From assembly GCA_048013815.1 (NCBI GenBank), contig CM106585.1, positions 372,001 to 436,000 of the forward strand: DNA of 64,000 bases, in the 5' to 3' direction. Positions within the stretch are counted from its first letter, which is position 1. Every line of letters begins with the position of its first letter. Source of the DNA: Setoptus koraiensis (taxonomy: Eukaryota; Animalia; Arthropoda). Positions 1 to 64,000 of the stretch are shown one piece after another. The position numbers and the translations under genes were made by a program. The notes under the pieces were generated by a model. That model did not search any database and had not been told where the DNA came from. It was given only the letters and a program-made list of their open reading frames with translations.

Positions 1-1128
<1,128 letters not shown>

Positions 1129-2392
1129 ATTTCTGGCTTTAATTGAGAGGAATGGATATTATTTGACTTTGTTGATTATTGAGTATGTAATATGAGTATG
1201 TCGCTTACTAGTTCGATAGTAAAGAGGTTTGAAAGGTACTAGTGACGCCATGACAGAATGAGAGAGTCACGTCAAATCTAATCACGTCTAAAGAATAATA
1301 CTAAAGGATACTGAGGAATACTGAAGAATTATGAAATAAACAATTTGATCACACATCTTAAATCAAAGTAAAACACCATGTCAAGATAGAATAACAATAA
1401 AATAGAGTATCTCTGAATACGACACCAACTCAATTGTGAATATCTTCTGCTGATGATTGTGGCTGTATCCGGCCTCGTCATACAGTATTGATTATATAGC
1501 CTGCATTTTTGTATTTTTCTCATTAGCTAACTCTCAGCTCTTATTCGACGGGCAAGCGACAGATGATTTGTCCAGCTTTCGCTTCAAGTTTCCGACAGAC
1601 TTGTCCACCCTTGCATCGCTTGATACATTTGCAGAAATTATGCTGCTCTCTCGACTGAAATCAAACATGACCAACCAATGCAGCCATGGGCGTTGAGCTG
1701 TCAGGTCCATCAAATGACAAGCTTTATGGTAATTAACAAAAAGCTATTATAAACAACGGACGCTCATCAAACGTTCTTGTGTCTGACGCAAGGATGACCC
1801 ACCGAAGAACCAACAAATCGACTACACGTATATGGCCATCGCACAACAAACAACCATTATCGCTGTAAACGTTATAACTCGCTATGCTGTATGAGTACTA
1901 TACGACGGGCAACACCCTTGTCCAATTGGCCATGTGATCGTTGTTTGTTACAGGCATTACAGTGACAAAGGACATGATCACGACGGTGATTACGTAATAT
2001 ATGTTAGGTGATATTACGAAGATACGCATTACGTAACTTGGATGCGTTCGAATGTGGCGCTCGGTGAGAGATGCGCCAATGATTGCGCAGATTGGCTGCG
2101 GGGCAGATGAGCCTTAAATGTGTGGTTGTTATATTATTATTGAATTTGCTCTATTTTTTTCTTTCTTTCCATTTAACTCTCTCCATTTATCCCTGTCTAA
2201 AAACACATATTTACATTTGGTTGTTGTTGATACATTTGATAAACAATCAATTATCCACAATCATATTCGGACACCAATATAGCCTGGAAAATAACATTTA
2301 TTTCTTTCCGTCACAAATCAATTATTATCACAACAGCAACAACAACAAAACATTCATCACAACAAACAAAATAATTCATCATTTATTCAATC

Positions 2393-3403
2393 ATGCCACT
2401 ATTTGGTAAATCTACCAAGACACCATTTGAGCTGATCAGGTCACTTCAAGAATCATTGCAAATCACAGAAAAGGGCGATAGCAAAAAGGCAGACAAGGCC
2501 CTGGAGGATGTCTCAAAAAGTCTCGTAGCCATTAAGGTTATGTTATATGGTACAAATGACCAAGAGCCACAAACAGATATAGCGGTAGCCCAATTGGCTT
2601 TGGAGATCTACAAATCAGATCTATTATTGTCGCTCATTAGTAGCTTATCAAAAATTGAATTTGAGGCCAAGAAAGATGTTGCGCAAATATTTAACAATAT
2701 ATTAAGGCGCCAAATTGGCACAAGATCGCCAACTGTTGAATATATATGCACAAAACCAGATATATTATTCATGTTAATCAGGGGCTATGAAAAACATGAG
2801 ATTGCTTTAAATTGCGGCTCAATGTTACGCGAATGTGCCCGCTACGACGCTTTAGCCAAAATTATCCTCATGTCAACCGAATTCTATTTATTCTTTCGTT
2901 ATGTTGAAGTGTCAACATTTGATATAGCATCGGATGCATTCTCTACATTTAAGGAATTATTAACACGTCACAAACAAATATCAGCTGATTTTTTGGAGGC
3001 TAATTATGATAACTTTTTTACAGATTATCAAAAATTACTTAATTCAGATAACTATGTCACTAAACGTCAATCATTGAAGCTTCTAGGTGAATTATTATTA
3101 GATCGAAACAATTTTACAATTATGACACGTTATATCAGCTGCCCAGAGAATTTAAAATTGATGATGACTATGCTGAAAGATAAAAGCAGGAACATCCAAT
3201 TTGAAGCATTTCACGTATTTAAAGTATTTGTAGCTAATCCAAACAAGCCTAAGCCAATATTAGACATTTTATTACGCAATAAGGATAAATTAATAGATTT
3301 TCTAACCAAGTTTCAGACTGATCGTTATGAGGATGAACAATTCAATGACGAAAAGACCTTTCTCATCAATCAAATACGTGATCTTAAGTCTGTGGACGAT
3401 TAG
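2393..3403 (+). CDS. CAB39: MO25 / calcium-binding protein 39 (LKB1-STRAD scaffold), intronless
   Basis: MPLFGKS..P N-terminus, [78 protein letters not shown]. Complete single 336-aa ORF. Confidence 0.97.
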
Positions 3404-3539
3404 TAACAATAATGTGTATATAAATATATCTACATATATATTGATTATTATTGAATTGATTTGTCTATATATAGTATATATCTATAAAATATATATATAT
3501 ATATTTTGTAAGATTATTATAACACCCACCCAACAACGG

Positions 3540-4058
3540 CTAGACTTTGTCTCCTTTTTCTTCTTGTTCTCTTAGTTTTTCAATGAAATACTTGAAATTT
3601 GTTGTCGGCTTGTCTTCTTCAGGATGATTTATTAGTTCGTCAAACTCTTCGCCAACACACCACAATTGTTCAATATCGTACTTCTGTCTTACTCGCGGCA
3701 GAAATAAATGTATAATTATTGAATCGAAATCTATCACATTCCAGCCGGGTGACTCACTGATCCTGGCGTAAGCGGCCTTTTCATCTCTGACATTATTTTT
3801 ATAGTATTTATTTAGCAGTTCTGTAGAAGAGTTCAAGTGGCGCTGATTAAATGAGTTGGCCAGCACTATCATTTTCGGATCATCTTTAAATGGCGTCCTG
3901 ATGACCGCAATTTCTGATAGTTTTCGTTCTTTTAATTGCTGTACAAGTGTCTCTATGTCCATGTTACATTTCGCCGAATGCTGTTTCCACCGGTGTTGGT
4001 TTATTAGACTAGATTGTGCTCTGAGAAAATATTTTAGAAGCCTGCCATTGTTCAACAT
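3540..4058 (-). CDS. MALSU1: Mitochondrial RsfS/Iojap-family protein (MALSU1-like)
   Basis: Basic, acid-free N-terminus resembling a mitochondrial presequence. RsfS signature GWNVIDFDSIIIHLFLPRVRQKYDIEQLW. Confidence 0.85.
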   Translation of the reverse strand: MLNNGRLLKYFLRAQSSLINQHRWKQHSAKCNMDIETLVQQLKERKLSEIAVIRTPFKDDPKMIVLANSFNQRHLNSSTELLNKYYKNNVRDEKAAYARISESPGWNVIDFDSIIIHLFLPRVRQKYDIEQLWCVGEEFDELINHPEEDKPTTNFKYFIEKLREQEEKGDKV

Positions 4059-6804
4059 GCTTGCTGATGTTGTATCTAAACAATTATATAAACAATATAG
4101 TGTAAGAGTTTAAGTGAAAATCTCTGATAAGGACTCACACTATTTGTGAGATACATGTGGAGTCTAGTGGCATGAGCTTTTGTTTATAAATTGTGAGCTA
4201 AACTGCCAAAGCAGATACACCGGGCCGCTCTGTCTGCCAAAATAATCTGCTTGTGTGGCTGTGCGTCATAATTGATTGAACGTAGCCTGGGTTTGTCTGT
4301 CGTGCGCGACAAATGGGAGGCCCATGAGGGTAGGCTTCGTCAGGGGCCCAAGATTTCAATTTAAACAAAATTCGATATGGAATTTGTTCTCGCCATTCCT
4401 CCTTAACATATTGTATTGTATCACGAGTATGGGAGAGGGAGAGGGAGAGAGAGAGAGAGAGAGAAAAAAAGAGGTGCTGCCAAAGAAAAGGGACAGTCGT
4501 AGAGACGAGTCAAGTTTTTGACTGATAATAATTGTGTCAGGCAACAAACAATCAGACTGCACCAACATAACCTAACCTTAACTAAATTGGTCTGACTCAC
4601 CAAACACACTAATGATAGCCACCTAGACGTAGAGATACATGTGTATATATAGATATAACTGTGGCTATTGCGTCATATATACATGTATTAAGCGTCGTTA
4701 TAAATTTGCGCCTTGTCTAGCGCAAGTCTAGTTGGTATTTTATCACAACAAGTATAACGGTTGTGAAGTGAAAGTTGCTGCTGCTGTTGTTGTTGTTGTT
4801 TTGGAATCTCTCTATCGAGCAGCAAATTAGAAACTGGCAACTGACGAGTGACAAATTATGTAAGAGAGTTGCTGCAACTCGTTAAAAAATAATTGCCAAC
4901 TAGCAGCAACGGAGCAAGTAACGGTAAAACTGTAGGCAGCAAACAACAACAATTTAATTCGGGGGACACACACTCGCACAAACACAAGTTTTGAAATAAA
5001 ATAACTTGAAAACTTTCTCTTCCTTTTCAAAGCTTTTTTGCTCGTTGTTGTTGTCTGTCACACGTGTTACACCAAATAATCATCGTCGTCCGTCCGAAGG
5101 AACCAGCACCACAACAGCACCAACAGCAGCAGCACCACCACCAACAGCAGCACCACCAACAGCATCACCACCAACAACAGCAACACTAGCACGTTAACAA
5201 GTATAGAAACAAAGTTTTCAGTTTATGTTGCCAGTCGATACAGTTGTCGCCATATGTCATTATTGGTGGTGTTGTCAAATGATTGATCTCTCTCTTTCTA
5301 TCTGCCGATTGATTGGTTCCTGTTTTGGCCATTGTGTCCAATAGTGATATTACTATTGGTGTCGTGTAGACCCCCCCCCCTCCCCTCTCTCCCGACAGAC
5401 CAAACCGATAGAGAGCAACCAATTGACCAAACTGGCAGTAGCGATGCTTTTTTGGTTCGCTTCCACTGCAGTTTGCCAAGCTGAGCAAGCGAGACAATAA
5501 TAATACTACTACCATAATGGTGACATCAATTAAAATTAATTCTCTTACTCGCTACCTCTGGTTGTGTGACGATATTTACCGAACACTTACATTGACTTGC
5601 ACAAAAGTAACGTCGTCATCATTATAATCTCAACAATTACGACGACTAACTATCGCTGCGTCGTCTGTTTGGGCGCCTCCCCCCCCCTCGTCGCCGTATG
5701 TGGCTGCCCCTCGTGAGGTGCCCATCACTCACACTGCCAACGAACGATATCCACAAAAAAAGTGGCACTATTAGCATTATTGGCGTTGTCACTGGTTGTT
5801 TGTAAGTCTGTGTGTGTGTGTGTGTGTGATTTGTCTAATTAGAATTCATCAGAATCTTGATTGATATCCGTCAGATCATTTGATGATGCTTCCATTGTAA
5901 CGTTGCGTGTGATGGCACCAGTTCATTACCATAATCATAACCTCTAACATGACGATTGTTTCCCGACTGCATGGTTCAGATATCAGACAGTCGAACAGTC
6001 GGCGGATGATCGGATGGTCGGATAGCGATGCCATCATCATGATCAACGCGATGGTATTGAACTATTCCGGCGGTGTCGTTGTTCAACCTCTGAACAACTG
6101 TGTGAGACTGAATGGGACATACTATGACCATACCACAACAGTGCTTGCTCCGTGGCTAGTGGTGACTAGTGGCGAGCAGCAACGAGAAATAGTGGTAGTA
6201 TAGCCTGCAATGACGAATATTGAATAGTTGTTGTCAATGACCCTTGTCGATTATTTCCTCAATATCTGGCTGCGTTAATTAATATTATTATTGGTATCGC
6301 ATATAACAAAAAGCCAGCCTATCTATTGAGCGATGGATTTTATGAGAGCGGTTATACCGCATGAGACACATTCACAAAGTCGCTTGTAGTTTATAGTTGC
6401 ACAGTGAGTGGCTGTTGTTTTAGTACCTAAAATCAAAGACAATGGCCACTGAAATAATCATCACCACCGATTTTTTACTCACATCGCAATAAGTCACGCA
6501 CCATAACATTCTCTGACGAGTCCACTGATCAATGCCCTCTCTCGCTCGCTCGCTCTCTCGCCTTATCTCTCTTGCCAAGTGAACAAAAAGATATTTATTT
6601 ATATATTTAATTTTTGTGTCCAAGTGCGACTGTAGCCAAGTGAGACATCAGATCAATTAGAAAAAACTATTGATTTATGAGATAATTAACTACAAGTTGA
6701 CTCATTATCCGCTCACTTAATTTTCACAACAACAACGAGCCGCGAGCCGGCGTATAGCCGATAGTGCAAGAGTGCAATGGCGCGATAGTGAGCGAGCTTG
6801 AGTC

Positions 6805-6812
6805 TATAAATA
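6805..6812 (+). promoter_or_regulatory. Candidate TATA box upstream of sim
   Basis: TATAAATA about 680 bp upstream of the sim ATG. An arthropod Inr-like TCAGT lies at 6901, too far away to pair with this TATA. Motif match only. Confidence 0.25.
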
Positions 6813-7481
6813 CATACAACCGCTCTCCCTCTTGAATAGATTTATTTGAGAAAACGATGATTCGGTTTGCAGAGAGACAAGGCAGCTTCTTTTTTCGCCC
6901 TCAGTCTTCGCTGAGCGCATGCGCGTGCAAAGAAAATGCTCACTTCACCATCTAACGATTAACTCTTTGCAAGTTGTTGGTTGTTGTTGCTTCGAGCGAC
7001 AACAACAACGACAACAATTGTCGAATCAATTGCAAAACGACTACAAACACAGACACTTGTACTGTAACACACCGAAAACAAAAAACAAAAAACAAACAAA
7101 CAAACAAACGAATAACGATGCTCCAACAAATGTTAATGTTGCGCGCTATTCACTTCCTGTATTTTTGTTGTTGTTGCTGCTGCTGCTAGATTTTTCTCGC
7201 TGTGTGTGACTGGTGCCCAACGCCACATGCAGTGTCATAGTTCACCTCGGCATCTATGATCAACAACAACAACAACAGCCACACAAACCTGTTACCTGGC
7301 TTCACGCAAACAGCACCTATATAGTGTGTGTGTGTGTCTGTCGGAGACACATATAGATACGAGCGCCATATAGGTCACAAAGTCATCTTAATCATCACAA
7401 TCTCATATCGCGTTAACATTGAGTTAACAATCAACAAGACAGCAAATTATCAAGCAACTACAACAAAGATCAGCAGAAAGG

Positions 7482-10400
7482 ATGAAAGAAAAGTCAAGGA
7501 ATGCAGCGAAGAGTAGACGCGAAAAAGAGAAGGCCGAATTCAGTGAATTGGCTAAATTGTTGCCATTACCCGTGGCCACAACTAGCCAATTGGACAAAGC
7601 ATCTATAATAAGATTGACCTCAAGTTACCTCAAAATGCGCGCCACTTTCCCATATGGTAAGTTGGCCATCAAAGTTGACAGTGCAAACATATCACTGAAT
7701 ACGATCATCGATGTATTATAATCACTGTCTGCCAACTAACGCTCATCAGCCATTATCACTAGCCGACACACAAATAAATTTATTACAATTTACTATAACG
7801 AGTAACCTTCACTTCCGTCTCAACACACATCGCATCACTTCAGGTCTTGGCGGATTCTGGGGCGCGAACACACCGTTGGCGTGTGACGCCGCCGGCCAGG
7901 CATCGTTCGAGCATGCTACCCAGATAAAAGAGTTGGGCTCGCTGCTGCTTCAGGTGAGTATTTCACGTACCAGGCGACAAGCTGCAAAGTTTACGAGTTG
8001 AGAAGTTGAATAATTGAAACACATTACAACTTTTGAAATGCTGCCCATCGCCACTCTGAAGACTCTGGACGGATTTGTGTTTGCCCTGCATCAAGACGGC
8101 AAGATCATGTACATATCAGAGACTGCCTCTGTACATTTGGGACTCTCTCAGGTAAATCAGCGCGCACGATAATACAAGATAATTGACTCCTTTCAAATCT
8201 ATCAGCAATCGCAACAAAAGGCACAACATCTAACTTTATCTAACCATAAATGACTTATATGCTTGGTCGCCGGTCACCCCAGGTCGACTTGACAGGCAGC
8301 AGCATCTTTGAATACGTTCATCCTTTAGATCACGAAGACCTGAGAGAGGTGCTGTCTATACGCGAACAAGATGATCACCAAATAGAGCCATCTGTTTGTG
8401 CCTCTGGGCGTCACTATAATGAGCAGCGTGACATTGATGATTTAATTAATTATGATTATGATAATCGCGCAACACAAACAAACAATGGCACAGCCAGCAA
8501 TATTTACATCGACACTTATGATTCTACCCAAACGCACACTGAAATTGCTAGATCATTTTGCATAAGAATGAAATGTATACTACCAAAAAGGAACGCTGGA
8601 CTTGTCTGTTCGGGATACAAGGTAAGCGAACAGTTTTTAGCCCATATCTATAGCTGATAACTGTATGCCTCTATGACATATGTAATGCATCACCTAACAT
8701 TATATGACAGGTGATACGAAATGAATGAGAATCGGCTTTGTCTGTCATTTAATTCATCATCAGTAATGAGCGGTATGAGTTATGATATCAGTGATAATTA
8801 ATAATATCACGCAATAATAATTATTTTGTTGTTCATTATCATATTTAGGCCATTCATTGTAGTGGTTACCTGAAAGTCAGATCGATTAACAAATCAGACT
8901 GCTATTCAGAATCAACTTCAGCAGAGGCGCTCAAATTGAATAATGTTCACGGCTTGGCTATTCAACATGCTAATAATAATAACAAACATGACAATGATAG
9001 TGATAGCAATTATCTCAGCGACAATTGGCAAGGTTGCGGATTGGTTGCAGTGGGCCACTCTCTACTCACAAGTGCGTCCACAGAAATCAAATTGTCCAAA
9101 AAATCATTCATGTTTAGGGCGGATCTTGATCTCAAACTGACATTTGTCGAACCAATGTAAGTTTTTCCATCTCACTTAACTTGACATTTCGTCTCACTGG
9201 CTCATCATTGAGATTATTCACAAAACAACACTGTTGATTTAACTAACCGATCTCTGTAATAAAACAATGTATACACACACAAGAATCACTCACTTACTGG
9301 GATATGAGCCAGTTTACCTGTTGGGTCAAACGCTTTACCAGTATATCTATGGTGATGATATAGTGCACTTAAAAGAGACGCACCAGACTATTTTGAAGAA
9401 AGGACAAGGCACTACAAGATATTATAGAATATTAACAAATCGAGGTGGCTATGTTTGGGTTCAGTCGTATGCGACTTTGGTCAACAATCCCAGATCATCG
9501 CAAAGGCCTCAATATATTGTTTCTATGACTATCATTTTGACAGAGACCATACGTCAGGATACAATATTTCATGACGACTCCATGGAACTAGACACCGCTG
9601 CCAGGCAACGGCATCAAACAACCAAACCGGTAACATTAATTCCGAATCGCAATATAAATCTGGAAGAAAGTGGCAAATGTGCCAATGAACAACAACAACC
9701 ACAACCACAACAACAGAGTGGTTGCAAAAGTGTGAGCATGACAACAAAATCAAACAAAACTAAACAACAATATGGCAGCAATCACCATTTGTATGAAATC
9801 AACAACAACAGCAGTGATGTGAGTGAAAAAAAATCAAAAGATATTTATAAGCGTAACAGAATGAGAGAAACAGTCAACAATAGGAAAGCTTTGAATATAA
9901 TTAGACAGGATGTTGAGCAGGCCATACTGACAAGATCAAGAAGAATCTCAGATGACTTATCTTCAACTGTATCAACAGCAACTACCTCACAATCAATTGT
10001 CAGTCATGATAATGAGGTGATGTCATCTACTGATGACCAATCAGCATCATTTGATCAAATTACTAAATACACTGCTGAACTATTGCACAAAACTTTTGAA
10101 AATGATCAACATGGTAACACAAATGATCCAATAATTGAGCAATCTCATCATAACGGCAACATAAATCAATTTATTCATGAAGAAGAATTGCAATCTCCTA
10201 ATTATTGTTTCGAACAAACAAATTGTGTTGGTAGTACACACAACAACATTGATGGTAATGTTAATAAAAATAGCGACTCATTTAATGTAAATGATACCAA
10301 CTACCATCTCTTGCAAACTTCTAAGGGCTTTTCTCAATCAACAGCAACGATCGCAATCATGCAACCGCAACAACATCGTCAGCGTGAATTCATTACACCA

Positions 10401-11330
10401 AATGACAATAATCATTTATCATCATCATTTAATCAAACCCATGACGCCAATAATGTACCAGATAACCAGAAAGACTGCCCATATTCATACGAACAACAAG
10501 ATATCGTTCTGGAGCCATTGGTAGTCAACGATGCTCAGTCAAATCAGTGCCCATTTATTGATAATAACTTAATGATTAATAATAAACAACTGGACAATAT
10601 TAACTTGGAAAGATTTCAATATTCTGACTATTATTGTAACAGTGAACTCTATGAGGCGCCAATGGACCGCGTCCAAGATCAACATGTGCCAATCGACGGA
10701 ATTCAAAAAGTCGATAAGACTACTACATATTTCTCTAAACAACAAGATCATCATGTAGAATCGGATCATTATCCTCATATATACAATCAAGTAATTACCT
10801 CAGATCACACATTGCAGCATCACTATCATAATCATGGTAGCGACAATACATTTGAAACTGACGACGCTCATGAATTAATTAAGAATTGCGCAAATATAAT
10901 AGAGGATGTTCACATGACTGATGGACAAAGTAAAGCACAAGCAACAACAAATACACTTGATTTCAGGAAGTACCCATCGTCTAATCAAAGTGAGGTGACA
11001 AATTATAATAATTGTTATAATTATAACAATCCTTATCATGAACACCAAGTTCATCATCACCATCACGTCAAGTTCAATCAAGCTAACAACAATGTTGACA
11101 AGGAATGGCCCAATCAATATCATCAGTTGTATGATATGACAACTTACAATAGTCAACAGCATGGAGGCATCAATAGTGGTGCTAATAATAACTTGGCAAA
11201 CCACCATAATAGTTTACATGATGATCCTAGCCGTCATAATTGTTTGATTGAGAATATATCATCATCGGATATTAACAGTTTCAATTCATTAAGTTCCTCT
11301 AGCTCCTCGCCAGGCTCTTTAGTCAATTAA
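7482..11330 (+). CDS. sim: Single-minded bHLH-PAS transcription factor; exons 7482-7656, 7844-7953, 8062-8151, 8283-8621, 8849-9156, 9284-11330
   Basis: [16 protein letters not shown]...LAKLLPLP...[12 protein letters not shown] bHLH, TLDGFVF...[86 protein letters not shown]. All five introns are GT-AG and keep the frame. Confidence 0.93.
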
Positions 11331-11600
11331 TTGGAGTAAAGAGAAGAATATAGATAGCCAATAGTTTTTTTTTGCACAATAATAAACTGGATAAGATCGC
11401 TCATTTAAAATTATCACGGGACGTATCGAATTCCTTCGTGATGTATTGATTACGGTATCATTTGTTGAGTTGTCTTTCACATCCATAGTTTGTTTTGTGT
11501 GTGTTAACATTCCAAAGAGTTTATTGGAATGCATTCTATTCTAGTTGGCGACATTTTCGAACAAGCATAACGAATCTATGATTGTGTTCTCGACTTGGAA

Positions 11601-12662
11601 ATGGAGAAGATTTTAACATTTTAACACAGAAGAGTTTATAGAGAGGATGATGAAGTTGAACTACCAGCAACACCTAAATTGGATGACAACATAAAAGCAT
11701 ATAATAATCAAATTAGAACAGCAAACAAACCAAACAACCCTTTTCAATATCAATGGGCCCGCTTATCCAATCTAATATTCAATAAGGCCAATGATGACCA
11801 TGAGGTCGTTGATGATCAAGATGATAAAATAGACATACTCCCTCCATCATTGTATAATTTCCTAAGCAGAGTGCCCAAGATGATCACAGATTATGTGTCG
11901 ACGGATTATACAAAAGTTGACCGTTACACAGATTGGCGGACATCGGGATGTTTAAGTATGCCCAGAAGGCAATATCAATGCGGTAGCTGTTACGCATTCG
12001 CTACTATTGCCTATCTAGAATGGGCTCAGTGTAAAGACACACGTGTATTGATGTCATTTAGCGAATAATTCATGGTTGATTGTGGTGTCCACAGCAAACT
12101 AAAGCAATGTGACGGTGGCTACCTAGAGGATCTAGGTGATTTTGTGTCGAATTATGGTGTGAAATTACGAGAGAACTATCCCTATACGGCTGAGGCTGGC
12201 ACATGTCCCTTTAAAAAGGGAGATAAATTGTTTGAGATAGGATATGCAAAGCCAACCATGAAAAAGTGGAATTTAGTTGACAGAAGCAAATGGCACACAG
12301 TATTGAACGATGTTGGACCAATGATAGCCGGTGTGTTAGTGCCATCAGATTTCCAGAATTATGGTGGTCAAATTCACACTGGCCACAATTGCGACCCTAA
12401 CAGAGGTCATGCCATGCTTTTGGTGGGTCACGGTATAGAGGATGGGACGCCATATTGGATATTCAAGAATTCGCACGGCTTCCATTGGGGCGAATACGGT
12501 TATTTCAAATTGAGTAAACTTGCAAAGAATAATTGTTTTATTGGTGCCTTGTTATCGGAGGTGACATTCAGCGACCATCCTGTTGTGAGACGAAAGAAGG
12601 CATTGAAAACTGCCGTCGATAGGTATAAGTTGTTCAAAGATAATATCAAGAGCAATCAATAA
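11601..12662 (+). pseudogene. Papain-family (C1A) cathepsin-like protease interrupted by an in-frame TAA at 12066-12068; probable pseudogene
   Basis: DWRTSG...QYQCGSCYAFA (catalytic Cys), FSE*FMVDC (usually SEQxLVDC), CDGGY, GHAMLLVGHG (His), YWIFKNSHG (Asn). Both ORF halves are in the same frame. A further in-frame TAA at 11622 and no clear signal peptide. Confidence 0.8.
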
Positions 12663-12825
12663 GGTTTCTCCCGAAGAACTTTTGAAATGATCAATAAAAA
12701 ATACATGTTTGAATGATGATTAGTGACCATTGCCTTTGTTAGATTTCCCAATTCAGACCTAGTTCATTATTCATGCAGGGGACCACATGGACGGACAGCT
12801 CGGGCTCAACAGACTCCAATTCTAG

Positions 12826-12944
12826 GTTGAACTACCAGCAACACCTAAATTGGATGACAACATAAATGCATATGATAATCAAATTTGAGCAGCAAACAAA
12901 CCAAACAACCCTTTTCAATATCAATGGGCCCGCTTGTCCAATCT
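12826..12944 (+). pseudogene. 119-bp direct duplicate of the cathepsin pro-region (copy of 11655-11773)
   Basis: GTTGAACTACCAGC...CCAATCT is present twice with 5 substitutions. This copy has AGA changed to TGA. Confidence 0.9.
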
Positions 12945-13220
12945 CAAAACTTTTCAAATACTGCGCTCGCTGAGGATTCCCAAATTAGTCGCATTTGAAC
13001 GACAGTGACTCACAAGTTGTCAGCCGGGCTGACCAGCTGTTCTGAGGCAACGACAGCGCAAGCAACAACAACATCAACAACAATAAATAAATAAAATCTT
13101 CCGATTATTATTATTATTTTATGATTATTTTCAACACTATTGTTGTTATTTAATGAATACATCTATTGTTGTCCATACCATAACTATCATCATTATTGGG
13201 AGGAGAAGCCAAAGTGAAAA

Positions 13221-14474
13221 ATGGTAGACTATAGCAAACTAAAGACTAATCTCAATCTCATTTTGCATAGATTGAAATTAGTGGAGAAGAAAAAGATCGA
13301 GCTGAATCACAAGGCGAGAAAGCAAATCGGAGACTTTTTGAACACTGGAAAAGTGGATCGAGCCCGCATTAGAGTTGAGCAAATCATTAGGGAGGACTAT
13401 CAAATAGAGGCCATGGATATTATTGAGAGCTATTGCGATCTGATTTTGTCGCGCTTCGGTCAACTTCAGAGCTCTAATGTTATCGACGACGGACTGAAAA
13501 CAGCAATATCTAGCATCATTTGGGTTACTCCCAGACTGGAAAGTGACCTGTCAGAATTGAAAGTTATTTCTGATCAATTGGGACAAAAGTATGGAAAACC
13601 CTACATCGCGGCCTGTCGGGATAATCAATTGAGCACAGTGAATGAAGTACTAATCAAAAAGATGAGCGTTCAAGCTCCCCCCAAGCTCTTGGTTGAAAAA
13701 TATTTGATTGAGATTGCCAAAGACCAAAAAATTGACTATAAGCCAGACAAGAATGTACTCAAAGAGCACGAGGCTCAAAATTCTTCTTTTGTTAGGACCA
13801 GTGACGACGATGATCATGATGCCCACGATGGTAGACCACCACCAGGCGGTGGATTCAATCTGATCGATTTGGGCGACCATTATCCGGCCGCGCCAATCAC
13901 TCAACCGTTTTCGCCCTATGGTCAGCCACCTCCATTACCCAGTGATCCACCACAAACAGGCGACGGGACACCTAAAGCGGGTCCGTCTGCCCCAACCGCC
14001 AATTTACCAATAGGTTTCAATCTGGACAGTTCTATTGTTGGTGGCGCTAGTTCTAGGCCACCACCCACTATGATAAATAAACCCGGCAGCAGTACACCTA
14101 GCTCCCCCTCATCACGTGCCAGAGGATCAAATCCAAATGCTGGCTCTAGTTCGTTATCGGGTGGTACCAGTGGCGCTGGTCACGAGGCACCACCTCCCCA
14201 TTACGACAGCGTCGTACCTGGTAATGCAAACACTTCGAAGATTATACCTAGAGGTGGGCCCACCGGTGGCTCAGGTTTCAATTCACGCAATATAAGTCGG
14301 ACGAACATGTCATCACAAAATCCCAATAATTTTGACGATACTCTACCGGAATTACCGCCCGTACCATCGGCCACTCCCGACTTAAGTAATCTTTCATTTG
14401 GCAAAGACAAGGATGATGGCATGGATTTTGAAGATTTGACCCGTCGTTTTGAGGAATTGAAAAATAAGAAATAA
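13221..14474 (+). CDS. IST1: IST1 homolog (ESCRT-III), intronless
   Basis: RLKLVEKKK...ARIRVEQIIRED...IELYC-like core, LKVISDQLGQKYGK, Pro-rich linker, C-terminal MIM DFEDLTRRFEELKNKK. Confidence 0.95.
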   Translation: MVDYSKLKTNLNLILHRLKLVEKKKIELNHKARKQIGDFLNTGKVDRARIRVEQIIREDYQIEAMDIIESYCDLILSRFGQLQSSNVIDDGLKTAISSIIWVTPRLESDLSELKVISDQLGQKYGKPYIAACRDNQLSTVNEVLIKKMSVQAPPKLLVEKYLIEIAKDQKIDYKPDKNVLKEHEAQNSSFVRTSDDDDHDAHDGRPPPGGGFNLIDLGDHYPAAPITQPFSPYGQPPPLPSDPPQTGDGTPKAGPSAPTANLPIGFNLDSSIVGGASSRPPPTMINKPGSSTPSSPSSRARGSNPNAGSSSLSGGTSGAGHEAPPPHYDSVVPGNANTSKIIPRGGPTGGSGFNSRNISRTNMSSQNPNNFDDTLPELPPVPSATPDLSNLSFGKDKDDGMDFEDLTRRFEELKNKK

Positions 14475-15653
14475 ATCTGAAAAATATGTATGTATATTTA
14501 CATTTTAACATTTGTTGTTTCTGAAAACGAACAAAGTATCACTAAACTCAAAGAAAAAAAGAAGCTATTAGATAACACCATTAACCACCATGTTGCCATT
14601 TCAAATCATCCATGCAAAGAGTTGACATCCCGTTAAATTTATCCTAATAAATAATAAAAGATGACAACTATCTCGGCCTAGTTAAGCAAGCAATGCGATG
14701 AGGAAAGACCAAGTGAAAAATTGAATGTCAGTGTTGGGGAGAGCTAACCAAACGAGCTTCATATACAACCAACTTGTTAGACAAGACATGATTAATAATT
14801 GTTCATTTTTGTGGAATTAATGCGTTGCTCTAACATCGCAACATTAATCATTTCACATCAGTCAGTTAATTAGTGTCTGGCATTATGATGACCTTGTATG
14901 ATAGAAATGATGTTTTGTTCGCATGTTTAGACCACCGCAACTGATACAACTACTATGTAAACCTGGTGTCCGTGAGTTTCAATTTTGCAATAAGTGCTAT
15001 AAGTGAGCGATGTAGCGTGCAACTACCACTATATCATGGAGATAATGATTAAAAATGATATCAGATTACAAATATTTAGTTTGTACACATATATACAAAC
15101 ACTCACATGTACATAGGGATTGAATTAGATGTAATCATTTTGTGGCCAATTATAACGACGATGTTGTGTTGTTTTTGTAAATCAAATCAAATCAATTCAG
15201 TTGAGTTCAGTTGAGCCAGCACATAATGATCAGTTGTTATGCAATGGTTAGTCGTTGCAATGTAAGTGGTCAGTGTAATTGTGTCGTAACTCACTAATCA
15301 ATGTGATTCTGCACCAATCACGACTGACCTGAGGCAATGTAGATAATGTTGCCTGTTGGTGCACCCCTGATTCACACGAAGATTGGTTTAGAAGAATGTA
15401 CATTACATCACATGGGCGGGCAGGCGAAGGGAGAGAGTCAGAGGTTATTAATTCAATGCAAACAACAATATCAACACTTTAAGCGCCGATTGCTTGATGG
15501 CGAGTGCTTGTTGTTGTTGTTAATGTTGGCGTGTAATTCTGGCTCATTGAAGCGATAAATGGACTCTGTAATGTATGGCAGCAGATGGTCATCAGCAGTA
15601 ATTGTGTTTGTGTGTGCAATCTAAGTGAATTGAGCCTATTTGAGTAACCCAAC

Positions 15654-15684
<31 letters not shown>

Positions 15685-16159
15685 GCAACGACCATAGGCA
15701 GCATATTGCATGACTTATAAATACACCGAAGTGAACAACACGGTCACACGATAAAAGTAGCGGCAGTTGGCCAGTCTATTTGATTAACACCGCATTTTAT
15801 GTTGTTGTTGCTGTTGCTGTTTTAGCATCAGAGTCCATCTGGAGGCATAAAACCTCGCATCGATGACAACGGTGGTGGCGACGAGCTAGCTAAGCGGGCT
15901 GTTGTTGACGATACGCTGATTAAGCGTTGATGGGATGGCAGCATCGGCTTGTGGGGTATATTTGTATGTTGTCGAGTATAGTTGTTGACAACAACAACAA
16001 CGACAACAACAACAACGACATGATTTATTTGTTACGCCCATGACAGACCAGACGACGAAAAGTGCGATCGTGTCAAGTCTGGTTTAGTCAATGGTCCAAC
16101 AGAACGCATATTAAAGTCAATTCAACACTACATGAATAGTAATAAGGCAATGTCTAGAT

Positions 16160-16845
16160 GTGTATTTTATTTTTATACAATACACGTATCTCTTGCTTGT
16201 CGTTTGCTACAAACGACAAGCAGATTTGCAAAGATTACACTTGATCTCATCTTTTGTTGTTCGTGTGTTTCCCTATTCTTTTTGTCTTGCCACTATCAGC
16301 AGTCTTGCCACTATCAGCAGTCTTGCCACTATCAGCAATCTTGCCACTATCAGCAGCCTTGCCAGTGTCGGAGGTGCCAAATTAGTGCCTATTCAAAGTG
16401 CAACGGATCCCTTATCATAATCGCACATGTCGGAGTAGTTGTTGTTTTGCAGCTTAAACTTGACACTACACTTGTCCTCAGCACCTTCGGTGTCCGGCTT
16501 CGGTGTCCCGAAGATAGAAGAATGCGTCTTGGCCTCTAAATCCGTTGAATATGGTTGTTGCTCGTCAAATCTGATCGTCAACAAATCTGATTGCTCGACA
16601 AGCTCAAGGTGGCAAGCAATTATTCGCTTCAACTATTCCAAACTCTCAACTCCAGACACTCTACTCGATGAGCTAGCGTTTTTGGTAGCTGACATGGATG
16701 CAATGTATAAAACAAAAGATGATCACGAAAAAGAAATCAATAATAATAATTTTTCCAGGGAATTTGTCAGATGTCTGTTGGTTGGTGCCAATTGATGCGC
16801 CAACAAAGACAATAGATTTCAATGCTCACAGTTCAACAACAACAG
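16160..16845 (+). pseudogene. Possible decayed gene for a secreted Cys-containing protein, family unrecognised
   Basis: One reading frame runs about 685 nt with three stops (16418, 16436, 16793). It includes a hydrophobic stretch ending VGG|AK and ends at a CAG|GTGAGC donor-like site. Confidence 0.3.
16285..16364 (+). repeat. 18-bp tandem repeat (TCTTGCCACTATCAGCAG) x4.4
   Basis: Adjacent units at 16285, 16303, 16321 and 16339 plus a partial unit; no spacers. Confidence 0.95.
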
Positions 16846-19800
16846 GTGAGCCTGACGCTTGATTGACCAGTGCACACACGAAAGATACATAATGTTACTT
16901 TGCACGACAATGGTGAGATGAATTGAGCGTTAGACCAAAGTAGAAAATTGATTATTTAGCTGCATCCTTTGTTGGCATCGCTCTGATGTTTCTCAGCAAA
17001 CAAACCAAATGTAATAACTATGCAATGTAAAACAAGCCAGCCATATAAACATGCTAATTTGCGTGAGTCAGGCATCAAGTTTAACCCATCTAACTTAACC
17101 CATGTGAATATGTGTGACCCAGAACGGTTATTCGCCGACAAACAGAGCTCGTTTGTTTATTTCTGGAGCATTGTTACTGATTTGTGTCCCATCTCTGGGC
17201 CAGTGCGATGCTTAGTCCGAAATAAAATCGCCGGTTAGACTTTTTTGGTTAGACTCTTCAGCGCCAGTTATCACAGCGACAATTGGAAGATTTCAACATT
17301 AACTAGGTATGAGATTGTGTAGGCTTCGTAAAATCTTTTGTGCCATAAATGCCATGCGAGTGTCGGCTTGGTGTGGGCGATGCCTGCCGTTCACAGCACT
17401 GTTGAAAATACAAAAAGTGATTGTGTAAAACACAATCTGCATGACAATAAAAAACATACATCACCGAATGAGTTGCGAATGAAACAACTGACTAATTGCT
17501 GACCCAAACTGCCACTAGTGTAATTTGAAGCGAGTTAGCGCGATAGATGGGCAGCGGCTAGTGATATTATTGCCAATTCTATTCAACTTAACTGTTGCCA
17601 ACGGTTGTTTCTGCGTAGTTGCACGAAACACGCTGAAAGTTGCCAGAAAATATATGCTGTTCTTATTGTCACTTGATCCATTTCCGTTTGCCGTGATATT
17701 CAGCACACCACAGACGACAATGTATACAGTAGTTGCATTGTTATGAAATGGTCAGTATGTCCAGTCTGCAGCAAACTACCTCTCACAGTATTTATAAACA
17801 CTGGATGTTCTATCAATGTTGCCATGCCACTGATGTAATCAAGCGGAAGAACCTGTTATAAGTGATATTATTGTTGGGCTTAAACGCTATGAACGATGGT
17901 GGCTATATTATGTAAAACGTCATGTTTGTTGCATGCAACAAAAGCTAGCTCGTTACGTTTGATTTGAATACTTGTAACTAAACAAAATAGTCATCTGTCA
18001 AACTTTCTAGGCGACTTCTTTTAACATCACAATAAAGCTGTTTCATTCAATAATGATAATATCATAAGTAAATGTCATAATAATGCTGAAGAAGCTTCTC
18101 GTGATTGCTAATTGGGTCAAGATAAATAACATAACGGATTCATTAGGCTAGAATAACCTGTGCTGCCACAAACAGTCACTGGTCATGATGAATGAACAAA
18201 AACATGACAACTATTTGCATCGGAAAGACCCAATAGCACCCATTGATAATCGCAATAATTACAATGTAATGTATAGACAAACTCAAGCGATGGATGTGCA
18301 TAATAAAGGAAGAAATAAATTCAAGTATATCTGTTAGTATTCAATACCCTGGCTTCTCAACTGTCATTCTTGAGCCTACATAAAGATGTAATAATAACTG
18401 GTGTCACAATCCCTAGTTATTCTCTTGACAAATCTGACGGAATGGTATGAATTGCTAGCTTTCTTCTGTATATATTGCAAAATATAGTGTTTACTCGACT
18501 TATTTAAACTAGAGATCACAGTTTACAATCGGGCCACACTCTCAGATATCGCAACTCTTTAATTTAACTGACACTATGTGCCCCCAAAGCTCGCTTTTTC
18601 ATTAATCTTTCGAATCTATTCACAGTCAAGTTGATATGAACGAGAGGAAACTGCTAAATTGGGTGATATCGGTGAAAATAAGCACGTCTCAAAAGACTTA
18701 GCTACCCTCGTATGATTCGAATACGAGTTTTCTCATAACCGGGGCTGAATTGATTATCAAATAATAAGCATCATTTGCTAATACTCAAATCTCTGCGTGG
18801 ACCTTTATGATGATCGCTTTATCTCTTTAGATCACCAACCTCTCTGGCGATGCTGCCATTGGCAGAACAGACAGTTTACGATGCAGGCAGATTATTTCTA
18901 TTGAGGGATAGCTAATAATGTCAAGAAATTTGACTATGACACCATTGATTGATGTGTCTGCTCATTTGTAAGTTATTTACTCGACCGTTTGCGGTTGACT
19001 GCGGATCACTGAGATTCAGGGCGCAATGCAGTTAGCGTGTGTGTCGATGAGTATTTTGGGATGTCATAGAGAAGTATTTTAAAACTGACGAAATGAGACA
19101 CTTTTTTCTCACTTTTCTCGCATCTTTCACGTGCGCTTGACGGCCACAATAGACGGCACCTCATTTGCATCACACTCCCTCCTCTGACAATTACGAGTCA
19201 CCATTTAGCAAAAACAACAACAGCAATCATAATGCCTCCTTTTATATTTATATTTCATGAATCATGACACAATGATCTATATTTGCGTTGCACGATTCAA
19301 CGAGGCTATGGTGCAAAAAACAGCTTACTTACTGCCCATTTGATACCTGATCGCTAGTGCTCTTTTGTTTGTTATTTGCGCTATTTACAAAACCAAAACA
19401 AGTCCAATAATAGAAAGCTCGCCAACAATAAACGGATAGCTTACCTGTTGTGTCACTATTATGGCTTTGCATTGTTGCACGTAACTATGAACAATGACAA
19501 GTATAAACAATTGCATCATAGCCAATGTAAACTAAAGTTTGTTCTGATGGTTTTGTTGGTGACATAAACGGAAACACATTTTGCAAGTCGTTATGTGCTG
19601 CACGGTGGATATCAGTGAACAACGGCTTCTGGCGAGCTTATTTTAGTAAGCTTATTATCGACTCATTGGAGAAAAGAAGCGTTCGTTTGTTGGTCATTGT
19701 CATGTAAATTTTGCCAACACACAATCAGTGCAAATTTAATGGGCGCTGCCGCCGCCCACGCGGGCCTATCACTAGTTGGCTTTTTGTTCTGTTTTTTGTG

Positions 19801-20324
19801 TCATATCGTGTGATTTTGTTCAACTTGGTAGAGCATCTATTTGCAGTATTATTCTCCACTGACAAAAATATCGCTTTGTTCTGGTCGTTTTAGCTGATTG
19901 TTTTGGTGTGGGCGCTGCTCATTGGTGGTGCAAACGACGAATTGCGACAACGAACGGTCATTCAACGGTCCAGCGTGAGCTTGTTTTTGAAATAAACTTG
20001 TCGCATTCTGTTGCCTCTACCCTTTGATTGTTGTGATTAGTGTGACACTGTTCGTTTGTCTGTTTGTTTTGAGCAAAAATGCAAACATTGAACGAGTGCA
20101 AACGACGAAACAAAATTGATCTTTCGCCTCACCACGAGCACAGCCAATCAATTATCACTTGACGACGTGCGCCCAAAGTATTCTCATGTCACCAATACTG
20201 AGTGTAAATCTGGTCAGTATTGTCAATATCCAATTTCGACTGCTTCTATTGTGTGCTGGTGCAATGAAGCCGTCGCAAAGAACCCGCTGTCATTCTTGTC
20301 AACCAATCAACCAATAGCCTCTCT

Positions 20325-23300
20325 ATGGCACAACTGCCACTAAACATGAAGCTAATTGTGAAGAAATCAACGAAAAAGAAAACATACAAGTGGTCATCGA
20401 CATCGTGCACATTGAATTGCGCTACAAAACAAAGTGCCCACAAACATCCAGTCCGAGGCATAGAAAGTGCTGCTTACTCGATATATCGTTTGGCCAGCAA
20501 TGGTTGCACGCACCAATTTGGCCGGCACCCGAACAGCTACCCGAATTTGTTTAAAATCGCTTCGATTAAATCAGATTCGATCAAATCCGATCCGATCAGG
20601 TCCGATTTGAGATCAACAACGTGCCAAAAAAGTTGCTCTGTTTCACCAGAAAATGCATCGAATCACAACAAGTCAACATGTGACCGACAATCAATTAAAT
20701 TGAGCTCGCCACAGCTGATAAACTGTGGCTCTGTCAAGCTGCTCATTGTGGGATTATCATTGCTGCTGGGCTCAGTCACGATTGTGTTATCCTCCGATGG
20801 CCAAGAGGCTGGCACTGTTTGCGGCTCGAGTGGCTGGCAAACATTTGAAAAGATATCCATGTCCTCGTTGGAGCCGTCGCCCATTCTGACGGCGCCCCGG
20901 CGAGCCGCGCAACAACAACACGCAACAGCAGCAACAACAACAACAACGGGCGCCAACTCGACCAATCACCAGTCTGGCCGTCTATTACTACGCCAACCGG
21001 ACGATCAGGCCCTCACAAGCGAGTGCGTAAATTTGTGCAAATCGCAAGCAACTTGTCTGTCGTTTGTGATAGATTACAACAAATTCGAGTGCAAATCATA
21101 CTCGGTCACCCAACAGCAACAACAACAGCAACAACAACAACAACAACAACAACAGCAACAACAACAACAACAACAGCCGGCGAGCGATCGCAGCGACGAC
21201 AACGTCGTGAAGCGCTCGCCGCCGAGCTCAACACTGGGCGCCAACGGCAGCGACACGTCCCAATCTGAGCCCAAGCAACAGCGCCGATTTCTTTTGCCCT
21301 CGGCATCGGCCAATTACTTCGAGAAAATTTGTCTCGGCGACGGTGCCGCGGGGCCCCATTTGGAGCGAGTGTGCGGCCCGGACAGATTGTGGGCCGTTGA
21401 GCGAGTTTTGGACGCCTTCTTGGAGGGATTCAGCGACAAACAATTGACAAATGTCACCAGCAAGAACCAATGCTCAACCATGTGCCTCATGGAGTCGCAA
21501 TTTGTTTGTCGTAGCGCCGACTATGATCAAAACAACAAATTGTGTCGATTGTCCAGAGAGGACCGACGCAGCCAGCCACAAGCTTTCACAACAACAAACG
21601 CAACGGGCCGTCACTACATTGAAAACCAGTGTGTTAACTCGTACGCCAACAATGCAAAATCTTGCATAGCCTACGAGCTGAAACAAAACGTTGTCGTGGC
21701 CAGCATGGACGCTGTCAAATATGCTCAAAATGTCAACGATTGTCAATTGAAATGTTCACAAGAGCACACGTTCAATTGTCGCTCTTATTCCTATCACAAC
21801 AACAAATGCTTTTTGTCGGGCGACGACAGTGCGAGCCTCAGATGGCCTCTTGTCAAACTTCCGGTCAAAATCAATTGGCACTATGGCGAGCGTAAATGTG
21901 GCAACGTTGAGTCGTGCTCAAAGGCTGCAAATGGCTTGCTCGAAACAACAACAACAACAAGCAAATCAAATATAACAATCGACTCGGCGACAACTATTGA
22001 CACTCCGCTGGCCGCCAGTCTTACCAACGCGGCTACACTGGCCACAGTAAATCAGGGCCACTCGTCAAATGTGACCAGCACTAGGCTGGCCTCTGGTCAG
22101 CCAATTCAATCTTTGCTTTTGGTGAAAAAGATGCACGAGGCAAAACGTCAGCAGAGCGCCAGAGATGCGCTCCTGTCAACTATGAGCCAGCCCATGCAAT
22201 CTGAGTCAAATATACACTCAATTAATGCCCTCAATCCCAGTCACAAGCGAACGCTTCCAAGTGCCCAAACCGCAAACAGTTTATCTGTGGCAGCGAGGCC
22301 TGTCACGCAAGTGTCGCAAATGCTGCAAATAAACAATAGCGATCCGAGTGACTACGACACCAACAACAGCAACAACAACAACAATTACGTCCAGTATCAA
22401 CTGCAAGATTCCGCCGGCGCAAAGAGGCCAACAGCAAGCCATTATGTGTACCAACAAGATTTTCACAAGCAAGGCTATCGTGTTGCCCCAACTGGCGGCC
22501 ATCCCAAGAATCTCCACTTATTGTCCAGCGTTCAAAATTCATACACGAAAAGCTCGCCGGCCACAGCCTATCCAATTTATACAAGTGACCGATTGTCGTC
22601 TAAAGAGCAAACAATTGCCAACAATTCAATGACGCGGGCCCCCCAAAAACTGTCGGCCAAACTGGGTCAGTTGCAAAGTGAGCCGCAACGAGCCAACAGA
22701 TCGTCGCTTGACTTTCATCGTTATCATGGGGGCCCGTTGGACAGGCCGCCACAGCTGGTCGATATGGCAGTGGACAATTGGTCCAACAACGAGCACATCA
22801 TGACCTCCAATCCGGCCACCACTAATGGCATACACAGGCCGCATCATTATATGCCAACGTCCACTTTGAGATACGCATTAAAATCGCATTCCACTGACGA
22901 CACTTTGTTTGTGCCCAATCAATTTGTTAATCTACCCCAAACGCAAGCCAGCGGGCCCCACAATGAAAAGCCCATTGGCTACTCGTATGCGCCCGAGACA
23001 TCGGGCCCGTACACTTACACGAGTGGCGCTATAGACAGTGGCTATTCATCGTCGCCGGAAACAACGCAAACAAGTGGTGACGCAAGTGGCAATAGTTTAA
23101 ACGGCAATAATAACGACGCCATCACGGATATCAGCAATCATTACTGGTCTAGTGGCGCACATCGGGGCCCACAAAACACTTACTCGTCCAGGCAGGGCCT
23201 GTTACGTTCTCCCTCCATCAGTCCGGCTTATTCCGCGTATAATCCCAATCAAATGGACCAATCGGCCAGCAACGTCAATCAGTACCAGCAACAACAACAA

Positions 23301-25724
23301 CAACAACAAATACCCTACGACCGGCCCACGCAACATCAGAGTAGCCCCAAGGCAGCACTGGCCTCTCAATCACAGCACAGCAATCGTATACAATTTGCCG
23401 GTCAGCAGCACTCCCCCGCAATGAGCTCTCCAACAATGGACAACAGTGTCAAAAATGCAATTAGCAGCTCATCGTCCAATGCAAACATTGCTTACAGCAC
23501 CGCCACCGGAACAGGCTACACAATAGGTGGCGCAAGCAATAACAATCTGGCAACAACTTATCCGTCGTCGTCGTCGTCGATCACACCGGCGATCGCCGCG
23601 CAGTCGCCCCAATCGCCGCTCAATAATCGCTCCACCGTGCCCCAACAAAACAATCAAAACAATCAAAACGGCGCTCAAGCGTTTCGACTGCCCCAATCGA
23701 TCAGCAGCAACAGCAACCAGAAAAATCAAGTACCAACTGTTGCCTCGTCAGCGCCCCCTGGCTCGCTTGCCGGCCTCCATAATCCCTGTAAGCCTGGCTT
23801 CAGCATCGGTGGCTTCTCGACGTCGCTCGCATCTTCGCTAGAGTCCTCGGCTTCGTCCAGCACCACTTATCCCACCAAGACCAGCGGCGTGGCCCAACAG
23901 GAGCCCCACTACTCTGGCGGGCCTCAGTCGCAACAAATCTCTAACTCAATAAGTGACATTTATCCCAATCCGTCGGCGGTCAGATTCAACAGAATAGGAT
24001 CGAGCACGAGAATTAGAAGCCCGTACATATTCAAGGTGATCAGAGCGGACTCCTTGACCGATTGTGAGCGGGCTTGCGCCAGCTCACAAGACCACTGTCG
24101 TTCGTTTAATTACAGGGGCTTCTTTGAGGCGGAAAATTGTGAATTGAGCAGGAATGACACACGAGAATTGAAACTGGACAATCCGTTGTATTTCGAACAG
24201 CACACGCTGTTTGATTATTACGAACGCGATCACCATCATCAATCGTCGGCTCAACAATTGTCGTCGGCATCCATGCTGTCGGCCGCCTATCTCAATGTGC
24301 CCGCCTCAATGATGGCCATAGATTGTGTCGATGTCACACAAAGTTGCACCCCGGACGGAATGGAATTCACGCTGAGGACCCAAGAGCCGTTCAATGGTCG
24401 TATTTACACTTATGGCTTTCACGATTCGTGTTTCTTCGATGGCGAATCTAGCACAACAAGTGTGTTGCGTATAAGCAGAACAAACGGCTTTCCTCGGTGC
24501 GGTACACAACAAATAGGCGATCTAATGACCAACATTGTTGTTGTCCAATTCAATGATTACGTGCAAACAACTCGCGACAAAAAATACAATCTAACCTGCT
24601 ATTTCTCTGGCTATGGCGAGGCAGTGGTCACCTCAAATTATCTAGATACTAAAATAGACGCCAGAAGTCATCCGATGCAAATAGAGCATTTGCCGCCGCA
24701 AAATGTTGTCACGTCAAATGTTGTTTTGCGCATTTTGTACAGAGGTCAGCCTACAAACACCATAGCTTTGGGCGATTTGTTGACATTTCGGCTGGAGGCC
24801 CGCAGTCAGTACAGGTACGACTTGTTAAACAATGAGATATTTGCCACTAATGTCATTGCCAAAGATCCCTACACGGGCCGCCAGGTTCAATTGATAGACT
24901 CGCGCGGATGCCCGCTGGATCCCTTGTATCTGTTTCCTGAGCTACAAAAGACCCCCGACGGATCACTCGAGTCAGAGTTTTATGCCTTCAAGATACCCGA
25001 TTCTAATTTTTTGATATTCCAAGCAACCGTTAGAACGTGTAAAAGTCCCTGCGAGCCAATTATCTGCAGCGATACTAAGACCAGAAATGGCGTTAATTCT
25101 GTTCCATCGTGGGGCAAACGACGACGACGACGCCGAGATGCCTTGAACGAGGGCAACAACGAAGAGGTCACTCTTGTGTCAAATGCAAATGATCAGATGA
25201 ATGGTGATGAGCATTGGGCAAATGAATTGGAGGCAAATGAATCAGTTGAGTTGCACACTATTACAGTGCCGGCCAGATTGAGGGGCCACTCGAGCGAGTT
25301 CAATGTGAGTCGCAACGCAGGGCCCGATGTTCGGGCGAGAAATTTACGAACGGCCTCATCCGATTCGAGCGAAACCGATTTGAGAGAGACCGAGGCAAGC
25401 GACGTGGCAGAAGAGGAAGTTCAAGAGATGTTTAGAGTGTACGCATCACGTGACGACATTCCCAAGCAAAAGTCGTCTCAGTCCTCGGCAGCGGACCAAA
25501 TATCCAAAATGAAGATAAACAATTACGAAGCAAGCAAAGCAACAAATACCGAGGAAAATATTGTCACACAACAGGGCACTGTTTGCCTGTCGGAATTCGG
25601 ATATTATTCAATGGTGTCCGCCATATTGTCGCTTACACTCATGATTGGCTCTGTGGTGTGTGTGGCGGTTTACGTTATGAAAAAGTCTAGATTTGCTGTA
25701 AGTTGTCACTCGACGATTGTTTGA
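20325..25724 (+). CDS. nompA: PAN/apple + zona pellucida (ZP) domain transmembrane protein, NompA-like, intronless
   Basis: Hydrophobic segment at ~aa139-156. Three N-terminal PAN domains (C-x3-C...C-x-S patterns, LWAVERV), a long low-complexity spacer, a fourth PAN, then ZP (CVDVTQSCTPDGMEFTLRT...GRIYTYGF...TNIVVVQF...YNLTC). Furin site KRRRRR, TM helix, short tail. Assignment to nompA rather than neo/tyn paralogs is from recall of the ZP sequence. Confidence 0.8.
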   Translation: MAQLPLNMKLIVKKSTKKKTYKWSSTSCTLNCATKQSAHKHPVRGIESAAYSIYRLASNGCTHQFGRHPNSYPNLFKIASIKSDSIKSDPIRSDLRSTTCQKSCSVSPENASNHNKSTCDRQSIKLSSPQLINCGSVKLLIVGLSLLLGSVTIVLSSDGQEAGTVCGSSGWQTFEKISMSSLEPSPILTAPRRAAQQQHATAATTTTTGANSTNHQSGRLLLRQPDDQALTSECVNLCKSQATCLSFVIDYNKFECKSYSVTQQQQQQQQQQQQQQQQQQQQQQPASDRSDDNVVKRSPPSSTLGANGSDTSQSEPKQQRRFLLPSASANYFEKICLGDGAAGPHLERVCGPDRLWAVERVLDAFLEGFSDKQLTNVTSKNQCSTMCLMESQFVCRSADYDQNNKLCRLSREDRRSQPQAFTTTNATGRHYIENQCVNSYANNAKSCIAYELKQNVVVASMDAVKYAQNVNDCQLKCSQEHTFNCRSYSYHNNKCFLSGDDSASLRWPLVKLPVKINWHYGERKCGNVESCSKAANGLLETTTTTSKSNITIDSATTIDTPLAASLTNAATLATVNQGHSSNVTSTRLASGQPIQSLLLVKKMHEAKRQQSARDALLSTMSQPMQSESNIHSINALNPSHKRTLPSAQTANSLSVAARPVTQVSQMLQINNSDPSDYDTNNSNNNNNYVQYQLQDSAGAKRPTASHYVYQQDFHKQGYRVAPTGGHPKNLHLLSSVQNSYTKSSPATAYPIYTSDRLSSKEQTIANNSMTRAPQKLSAKLGQLQSEPQRANRSSLDFHRYHGGPLDRPPQLVDMAVDNWSNNEHIMTSNPATTNGIHRPHHYMPTSTLRYALKSHSTDDTLFVPNQFVNLPQTQASGPHNEKPIGYSYAPETSGPYTYTSGAIDSGYSSSPETTQTSGDASGNSLNGNNNDAITDISNHYWSSGAHRGPQNTYSSRQGLLRSPSISPAYSAYNPNQMDQSASNVNQYQQQQQQQQIPYDRPTQHQSSPKAALASQSQHSNRIQFAGQQHSPAMSSPTMDNSVKNAISSSSSNANIAYSTATGTGYTIGGASNNNLATTYPSSSSSITPAIAAQSPQSPLNNRSTVPQQNNQNNQNGAQAFRLPQSISSNSNQKNQVPTVASSAPPGSLAGLHNPCKPGFSIGGFSTSLASSLESSASSSTTYPTKTSGVAQQEPHYSGGPQSQQISNSISDIYPNPSAVRFNRIGSSTRIRSPYIFKVIRADSLTDCERACASSQDHCRSFNYRGFFEAENCELSRNDTRELKLDNPLYFEQHTLFDYYERDHHHQSSAQQLSSASMLSAAYLNVPASMMAIDCVDVTQSCTPDGMEFTLRTQEPFNGRIYTYGFHDSCFFDGESSTTSVLRISRTNGFPRCGTQQIGDLMTNIVVVQFNDYVQTTRDKKYNLTCYFSGYGEAVVTSNYLDTKIDARSHPMQIEHLPPQNVVTSNVVLRILYRGQPTNTIALGDLLTFRLEARSQYRYDLLNNEIFATNVIAKDPYTGRQVQLIDSRGCPLDPLYLFPELQKTPDGSLESEFYAFKIPDSNFLIFQATVRTCKSPCEPIICSDTKTRNGVNSVPSWGKRRRRRRDALNEGNNEEVTLVSNANDQMNGDEHWANELEANESVELHTITVPARLRGHSSEFNVSRNAGPDVRARNLRTASSDSSETDLRETEASDVAEEEVQEMFRVYASRDDIPKQKSSQSSAADQISKMKINNYEASKATNTEENIVTQQGTVCLSEFGYYSMVSAILSLTLMIGSVVCVAVYVMKKSRFAVSCHSTIV
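21111..21176 (+). repeat. CAA/CAG repeat encoding 22 Gln
   Basis: In frame in the PAN/ZP ORF between PAN1 and PAN2. Confidence 0.95.
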
Positions 25725-26661
25725 ATGTTTAAACTGTTGCGAACAAGCCTCATGTAACATGTATCTCAATTAATTCTGTATCTTCCCATCTATCACTATC
25801 AATATGCAGATAAAGCAAGTTGTTGCGGACAGCCTAGGCCCAGTATCCATGACACAAACGCACCGAAACGTATCTATGAGGGGCCCCGTGAGCTCTTACA
25901 TGATGTATTCATGCTTATTAATCATCATCGTTTGAGATGTGTCACACATGACTCAAATGTTGTGTCCAGTTGTCGTATTTAAAATCATATCATCGCATCA
26001 TTGTCTTATAATGTTTAATGTTCATAATATTGATTGTTTTAAAATTGCTATCACCATATAAATAGAGATCGGAAAAACATTTGGAAAAGGGGTCGCTTCA
26101 AAGTTACCACATTATCATAAATACAAGCGTCGTGATAATGCAAATGCCGGTGATGAGAAAATGTAGCTGCCGCTGGCTAGCCTCACGAGTGGAGCAGTTT
26201 TATGGCTTGCGAGGCTTGCATCTGCAATTGTCACTGGCGTTGTTGTTGTTGCTGTTGTTGTTGTTACTGTAGTTGTTGCTGTTGTTGATGATGATGGTGG
26301 TGCAGTTGTTGTGGGCGGCAGTGAGCACAAGAGCGTCGCGACGAGTGCTCTTTCAATTACCGATGCTAGCTTGCCGACTGATGGTATCAGCATGCAAAAT
26401 CAATGGATCAAAAGTGGATGTTTATTTGGACATGTGGATATAAATGAGAGCAAGGGAGTTAAGTGATGACGAGCGTGATTGGTGCGCAGTCAATCATCGC
26501 GCTCGTCGTGGTCAGCGTCTGTGGTTAGCGATTTGCCGCAATACAAGCTGCATATAGAAGCGGCAATCCGATTTGATCCAATCTGATCGAATCAAGGCGC
26601 ACAGGCGAGCTCACATGGGGAGAGACTCGCATGGCGAGCGACGGAGATTCTGCTGGGTTCT

Positions 26662-26755
26662 ATCGGACGAGATCGGACGAGATCGGACGAGATCGACGAA
26701 ACAGAGAGTGAAGGCAGAGAGTGAAGGCAGAGAGTGAAGGCAGAGAGTGAAGGCA
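26662..26755. repeat. Adjacent minisatellites (ATCGGACGAG)x3.7 and (CAGAGAGTGAAGG)x4
   Basis: Read directly at 26662-26699 and 26702-26755. Confidence 0.9.
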
Positions 26756-27719
26756 AAATCATGACACGAACACACGCAGAGAGAATTTAATAATGGTCAT
26801 CAGCAGTGCGACTATATCACGCCATCAAACAACAACAACACCATTAATAATATTAATGCTTCTTTGTGTCTATGCCCATCGATGTGTGCTGTTGTGTTTG
26901 TATTCGTGTTTGCCGGACAATCACTTGACAAGCCGTGCCAAGGCAACGCTTTTGTGATTGTTCGTTCACTTGGACTCGGTCGCTCATTTCGTGCTCTTGC
27001 TCTCACACAGAATCCCTCTGTTTGTATGCAATTTGGCCCCAAGATTGGGCACGAGACTGCATTGTCGCAAGTCGACAGCCAGCAGCAGCAACTCCGGTAG
27101 CAGCAACTTGAAACAGGCTCTAGGTGCATATCTTTATTTTCAATGTGTTGTTTGTGGGGGCCAATGAGACACCACAAACAGCAACGCAAACAGTTATCAC
27201 AGCTAACAGTTGACACCAAACGGGCACTGTGTTATTGTTGTCGGCTAGCCTGCATTTGCCTGCTTTTGCCTGGCAGTGTCGGCCAGCAAAACATTAAGTT
27301 GTGCCAACATTAAGTGCTGTTTTACACAATTTTATCCCTCAGGCAAGCTCATCTGGCCAAGGTCTGGCGTTTGGTATCTGGCGGACACTTTGTGGCATGA
27401 TGGAGATTGGCGCAGTTTGCCAGAGAGAGGCTCGCTGGTGCAGAGAGAGAGAGAGAGACAGTCAAATATGGATACAGCACGCAGCGTGTTTGTGTTTGAC
27501 GAGCTGAAATAAGAGGCCCCCCACTAACAACACAACGTAAGTGGACCAACAACTAAAGAGCAACCAGCCATATTGTTGGCTGATTGTCATCGTGTTGGCC
27601 AGTGTAGCTGTTGGCTAGATTGTTGGTTAAACGCTCTCGTTGGGTCACTTCTCTCATCGTGGCCACTAACAGGAATTAGTTGGTGGCCACCAACAAAACA
27701 CCATCATCAGCATTGAGCC

Positions 27720-27818
27720 GTCGGTTGTTGGTCGTCGGTTGTCGGTTGTCAGTTGTTGGCCGTCGGTCGTCGGTTGTTGGCCGTCGGTCGTCGGTTGTTG
27801 GCTGTCGGCCTTGGTCGG
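27720..27818. repeat. Degenerate 21-bp tandem repeat (GTTGTTGGCCGTCGGTCGTCG)
   Basis: Two exact units at 27752 and 27773 with degenerate flanks. Confidence 0.85.
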
Positions 27819-29035
27819 CAACAAGACTCCAGTTGCTAGACTCCAATTGGCACAGTCAACGAGAAGCGACAAACGACAGGCGACTTCTCTTCTGTTCCGG
27901 TGGCCAAAATGCAGTTTGCCACGGTCCAGTCAGAGGTGGACAGATAACATGGCCATAGATTAGCATGAGCAGCCATGGGCACGGCTCTGACTCGTTTCGC
28001 TGGCGCTAATTTTCAATTGCCACTCGTGTTGATGATGCTCATAGAGGCAGGCTGCAACTTACAATAATGACACACAACGGGTAGACTCGACAGCCAAGCT
28101 CGTCAGGCAACCAGAACCATATAACAAGCGGCCGTACGCCAAGTGAGCAGCGACAAGACTGGCACTCGGAAGTGAGACAATCTTGGCAATGAATTGTGAG
28201 TCGCAGCAGCGAGTGCCTTCAAATGGAATTATCTAGTTAGTGGGCCCAGCAGAGAAATTGATACAACAGTCGCTTGGATGATGTGTCAGGCAAAGCGCGA
28301 TTGTAAGCAAACAAACAAACAATAGATAGATGGATGGAAAGATGCATTTTGGTGTGTTTCATTTCGGGCACATTTTGCACACCAAACAGCAGCAAACATG
28401 GCCAACACGGCTAACACGGCTAACATGGCGGCGATAATTGGGTAAGCCGGGCTTGACATCATTTGGTAGGTGTCTAGTACGTGTCTACTGTCACAGCGAG
28501 AGTGAGTTGGTGTCTGACAGGCACAGTGTGCATTACAACAAATACATAACCCGTCGTTGTGTAAAACTGTGTGTCTATTACACAACAAGCGAGAGAGATC
28601 AATTGAGATTAAACGGAAGTTGCGTAATGTAGCGAATAGACAAAAGTAGTGGCTGGCATATATAGATTTGTAGACTGTGTGTGTGTGGATTTTTTATAAA
28701 CAACAACAAAACCAAACAAAGAGACAGAGAGAGAGAAAAACAAGTTGTTATTGTTGCTCTTATGAAGCTAATGTGTCAACTGTGTTCGGGCGAGGCCGGG
28801 GCCGGGGGCTGCCAATGCCAATGCGACTGGCTGTGGCACTGTGACCATTATTGCTGGCACGGCGGGCCAAGAAGTAAGCACACATCATTAATAGCACGTG
28901 TAAAAACGAGTTACAACCAGTTGGACGAAGCATGCACTATGCGCGCACCGTGTGCGTAACTGTTACGTAAGTCGCGCACGACACACAACACACAAGCTAG
29001 TAGAACCGTTAAACTACTACTACCACTACTATACT

Positions 29036-29082
29036 TACAGACTGTAGTACAGACTGTAATACAGACTGTACTACAGACTGTA
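29036..29082. repeat. 12-bp tandem repeat of the odd-centred palindrome TACAG-A-CTGTA (x4)
   Basis: Units at 29036, 29048, 29060 and 29072, separated by single G, A and C. Confidence 0.95.
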
Positions 29083-29432
29083 AGTTACAGTTAGTTGTAG
29101 TGCAAGTTGTACGTGACTCGTGAGCGCCAAGGTGTGGCGCTCGCACAATAACGCTAGAGGGAGTTGGGGTTGTTAGTAGAGGTTGATTAACAGGATACAA
29201 ATGAGCCAACTGGCTGGCCAGCGATTATTTACTTATGCTGAATACAAGCGCTAATTGGTAACGCCTTGTGTCGTCGGCATTATCATGCATCATTCGACTT
29301 AATTTGTATTGATGAGATCGATACGCAGCAAATGGCAACAAATAACAAATGCGGCGTGTTGTGCGACAGGCCGCGCTGGCTTACATTTGTAGGTGTAGAT
29401 GATTCATGAGTCACTATCCAGTCATTCAGATT

Positions 29433-29585
29433 TTCAGATATTTGGATATTTGGATATTTGGATATTTGGATATTTGGATATTTGGATATTTGGATATTCA
29501 GATATTCAGATATTCAGACAGCCAGACATTCAGTCATTCGGATGTTCGGATATTCGCATATTCGCATATTCGGATATTGGGATAT
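29433..29585. repeat. 8-bp tandem array (TTTGGATA)x7 grading into TTCAGATA/TTCGGATA/TTCGCATA
   Basis: Seven exact units at 29441-29496, with variant units on both sides. Confidence 0.95.
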
Positions 29586-31329
29586 AGCTGTGATCGGTGA
29601 TGAGTGATCACAAATGAGCAATGATGAACGAATGAGCAACAGCGAGACCAGTATAACATTTGATTGCATCATCGTATGCAAAGTGTACGGTCATAGTTGG
29701 CTTGCACTCAATTGGCCTTTAAGTGACGATTGCTCAACGCAACACACTAACGACTCTGTTTACATGAGCAAGCCGATGGAGATGTTTGCCAGCCATGGAC
29801 ACACTGGCAACTGGATTATACTGTTTATTATATAATAATGTAAAATGTAGTTTGTGTGCAGAGCGCCGTTTGTTTATGCCAAAACTGCATTGCACTGCAC
29901 TGCACCGTACTGGCTGAACTGGCTACTTGAGTAGCACTGATTCGGTAGTCACACACAACCATTAGCACGCTGCTTGCATCTATTATGCAATCATGAATTA
30001 TCAACTTGATAAGTAATTAGTTATCTAATGCTTCAACGTTTGGCCCGCTGTCAGCCTGGCCAAACGTTGAAGTCCAACACCAATTGTCGAGTCACACAGC
30101 AAATTGCAAACTATAGCGACACAACGCGCAAACAAGCGGCTCCTCTATTCAGCCGACAAGTTTAAACTTTTAGTTTGATATCTCTACACTGGAGTACACT
30201 TACTTTTTGCAAAATGTTTGTCGTTGTTGCTGTCTAAACAACGACAACAACAACAACAAACATCCAGAGCAAATAACAAACGGCAAACAAGCCAGCCAGC
30301 CAAACAAACAAACAAACGACCAACAGCAACCCCTTCATACGCTGCCTCACTTTGCGCCACCACTCCTGCCCAAATGCCTTTTCTTACATCTGGTTCAGTA
30401 CAAGTCCGCCAGGGTGACGCTATCTGCTTGCCAAAAGCGATGCAGCAGTTGATCATGACCGCTAGTGTAGATCTGCTGAAAAATTGCTGCAAATAGTCAT
30501 CGCGCGTGCTCTTTTCAGTCTCGTTACAGCGCTCTGCTGTTCATGCGCTCTGTGAAGCAATCAAACAGAGAGAATATTTAACGAAACAACTCGCTTACGG
30601 CATCACAATTGTCGCTTTTCCAGCGCCCCTCGCGGACATGTGTCAAACCCGGTGAAGAGCCATCGGGAAAAATTCAAACACAGTGCGCACAATGGACACA
30701 CAGCAGTAACATTAGTCTAATGTTAGAGGATTACGGCAGCATCAGATTGTGCAGACGAGGCGAGACACATTATGTAACACACAGTAGACGACATGTAACA
30801 CTAGCAATTTGTAGGGGCCAGTGTAAGCTCCACCGCGCGCCTAGTGGATAACTGGCGCACGTCATTGTGCAACACACAATTGAGCCACAGACAATTGAGA
30901 TATACTGTATGAGGTTGGCATGTCATGCTGCGTGAGTGTATTATTTGTGCGCTCTATTCAACAGTGTTCGTTCGGTAGGGGCGCTGCGGGCACACTGTTG
31001 AAAGCTGTTGCATGAGCGCGGCACGACTTCGGTGATACATCCTGTGTAAAGGTTGGGTGTAATACACGGAGAAACTACCGAGAGAGAGGGAGAGAGAGAG
31101 ATAGTCTGCCTACTATACCTACTACACATGCTGTAGTTGTAGTGCACGACAGCAAATGGCCAATTAAGTGTGTGCCGAGCTGCGTTAAGCAGGCTGGCAA
31201 GCTAAAGGCTTGCATGAAAGAATCAAATTAATTTAGTAATTGATGTGGTGATAGTGGCTAAGCCCTCGTTAACACTTGCTTTAGTTACACCAGCCACCGT
31301 GTGAGTTGAACAGTGTGTGTCTGCTGCTT

Positions 31330-31341
31330 AAGATGGCCGCC
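31330..31341 (+). promoter_or_regulatory. YY1/Pho-like motif AAGATGGCCGCC
   Basis: Close match to the YY1/Pleiohomeotic consensus (AAGATGGCGGC/AAGATGGCCGCC) in the gene-free block. Motif match only. Confidence 0.3.
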
Positions 31342-31740
31342 GCTGCTGCCGCATTATTGTTTATAGCCAACACGAACCGAGCACACACACAGTCCGGACA
31401 ACTCAAGTCGATTACATAAGTGGTCGGCCGAGCCAGCCAACAGCGAGCGGCGAGCGGCGTTTGCCGGCAACGACGACAGGGGCAGCATCAGCGCCGACCA
31501 ATAAAGGCGCTGCTGTTGTTGTTGTTGCTGTTGTTTGGCCGTGGTTGTTTGGCCAGTGTGTTTAACAACTGGCCCGTGAGTCGCAGAGCCGCCAGCAGAC
31601 GTAATAGACGTCAATTGTGATAGACAGGCCCACTGTTGTTATCTCATACACAACACAACACAACACAACACCATTCTTTGTCCCATTCTCTCGTTAGCCG
31701 CTTGCCGGGCACGCTGTCGCTGGCGTCGCTGCTGCTAACG

Positions 31741-31780
31741 CCGCCGAACGCCGCCGAACGCTGCCGAACGCTGCCGAACG
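31741..31780. repeat. 10-bp tandem repeat (CYGCCGAACG)x4
   Basis: Read directly. Confidence 0.9.
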
Positions 31781-33170
31781 CTGGCAAGTTGTGAGGCGAA
31801 GCGAGGCGATGCGCGGTGTGGCGTGGCGCGCCATTTGCATTCGCGACCGACACACACACACACACACACGCAGCCAACGTATCATTGGGTTCTTTTTTGA
31901 CAACAGCGACAGCAACAGCCACAACAGCGGCCACGCCAGCGTCAAACCGGGGGACTGATTTGTGTTGCGCGCTGCCAGACGCCGTGCTGCTGGCCGGTGA
32001 AATTGCCGATGGATTAGTATTTCGGACAGCGTCTCACTCCAGTGGGCCCGACTGTGTTTGGGCCGCCAGTTTGGGCCTGCACCGGAGACGACGGTGCGGA
32101 CGGCGCGGACGGCGCGCCAGCCAGCGGACAGGGGACACTGCACGCGGGTCAGGCCGCTCGGGCAGTTTGGGCACTGGAGTGCAAGTTGTTTGCCCGTTCG
32201 GCTGGCGTGATGCTCGCCGGCCGCAGCGTGCAACGAGCCATTTAGTCGCTAAATAAGCGTGCTTTTATCGCTACCATGTCGTCGTGGTCGCCGCCTGCGC
32301 CAATTGGCCGGTATCAATTGGCGAGCCGTGTATTATGTGTTTGCGTAGTTGGACTGTTCAAACTGTGCACACTATAGGCCGCACAGGGCTGGCTGTGGGC
32401 ATAGTTTGAGGGAGCGTGAACAAAGAGTAATCGATGGACGCATCGATGGATGTTTGCACTGATTTACATGGCACTGTCCAACAGCGACCGCTCAACAGCG
32501 ACCGCTCAACAGCGACTGTTGCGAGTGGCAAATGGCCGCTCAACAGCCTGACAGCTCGGCCCGATGCTGGCCCGACGGCCGACACAGCGACGCAGCCCAC
32601 AGCCATGTTGCCGACGACGGCCCGCAAGCCAAAACGATGCCGATGAGCATCATGATGAATCGTGATGATGAGCCGGCCAGTCGCATGCTAATTGCCACTG
32701 GCCGCTCGCCAGTGAGTGGCAGCGCCACCGCAACTGGCCACACCGTTGCTGGCCGGCCGATCGGCTGGCTGGCAAGCTCATGCGAGTGACTGTTGCAACA
32801 GTTACATTGCCGGCATGAGTAGTTGTGCAGTCATTTAGTCCCTTTGGCAACACACACACACACACACACACACACAAATAGCCTGTTAATGCCGGTCAGC
32901 GCCGCGTAAGGCCAAACGCACACCAAAGTGACCAATGAGAGCAGCGTGGCTCGCAACGGTAATACACTGGCCCGATACGGCTCGCTATGAGCGGCTCACT
33001 GTAAGCAGCTCAGGTGCCGCTTGCATCGGCCGGCAATTTGGCAATGGTGCCGGCTAATCGCCAGAGGAGATCTCTCCTCCGTGTATCTGCTCAGCAGATT
33101 CTGCTGGATATCTGTGTATCTGTGCAGTCTGCACATATACAGATATGTCGAGCATATACGCAGCACATAT

Positions 33171-33242
33171 CCAGCGAACAGCCAGCGAATGCCCAGCGAA
33201 TGCCCAGCGAATAGCCAGCGGATAGCCAGCAGATAGCCAGCG
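33171..33242. repeat. 11-bp tandem repeat (CCAGCGAATRS-like) x6.5
   Basis: Read directly; units diverge progressively. Confidence 0.9.
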
Positions 33243-33989
33243 CACACCTAGCGTATATCTGGCGTATATCTGGCGTGTATCTGTATGGTGTGAGCTAGTG
33301 GCAGATGAGCGTTGAGAGTCGGAGAATGTGAGAATATGAGAATGGGCAGCCAAACAAGCCAACAAAGTGAGGCTGTTGTATGTGTCGCTGTTGCCCAGTG
33401 ACTCAGCGCCAGTGAGCGCATCATGCGGCCTGTCGGGCCGGCCAAACGCATCGCTAATCCAATTGGCTGTCCGTTGCTGCTCGCGCCGATTCGAAGCCTT
33501 CGAGTCGGCGAGAGTCGAAGGGTCCGCGCTGGCAACCCGCCGACGAGCGGCCCGCCGACCAGCCGACGCTTCGATGGGTGACGAATCCGGCTCGCTGTTC
33601 GGCCGGCTTCCTGCTGCTCGCCGCTTGCCACTGTTACCACTTGAGCACAAACACCGACAGACATTTTGTTTTTTCGCCATGTCTCAATGCTCTTTGTCTC
33701 TTGGCGCGGCACAGCGGCTCGCATCCGTCGAGCCGCCGCTCCGGAACAGTCGCGCCAGTCGCGCCGATTGCACCATTCGGAACAGTCGGAACAGTTTGCA
33801 TCAGCCGAGCGGGCACAGTGGCGGGCAATGTTGCGCAGTCCCCAACAGTCGGGGGACGCAGCGCGTTGCGTGAGCGAACATTTCAAATGTTGTTCGATGC
33901 GTGCGTGCGTGCCTGTGTTTGTGCGCTGACCAATCTAGCGTGATCTCGCTACAGTTTACTGCAGTTGAGTGTGCAGTCTACCAGTTATA

Positions 33990-34064
33990 CTCTGGCAGTT
34001 CTGGCTGCTCTGGCAATTCTGACGGCTCTGGCGGCTCTGGCGGCTCTGGCAGCTCTGGCGGCTC
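33990..34064. repeat. 9-bp tandem repeat (YTCTGGCRG-like) x8
   Basis: Read directly. Confidence 0.9.
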
Positions 34065-37007
34065 GAGCAGCTATCCAAATGATCATTGTGTAGTGTGCAC
34101 AGGACGCGCACACCGAACGCAGCGAGCGTAACCTCTTGAGCTTCGTCGTTTAGCATGCTAAGCCCGCTGGCTTGAGCGCGGCCAGCAGCAAGTTATGTAA
34201 CACAACAACTGTGCACAACAGAGTGTGCAGCATTGCAGGGTGTGTGTGTGTGTGTCGCGACTTGCAGCGACGCGGCCAGGGACAGCGGCCAGAGACAGCG
34301 GCGGCGGCGGCGGAGACGGGAGTGCGCAGAATGTTTAGTAGTGGCATTTGTTTATAGGAGACTTGTTTAAAGATGACAAGAATACTGATTCGCTTAACAT
34401 CATCTTGATCATCGTCAAAAACAAAGATGAGATAAGATGACATCATTAAGTAGTAGTGGTGCTGAATGGCCACCATTGCTATCAACTGCGCACTGCGACG
34501 ATATGCGACCATATACGACGACCATTCATAGTCATGGTAATAATATCGCGTTGCGTCGCATATCATATCTTGCTATATCTTGCTGTAGCGTATCATATCA
34601 CACACACACACACATACATACGCTGATGATCGGCGGCTGATGGTCATGTGTGCATGTATCATGTACCAGTGAATGCACTGCCAATGTAGTGCCAAGTAGC
34701 ATCAACACCATGGCCACTGTCACACAGTGTCGATGCGCCTTGTTGGTGTTGCCTGCCGCGGGACAACTTGTCTCACTTGCCGCACTCACTTCCTTGCGCC
34801 TTGCCTGTGACTGCACACTGCTCACCAGTCACTGGTCACCAGTGTGCGCGCAATCCAGTTGCACACTGGTCACGAGCCGCGGCCACTGCCCATTGTGCGC
34901 ACGCTGCCCTTCTCGCCACCAGATGGCCCAAGATTGGGCCCTCTCTCTACCGGAGTCTGTGCTGGACTCTCTACTGGAGTCTGTGCTGCAGTCTCTACTG
35001 GACTCCAGTAACTGGAGTCTCTCTACCAGAGTCTAGAGGGTCTGCAGGCCGCGGCACATTCTGTGCCATAGAGTGTGTGGAGCAGCAGTTGCGACTCACC
35101 AGCTACTTGTGAGTGGCGAAGAGTGTCTCATGCTACGCGACTCACACTATGCGATTCATGGGCTCGCACCAGACGCGCAGTACCAGTCGTCTGTGCGCAG
35201 TTGGTGCCGCTTTGATGATACCCAAGTGTACGTGCGCCCGTACCTGTGAATGGAGCATAAGGGGCACAGGGGGCAGGGGCAAAGGGGGCTCCTCTTTCTG
35301 GTTGAGTCAATGTGCGGCGCGCAAACATAATAAGGATTCGATCATCATCATCTGCACGATTTGTATATAAGTCGCTGGACAAGGGATAATCTGCACTGTA
35401 CTAATGCTGTGTGTGTGTGCATGGTCAAAAGTTCTCTCTGCGAGCTACAAGTTCCATCATATAAAGTTCGACCATGGAACATGTACGGATACAACATGTG
35501 TAGATAGAACAACTGCGCCGGCACAGTAGTAAACAGTATACTATACTGATTATACTATACCGACTCGGTATAGTATACCGAGTATAGAAATCAACAGTGG
35601 TTCGCACAACAATAATGTGTACACAAGCCGGAGAGACAAGCGCATTGTGAGTGCGTGTGTGCGCAGAATTTTATGTGTCGCTGGATGTACATCGCTGGCA
35701 GTATCAGTAGTTTGGTTGTATACTGGTTGCAACTTGCAATGGCAGTTGTGCCAATGGTAATAGAGGCAGTAGTGGTGGTGCTAGTGGTGGTGCCAGTGGT
35801 AATGGTGGCGCTGTTCCGTCAGTGTGTGTATGTGCAATTATCGCTGACGACAGCCTCTCCCACACTTTTCTCTCTATTGTGGTGATGCGGTGGTCATGCG
35901 CACAGTCTGCGTGTGACCCTCTGGTGTGTTTTGTAGTTGTTGTTGTTGTTGTTGTTGCCGTTTCTACACTGCACTGCATACTGCACTGTTTGTGCCAACA
36001 CCGTGCACCGGACAACACCAGGCGGTCTGCTGTTATACTGCTGCCTTGATGTGATATCGGCCATTTGCACCTACCAACGCTGTGGCCCGGCATCCTCTAG
36101 GCGTGTGTGCAACTTGCACTGTACAAGGCCCACAGGAAGGCATGATGAGGCTTTGCACGATGAGTGAGAGAGGGCGCTGAGCGTAGCAAGAAAGGTTAAA
36201 TTAAACACACACACAAACGATCAATCGATCTCCTCCCGGCCACTCTAGTCCCCAACTGGCCATTGTGGGCTAAAGGGCCCCCCACCCACGTAACATACTG
36301 ACAACTGTGAGATGTAACTATTGCATAAGTGTGAGTTTGTGTGTCAGTGCCAAAAGTGTCACTGCACACATAAGCGCTCTAATTTGAGCCCCAGTCTCTT
36401 TGAGTGTGTGTCGCTAAAACTGTGTGTTGTCACTCGCAACAACTTGCCGCTTGCATCATGCTTGCACCAAACGCTCCAGCGCCACATAACACCTAACGCC
36501 CCAATAGTGATGTGCGCACGATTGTGAGCGCATTTTAAAATAGAAAGCAACTGTGAGTGTGCTCTCTCTCTCTCTCTCTCTCTCTCTCGGCCTTAGGTCT
36601 AAATTGTATACTTGTGCGCATACAACAACAAAAAATCACAATCTCTCCTCGCTTGCCTATACATTGCCTATACACTGTATAGTATACAGTGTGTAATATA
36701 CAGTGTGTAGTGTCTGCGGGTCTGACGAATGGCTGTGAAAGCGAGTGTATACGTGATGGCATGTATGTGACTAACAGAGTAGTCGGACAAACAGTATACA
36801 GTTGCGGGAATCGAATTTCTTATGCAGCCTGCACAGAGATCGTGTGCTCACAACTACGGGCACATGAGAGACTCGCTCACGGAGCCACTACAACACCAAT
36901 ACACAACCGACGCTTCCAATTAGACTGGACGCGGCGCACATTGGCGCCAGTGTGCGCTTTTCGCGGGCGCTGCCTCCGCCAAAATGACAGTGCGCTTGAT
37001 AAAACGC

Positions 37008-37073
37008 CTGCTAGAGGGCGCCTCTCTGATTCGCAAGCGCTTGAATCGCGCCCACTGGCAGCGCCCCTAGCCG
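37008..37073. promoter_or_regulatory. Cluster of CTCF-like motifs (candidate insulator)
   Basis: CTGCTAGAGGGCGCC (+, 37008-37022), CTGCCAGTGGGCGC (-, 37048-37061) and a weaker GGCTAGGGGCGC (-), compared with consensus CCRCYAGRKGGCGC. Confidence 0.4.
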
Positions 37074-37632
37074 CCGGTCCTGCTGTCGCCTGAAGTCATT
37101 TTGAAGGCACACGCAGCGCACTCCGGGGCCCGCAAAAGAGCACACCGCTGGATGTGCGCTTTTCGTCGGTGTGCGCTGCGTCCACTCTATAGTTGCAATG
37201 GTTCCAATGTTGGCGTGTGTGTGTGTGTGTGTGTGTGTGCATAGGATGGCGCACGCTTCCTTTTACACTAGGCTGCCACTACCCAGTAGTAATAGTTCGG
37301 CACGGGAGATAATTTCAGTACTGATTTGTTATATACAACAACAACAACAGTAATAATGCAGTGAATACGCCATAGAACTTTTGAAAATTTCATTATTAGT
37401 GCGCTCATTCGCGAATAAACGCTCTCTTTTGTGCGCAGATATTTGCTACACTCAGTGCAACATTGCCATCATTCCATTGCCGAACCCTAGGTAAGCCACT
37501 ACCATGGTGTTAGTGGCGGTGGTTGCATTGCTGCTGCCTCTATAGTATAGTTCAAATGTGTTTGCACACACGCACACACACACACTCAAGCACACACAGG
37601 CGGACAGACGGACGGACGGACAGGCGAGAGAT

Positions 37633-37748
37633 CGAACGAACGAACGAACGAACGAACGAACGAACGAACGAACGAACGAACGAACGAACGAACGAACGAA
37701 CGAACGAACGAACGAACGAACGAACGAACGAACGAACGAACGAACGAA
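37633..37748. repeat. (CGAA)x29 tetranucleotide microsatellite
   Basis: 116 bp perfect array. Confidence 0.97.
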
Positions 37749-39586
37749 TGTGCGAGCGAGTGAACGAACGAACAAACACAGGGTAGAGAGAACTGTTCTG
37801 TTGTTGATCTCGTCCCTTGTTATTATTATTCTCCTTATTCTTAACCACTACCAAAACAACAAGAGCAACTACCGCCGCCGCCACCACCAGCACCACGGTA
37901 CCTCCTATTATCAACCTTAATATATTATCACAATTATATCATCATAATCAATATATAACCAGCAAATATCTGTCTATTTATCTTTTATGTCACCACCAAT
38001 ACAAATGTGTGCAGAGAGAACAGTAATAACACTAGCAACAACGACAGCAACAAGGGAATAACTTAATAGCTGGAAAGGAGAGCAGCAGAAGCATCGGCCA
38101 TAACAGACGCTCAACGATTTTAAATACATCGCTTGTGTGTGTGGTGTGTGTGTGTGTGTGTGCGCTAGCGAGTGTGAGTGAGTGCGAGTGAGCATCCACA
38201 CCAACAGAAGAATAGGATAAGCATGCGCTTATTCACAAGAAGAAGTCATCTTGAATAAGTCTTGAGAACAATATTAAACAAAATATAAAACTATACTATA
38301 GATAGTTGCTGTTTGTTTTGTGTGACTGTTTGTATTTGTGAGTGATGTAATGCTAATTAGATACCACAACTGATAATACAACAAATAGTACTAATAATAA
38401 TATAATTTAACAATAATAATACACAATCAAGATCATCACAACAATGACAACTAACAATTAATATTAGCAAAATATCATTATGATTGAACACACCAAACTC
38501 ACGCACACAATATCGTCATTAAAATGCAACATTATGTAAAAAGTGTTTGCACAACAACAACAAGCATCGTTGATGACCAACTCTCTGATTAGCGCTAGCA
38601 GTGGGTGCTCATACAATTATAAACAATCAAACAATTAATAATCAATTAAACAACCAAATATAATAGTAATAATAATATTTATATATATTGTGTTCTTGCA
38701 ATTAGTATTGTTGTGATGACGTCGGCACACCAAGTATATGAGAAAACGTCGTATAGTTTTGCTGTAAAATGATTTTGCGTTGTTCAACTTAAACCATGAT
38801 CATTTTCTTTGTGCTAGATTAAACAAAGATCCAAGAAAAAGCTTCATCTATACTCTACTAAAGGCTATGATAAGCATCAAACGACGACAAACTACTATTT
38901 CCAATATATTATTGAAGGGAAACTTCAAAGATTTCCATCAGCAACAATAGACGTACACACACACACACACGCACACGCACACACAATCACATAGCAAAAA
39001 CTCAAATGTAGCAAATTGAAATCTATCTATCCTAATAATAATTACTATCATCAATAATAGGATCCTGCAATAGAGAAATAAACGAGGCCATTCCATTCGC
39101 ATTGTAGCATTGGTTTGTGATATCGTCATCGTCTCGATTTACTACAGCCCCTTGTATGACATTGGCCATTTGCCACTTACAATGTTGTTATTTTTAAGCG
39201 TCTAACAATGAAGTCAAACAATAGAACACACATCAACCGAAATTCTCTCCATTGTTGTTGTCTACCAAGCTGATTGAGATAGAAATTAGCCTTAGCTGAT
39301 TAAAGCCGACTCATAATATTAGCTGCAAAGCTATCATTTAATCAAGCTTGATTAATTAGGGCAAGCGAAGCAGTTATCTCGTTATATATTAATAATAGTT
39401 AATATTAATAGTAATAATAATATAAATAATAATAGCAATTGTAATAATAGTGGTAGTTGTAGTAATAACAGCGGTAGCAGTAGTTGTTGTATCAAAGCAA
39501 CGAGACATACACAACAGACAGCAAGATAACAAATAGCACACCTTATCAACCTTAAATCTCGCATAACCACACAACCACTGCCCCTA

Positions 39587-42500
39587 ATGCCCTCATCGGT
39601 AGTGCCTACTGTAGTAAGCAACATACTGACGGATGAGAATGATGATGTATCAACGTTCAACAATTCGGATAAGTTATCATCTACTACTCATGTAACTATC
39701 AGGACACAATCTATTAAGAGCCCTTCTAGAGTGCCAGAAAACCGTAGCATCATCAAGACAAAACAGCCGGCCTCGCCAAATACTCCAATGAAAAGAAATT
39801 CAACAACTATGTCGGCCTCAAAAACAAGTCTAGCCAATAGTAGCAACAACAATATTACTAATAATAATAATCATAATGTAACTTCTATTACTTCGACATT
39901 AACTATTAAAGCAACAAACGTAACTGATGCAACTCTCACTTCTAGTAACAATTCTTTTAGCATATCACCAGCAACATCGATAGCTAAATCAACATTACTA
40001 TCTGCAACAACTACAACAACAGCTGTAACCACCGATACTACTATCACAACCAATGCAAGCACAACATCCACATCAACATTACCAACTTCAGCATCATCTT
40101 TTAAAAATAAAACCACTAGCATATTAGATGGTATCATTGGTCAAGATTCAAATATTAATCTGATCACCAGTAAGATCCAAGCGAGCAAGCTACCCAAAGC
40201 GGTTGCATCTAACGCTAACACCACCGCCACCACCATTACAACCATAGCATCTACGGACTATTCTGACGATGACAATACTAATAAGCATGAACTTAAGTCT
40301 GTTGAAAGTCAAATAAAGAGCACAAAAGTTCACTCAATCAATGACGACGACGTAACAGCTGTAGCTCCCACACAAAATGCTTTGCATTCACCTGTTGGTA
40401 ATAGTAACTTAAAGTTGGAAGATTACAGCAAAATCAAATATGATGATCTAATCATTGAAGAACTAAAATGGAGACCAGCAATACCTGATTGTGATCTCAT
40501 GATGTATTTGAGAGCAGCTCGCAGTATGGCTGCCTTTGCAGGTATGTACGATGGTGGATCAGCAGACGATGGTTACACAGTAGCAACTAGGGACGATACT
40601 ACTATTAATGCATTAGAGTTGTTGCATGTCTGTGACTACGACACTGGCAAGGCCTTGCAAGCACTAGTCAAGAATCCGATACCAAAAGGGATAGATAAAA
40701 AATGGACTGAAGATGAACAAAAACGCTTCGTTAAAGGCTTAAGACAGCACGGTAAGTGTAGTTGATTAGCTAGTTGACTATCATCAATTTTATTAATTAA
40801 TTTAAAACTCAATATAATTATTATTGTTGTAATTAATTCGATTGACCAGTATTATTAATAAGTGATACAAGTAGCGTTTCGATCAAATAACCAAATATGA
40901 TTTATTTTTATATCTTATCTTCTAGGTAAAAATTTTTTCAAAATTCGCAAAGAATTACTTTCTCATAAAGAGGTATCCGACCTAGTCGAGTATTACTATT
41001 TATCTAAAAAGACACCGCAGATATCTGGTTCAAAACAACACAGAAGACGTAGAAATGCTCTGAAGCGAATGAAGCCATCCAATTATAGCAACAATAATAG
41101 TAACAGCAACAACAACAACAACAACAACAACAGCACCAACAATAATAATAATAAATCTAACTCACCGAAGATTGATGAAAGTAGCAGAGAGCAGGGCGAG
41201 TGTGCATCATCTGATGAAAGCTGCGAGGGCAGCAATGACAACGACAATGACAATATTAACACCAATGCATCATCAATTAATCAATCCACAAAAGATATAT
41301 CCAATGCACCTGCCAATACTCAATTAAAATCTACCAAAGTCCCAATTACTAGTGTTGAGTCGAAACTAGAAGATGATTACCTCTCTGAAAAAATCACTCG
41401 GGTGGACACTACTAACCATGCTGATATACCACCGATAGAAATTATAAATCGTGTACCAATTGTTACTAAAAAAGAAGTACCTGAGGATAATAATAGATTT
41501 ATAAATATTACCGATTCCAAACCTAGCCAAGTTGAGACACCAAATAAGAAAACTGTTATGTGCGAAAAATCCCAACCAGAATTTATTGCTACATCGGCTA
41601 AATTCGGCACTCCATTGATTGAAACTAAAAAAGATGCAGATAATGAGTCATATAAGGAGCACGATGTTCAAAGGCTGTTGTCGAATCAAGACACTTCAAG
41701 TGAGAAAAAACTGGATGAACCTCTAAGTCAATCCCGTGAAACTACTAAAAGATCACATGACTCTCATGATGATGTGAATGATGACTGCTGTCCGCCTGAA
41801 AAGATGAACAAAATTTCAGACAGTTATGTGAGAGATGTTGCAAATCAACCGGAGGACAAAAGCATTTCTCATTGTGAAAAAGATGATTTGCCAGAAAAAG
41901 TCAATCAGGCGCAAGCTGATGTCAAACCTAAAGATGTGATTAAAGAAGACACAGTACAGAGCAACAGCGTCCCCAAAATACTACCGCCTATACAGGTGGC
42001 GGCGAGTATACCGGAACCCAAATCTTCTACACTTTCACCCAAAATGTCTGCCCCATTGATCAATGATCATGCCAGCAATTCTACAGCCAATCAATTTGGA
42101 CACAACGTTCCAAATAGTGATATGAATCAACAAGACACAACAATCAACAAAAACCGTCCTAATAATATTGATCGCAAGCAAAGAGATGACTCGAAATTAT
42201 CACCTACTTCTAATCAAACAAATAATTTGAAAGCATCACCTCCTCCTGAAACTGTTGTCAATCGTCAAGCTCCAATCTCAATATGTCCGCCAGGCCCGAT
42301 ACCACCTTTCCATCCGTCTTTGCTACCACCACCTGGTTCATTAGCTGGATCTTTACCTTTTCCGTTTCCTCCATATTGGCCATTTCCAAGGCCCGGTCAG
42401 TTGGGCTCTCTACCGTTTTTACCTCAAAACGGACTGCCACCTTATCCCGGCATGCCGTTCAATAATAGCTCACTACCTTTACCACACGGACCAACAGGTA

Positions 42501-43300
42501 GCCCATTAGGTAACAGCCGGATGTCGGTCGATCCATCTATCAGTGGGGGTGCCTTGCCACCTTCAATGATGACACCAGGAGGAGCACCAACTGGATCACC
42601 ATCCACATCAAATAAAGGCAAAAGTCATCAATCGAACAGTTCCAGTGGTAGAAACAGTTTAGGTCCAATCCAAACATTGTCGCCTCTCCAACTTGGGCAT
42701 ATGCCTTTACCAGGACAACCCCCTTCTATGATGGGAGGTACAGGACCTCTCCTCAGTCCACACCACAATCAAATGTCTAACCCTTCGCCTCACACCCCTA
42801 TGAAACACTTACAAACCATGAGTATGTCACCACATTCTCTTCCTTCGCCATCCGTTCAGCCCTCAAACATACATGGGTCTTCGTCATCTGCTAAACAAAA
42901 AGAATCGCCTAGCGGAAGATCGCAAAGTCATCATTCTAAGCAATATCAATCACCATCAGATCAAGGTAGAAATAGATATAACGCAGGCGTAGATCGGATG
43001 GGAGTGCCCCTTGAATACCTGAATCAGGATGTTCCTCATCCGCCGAGAGTCAGTAGATTGCCAACTCCTGATCCAACTCCGGATAACTCGGAGCATTTTG
43101 TTAGTCGGAATGCTCTTTTTATCAAGACTCTCAACAGAGGAGACGGCTACGGTTTCTGTTCCAGAACAGACCTCATATTCAGGGTAAAACCAGATTCTGA
43201 CCTTGATAAGAAGCGCCAGGAGAGAAAAAAGAGGGCACAAGAAAAGGAGCTAGCTGAACAAAGAAGAATTGCAGCTGAAAGAGAAAATAAACTTATCGCC

Positions 43301-43332
<32 letters not shown>

Positions 43333-44791
43333 ACAGCAACAACAGCAACAACAGCAACATCAACAACATCACCAGCAGCAGCAACTACAGTTACATCAGA
43401 ATCAGCAAAATCAGCACCATCAACAACAAATGAAGCAACACCATCAGAACCAACAACAGCAGATACAATTACACCAGCAGCAACAGCAACAACAGCAACA
43501 ACAGCATCATCATCATCAAATTCAACAGCAACAACAACAGCAACAACAACAGCAGCAACAGCAGCAACAGCAGCAACAACAACAGCAACAACAACACCAG
43601 CAACAACAACAACACCAGCAACAACAACAACAGCAACAACAACAGCAGATACCGGGTCATAACCTACCACCTCATGGACCTCCTCTTCATCCTCATTCTA
43701 TATCCAACCACATGGAACTGCAGCAGCAATTCCAGCAGCAACAGTTTCAACAGCAGCAACGTCCACCTAACTTTAGTGACAACAACCCTCCTTTCAGCAT
43801 GAGACAATCTCCTGGAGACTTCCCCCGACCGCACACCACGTTCTCACCAGCTACAGTCTTTCCGCCAAGAGGAACACCAACTACTATGCCTAGCGGCTTG
43901 CCAAATTTGCCACCTGTATCTAGTCTTCCACCAATTCCTGGAATGCCGCCTGGCTTGGATCCATCTTTGTTGTATAATTCTTTCAACGCACCAGGTATCC
44001 GTGAAAGGCTAGCAGAGCAAGAAGAAAAACAATCGCGTGAGGACTACACTAGACGATTAACCCAAGCTTTGGGTCTAGAGTATTTTGGTTTGCCACCGAA
44101 TAGTTTCGACTTACATCGCCGACTTCTCAGCAGCTTCGGTGGTCACCCTCCCCCGTTCTTGCCGCCTGTCTCCTCATCTAGTGGTGGTGGTCCATCCCAA
44201 CCAGGACCCCCTGTGTCAACAAATCCTCAAAATCCTGCTGGCGGTTCTACTCTCACTTCTGGTCTCCATCCATCTCCTTTTCACATGTTTTCGCCAAATG
44301 ATAGAGACGCCTTCATAAACGAACGTTTACACCAGGAAAGAATGTCTGGACTACCTAGCGATTCACTACTTCGATTGCAAATGGCTCAAGCTGCTGGCGG
44401 TCACTGCCCGCCGGAACTTCAAGCGGCCACTGCACATTTATCACATCTGAATCCTCACGAAACCGCACCATCAGCAGCTGGTCTTTCGATGCCCCCACCA
44501 CCTCCTGGGGCTCCACCATTCATGGGAGGAGGTCCACCGTGTCCTTCAATGTTGGGTCCACCACCCCAGGGTTTCCCTGGGGCCCCTGGTCTGAGGCCTC
44601 CTCCACCAATGATACCCGGACTAAATCTGCCGCCAGGATTCCACGAACAAGCGGCTTTGGCGCAACAATTCTCAATGCAAGAACAGAGAAATGAATTTGC
44701 TCGTCAAATGATGATTGAAAGTGATCGTTTACAACAAATGCAGCAAGCTCAAAATCCGAACTCGAAAGGAATTCTCCAGATAATTAGTTAA
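39587..44791 (+). CDS. Atro: Atrophin/RERE (Grunge) transcriptional corepressor; exons 39587-40751 and 40926-44791
   Basis: ELM2 [30 protein letters not shown]...[31 protein letters not shown]|[11 protein letters not shown] spliced across a GTAAGT...TTCTAG intron. Atrophin-domain motif [28 protein letters not shown]-like basic/acidic stretch, Pro-rich C-terminus. Upstream or downstream exons cannot be excluded. Confidence 0.92.
43301..43648 (+). repeat. CAG/CAA repeat region encoding a 116-residue Gln/His tract
   Basis: About 90 Gln; longest pure run about 25. Confidence 0.95.
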
Positions 44792-46513
44792 TAGTCTAAA
44801 GCAACCCTCAACGATCGGTGACCACTGTTAGTTGATTGGACCAGAAAATTAATAGAACATGCTATGCTGACGCCAATTCTCACATTGAAGTTTGGAGATT
44901 TCTTTTAGTTTTTTATTCTGATAATAAACATGTTGGCAATTTACAGTTTATTACACAAATATGATACTGGAAAAACCTCTTGTTTTTGAGAAATAGAATT
45001 GAAGATGTCATTCGATTATGATCATTGCAGATATTCATCTCGGGCCAAAAATTAATATTCCCCCTAAAACTTGTTATTTGCCGAAGTATATGACAATCAT
45101 CGTTGACTGGTAAAGTTCTTTCATATAATTTATGAATAAGATAGAATCCGAGCTAAAACTGAAAGCTATGTGGAAATAGTTTTGTCGCAAATATAGTCTA
45201 ATCAGTTTCGCAGAGGACTTCAACTGCATTACGAGTGTGTCTAAATTTATGCCCACTCATTTGAATGATAATCTATTCGAGTTCTTTTCCTTTCCTGCTT
45301 CTCTGACACTGCTGAATCACTAAGACACGGACAGATAAATAGTCTTGGCCAAGGGGCCAAACAATTGTAGCCGTAATTTTGATGAATACATACCTATCTG
45401 GGCCGAATGTTTGAATCGAAACAATTGTGGGTCTCAGCTTGTTAGATTGTCTCAGCTACCAATACTAGCACCCAAATATTAAAGATTTACATGGTTTCGC
45501 TAAACAACAGATTCGATGAGAGTCTAACTGCTACTTCAGGGTGATATTATCACTGTTGCGGATAAAGTTTTTGTGTTCTAGATTACCAACTAGAATCCGA
45601 GCATGCTCAGTTTGGGGACCGATTCATAACTAGAATTTCATAAATTTCCTCATCATTTGCTATCCAGTATTTGATTCATTGATTCACAAGATAGGCCGTT
45701 TCATTTATTGCGTGCGGATCATCTCTGATGAGAAGACTTGGCGAGAGCTCTATGAGTCTCAAAACAGATAAAAAACTCAACAGTTTGAGTCTGATGATGA
45801 TGATTTAAACTGCAAATAATCAAAAGTATTGTTTGTCAACTGTATTCAACAAAAGGCTCAAACAAATGCGCGATCACAACTAATGAACGTGGCGAACGCG
45901 CTATTGCGTAATGATATCAATGTGCTTTCTAAAGAGCTTATAGCGCCTCCACTAGTTTTCCATATTAAATTTATCTATACGCAACACAGGTGCGCATGTT
46001 TGTGTGTGCATCATCATGAATCATATGGTATCATCATCGGGCCGGATCGGATGTCGCGGAGGAAAAATTTTAGAGGCGCGCCCCTTCACATTTTATTTCC
46101 TTTCTCGTTCCTTGAATCCTCAAAGGATCTAGATGAAAGGTTGCGACTCATGAACCCTATCGTCATGCACAACTCTTGAAGGTTTCGTCTCTTTTGTATT
46201 GCAGCTCCAAAGAAATAATCCAACCATGAAGAACAGAAGGAATGGGTGGGGCTCTGTGCGCGCGGACAGTGCGGAAGCTCGAGGCGTGGGGGGTGGGAGT
46301 GTGCAGCAGTGGATGGGAGAACCAACAAAATAAAAAATATAAATGAAGCATCAACTCCGACGGATTGTTAGCAAATCCCCGGCAAATGTCTGCCTTACTA
46401 TTATATCCTTCAAATTCTTCTCTGGTTCCTATCGAATCACATTCACCTAATCTCGATCCATTGATTAGTATCGGAAATCAACACCATAACCTCAACAAAC
46501 AAAAAAATACGAT

Positions 46514-47700
46514 ATGCTTTACCTAGTGGGACTCGGACTCGGAGATGCCAAGGATATCACAGTGAAAGGGTTAGAAATTGTTCAGCGTTCCAAAGAAGTT
46601 TTCTTAGAAAACTACACATCTATACTAGGATGTACCCAAGAGGAGTTGGTTAGTATTTTAGCGATATGTAGATGTCGATAGGTACCCTTGAGATAACTTA
46701 TTGATAGTAATAACTATATATATTTATATATATATTGTGCATTATCATTACATTCATCCATCCACTGCTTATTCAACAAATAGGAAGCATTCTACGGTCG
46801 GACAGTTATACCAGTCGACCGTGAAATGATGGAACAGGGATGCAACCGCATTTTAGATAGTGCAAGTGAAGGAGATACCGCCGTTCTAGTTGTTGGCGAT
46901 CCTCTAAAGTTAGTCTTGATCAATATGCGAACGAAGTAATTCAGCCTCTCGGCAATCTAGCAACGATACTGAATGTCCCTTTTCATTCCAATTCTCCAAC
47001 ATGTTGTGTTATTTAGTGCCACTACTCACACGGATCTATTGCTCCGGGCATCTAGCAGGAAGATACCTTATCAAATCATTCATAACGCCTCTATATTGAA
47101 CGCGGTAGCATGTTGTGGCTTGCAAATCTACAATTTTGGCGAGACAGTTTCTATACCATTTTGGACGGATACGTGGAGACCTGAAAGTTTTTATGACAAA
47201 ATTATGAGGAACCAATCGAACGGCTTACACACCCTATGTTTACTAGGTAAAATATTTCTTTTCTTTTAATAACCAGTTACTATCATCTATTCACTGTAAA
47301 TGTAATAATTAAAATCGCATCACGTTGTTCCTTTTATTACTGTATAATCTCAGATATTAAGGTCAAGGAACCAAATCTAGATTTGCTCATGAGAGGGATA
47401 ACCAAAATGGAGCCTGCAAGATTCATGACTATCGCAGAGGCCGCAACACAATTAATAGAAATCATCAGGAATAGACAACAAGAACAAGCTTGTGACCAGA
47501 ACCAATCAACCAAGAAAAACCTCCAAGAAGAAAGCTTCTGCATCGGTCTTGCTAGAATTGGTAGCTCTCAACAAAAAATTTCCAGGACCACGCTGATTGA
47601 AGCCACTAATATCGATTTTGGTCCTCCCCTGCATTCCTTGGTCATTCCAGGTAGTATGCATCCCTTAGAAGAAGAAATGGTCGACCTATTGTCGAGATGA
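46514..47700 (+). CDS. DPH5: Diphthine methyl ester synthase; exons 46514-46648, 46784-46908, 47017-47246, 47354-47700
   Basis: [102 protein letters not shown]. Three GT-AG introns keep the frame. Confidence 0.96.
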
Positions 47701-47784
47701 CTGCTGTTGAACCATGATAAGTTGTGACTTTTGTGCTTCTAAGAAAGTTCTATGTTAGAAAAAAATTATACAATTGAATCTCAG

Positions 47785-49580
47785 CTATACTGATATGGTT
47801 TTCAAAGCATCCTCGTCGTACATTTCAATCAATGCGTAACTACCATCATTGAATGGGTAGGTTTGACGACTATCCAATACTAGACAACCGTCCTGCATCC
47901 TTGATTTAACCTCTAACATCTTTGGGTAACCTCGAGGTTCCAAAGTGGGGCCTGTTGCATAGTCTACAGGATCCCTGATAGAATACGCCATAATAGGCTT
48001 TGTGGCTGGGAATGTCAACATTTCATTAAACTCCTTAGCAACTCTGAGTGTGTCAACATTAGGTAGTTCAATTCCATGTTGGCCTGATATTATTTTTAAT
48101 ATTGATTGGACTTGATGCGCAGTCAATTTGTTCATATTCAAATTCCAGGAAGTAGATCCAGTCCCAGTACATACAGCCAGACCTGAACTTTTTACTTTGA
48201 CAGGTCTGTTGTTATTGATGGATAGTTCGAAATATGATACTCTGGCGGATAGAGCCTCCCCAACAAAAACTTCATTGAGAGCCTTCTCTTTGATTTGCTG
48301 AATTTTAAAAAAGACTTTACCGTCAACAGTTTGATAAAAACTTTTGGATTCTTCATTATTAGAAGTGTTTGTGGCAATCGAGCCGACGACATAACCGTTC
48401 GGAGTTAGTAATTGACGCTGTTGTTCTTCAGAATGACAAGATGTTTGACGCATTCTCGATGGTGATCTACTCCTGGCTGGAGATGAAGGTTGATCATTAC
48501 TATCTTCTTGATCTAAATAATGGTTTGTTCGTTTGTGATTATTTCTTATATCATTCAATTCACGCGGGTCTTCGTCCGCTGCTTCACCTATTAAAGTAAT
48601 TCGAAGTCTTTGTCTATATTGCCATTGGTATCGTCCATCTTTTAGTAACTGTATGACTCTTTTAAAGTTAGTAGAATATTCTTTAGGAAGGCACAGGTGG
48701 CCAACAGACTTTGTTGGATCACTATTTACTCCTATTACTGGTTTATCACGGGTTATAACTTTCGAGGCCGCCATCAAAAATGTACCATCGCCACCACTTG
48801 TGACTATGACGTCTGCCCAATTAATTTTGTCCTCAGTATAACCATGTCTATCGACAGTTTGAAATTCAATCATATCGTCAGCTAAGGCTGACTCAATCTG
48901 GTGCAAACATGATTTGTGCACTTGATCGTAGTGCTTCAAGGATTCATAGTCGGAACCTCTCTCAGATAGCTAAGAAAACAATTAGATAGAATCAGAGAGA
49001 GAGAGAGAGAGAGAGAGCTATGATGAATAATCTAGCACTCGCTTAAGAATTGATTGCAATTTTCTAATTTGTACGAGCGAGGACAAATCGATTCGAGAGG
49101 TTTAGAGCAACTTAAGTTCTAACTTACGTTCGATTTGAGCTGCTCTTCATTGAATTCAGGATGAGTTAACCTCTCATATTCAAGCCGGGAAAATTTTCTA
49201 AGTATTAATGCTCGACGTGGCAGGAATGGCTTCTCAGAATGGACTAAAGTATGGCTTCTACAAGTAGTTGAGTGATGTAATAAATGATCCATAGATGCAG
49301 CTTTAATCGATCCAGTTAATGTCATAGTTTTCGACGAAGAGTGTATTGAATTGGTACGTTTGTATGATCTCTTTTGGGATTCGCCAATTAAAATAGTGTA
49401 GTATTGCTTGTGAACAAGTGTTTGGCTTCCAGTAATATGATAACTATTAGAATCCAATAAAATTGTTTTGTTTATGTTACTTTGGTTGCTCCTGTTTCTA
49501 CTCGATGTTACAACCACAATATTACTTGCTTGTCTCGACTTCAAGCGTATCTGATTAGTAAGTAATCGCAATGACATCAT
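47785..49580 (-). CDS. NADK2: Mitochondrial NAD kinase 2; exons 49580-49128 and 48969-47785
   Basis: FLPRRALILRKFSRLEYE...EEQLKSN|LSERGSDY joined across a GTAAGT...TTCTTAG intron. WADVIVTSGGDGTFLMAASKV, PVIGVNSDP, ALNEVFVGE, KSSGLAVCTGTGSTSW motifs. N-terminus is Arg/Ser/Leu-rich and acid-free. The start codon is inferred. Confidence 0.92.
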
Positions 49581-49986
49581 TCAGTCTTAGTAGGCAATTT
49601 TTTTGTATGCCAATAGGCGTTTCAAGATTGTCGACAAGCATGTGTGTTAATTTACTATCACAACCAACAACTAGTCCTGTTAGAGTTCGTCCAGCTACGT
49701 CTGATTCACTGAGAAGTGTTATTTTGATATTGCTGATATTACTGCTATCATGACTATTATTAGTGTTAATCAGGTGCTTGTCTATCTTTTCTTTCTCCTT
49801 TTCTTTTTCTTGCAATTGTTTCTGTAATGGTGATGTCGATTGGGTATGGCTATAATCGATATTAATATTGTTATTACTCTGAGATAATTTTATTAGTTCA
49901 CAAAGAAACGATCTGCGCATTTGAGCTCTTGCGTTTACCACTGTATCCATTTGAGAATCATTTATCACAGTGGTGTTAGTTGACAT
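49555..49986 (-). CDS. GEMIN7: Gem-associated protein 7 (SMN complex, Sm-like fold), intronless
   Basis: ARAQMRRSFLCELIKL resembles the Gemin7 ARAxLRERYLRSL helix. C-terminal LVDNLETPIGIQKNCLLRLNDVIAITY matches VSxLQTPIGVQxEALLRxSDIIS. Confidence 0.88.
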   Translation of the reverse strand: MSTNTTVINDSQMDTVVNARAQMRRSFLCELIKLSQSNNNINIDYSHTQSTSPLQKQLQEKEKEKEKIDKHLINTNNSHDSSNISNIKITLLSESDVAGRTLTGLVVGCDSKLTHMLVDNLETPIGIQKNCLLRLNDVIAITY

Positions 49987-50654
49987 GCTTTTCTGGCAAG
50001 ACTATGACACTAGTTGAACTAAACTATAAACCACTATATGCTGCAGCTTATTTTCCCTCTAAAGTGTACAATAATATTGGTATCAATAATAAAACAGCTG
50101 AACAATATTAGTGAATAATATACTTTAGTTTTGTTGATTACTCTGATGCAGATGTATCTGTGTGATAATACTAACAACATCAGCAAGACGTTATACGTTA
50201 GAGATAAGAACATTCATACATGGGACTTACATAACAACTACACGACGATGAAGTAAGTGAACAACACTGGTAAGGCGCTAGTGCAGTTGTTTTGTTGTTT
50301 ATATTAGTCCAACAAAAACAACTGAGATGGATTCTTTCAATAGAATTATCTCCTCCTGATAATTGGACTGGTTATTAGTATAGGTGTGCATAGGCGATTG
50401 AATAGAGACTGATAAGATATCAGTTCTTTACATATCAATATATCTATTGATATCTTGATATTGTAACAATCTAAGTGTATATAGAGGATAGATAGCAGAT
50501 TGATATTATTGTTGGGGACTATCAGAAACCAATGAATCGTATTATAAGAAGATAGATCATGGATGCATGTTAAATGCAAAAATGTATATACAAATATTCA
50601 TCCGTGTATGGTTGAGTTGCTTGTTTACTTTGGTAATAAATTATTTATCTATCA

Positions 50655-51359
50655 AAGGATGTGTTGCATTTTGGGTCGATTTTGAAAATTTTTGCTGTGG
50701 GTATCTATCGTTGGAGGTATGATAGAGCACCCCGAGTGGCGCCCATCGGGCCGGCCCGCGCACTGGAACCACCTTGCGGTCGGGCGTTACCGCGGTTTTA
50801 GTATTTTTTTTTTGTTTGGGGCCCCACTTCGCATAGAAAGATAGGATCGGCGGAGATGTGACTATGCTCATTGTGTAGAGCGACTCCCAACCGACAAAAT
50901 GAGCGAAAAAAATGTTGAAAAAACAACGGAGGTCGGTGTGAAAAACCGCAAGACCCGAGCCCCCTCCCCTGACCGCGCATAGGAGAAATGCAAATAGAGC
51001 AGCCAATGAGCGGACGAAATCTGCACATCTCCTATGCGCGGTCAGGGGAGGGGGCTCGGGTCTTGCGGTTTTTCACACCGACCTCCGTTGTTTTTTCAAC
51101 ATTTTTTTCGCTCATTTTGTCGGTTGGGAGTCGCTCTACACAATGAGCATAGTCACATCTCCGCCGATCCTATCTTTCTATGCGAAGTGGGGCCCCAAAC
51201 AAAAAAAAAATACTAAAACCGCGGTAGCGCCCGACTGCAAGGTGGTTCCAGTGCGCGGGCCGGCCCGATGGGCGCCACTCGGGGTGCTCTATCATACCTC
51301 CAACGATAGATACCCACAGCAAAAATTTTCAAAATCGACCCAAAATGCAACACATCCTT
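50655..51359. mobile_element. 705-bp palindrome: 332-bp inverted arms (2 mismatches) around a 41-bp spacer; MITE/foldback-like element
   Basis: Arms 50655-50986 and 51028-51359 pair without indels. Visibly richer in G+C than the flanks, with sharp boundaries. No transposase and no target-site duplication seen. The inverted repeat is certain; the mobile-element interpretation is inference. Confidence 0.6.
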
Positions 51360-52884
51360 GAGTCACCCGTTTTATTATTTTGTAAAATAATCGTTTGTAC
51401 AAACGTTTGTATAAACTAATAATACTATCAACCTCTAGTTCAATATGATGACACTTGAGCGCGCTCGGGTCACATAATAATGCACACACTAACCTGGAAG
51501 TGTCTCGTTAAATGCCGCTATAGTGTTGTTATCCTTTTTTTCAATAAATTAGCAATATCAATACAGCCGGTCGATGAATATTCTGACTTTGGTGGGAACG
51601 CTGTTAAGCTATATGAACCAACAGTGGTACACAGCAAGCACCCTAGCGTGATTTTTGTCAACTACTCTAAAAGCTTTTGGTAGGCTCACATAGCGAAAAC
51701 ACACACATGCGTGTCATGCACACTCGCAATGTTGGGCCGTCCAACAACTCACAACTTGAGCAGAATAATCACTCAATCAGAAAGCATGCTAAGCGTCTCA
51801 CCTTGTTAGCAAGATGGTGGTGCTGAAATTCTCGAATGGTCTCAATATTTCTGGATAGATCATTGACAAGTGTGAGATATATTGATGACATGCTGGAATC
51901 GATACAACACAAACAACATGCAACCTTGGAGGAGTCAGTAGAAAAGTCCTAATGGATCTATAAATTTGTTGCCTTCGAAATAGATAGACAAGCTGGTTCT
52001 ACAGCTTACGAAAGCTATAGAAACAATCTAGAATATTTAATTTATCGACAATGTGACACACTAGCGGGACCATCGTGAATAACGGACATTGTTGTAGCCA
52101 CTATAAGCTTGACTTGATCGTTGTCATGTGACTCATATAATTAACGCGCTTATCTGCCTTCATTTATGACAGTGAGAAATACAGAGTATCAGTTCCGCCA
52201 AGCTAACTGATTGAACAATCTGTGGTCGATAAGACCATCCAACTTGTAATATATTCAGATGTTTTTTGATCTAATCAAATGATCAGAATCAGATGGGAAT
52301 TGTGCTTCTTGGGTCGTTATCTAGATGGTGTTAACTTTTTTTATGCAAACAGGTTTTTAAGCAACTTCTATGTGATCTTCCAAGATATGCCATTCTTGAT
52401 GCACTGTTCAACTTGCTTGGATCTTACCGTCTGCCAGCTGGCTTTCGCTCAAACACTCCTAGCAAGACGAAATGAGTAAAGATAGTTTCGAACAGGACTA
52501 CCGAGTGTCCAGTTCGATCACGAGACGAAGGTCCAAGAGCACCACCGTAGCACATCACCATAGAAAATCAGCTGAAAAAAAAATGCACTGTGGTAGACAG
52601 TGTAGCATAAACTGTCGCTTGATCCTGACACCTCATACAAGTTGTATGATACAACAACATACAGTTGTGTAGTTATAGTTGCTCATCGCACTTACATACA
52701 TTGTCTGATTGTTTCGTTTGCTCTTGAATATAGCATAATTTCTTATTTGACTACCAATAGACAATGCATATCACTAGGACATTAGTCTATTTTAGAATTC
52801 AACAGAAAATATAAAATAAAGAACCCATTGGTTAACCTGAGAAAAATTTAGAACACCTGTGGAATACATTTACAGCCTCAAGAG

Positions 52885-54248
52885 ATGGCCCTCAAAGGAC
52901 TGAAAGTCATCGAATTGGCTGGTTTAGCTCCTGGTCCATTTTGTGGGATGATACTTAGCGATTTTGGCGCTGACGTAATAAGGGTAGAGAAAGTTAGTAC
53001 CTAAAACAGACATCAATGAATTCTTGCTTCCGTGCATGGTACTTTCATAATTCATACTGACGATCACCATAATAACGATGAATTACTCGCCGCTCTATAT
53101 GTAGCCTTTAGAAGGAGAACTGGACCAACTTAAGCGAGGTAAAAGGATAGTATGTATCGATTTGAAAAATGCAGCGGGCAAGATGGTTTTCAAGAGATTG
53201 TGCTCAAGTGCCGATATTCTCATCGAACCATTTCGACCCATGGTCATGGAAAAACTCGGATTGGCTCCTGACGTGATGATGCCATTAAATAAACGTCTCA
53301 TTTATGCCAGACTATCTGGTTTTGGTCAGAATGGTAAGTTGTAAGCGCTGACGAAAAGAAGATTAGCATGATAGAATATGATCGACTCATAGACTAAACT
53401 GTTTGTTTCGCACTCTTACATGATTGCCCACTGCAGGATACTATGCAAACAGGGCTGGCCATGATCTCAACTATTTGGCGATATCAGGTGTACTTTCTTT
53501 GATCACCAGAAACGGTAGACCAACAGCACCCATCAACATGTTAGCAGACTTCGCCGGTGGTGGTCTAATGTGTGCCTTTGGTATCTTGGTGGCTTTGCAT
53601 GAGCGAAATGAGTCCGGAATGGGTCAAGTTATTGATTGTAGTATGGTCGAAGGAGTTAGATATATATCCTCTTATATGTGGCACACTCACAAACCAGATT
53701 CAACAGTGAACAGTATAATTTGGCCCAACAAAGGTAAAACGGAAGCAAATTTACTAGATGGTGGCTGCCCATTCTATGATGTCTACAAGACCAAAGATAA
53801 CAGGTGGCTATCTGTCGCTGCGTTGGAGCCACAATTTTACCGAAGTTTTCTCAATGAACTGGGACTCAATTTTGTTGATTATGAACAGTCAAACATTGAA
53901 AGTTGGCCTCTATACAGGGCCAAGTTCTCTGAGATTTTCGCCACAAAAAATCTCGCCGAATGGATAAAATTGTTTTCAAGAAGCAACAATTCTTGCGTGG
54001 AACCAATACTGCATATTAACGAGGTCGAGGAACATGATAAAATTAACATTAGACCGTCCTTCTTAGAGGATCGCACACCAAGGCCGGCACCACTACTCAG
54101 CAGAACACCCGCCCGGCCAAACTTGCTTGAGCCTGATCAGGGCGATCATACAACAGAGGTACTGAAAGAATTTGGTTTTGCAAACACCGAAATCAATAAG
54201 TTGTTCGAAGAAAGAGCCATCGGTTTTGGCCTAAGAAACAAGCTTTAA
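52885..54248 (+). CDS. AMACR: Alpha-methylacyl-CoA racemase (CoA-transferase family III); exons 52885-52992, 53105-53333, 53437-54248
   Basis: [117 protein letters not shown]. Confidence 0.96.
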
Positions 54249-54593
54249 TGTCGAATGAATAAAAAGAGAATGAAAAATCATGGCTGCAGGTGATCAATAT
54301 GTCAGATAACAATGACAATATAAAGATAATTGAAAATTAGACCCACGCAATCATCGTTCAATATTTCTGCGATGGCGTTGGCAACCATGCTGATCGGCAG
54401 GAATATCTCGTCCTCATTGGAGTTGATAGTTTATTCAAAGTTTTGATTTTTATTCAAAGTAAGCCCTCGGGAATCCTGGTAGTTGAACAATCTATCCATG
54501 GTCAGTAGATAGAAACAGCTAGACCAAATAATATGCTTTTTTTGTCTATTCATTTTAATTAAATGAGCACATCGAGAATCAGCATCGAGAATT

Positions 54594-57500
54594 ATGATTG
54601 GCAAATTTACCTTAGTGATTATAATATTTTATGGGTTGATTAACAAAAATGAATTAATTTGTGCCTCAGATAAAGTAGACAGCGATGATATCAGCAAACT
54701 ATTTTCAGTTCCATTCTCCACCAATGTGGAAGTTACATCTCAAATCATTGAAACCAACCTAGAAATAAAGCTAGTATCGAGGACAAGCATTAATGAATTT
54801 TATAGTACTAGTTTATCAGCGGCAAAAGTCTATATAAACAAAATTAATAATGATGGTCTAGGTGAACATGCTGGACGGGTATTCATGCATTTCGAGGACA
54901 CAATTGAGTTGACCAAAGATACACCAACCAGATCACATTGTCAGATATCTAATCAATTCAGTGTCAGTGAACATGTTTATGGTTACGATCCGAGTATATC
55001 GTACTATGATACCTGCGACAACGGGAAACAACCTAAATATGTTATCGGGCCCTCAAATTTATTAGGTCTAATAGATTGCCATAGAGAGAAGTTTAAATTG
55101 GTGCAGGGATCTCAGAACATAGTGAAGAAGCGCAATTTACCAGTTCTTGTCTATGAAGCTAGATTAGAGCCTAAGATGGATGCTGCAAAATTCAAAATAC
55201 CATTGATTATTCGCGTTTATATCGACTCAACCTCGTTATTCAAATCAACAGCTACAAAACTTCCTGATGGACTACCTGTTAGTGAGTTGCCACTGAGCAT
55301 TGAAATGGTGTCACCTTTGACATGGGATAACCACAACCAGATTTCCAATGGATTCGCCTACGATGAGTGCCTATCGCAAATATTCAAGATAGCTTGTCGC
55401 AAAGTTCAAGTGGATTTCTATCGGATTGAAAAAATATCTGAATTGGATCTGATTGACGGCGAAAGCAAGTCGATATTTTCAATGCCGTTAGGTTCTGGAT
55501 GTAGCGATACGCTCCATTCGAGATCTCTTGGGCGTAAATGGAAAATAAAGAACATGTCAGAGTTTAGTTTTGAGGCAATCGCAATGACTGGAACAAACCC
55601 ACAAACTCCTATCAGGTACAAGGTGGCCTATGACGGTGTTAGCAAGATAATGCGACGCGACGTGACTGACATACGGCATGGAAAAGATCTTGTCAGTAGT
55701 ACAATATACGACGGTCGTGGCTGGTTAAAGTATAATCAATTTAAATCTTCGTTGGGCGACACAATATCCAATATTAATGGCAATAATGAAGAGGGTAAGA
55801 TGACGATACAGCCAGTTTATTTTCAAAAATGTGTTGCATCATCCTTGAGCGGTAAAGAGGCTAAATTGTTTGACAACACTGATTTCATGTTGGATATTGA
55901 TGGTGCCACTTTTATGGGCGTAGCAATGATTCGTGGCGTGTTGTGTAATGTATATGAAAAGAAACTAGATCAGTACCCCACATGGATAGTGTCGGTGGAA
56001 GACCAAGAGTCGATGAATTTTCCGGACACTGAACGACGACTGTACGCTGTTTATTATGAGGCAAATTTAGACGAATTTGCGGGAAAAATAATGCGCATAT
56101 CAGTAATGAGCTTACTCCGAGATAAAACAGATAAAAGGGACATAGAAATTTATTCGTTTAGTTGGTCGTTGCATAGTTTTGATGGCCAGGCAAGCATCAA
56201 CGATCTGTTTGACATATCTCAATGCTTAGAGAAAGATCGTCACGTCAAAGTTGCCATGTTGTTCCATCCAAAACCTGGCTTAAATTTGCAAGACTACGAC
56301 TACCTATCCGGAGGACAGTTAAATAATGAGCTAACTAGAGACAATGCTCTGCTCAAAACAATTTGCCATACTCTAAATGTGCCCAGGCCCCAGATAGTAG
56401 ATGCCAGATCTAAATTGGCCCATGGCTCTATAGTGCTCACGATGACATTAATTGATTTGCCAGGCGAAGATATATCTACTCAGTTGGAGGAGCATGCTTT
56501 TGATATGTCGACGAGAAGATACGGAAAGTTTGAACAAGGCATATATGCTCACACTCAAGAGGGATGTAAATGGTGGGCGATGCATGATACAAATGCCAGA
56601 AGCTTCATGTATTGTCCATTTACAGCCCATTGTTTGATTGAGTCACAATATGAACCATGGCCTAGGCAAATGGAAAAAGGTACGGGTAGTCCGGTTCGAT
56701 TTAATCCGTTGGGTACATGCACTGTGTTTACCGTAAAACGAGCAACAAGGGGTAGTCGTTTTATATATAACAGTGCCCATTATGATCCGGAAATGTTTGC
56801 CACAATAGACCAACAATTAAAACTGTACAAACAAAACTATGAGCTGACATTCCACGTCATACCAAAATCAAACAAATCAGTGGATGGGCCCAAACAAGAT
56901 GATGGCGCTGTGGAAAGTGTGACAGACAAAAAAGAGATTTTGACTTTCAAATTGGACAATCTCAAAGTCACAAAAGCATACAAAAGCGGAGACGACGAGA
57001 CAGGCGAATCGAGAGCAAGCCTGCAGGGCCTAGGTCATATAATGTCTGATGAATTGGGCAATAAGCAGGCTCAAATAACGGGCATATCCGGGATAAGTCA
57101 CAATCTGGTCAGTTGCCATCAGGCTTGTCTAGTTGATGTCGAATGTCAGTCATTCTCTATGTGTCGTCAACGAGGCCAATTCAACTGCATATTATCTCGG
57201 CAAAATTTAACAAATTCCGAAACATTGACCAGTTTGCTTTACAATAAAGATCTGTTATCTGATGGGGACATCATCGAGGTTACGGGCAGCGAAAATCAGC
57301 AAACTGTTACGCGTTCGGAAATTGGCGAATCTGGAGGCCAAGAGGAAAAATCGTCAAAGTTCAAGTTGCGCGTTGATAAATATTGTAACATTTACAATAG
57401 GCAAAATTTGAGATCATTCCAATGGGTCGAAAACAGGAAGACCACTGTGCCAGTGAGTGAAGATCGTCTTATTGTGGAAACAGTTGAGGATTGCGCCAGA

Positions 57501-58319
57501 ATGTGTCTAGATAGAGCGCGTAATTACAAGTTAAACGGTGGCAACGTCAGAGACTCTCTGACATCAAGGATCCAAAGTGATCCAACTGGCACAAAAGATC
57601 TACCATGGATGGCCACTTGTATTGCATTTGATTACAGTGAGGAATATAAAATTTGTAACCTCTATCCATCAAGGACACACGCAACCTACGATGAGTGGAA
57701 ACAAGAAAATAAGCAACGAAAATCATTGGGCCCAATGAGAGATGTTTATCAGGATTATTACACATTAAGGATGATCAATTTGTATGATGGAACATTCGGT
57801 TATCGTCTTGAGAATAGTGAAGACAGATATGTTATTTATATGGGCCTTAGTGCCGAAGAATGTGCCCGACGTTGTTTTATGAATGTCAACATTAAATGCA
57901 GATCGTTTGATATGATTGTCATGAATGAGGCCGCTTGGGGCCAAAGAATGTACAAATGTCAACTAAACAAGGTGTCATTGAGCGATTATGACGCAGATCA
58001 CGAAAAGAACTCACTAGTGAACGATGACCATAAAATAAAATCTTGGCATTATGAGCCTAATTGGATGGCCTCGCTATATATGAATGTTAATTATGACAAG
58101 CAACAAGACGACTTAGATACAGCCGACAATTTGAATGATGATGGCGAAGAAATCACGTCCAATTCAAGCACTCATGTATATCTAAGCGTGTTTATATTAT
58201 TTGTGATAGCTATTGGTGGCCTCTGTATCGGGTTCACAGTGACACGATTTTATTTCGAATTTACGCAAGATGATTCGTTGCAAATGTCAACTCGGTCTCA
58301 TGAAAGGTTAAAAGGTTGA
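54594..58319 (+). CDS. Uncharacterised type-I membrane protein: signal peptide, large N-terminal region (possibly ependymin/LolA-like), 3-4 PAN/apple domains, TM helix; intronless
   Basis: N-terminal hydrophobic signal. PAN patterns SCHQACLVDVECQSFSMC...CIL, DCARMC...CIAFDY..YKICNLY and ECARRCFMNVNIKCRSFD...CQL. TM VYLSVFILFVIAIGGLCIGFTV and a short tail. Confidence 0.85.
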   Translation: MIGKFTLVIIIFYGLINKNELICASDKVDSDDISKLFSVPFSTNVEVTSQIIETNLEIKLVSRTSINEFYSTSLSAAKVYINKINNDGLGEHAGRVFMHFEDTIELTKDTPTRSHCQISNQFSVSEHVYGYDPSISYYDTCDNGKQPKYVIGPSNLLGLIDCHREKFKLVQGSQNIVKKRNLPVLVYEARLEPKMDAAKFKIPLIIRVYIDSTSLFKSTATKLPDGLPVSELPLSIEMVSPLTWDNHNQISNGFAYDECLSQIFKIACRKVQVDFYRIEKISELDLIDGESKSIFSMPLGSGCSDTLHSRSLGRKWKIKNMSEFSFEAIAMTGTNPQTPIRYKVAYDGVSKIMRRDVTDIRHGKDLVSSTIYDGRGWLKYNQFKSSLGDTISNINGNNEEGKMTIQPVYFQKCVASSLSGKEAKLFDNTDFMLDIDGATFMGVAMIRGVLCNVYEKKLDQYPTWIVSVEDQESMNFPDTERRLYAVYYEANLDEFAGKIMRISVMSLLRDKTDKRDIEIYSFSWSLHSFDGQASINDLFDISQCLEKDRHVKVAMLFHPKPGLNLQDYDYLSGGQLNNELTRDNALLKTICHTLNVPRPQIVDARSKLAHGSIVLTMTLIDLPGEDISTQLEEHAFDMSTRRYGKFEQGIYAHTQEGCKWWAMHDTNARSFMYCPFTAHCLIESQYEPWPRQMEKGTGSPVRFNPLGTCTVFTVKRATRGSRFIYNSAHYDPEMFATIDQQLKLYKQNYELTFHVIPKSNKSVDGPKQDDGAVESVTDKKEILTFKLDNLKVTKAYKSGDDETGESRASLQGLGHIMSDELGNKQAQITGISGISHNLVSCHQACLVDVECQSFSMCRQRGQFNCILSRQNLTNSETLTSLLYNKDLLSDGDIIEVTGSENQQTVTRSEIGESGGQEEKSSKFKLRVDKYCNIYNRQNLRSFQWVENRKTTVPVSEDRLIVETVEDCARMCLDRARNYKLNGGNVRDSLTSRIQSDPTGTKDLPWMATCIAFDYSEEYKICNLYPSRTHATYDEWKQENKQRKSLGPMRDVYQDYYTLRMINLYDGTFGYRLENSEDRYVIYMGLSAEECARRCFMNVNIKCRSFDMIVMNEAAWGQRMYKCQLNKVSLSDYDADHEKNSLVNDDHKIKSWHYEPNWMASLYMNVNYDKQQDDLDTADNLNDDGEEITSNSSTHVYLSVFILFVIAIGGLCIGFTVTRFYFEFTQDDSLQMSTRSHERLKG

Positions 58320-61300
58320 ATCATTGAAGACCATCACATATCACCGAGCTAATCAGGCATTAGCCTAATGATATAATAAATGTTTATACATGCGCTAATT
58401 GAGTGCATTAGTTTTCTAATGAGCCACCACTACTAAATTAGTAAGTAATTAGTTTCGTGTGCCAAAAAAAACTTCTCACCTACTAAGCTTCATTATGTCA
58501 CTTGTTGGTTGATGTATTGCTGTGTGCTAATATTCAAGCACAATAATAATAATAATAATACCATCAATAAAAAATATATGTACAGCAGTGAGTTTGCTAT
58601 GTTACGTAAGAGTTGGCCTTGGCACTAAAGATTAACAGTAAACCCTAAATAAATCCTCACCTGACTTGTTTGACTAACAGCGCCATTGGTGAGCTTTTGA
58701 TTGATTGATTTTGTGGCTGACGAAATCATGACACCACATGTATGGCTGACTAATAGCTGTTAGTTATAAACAATTGTTTGAGCCCTGTATTGGGCCCACT
58801 GTAATGGCATTTAACGCGCTCAATTGCACTCTATTGATAGCCATGGTCAACATACAAACGAATAGTTTATACTTTATTACTGATGGCAAGTTTAAGTTGG
58901 CTATTTGGTGGGTATGGCAATGTTGAGCCATTGGCAGTGTTGAGCGAAGAAAGAGATATGTCATGGTGTTTGGATGTCATAAACTATGACACTATCACGA
59001 TGATCTGGCTGTTTGTGTGGATAAACATGAACTTTAAACACAAACAAATCAAGAGCGCTTGTTTATGCTTGAAACTGTGTGCTGTTTATAATATTGTGTG
59101 ACCATAAGTCACAATTCTGCAACTAACGGACACTAGCATAACATGAACTACATTAATCATGAATTGCTTATTTTGAGTAGTAACTTATGAGTTGTTATCG
59201 ACGGCGTTGCCATTATTTGCAATGATTGGTGATAACAGTTTAAATATAAACTTAAATTTTTCAGCCTGTTGCGATATCGCGTTCATTGGCTCGCTTTTGG
59301 TTCCGGCCTGGCGATATTAGATCAAGTTTCACAAGTTGTGTGATCAGATCACAACAGCGACAACAACGACAACCACGACAACAACGACAGTTACATGCAT
59401 TTTACTCGCACAGGTGATACTTGCAGCACTGCCGCATACAACGACTGCATGATGGATGGCCTGCATTCACCTGTTGTACGTTTGTTTATCATGTCGGGGT
59501 CATTAGACCTTGGCTTACATGCTAATTGATCGCACACTGCTCAGTTTCGCACAGTTTCTCTAGTTGGTTGGCAGATAAACTCACAAGTCAGATATATATA
59601 TAGGCAGATAAATAACGCCGCGGGGCCGATGTGTGATAGCGGCAGTATGAGTGTGATTTGTTCAACCTGAGCCGTTGGTCGCCGGCTCAACAGGTAGCCG
59701 CCAATTGATGACCAGTGATGCATCAGTGGTGATTTGTGTATGCAATCGCCAATGCACTACCGTGTGGCCAAGCCGCAATGCCATGTTACGTAACATATAC
59801 GAGGGGCAGACCCACAGCGCTTGCGTTATCGGCGTTTGTATTTGATTGAAGTGGCCACTAGCCAACTTGTACTCTCCGTCATGAATGCAGCCTCCCTCGG
59901 TCTCTCTCTCTCTCTCTCTCTCCCTATCTCTATCTCTCTGGCTGCGTCTCGGAAAAACAGAGTTCAACTCACAGCCAATACAATGGCCGCAGCCGAGTTA
60001 GACATCGCCGGCATCTATCATCATTTCCATATGATTATCTGCCGATTCGCATTCGCCAGCGCATTCGCAATCGCATTCACACTAACACAAGACGGATAAC
60101 CGTTTATTAGTCGGTGGCTCCATTTCGGGCTGCTAACTCCGCCGCCTGAGCCCGCTGTGTGAGAGAGAGATCTCTTCATTCACTTGATATCTCTCTTTAT
60201 CGGCTTCTTTTTCCTACTTGTAATTCTTACATATACTCTCGTCATTAATCGCTATCTATCTTTGCTTTGTGTGCGTCGTGAAATAAACATTTGAAATCTG
60301 TGAAATAGTTGCCGCTAGTTGCAGTGCCGGCAATGGCACTAGTTGACCTGTTATGTAACATGTATCAAGTGAACAGCGCGCCAGATAGAGGCGAGTCACG
60401 AAGCAGCATTTCGTCAGCGCAAACAAACATTGTGCCAACTTGTGCCGACTTACCTGGCCCAAACTCATTACGCAAGCATCACTGGGCCACTGACGATTGT
60501 TGCCGATTGACGGCTGCCGATTGGCGATTGGCTATTGGCCAGTGGCGATTGCAGCACAAGCGCTTCGTCAATAAATAATAATAATGATAATAGATAATTG
60601 GCCGTCACATCATTATCATTGAAATCATGTGTTAGTCGACAAGTTAGTCTGTCCGTTGTTCGGCCCATTTGACGACGATAAACAAGTGTATTTAGTGTTG
60701 CTGTTGTTGTTGTCGTACATATCTGGTTGGGCCGTTCTCACTGCGCGTTCTCCTCTCTTTTTGCCCGCCCGCCCGCCTGCCCGCTCGCAATATTAGCCCG
60801 ATATTAGCTTATGTATCAGCTAAACATCATCGTCTGATCGCCGGACTCTCACGTTGTTATTGTTGTTGTCGGTTTGAGTCACGACGATTGCTATCACGAC
60901 CAACATGATGTGATATCATCATGTTTTGAATCACATTAGTATCAACACAACGTTTGCAACGACAACAACGACAACAACGACAACAACAACAACCGGCACC
61001 AACGTCAACGGCGAAAGATGCAAATGGCAACTTCCACTAATGCAGCTTAAATCACAACAATACACACAATAGTTGATAGTTGCCAGCACAGTAATTAATC
61101 CCCGGTGATATAACGATCATCCAGTGTGATACTGCTACTAATCGCTATCACGATGCCGGCACCTACATGATGATTGCTCATCCATATTAGGACACAAAAG
61201 CCGGTATTGACTGTCATTATTATCGCTTGTAGTTGCAGTGGCCATTACCTGCCACTACCTGTAATAGTGTGCACTGTTGTAGTAACAAATAACAAATAAC

Positions 61301-62790
61301 AATTAGCATAATTCATAATTACGCATGATCATAAAATTGCAACAATAGTCATCTAACTAAATTATTATATAACATCATCTTTACACGAATATCATCATAT
61401 TTTGCCTAATCCAATACAGCCTGATATTGCCATAGCACACCAAAAGTGAGTGCTAACAAAAACAACAACAACAACAGACAGTTTGCAACAACGACCGACA
61501 GTTTGAAACAGCGACAACCCAGAGTTTGCAACCACAACAACAAACCTGTCGAATGAATCAGCCGCATTTAGGAAAGACCACCAGTGGTGTAGGTATCACT
61601 CTCATTGTCAGCTGCTAAATAGAGCTGTCTTCGTGGATAGTCGCTCGTATCGTACACAGTGGCTGTAGCAATAATAATTGCTTGTGGGATTGTAGTAGCT
61701 AATTGTATAATTATATCACTGGTGTCAGTGGCCCGAGTGGAGTTGTTGTATTGGCGACGATCAGCACCAAATCACATGCAACAACAGCAGCAACAACATA
61801 AACAAGAAATTTAAATGATGCTCCAATGTCGCGACCACAACATGTGACTATCTGCGTTTGAGTGCGGTGATCATCTAAATTGTCGCAGTGTCGTTGTTTG
61901 TTTGTTGACACATTGTTCAAAACTAAACTTTATTTCACCAAGATCGATTTGTGATATTGCAGTCAAGATCGCTGTAATGCGAAAATTTCGGCCGCCGCCA
62001 ATTTCGAATCGTTAGAATAGTCACTATTCAATAGTTAAGGAAAGACCCAAAAGTGAATTGTCCCGAAAACAACTACAGAGCACGCGCTGTAACCAGATCA
62101 GCAGTGGTGCCAGCAACTTGTGAGACACTTATTTTAACCGACAAACAATAGGCGATTTTACAGCCACTTGTTGTTGTTAGTGGCTAGACAACCGCTCACT
62201 GAAATTGTACCGATCGCAACAACTGTGGCGTCAATTGAAGCGATAACAGACACACTTTATTTCAATTTTATTATCATCATCTCTCCATAAGTCTCACCAT
62301 TTACCGTGTTTGTAGTGGTCGCCGTCAAGTGACACAGTTGTCAGTGGTGGCGGTCGTTGAATGAGAAGGAGATCAAGCAGTGCTTGTCTTATCACTATCA
62401 AGACTCCTGTAAATGAGCAAGAGAGCGAGAGAGAGAGAGAGAGAGAGAGCAACTAAAGCAACTAAAACTTTATTTTAAGAGCTGATCTAATTTTATCATT
62501 TGTGAGTGTGTCCACTCACTAATTTAATCATTACACACTCGCACACAGCAAAAACGGCCACACTCTTCACCTTAGTCACCATCTCAGCTGGCCGGTCAGT
62601 TAGCTTGCCAGCCAACAAACTGTAGACTGTATAGTATAGAGTGTAGAGTCTAGAGAAGCACACATCTAATCTTATTTTAATCATACAGTAGTCGTGAAAT
62701 AGAAAAGCCCATACATCTAGGACACACAACAACAATTGCCATTACCATCATCATCACCATCACATAGATTTCATTGCATACTAAAGAACC

Positions 62791-64000
62791 ATGAAATTGT
62801 TCGAGGAACGTATTATACATTGTCATTTGAGCATAGCTCATAAGAAGGACTTTGCCGAAGAGGTGAGAGCTTTAATTGATGTCAAGAAATTTGTCTCGGA
62901 TTCGTTCATATTGATGAATGTCACCAAGACTCAAGTATCAGATATAATTGATTACATTCTGGAGAAATTGGTTAAATGTCGCTGTTTAAGCGATGATGTC
63001 TTCCATGAGGCACGCAATTTGATCTACGTAGAACCAAAAGATCAATTGTTGGCCAGCACCATGCAAGGCATCTATAAGAGTCGAATAGATGGACGTTTTG
63101 TTTATGATAACTCTTGGATATTGGCCACATGCAATTTGAGCACCTTAAACAAACGCCAGGTCGCTATAGCCCGTTTGCCTTATCCAGTTAATTTCGGTCG
63201 CTATAGTCAAGAGGTGCGCCTTATTATTATAATTTTGGTGCCAAGCAAGGAGAAACTAACTAAAAGTGCATGGGAAACAGGTCGAACATTTGCTACCATG
63301 TTCACAGATATTGATTTTAGACGTAAACTATTACGGGCCAAAAATCAAGAAGAATTCAAAATAGAGCTTCTAACTAGAGCGGAAACATTGGCTCAAATCA
63401 ATACGTCACCATCAACATCGGACAATCTTTCGTTAGATGTTGACACGGTATTAGAACAAAGCAACAGCAACAATGTGACAAATACTACAGTTGCCATTTG
63501 GAGTGGCAAAATCAGGGCCGGCTTCACTTCGTCATCGGTGAAAAAGAACAAATCAATCGGAAGCAGTGATAGCAACCGACAAAGCACAAGGGCCGGGTCT
63601 TACCGTATTGGCCACGGCCTTGTAAGCGACATAAGAAGGCGCCTCGATTTTTACACCAGCGACTTTCTTGATGGTGAGTGGCTCTTTGCCTCTTTGTGCA
63701 TTTTGCAGATTCTTATTGCAGCACTTTTCCCAATCGATTGTTTCTTCTCTTTAATTAATCTTTTTCCATTAACCGTCTCTTCCAATTTTCAAGGCATATT
63801 TGGACACAATACTCTGTACAAAACCATCTCCACCACTATATTCCTCTATTTCTCTGTATTATTGCCTTGTATTGCTTTTGGCGTTGTCGACACAAACAAC
63901 ACCGAGGGAATTATCGATCCAAAGAAGACAATGATTGGCCAGGCGGTTGGCGGCATGCTGTTTGCCATGTTTGGGGGCCAACCATTGGTTGTTGTTATGA
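62791..64000 (+). CDS. SLC4A11: SLC4A11-like borate/H+(OH-) transporter of the bicarbonate transporter family, 3'-truncated; exons 62791-63673 and 63794->64000
   Basis: The frame is open from ATG 62791 to the window end, so it is absent from the ORF track. KDFAEEVRA, SWILATC, EVRLIIIILVP.K.K.TKSAWETGRTFATMF.D..FRRKLL, then DIRRRLDFYTSDFLDG|IFG...TTIFLYFSVLLPCIAFG...TMIGQAVGGMLFAMFGGQPLVVV. Upstream exons are possible. Confidence 0.92.
   Translation, partial: MKLFEERIIHCHLSIAHKKDFAEEVRALIDVKKFVSDSFILMNVTKTQVSDIIDYILEKLVKCRCLSDDVFHEARNLIYVEPKDQLLASTMQGIYKSRIDGRFVYDNSWILATCNLSTLNKRQVAIARLPYPVNFGRYSQEVRLIIIILVPSKEKLTKSAWETGRTFATMFTDIDFRRKLLRAKNQEEFKIELLTRAETLAQINTSPSTSDNLSLDVDTVLEQSNSNNVTNTTVAIWSGKIRAGFTSSSVKKNKSIGSSDSNRQSTRAGSYRIGHGLVSDIRRRLDFYTSDFLDGEWLFASLCILQILIAALFPIDCFFSLINLFPLTVSSNFQGIFGHNTLYKTISTTIFLYFSVLLPCIAFGVVDTNNTEGIIDPKKTMIGQAVGGMLFAMFGGQPLVVVM

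Follow-up and report, generated by a model that had tools for sequence, protein, structure and literature searches.

Here, we present an analysis of the junction between the genes for Gemin7 and NADK2 in a 64,000-nt stretch of Setoptus koraiensis DNA (the window). We found that the two genes lie on the same strand, that their coding sequences overlap out of frame by 26 nt, and that this overlap is not a chance feature; because the same ATG and the same open frame behind it recur in 12/12 loci, it goes beyond what chance would give. We give an even chance to the reading in which Gemin7 and NADK2 make up a single conserved dicistronic unit of two overlapping genes, which arose in the eriophyoid-type mite lineage.

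The upstream gene is a minus-strand ORF (49986..49555, 143 aa) with the end ...CTG AAT GAT GTC ATT GCG ATT ACT TAC TAA. It matches Pfam PF11095 above the cut-off (E 8.2e-12), and a profile of 12 orthologues matched human Gemin7 (PDB 1Y96_B and 7BBL_D; E 5e-8), with the alignment at the C-terminus. The NADK2 ORF opens with ATG ATG at 49580/49577 on the minus strand, in the +1 frame relative to Gemin7, and stays open to 49128, where a GT donor (49127/49126) and an AG acceptor (48971/48970) join exons 1 and 2 in frame. Exon 2 carries NAD kinase domains (Pfam PF01513, above the cut-off, and PF20143). NADK2 has 1250 homologues; those with names are tick, spider, and mite proteins called "NAD kinase 2, mitochondrial" (1e-80 to 1e-90) rather than cytosolic NADK, and GGDGT and the core motifs of NADK2 are invariant. 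Based on these domain, structure, and homologue matches, both gene identities proposed in the first-pass annotation hold, and both ORFs of the same-strand, out-of-frame overlap that it described are seen. The NADK2 intron is absent in L001, L002, L004, and L007, and its position is shared by relatives in which the called protein begins at this site or continues across it. An exact-protein database look-up for Setoptus koraiensis gave no match to the window's Gemin7 protein, and an Rfam search of the window matched no family. The features of the locus, all on the minus strand, are as follows.

49555..49986, minus strand: Gemin7 CDS, 143 codons plus TAA (ORF, PF11095, profile match to 1Y96_B, and alignment)
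From about 49920, minus strand: Gemin7 conserved core, from MRRSFL (alignment)
C-terminal end of Gemin7, minus strand: Sm-like domain, which ends ...LRLNDVIAITY (alignment)
49657..49662, minus strand: Gemin7 TGT GAT (Cys-Asp), ~80 nt upstream of the ATG and the same in 12/12 loci
49618..49620, minus strand: ACG codon for Thr in Gemin7, at −42 relative to the conserved ATG and the same in 12/12 loci (core ACGCC)
Directly upstream of the tandem ATG ATG, minus strand: TGA in the NADK2 frame (sequence)
49575..49580, minus strand: tandem ATG ATG, the second of which (49577-49575) is conserved in 12/12 loci
49555..49580, minus strand: dual-coding overlap of 26 nt, in which Gemin7 N-D-V-I-A-I-T-Y-stop corresponds to NADK2 M-M-S-L-R-L-L-T-N
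49221..49580, minus strand: NADK2 N-terminal extension of ~120 residues (presequence-like composition, dN/dS, and open frame)
49325-49323, minus strand: NADK2 Met86, within the N-terminal extension
49292-49290, minus strand: NADK2 Met97, within the N-terminal extension
49128..49580, minus strand: NADK2 exon 1, 151 codons, which ends ...EFNEEQLKSN, has the conserved core FLPRRALILRKFSRLEYERL at its 3' end, and aligns with intronless relatives
48970..49127, minus strand: NADK2 phase-0 intron, GTAAGT ... TTTTCTTAG, which holds a (TC)n run
47785..48969, minus strand: NADK2 exon 2, 394 codons plus TAG (NAD kinase N- and C-terminal domains)

The comparison covers 12 distinct loci, i.e., the window and L001, L002, L004, L006, L007, L008, L009, L011, L012, L016, and L022. 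All contigs of the relatives are genomic, as they retain introns or intergenic DNA; their NADK2 is 55-95% identical, and the relatives are most likely eriophyoid mites. The first-pass annotation had proposed to check related genomes for conservation of the overlap, and it is kept throughout: Gemin7 and NADK2 directly adjoin in this order on the same strand in 12/12 loci, the NADK2 start is in each case the ATG made by the Gemin7 Asp-Val codons GAT-GTN, and the NADK2 frame is open from this ATG into the conserved kinase core in all of them. The overlap measures 56 nt in L008 and 26 nt in the 11 other loci; in the window and L006, it comes to 23 nt if counting begins at the conserved ATG. In the outgroups Oppia and Tetranychus, Gemin7 and NADK2 are not linked and, thus, the pair appears to have come about through genome compaction; the suggestion of the first-pass annotation that snRNP assembly and NADP(H) synthesis are functionally coupled finds no support. 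In one sequenced eriophyoid, the median intergenic distance is 538 bp (PMC7738191), so that a distance of −26 nt between Gemin7 and NADK2 is not simply the usual gene spacing.

Gemin7 and NADK2 likely share a transcript. In a scan for the poly(A) hexamers AATAAA and ATTAAA in the 120 nt after the stop codon, we found a hexamer after Gemin7 in 0/12 loci, after NADK2 in 8/12, and after 11/17 of the other genes at the same loci (Fisher 9e-5). In seven of the eight loci with a hexamer after NADK2, it lies ≤16 nt from the stop; in the window and L006, no canonical hexamer follows NADK2. Because Gemin7 is not followed by a poly(A) signal in any of the loci, a shared transcript is favored, and this transcript is most likely a dicistronic mRNA. 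The region after Gemin7 is itself coding and the coding background is about one hexamer per 1.3 kb; thus, the missing AATAAA may reflect coding background only. The two genes have the makeup of a dicistronic pair, i.e., they are same-strand neighbors with neither a poly(A) signal nor a spacer between them, and this is conserved across the loci. Altogether, these genomic patterns make it probable that a dicistronic Gemin7-NADK2 transcript exists.

On such a transcript, NADK2 would have no 5' region of its own and would start at the ATG in the Gemin7 GAT-GTN codons, with eight to nine codons left to the Gemin7 stop. The Gemin7 mRNA would extend across NADK2 as far as the AATAAA located at the stop of NADK2, and some of the ribosomes that finish Gemin7 would remain bound to the mRNA and initiate again at the AUG that precedes the Gemin7 stop by 23-26 nt. 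We tentatively suggest, at somewhat below an even chance, that termination-coupled reinitiation of this kind is the main route to NADK2. In viruses, reinitiation after a long ORF works within ~30 nt, and the restart codon can precede the stop (review PMC10275272). The NADK2 start lies at 23-26 nt from the Gemin7 stop in 11/12 loci, i.e., within this distance, and at 56 nt in L008. What counts against reinitiation at NADK2 is that, in eukaryotes, reinitiation after 77-183 codons is normally inefficient.

The 3' end of Gemin7 is constrained at synonymous sites. Of its 12 amino acid-invariant codons, four are also codon-invariant in all 12 loci, compared with 6/188 in the NADK2 core (Fisher p 0.0013); among the fourfold columns of this core that are amino acid-invariant, 0/56 are codon-invariant. 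ACG makes up 10% of the Thr codons in these genes. This excess of synonymous invariance points to a putative nucleotide-level element upstream of the restart site, and ACGCC at −42 is a candidate cis-element; TGT GAT, about 80 nt before the ATG, forms a second patch of such invariance. RNAalifold gave a consensus of −2.6 kcal/mol with no convincing covariation for the junction in 10 loci, i.e., no conserved RNA structure, and UGGGA, the TURBS-type motif that is complementary to 18S rRNA and flanked by a stem, was present before the restart site in only 1/12 loci. We speculate that eriophyoids have a cellular, TURBS-independent form of reinitiation in which ACGCC (−42) and TGTGATA (~−80) would hold the post-termination 40S subunit for a restart upstream of the stop, which would allow a miniaturized animal genome to run many housekeeping pairs, Gemin7-NADK2 included, from single promoters as translationally coupled polycistrons; we regard this wider proposal as rather unlikely.

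The invariant synonymous sites fit equally well with a promoter nested in the Gemin7 CDS. According to this explanation, NADK2 would have its own transcript, a monocistronic mRNA whose leader is very short, the overlap would reflect tight packing only, and any dicistronic read-through RNA would give Gemin7 alone. The genome is extremely compact, the invariant ACGCC (−42) and TGTGATA (about −80) could be promoter elements, and CpG-rich AACGC/GCGC motifs occur in some of the Gemin7 upstream regions. CpG-rich GCGC/TCTCGCGAGA-like boxes are found upstream of Gemin7 in some loci and not in the window. However, six loci have an ATG at −54 relative to the NADK2 ATG, and L001, L004, L007, and L011 have ATGs 21-31 nt before it, so that a nested start site would have to sit within ~20-50 nt of the NADK2 ATG, inside the most conserved codons of Gemin7. 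Moreover, AAACGCCY is not recurrent in the window (2 matches versus 2.7 expected), and Gemin7 would still be without its own poly(A) signal (0/12). On balance, we consider a nested promoter unlikely but deserving of serious attention. Upstream of Gemin7 itself, we found no shared promoter motif in that no k-mer was common to >5/10 loci. A scan for bacterial-type promoters and terminators stayed at shuffle level and is not meaningful for a eukaryote.

For the start of NADK2, it is highly probable that the overlap is real and that the protein begins at the overlap ATG. The N-terminal extension between this ATG and the core contains 0 stops in 758 codons from 11 loci, while the other two frames contain 46 and 68 (P about 2e-26); the first-pass annotation had named stops in the upstream part of this frame in close relatives as evidence against its proposal, and the frame is open in all of them. 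Between the window and the close relative L006, the extension has a dN/dS of 0.28 (Fisher p 1.2e-4) and two indels of 9 nt each, both in frame. These patterns show that the extension is under purifying selection. Its composition in the window is 16 Arg+Lys, 8 His, and 4 Asp+Glu. The first 30 residues contain 5 Arg and 1 Lys and lack acidic residues, exactly as previously counted, and are presequence-like; in the loci compared, the first 40 residues contain 3-7 Arg/Lys and 0-2 acidic residues and are Ser/Thr-rich. Thus, the composition of this fast-evolving, basic extension fits a candidate mitochondrial presequence, which would target NADK2 to mitochondria.

Alternatively, NADK2 translation could begin further downstream, at Met86 or Met97 of the window's protein and at a core-proximal Met in relatives, in which case the upstream frame would be an untranslated leader and the overlap would have no functional meaning. 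Met86 and Met97 are in frame at the positions given for them earlier and are both kept in L006, and in most of the other relatives the FLPK core is preceded by a Met at a distance of 3-6 residues; the Met just before the core (M-T-E-K-P-F-L-P) is kept in many relatives and could be a second NADK2 start. However, the stop-free upstream frame and the low dN/dS and in-frame indels of the extension speak against an untranslated leader, the core-proximal Met is absent from the window, and the short M-T-E-K forms would lose the basic presequence-like segment. The extension varies from 12 to 130 residues across the loci, and in L008 and L012 10-16 residues separate the overlap ATG from the conserved core, with no other usable start. 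A start of the Met86/Met97 type, which the first-pass annotation had listed as a finding that would go against it, therefore cannot be the rule, and we consider a downstream start very unlikely.

RNA processing could also resolve the pair, with a polycistronic precursor divided either through the trans-splicing of a spliced leader or through an alternative cis-splice that leaves out Gemin7 and lands just before the NADK2 ATG. Operons resolved by trans-splicing exist in nematodes, flatworms, and tunicates, and 11/12 loci have an AG at −10 relative to the NADK2 ATG. However, this AG is part of a common Arg codon (AGA/AGG) and is absent in L004, which has CGA; there is no pyrimidine tract, a donor-like GTRAGW is missing upstream in 10/12 loci, the Rfam search found no SL RNA in the window, and we know of no report of trans-splicing in mites. 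Processing of this type is, in our view, highly improbable. A programmed +1 frameshift in the overlap, giving a Gemin7-NADK2 fusion protein, was among the mechanisms considered in the first-pass annotation and would match the +1 position of the NADK2 frame relative to Gemin7, but it can practically be dismissed, as the NADK2 frame contains a stop 0-9 nt ahead of the ATG in 6/7 loci, which leaves only about 26-35 nt for the shift, neither a conserved shift-prone motif nor a stimulatory structure is seen, the ATG is conserved in 12/12 loci, and an N-terminal Sm-fold would bury the presequence.

Simple leaky scanning, which had previously been judged unlikely, was rejected: AUGs are not depleted upstream of the NADK2 start, with seven ATGs before it in the window and three to eight in relatives, which is about the expectation from composition. 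The Gemin7 start has a pyrimidine at −3 in 6/7 loci.

Conserved overlapping nuclear genes for two proteins are rare in animals, and the mechanisms of their translation are mostly unsettled. In the literature, no paper treats Gemin7 and NADK2 as a gene pair, and the sole co-mention is in an unrelated mouse thalamus study; in a Demodex paper, the word "polycistronic" refers to mitochondrial transcripts. The human RPP14/HsHTD2 mRNA has been shown experimentally to be bicistronic and is conserved (PMC4705651). As in the mite pair, the upstream ORF encodes a small subunit of a nuclear RNA-processing complex, the downstream ORF encodes a metabolic enzyme of mitochondria, and their functions are unrelated; however, the human second ORF lies in the 3' UTR of a vertebrate transcript and does not overlap the first, whereas the mite ORFs overlap by 26 nt on what is probably a common transcript. 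Drosophila stoned A/B, SNURF-SNRPN, and GDF1-CERS1 likewise give two proteins per unit via reinitiation or leaky scanning (PMC4705651). These units resemble the mite pair in that unrelated proteins are encoded in one conserved animal transcription unit, but they usually have a spacer, while the mite CDSs overlap and the downstream start lies inside a conserved motif of the upstream protein.

Similar in geometry are calicivirus VP1/VP2, influenza B M1/BM2, and pneumovirus M2-1/M2-2, in which a long upstream ORF is followed by an out-of-frame ORF whose AUG coincides with the stop or precedes it by up to about 30 nt. Termination-reinitiation in these viruses requires coding sequence ahead of the stop (PMC10275272). 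By contrast, the mite pair consists of cellular nuclear animal genes in which UGGGA is absent (11/12) and no stem is conserved, leaving only the invariant synonymous sites.

If Gemin7 and NADK2 share an mRNA and NADK2 is made by reinitiation, the pair would show that the viral stop-start mechanism has a cellular counterpart, the existence of which is an open question according to a recent review (PMC10275272), and would explain how gall mites could shed promoters during genome shrinkage. The locus provides a natural test case in which the only conserved start codon of an essential mitochondrial enzyme lies within another gene, and it comes with 12 independent natural variants, which differ in extension length and have overlaps of 26 or 56 nt, and with pinpointed candidate cis-elements. 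Overlapping genes have been recorded in eriophyoids: a Floracarus perrepae preprint lists 369 overlapping annotated gene pairs (10.64898/2026.08.24.746826), and an analysis of A. lycopersici merged overlapping CDS without comment (PMC7738191). These papers give counts only, without pair identities, strand relations, conservation, mechanism, or polycistrons. Because gene finders split, truncate, or miss one of the partners, eriophyoid annotation must allow for same-strand overlaps; among the gene models for NADK2 or Gemin7 in the relatives, six were called short or left uncalled.

Gemin7, which encodes a subunit of the SMN complex, and NADK2, which encodes the mitochondrial NAD kinase, genuinely overlap, and do so throughout the lineage: the last Gemin7 codons also contain the start codon of NADK2 and, read in another frame, encode the beginning of its predicted presequence. 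Upon re-reading of the ORFs, all sequence details of the first-pass annotation (the Gemin7 end, ATG ATG at 49580/49577, and the +1 frame) were correct. The gene models are:

49986..49555, minus strand: Gemin7 ORF, 143 aa, ending ...AAT GAT GTC ATT GCG ATT ACT TAC TAA
ATG ATG at 49580 and 49577, through 49128, minus strand: NADK2 exon 1 ORF, in the +1 frame relative to Gemin7
49127-48970, minus strand: NADK2 intron, phase 0, with a GTAAGT donor at 49127 and the 3' end TTTTCTTAG
48969..47785, minus strand: NADK2 exon 2, with NAD-kinase domains

The assigned identities also hold. The first ORF matches Gemin7 in Pfam (PF11095, E 8.2e-12), and a profile of 12 orthologues aligned with human Gemin7 (PDB 1Y96_B, 7BBL_D) through the C-terminal strand (E 5e-8). 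The second has NAD-kinase domains, and the named homologues, from ticks, spiders, and mites (~42% identity), are called 'NAD kinase 2, mitochondrial'. The exon 1 ORF ends exactly at the GTAAGT donor; after splicing, NADK2 has 545 residues, and its conserved core (FLPRRALILRKFSRLEYERL...) starts ~120 residues past the first Met.

The closest NADK2 matches have 55-95% identity and lie on contigs that often derive from samples associated with plants, while named mites and ticks reach only ~40%. The relatives' loci are nearly without introns and their genes are tightly packed; published eriophyoid genomes are ~32-35 Mb with two chromosomes (PMC11879100; PMC7738191). We infer that the source lineage is an eriophyoid-type mite. 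Related NADK2 neighbourhoods were taken from public assemblies and metagenomes as genomic loci with introns and intergenic DNA retained, giving 12 distinct loci (the window, L001, L002/3, L004/5, L006, L007, L008, L009/10, L011, L012/13, L016, and L020-22).

In all 12, Gemin7 lies immediately upstream of NADK2 on the same strand, and the NADK2 frame opens at an ATG formed from the Gemin7 Asp-Val codons GAT-GTN, within the conserved Gemin7 ending LRLNDV(I/V)(A/S)I. Counting from this ATG gives an overlap of 26 nt for nine loci, and of 23 nt for L006 and the window, both of which have an extra ATG 3 nt upstream that brings it back to 26 nt; in L008, which lost the usual Gemin7 stop, the overlap is 56 nt. 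Because an NADK2-frame stop lies 0-9 nt 5' of the overlap ATG in six of the seven loci tested, the NADK2 ORF begins at this ATG. In L007, L009, and L011, the overlap was masked because automatic gene calling placed the start at a downstream Met or overlooked Gemin7; the frame is actually open in each.

The sequence that separates the overlap from the kinase core (the extension) is coding. Across 11 loci, its NADK2 frame has 0 stops in 758 codons, whereas its other two frames have 46 and 68 (with the observed stop rate of 7.5%, P about 2e-26); the upstream frame is, thus, open in relatives and not broken by stops. Locus selection does not explain this openness because no locus with Gemin7 upstream failed the stop test. 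Compared with the close relative L006, the window extension shows a dS of 0.36 and a dN of 0.10 (ratio 0.28; Fisher p 1.2e-4), and both of its 9-nt indels are in frame. It ranges from 12 to 130 residues, with much Arg, Lys, His, Ser, and Thr and few acidic residues, a composition that appears as expected of a mitochondrial presequence plus linker. In L008 (MSLQSLKHLFLPKKALVLRKF...) and L012 (MLLPFHIIEKSRKLIMFLPKK...), the core follows the overlap ATG almost directly and, therefore, no downstream Met is usable as a start. These two loci rule out, as a general rule, initiation of the kind the first-pass annotation had allowed for at the in-frame Met86 or Met97. A Met 3-6 residues ahead of the core is kept in many relatives and could yield a minor second NADK2 isoform. 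In L008 (335-1846), the ancestral phase-0 intron (the site of 49127-48970 in the window) has no stops and keeps the frame, so that the automatic gene call translates it; this intron is also where several other NADK2 models in databases begin.

In the oribatid mite Oppia nitens, the NADK2-DPH5-Mo25 neighbourhood is as in the window, and an opposite-strand cation-efflux gene lies upstream; in Tetranychus, neither neighbour is present and this gene order is absent. Gemin7 was not found by tblastn in either locus. Because the linkage is absent at both, the Gemin7-NADK2 junction is derived in the eriophyoid-type lineage. The position homologous to the mite Asp-Val is Asp-Ile in human Gemin7; a change of Ile to Val beside a GAT codon creates the NADK2 ATG. 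Genome compaction, with loss of the separate 5' region of NADK2, seems to have produced the pair; nothing points to the functional coupling of snRNP assembly with NADP(H) synthesis that had been suggested. Convergent with NADK2 is the intron-containing DPH5 gene (diphthine synthase, TP_methylase; 46514-47700, plus strand); 84 nt separate the two stop codons in the window, and 3-57 nt in relatives.

Although synonymous sites are otherwise at saturation across the 12 mite loci, 4 of the 12 amino acid-invariant codons of the Gemin7 3' end use one codon only (TGT-GAT at -28/-27, ACG at -14, and GAT at 0), compared with 6/188 in the NADK2 core (p 0.0013) and 0/56 among its fourfold-degenerate residues. 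GAT at position 0 is invariant because it is part of the NADK2 ATG. The others are:

49618-49620, minus strand: ACG (Thr), same column in L001-L022
49657-49662, minus strand: TGT-GAT (Cys-Asp), same columns in L001-L022

ACG is rare, accounting for 10% of Thr codons. ACG and TGT-GAT seem to mark a nucleotide-level function 42 and ~80 nt upstream of the NADK2 start, possibly a promoter or a reinitiation element.

A poly(A) signal was scored when AATAAA/ATTAAA occurred no more than 120 nt past the stop:

NADK2: hexamer in 8/12 loci, 7 of these within 16 nt
Other genes of the same loci: hexamer in 11/17
Gemin7: hexamer in 0/12 loci

Gemin7 differs from all other genes (Fisher 9e-5), with the caveat that the region 3' of its stop is coding and hexamers are rare there anyway; a canonical hexamer is also absent after NADK2 in the window and L006. 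The Gemin7 mRNA, thus, has no obvious end before the NADK2 signal, and a dicistronic Gemin7-NADK2 RNA probably exists under either reading of translation discussed below. AATAAA is often right at the stop codon in these mites. For NADK2, it lies -5 to +16 nt from the stop, in some cases overlapping it (L001 6491, L002 6488, L004/L005, L008 1846, L009 4331, L012 3226), implying 3' UTRs of almost no length and poly(A) sites that abut the convergent DPH5 or lie within it.

No signals for a splicing-based resolution were found at the junction, and no SL RNA was seen in the window. Two readings remain, reinitiation and a nested promoter. Tentatively, we suggest that termination-coupled reinitiation could be the main route to NADK2, whereby ribosomes ending Gemin7 would restart at the AUG 23-26 nt upstream of the Gemin7 stop. 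The geometry fits because this distance is inside the ~30-nt range of viral termination-reinitiation, in which the restart codon may precede the stop (PMC10275272). The constrained Gemin7 sequence is also compatible with reinitiation; however, the sequence upstream of the NADK2 start has neither a canonical TURBS motif (the viral upstream element, UGGGA) nor a conserved stem. A promoter nested inside Gemin7 would account for the same invariant sites; however, ATGs at -21, -31, and -54 in several species confine its start site to within ~20-50 nt of the NADK2 ATG, and we regard it as somewhat less likely than reinitiation. Mixed or other routes take up the rest. The doubt cast earlier on simple leaky scanning is upheld, as 3-8 ATGs precede the NADK2 ATG without ATG depletion, making this route unlikely. 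The +1 shift, which would make a Gemin7-NADK2 fusion, is very unlikely given the NADK2-frame stop just 5' of the ATG, the conservation of this ATG, and the lack of a detectable shift site or structure. Altogether, the earlier interpretation stands, sharpened, for a real overlap, now seen to be lineage-wide, and lacks support for functional coupling and the +1 shift.

Gemin7-NADK2 adds to the known conserved nuclear genes that overlap or are dicistronic. Among cellular genes, its nearest counterpart is human RPP14/HsHTD2, in which an RNA-processing subunit and a mitochondrial enzyme share one mRNA (PMC4705651), while viral stop-start systems are the closest mechanistic models (PMC10275272). In our literature search, no paper treated Gemin7 and NADK2 as a pair, and polycistrons are not a topic of the published eriophyoid genome papers; one preprint gives a count only, of 369 overlapping annotated gene pairs (10.64898/2026.08.24.746826). 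As a candidate for termination-reinitiation in a cellular genome, the pair is well defined, and it apparently falls within a wider pattern of miniaturised mite genomes.

Several relatives (L007 ~2090-2100, L008 ~15-45, L009 ~2680-2740, L012 ~1500-1530) carry CpG-rich boxes similar to TCTCGCGAGA and to NRF1-type TGCGCATGCGCA/GCGC motifs ahead of Gemin7; these are absent from the 160 nt before the window Gemin7 start. A near-perfect 705-bp palindrome (window 50655-51359) lies ~670 nt upstream of this start and may bear on where transcription of the Gemin7-NADK2 unit originates.
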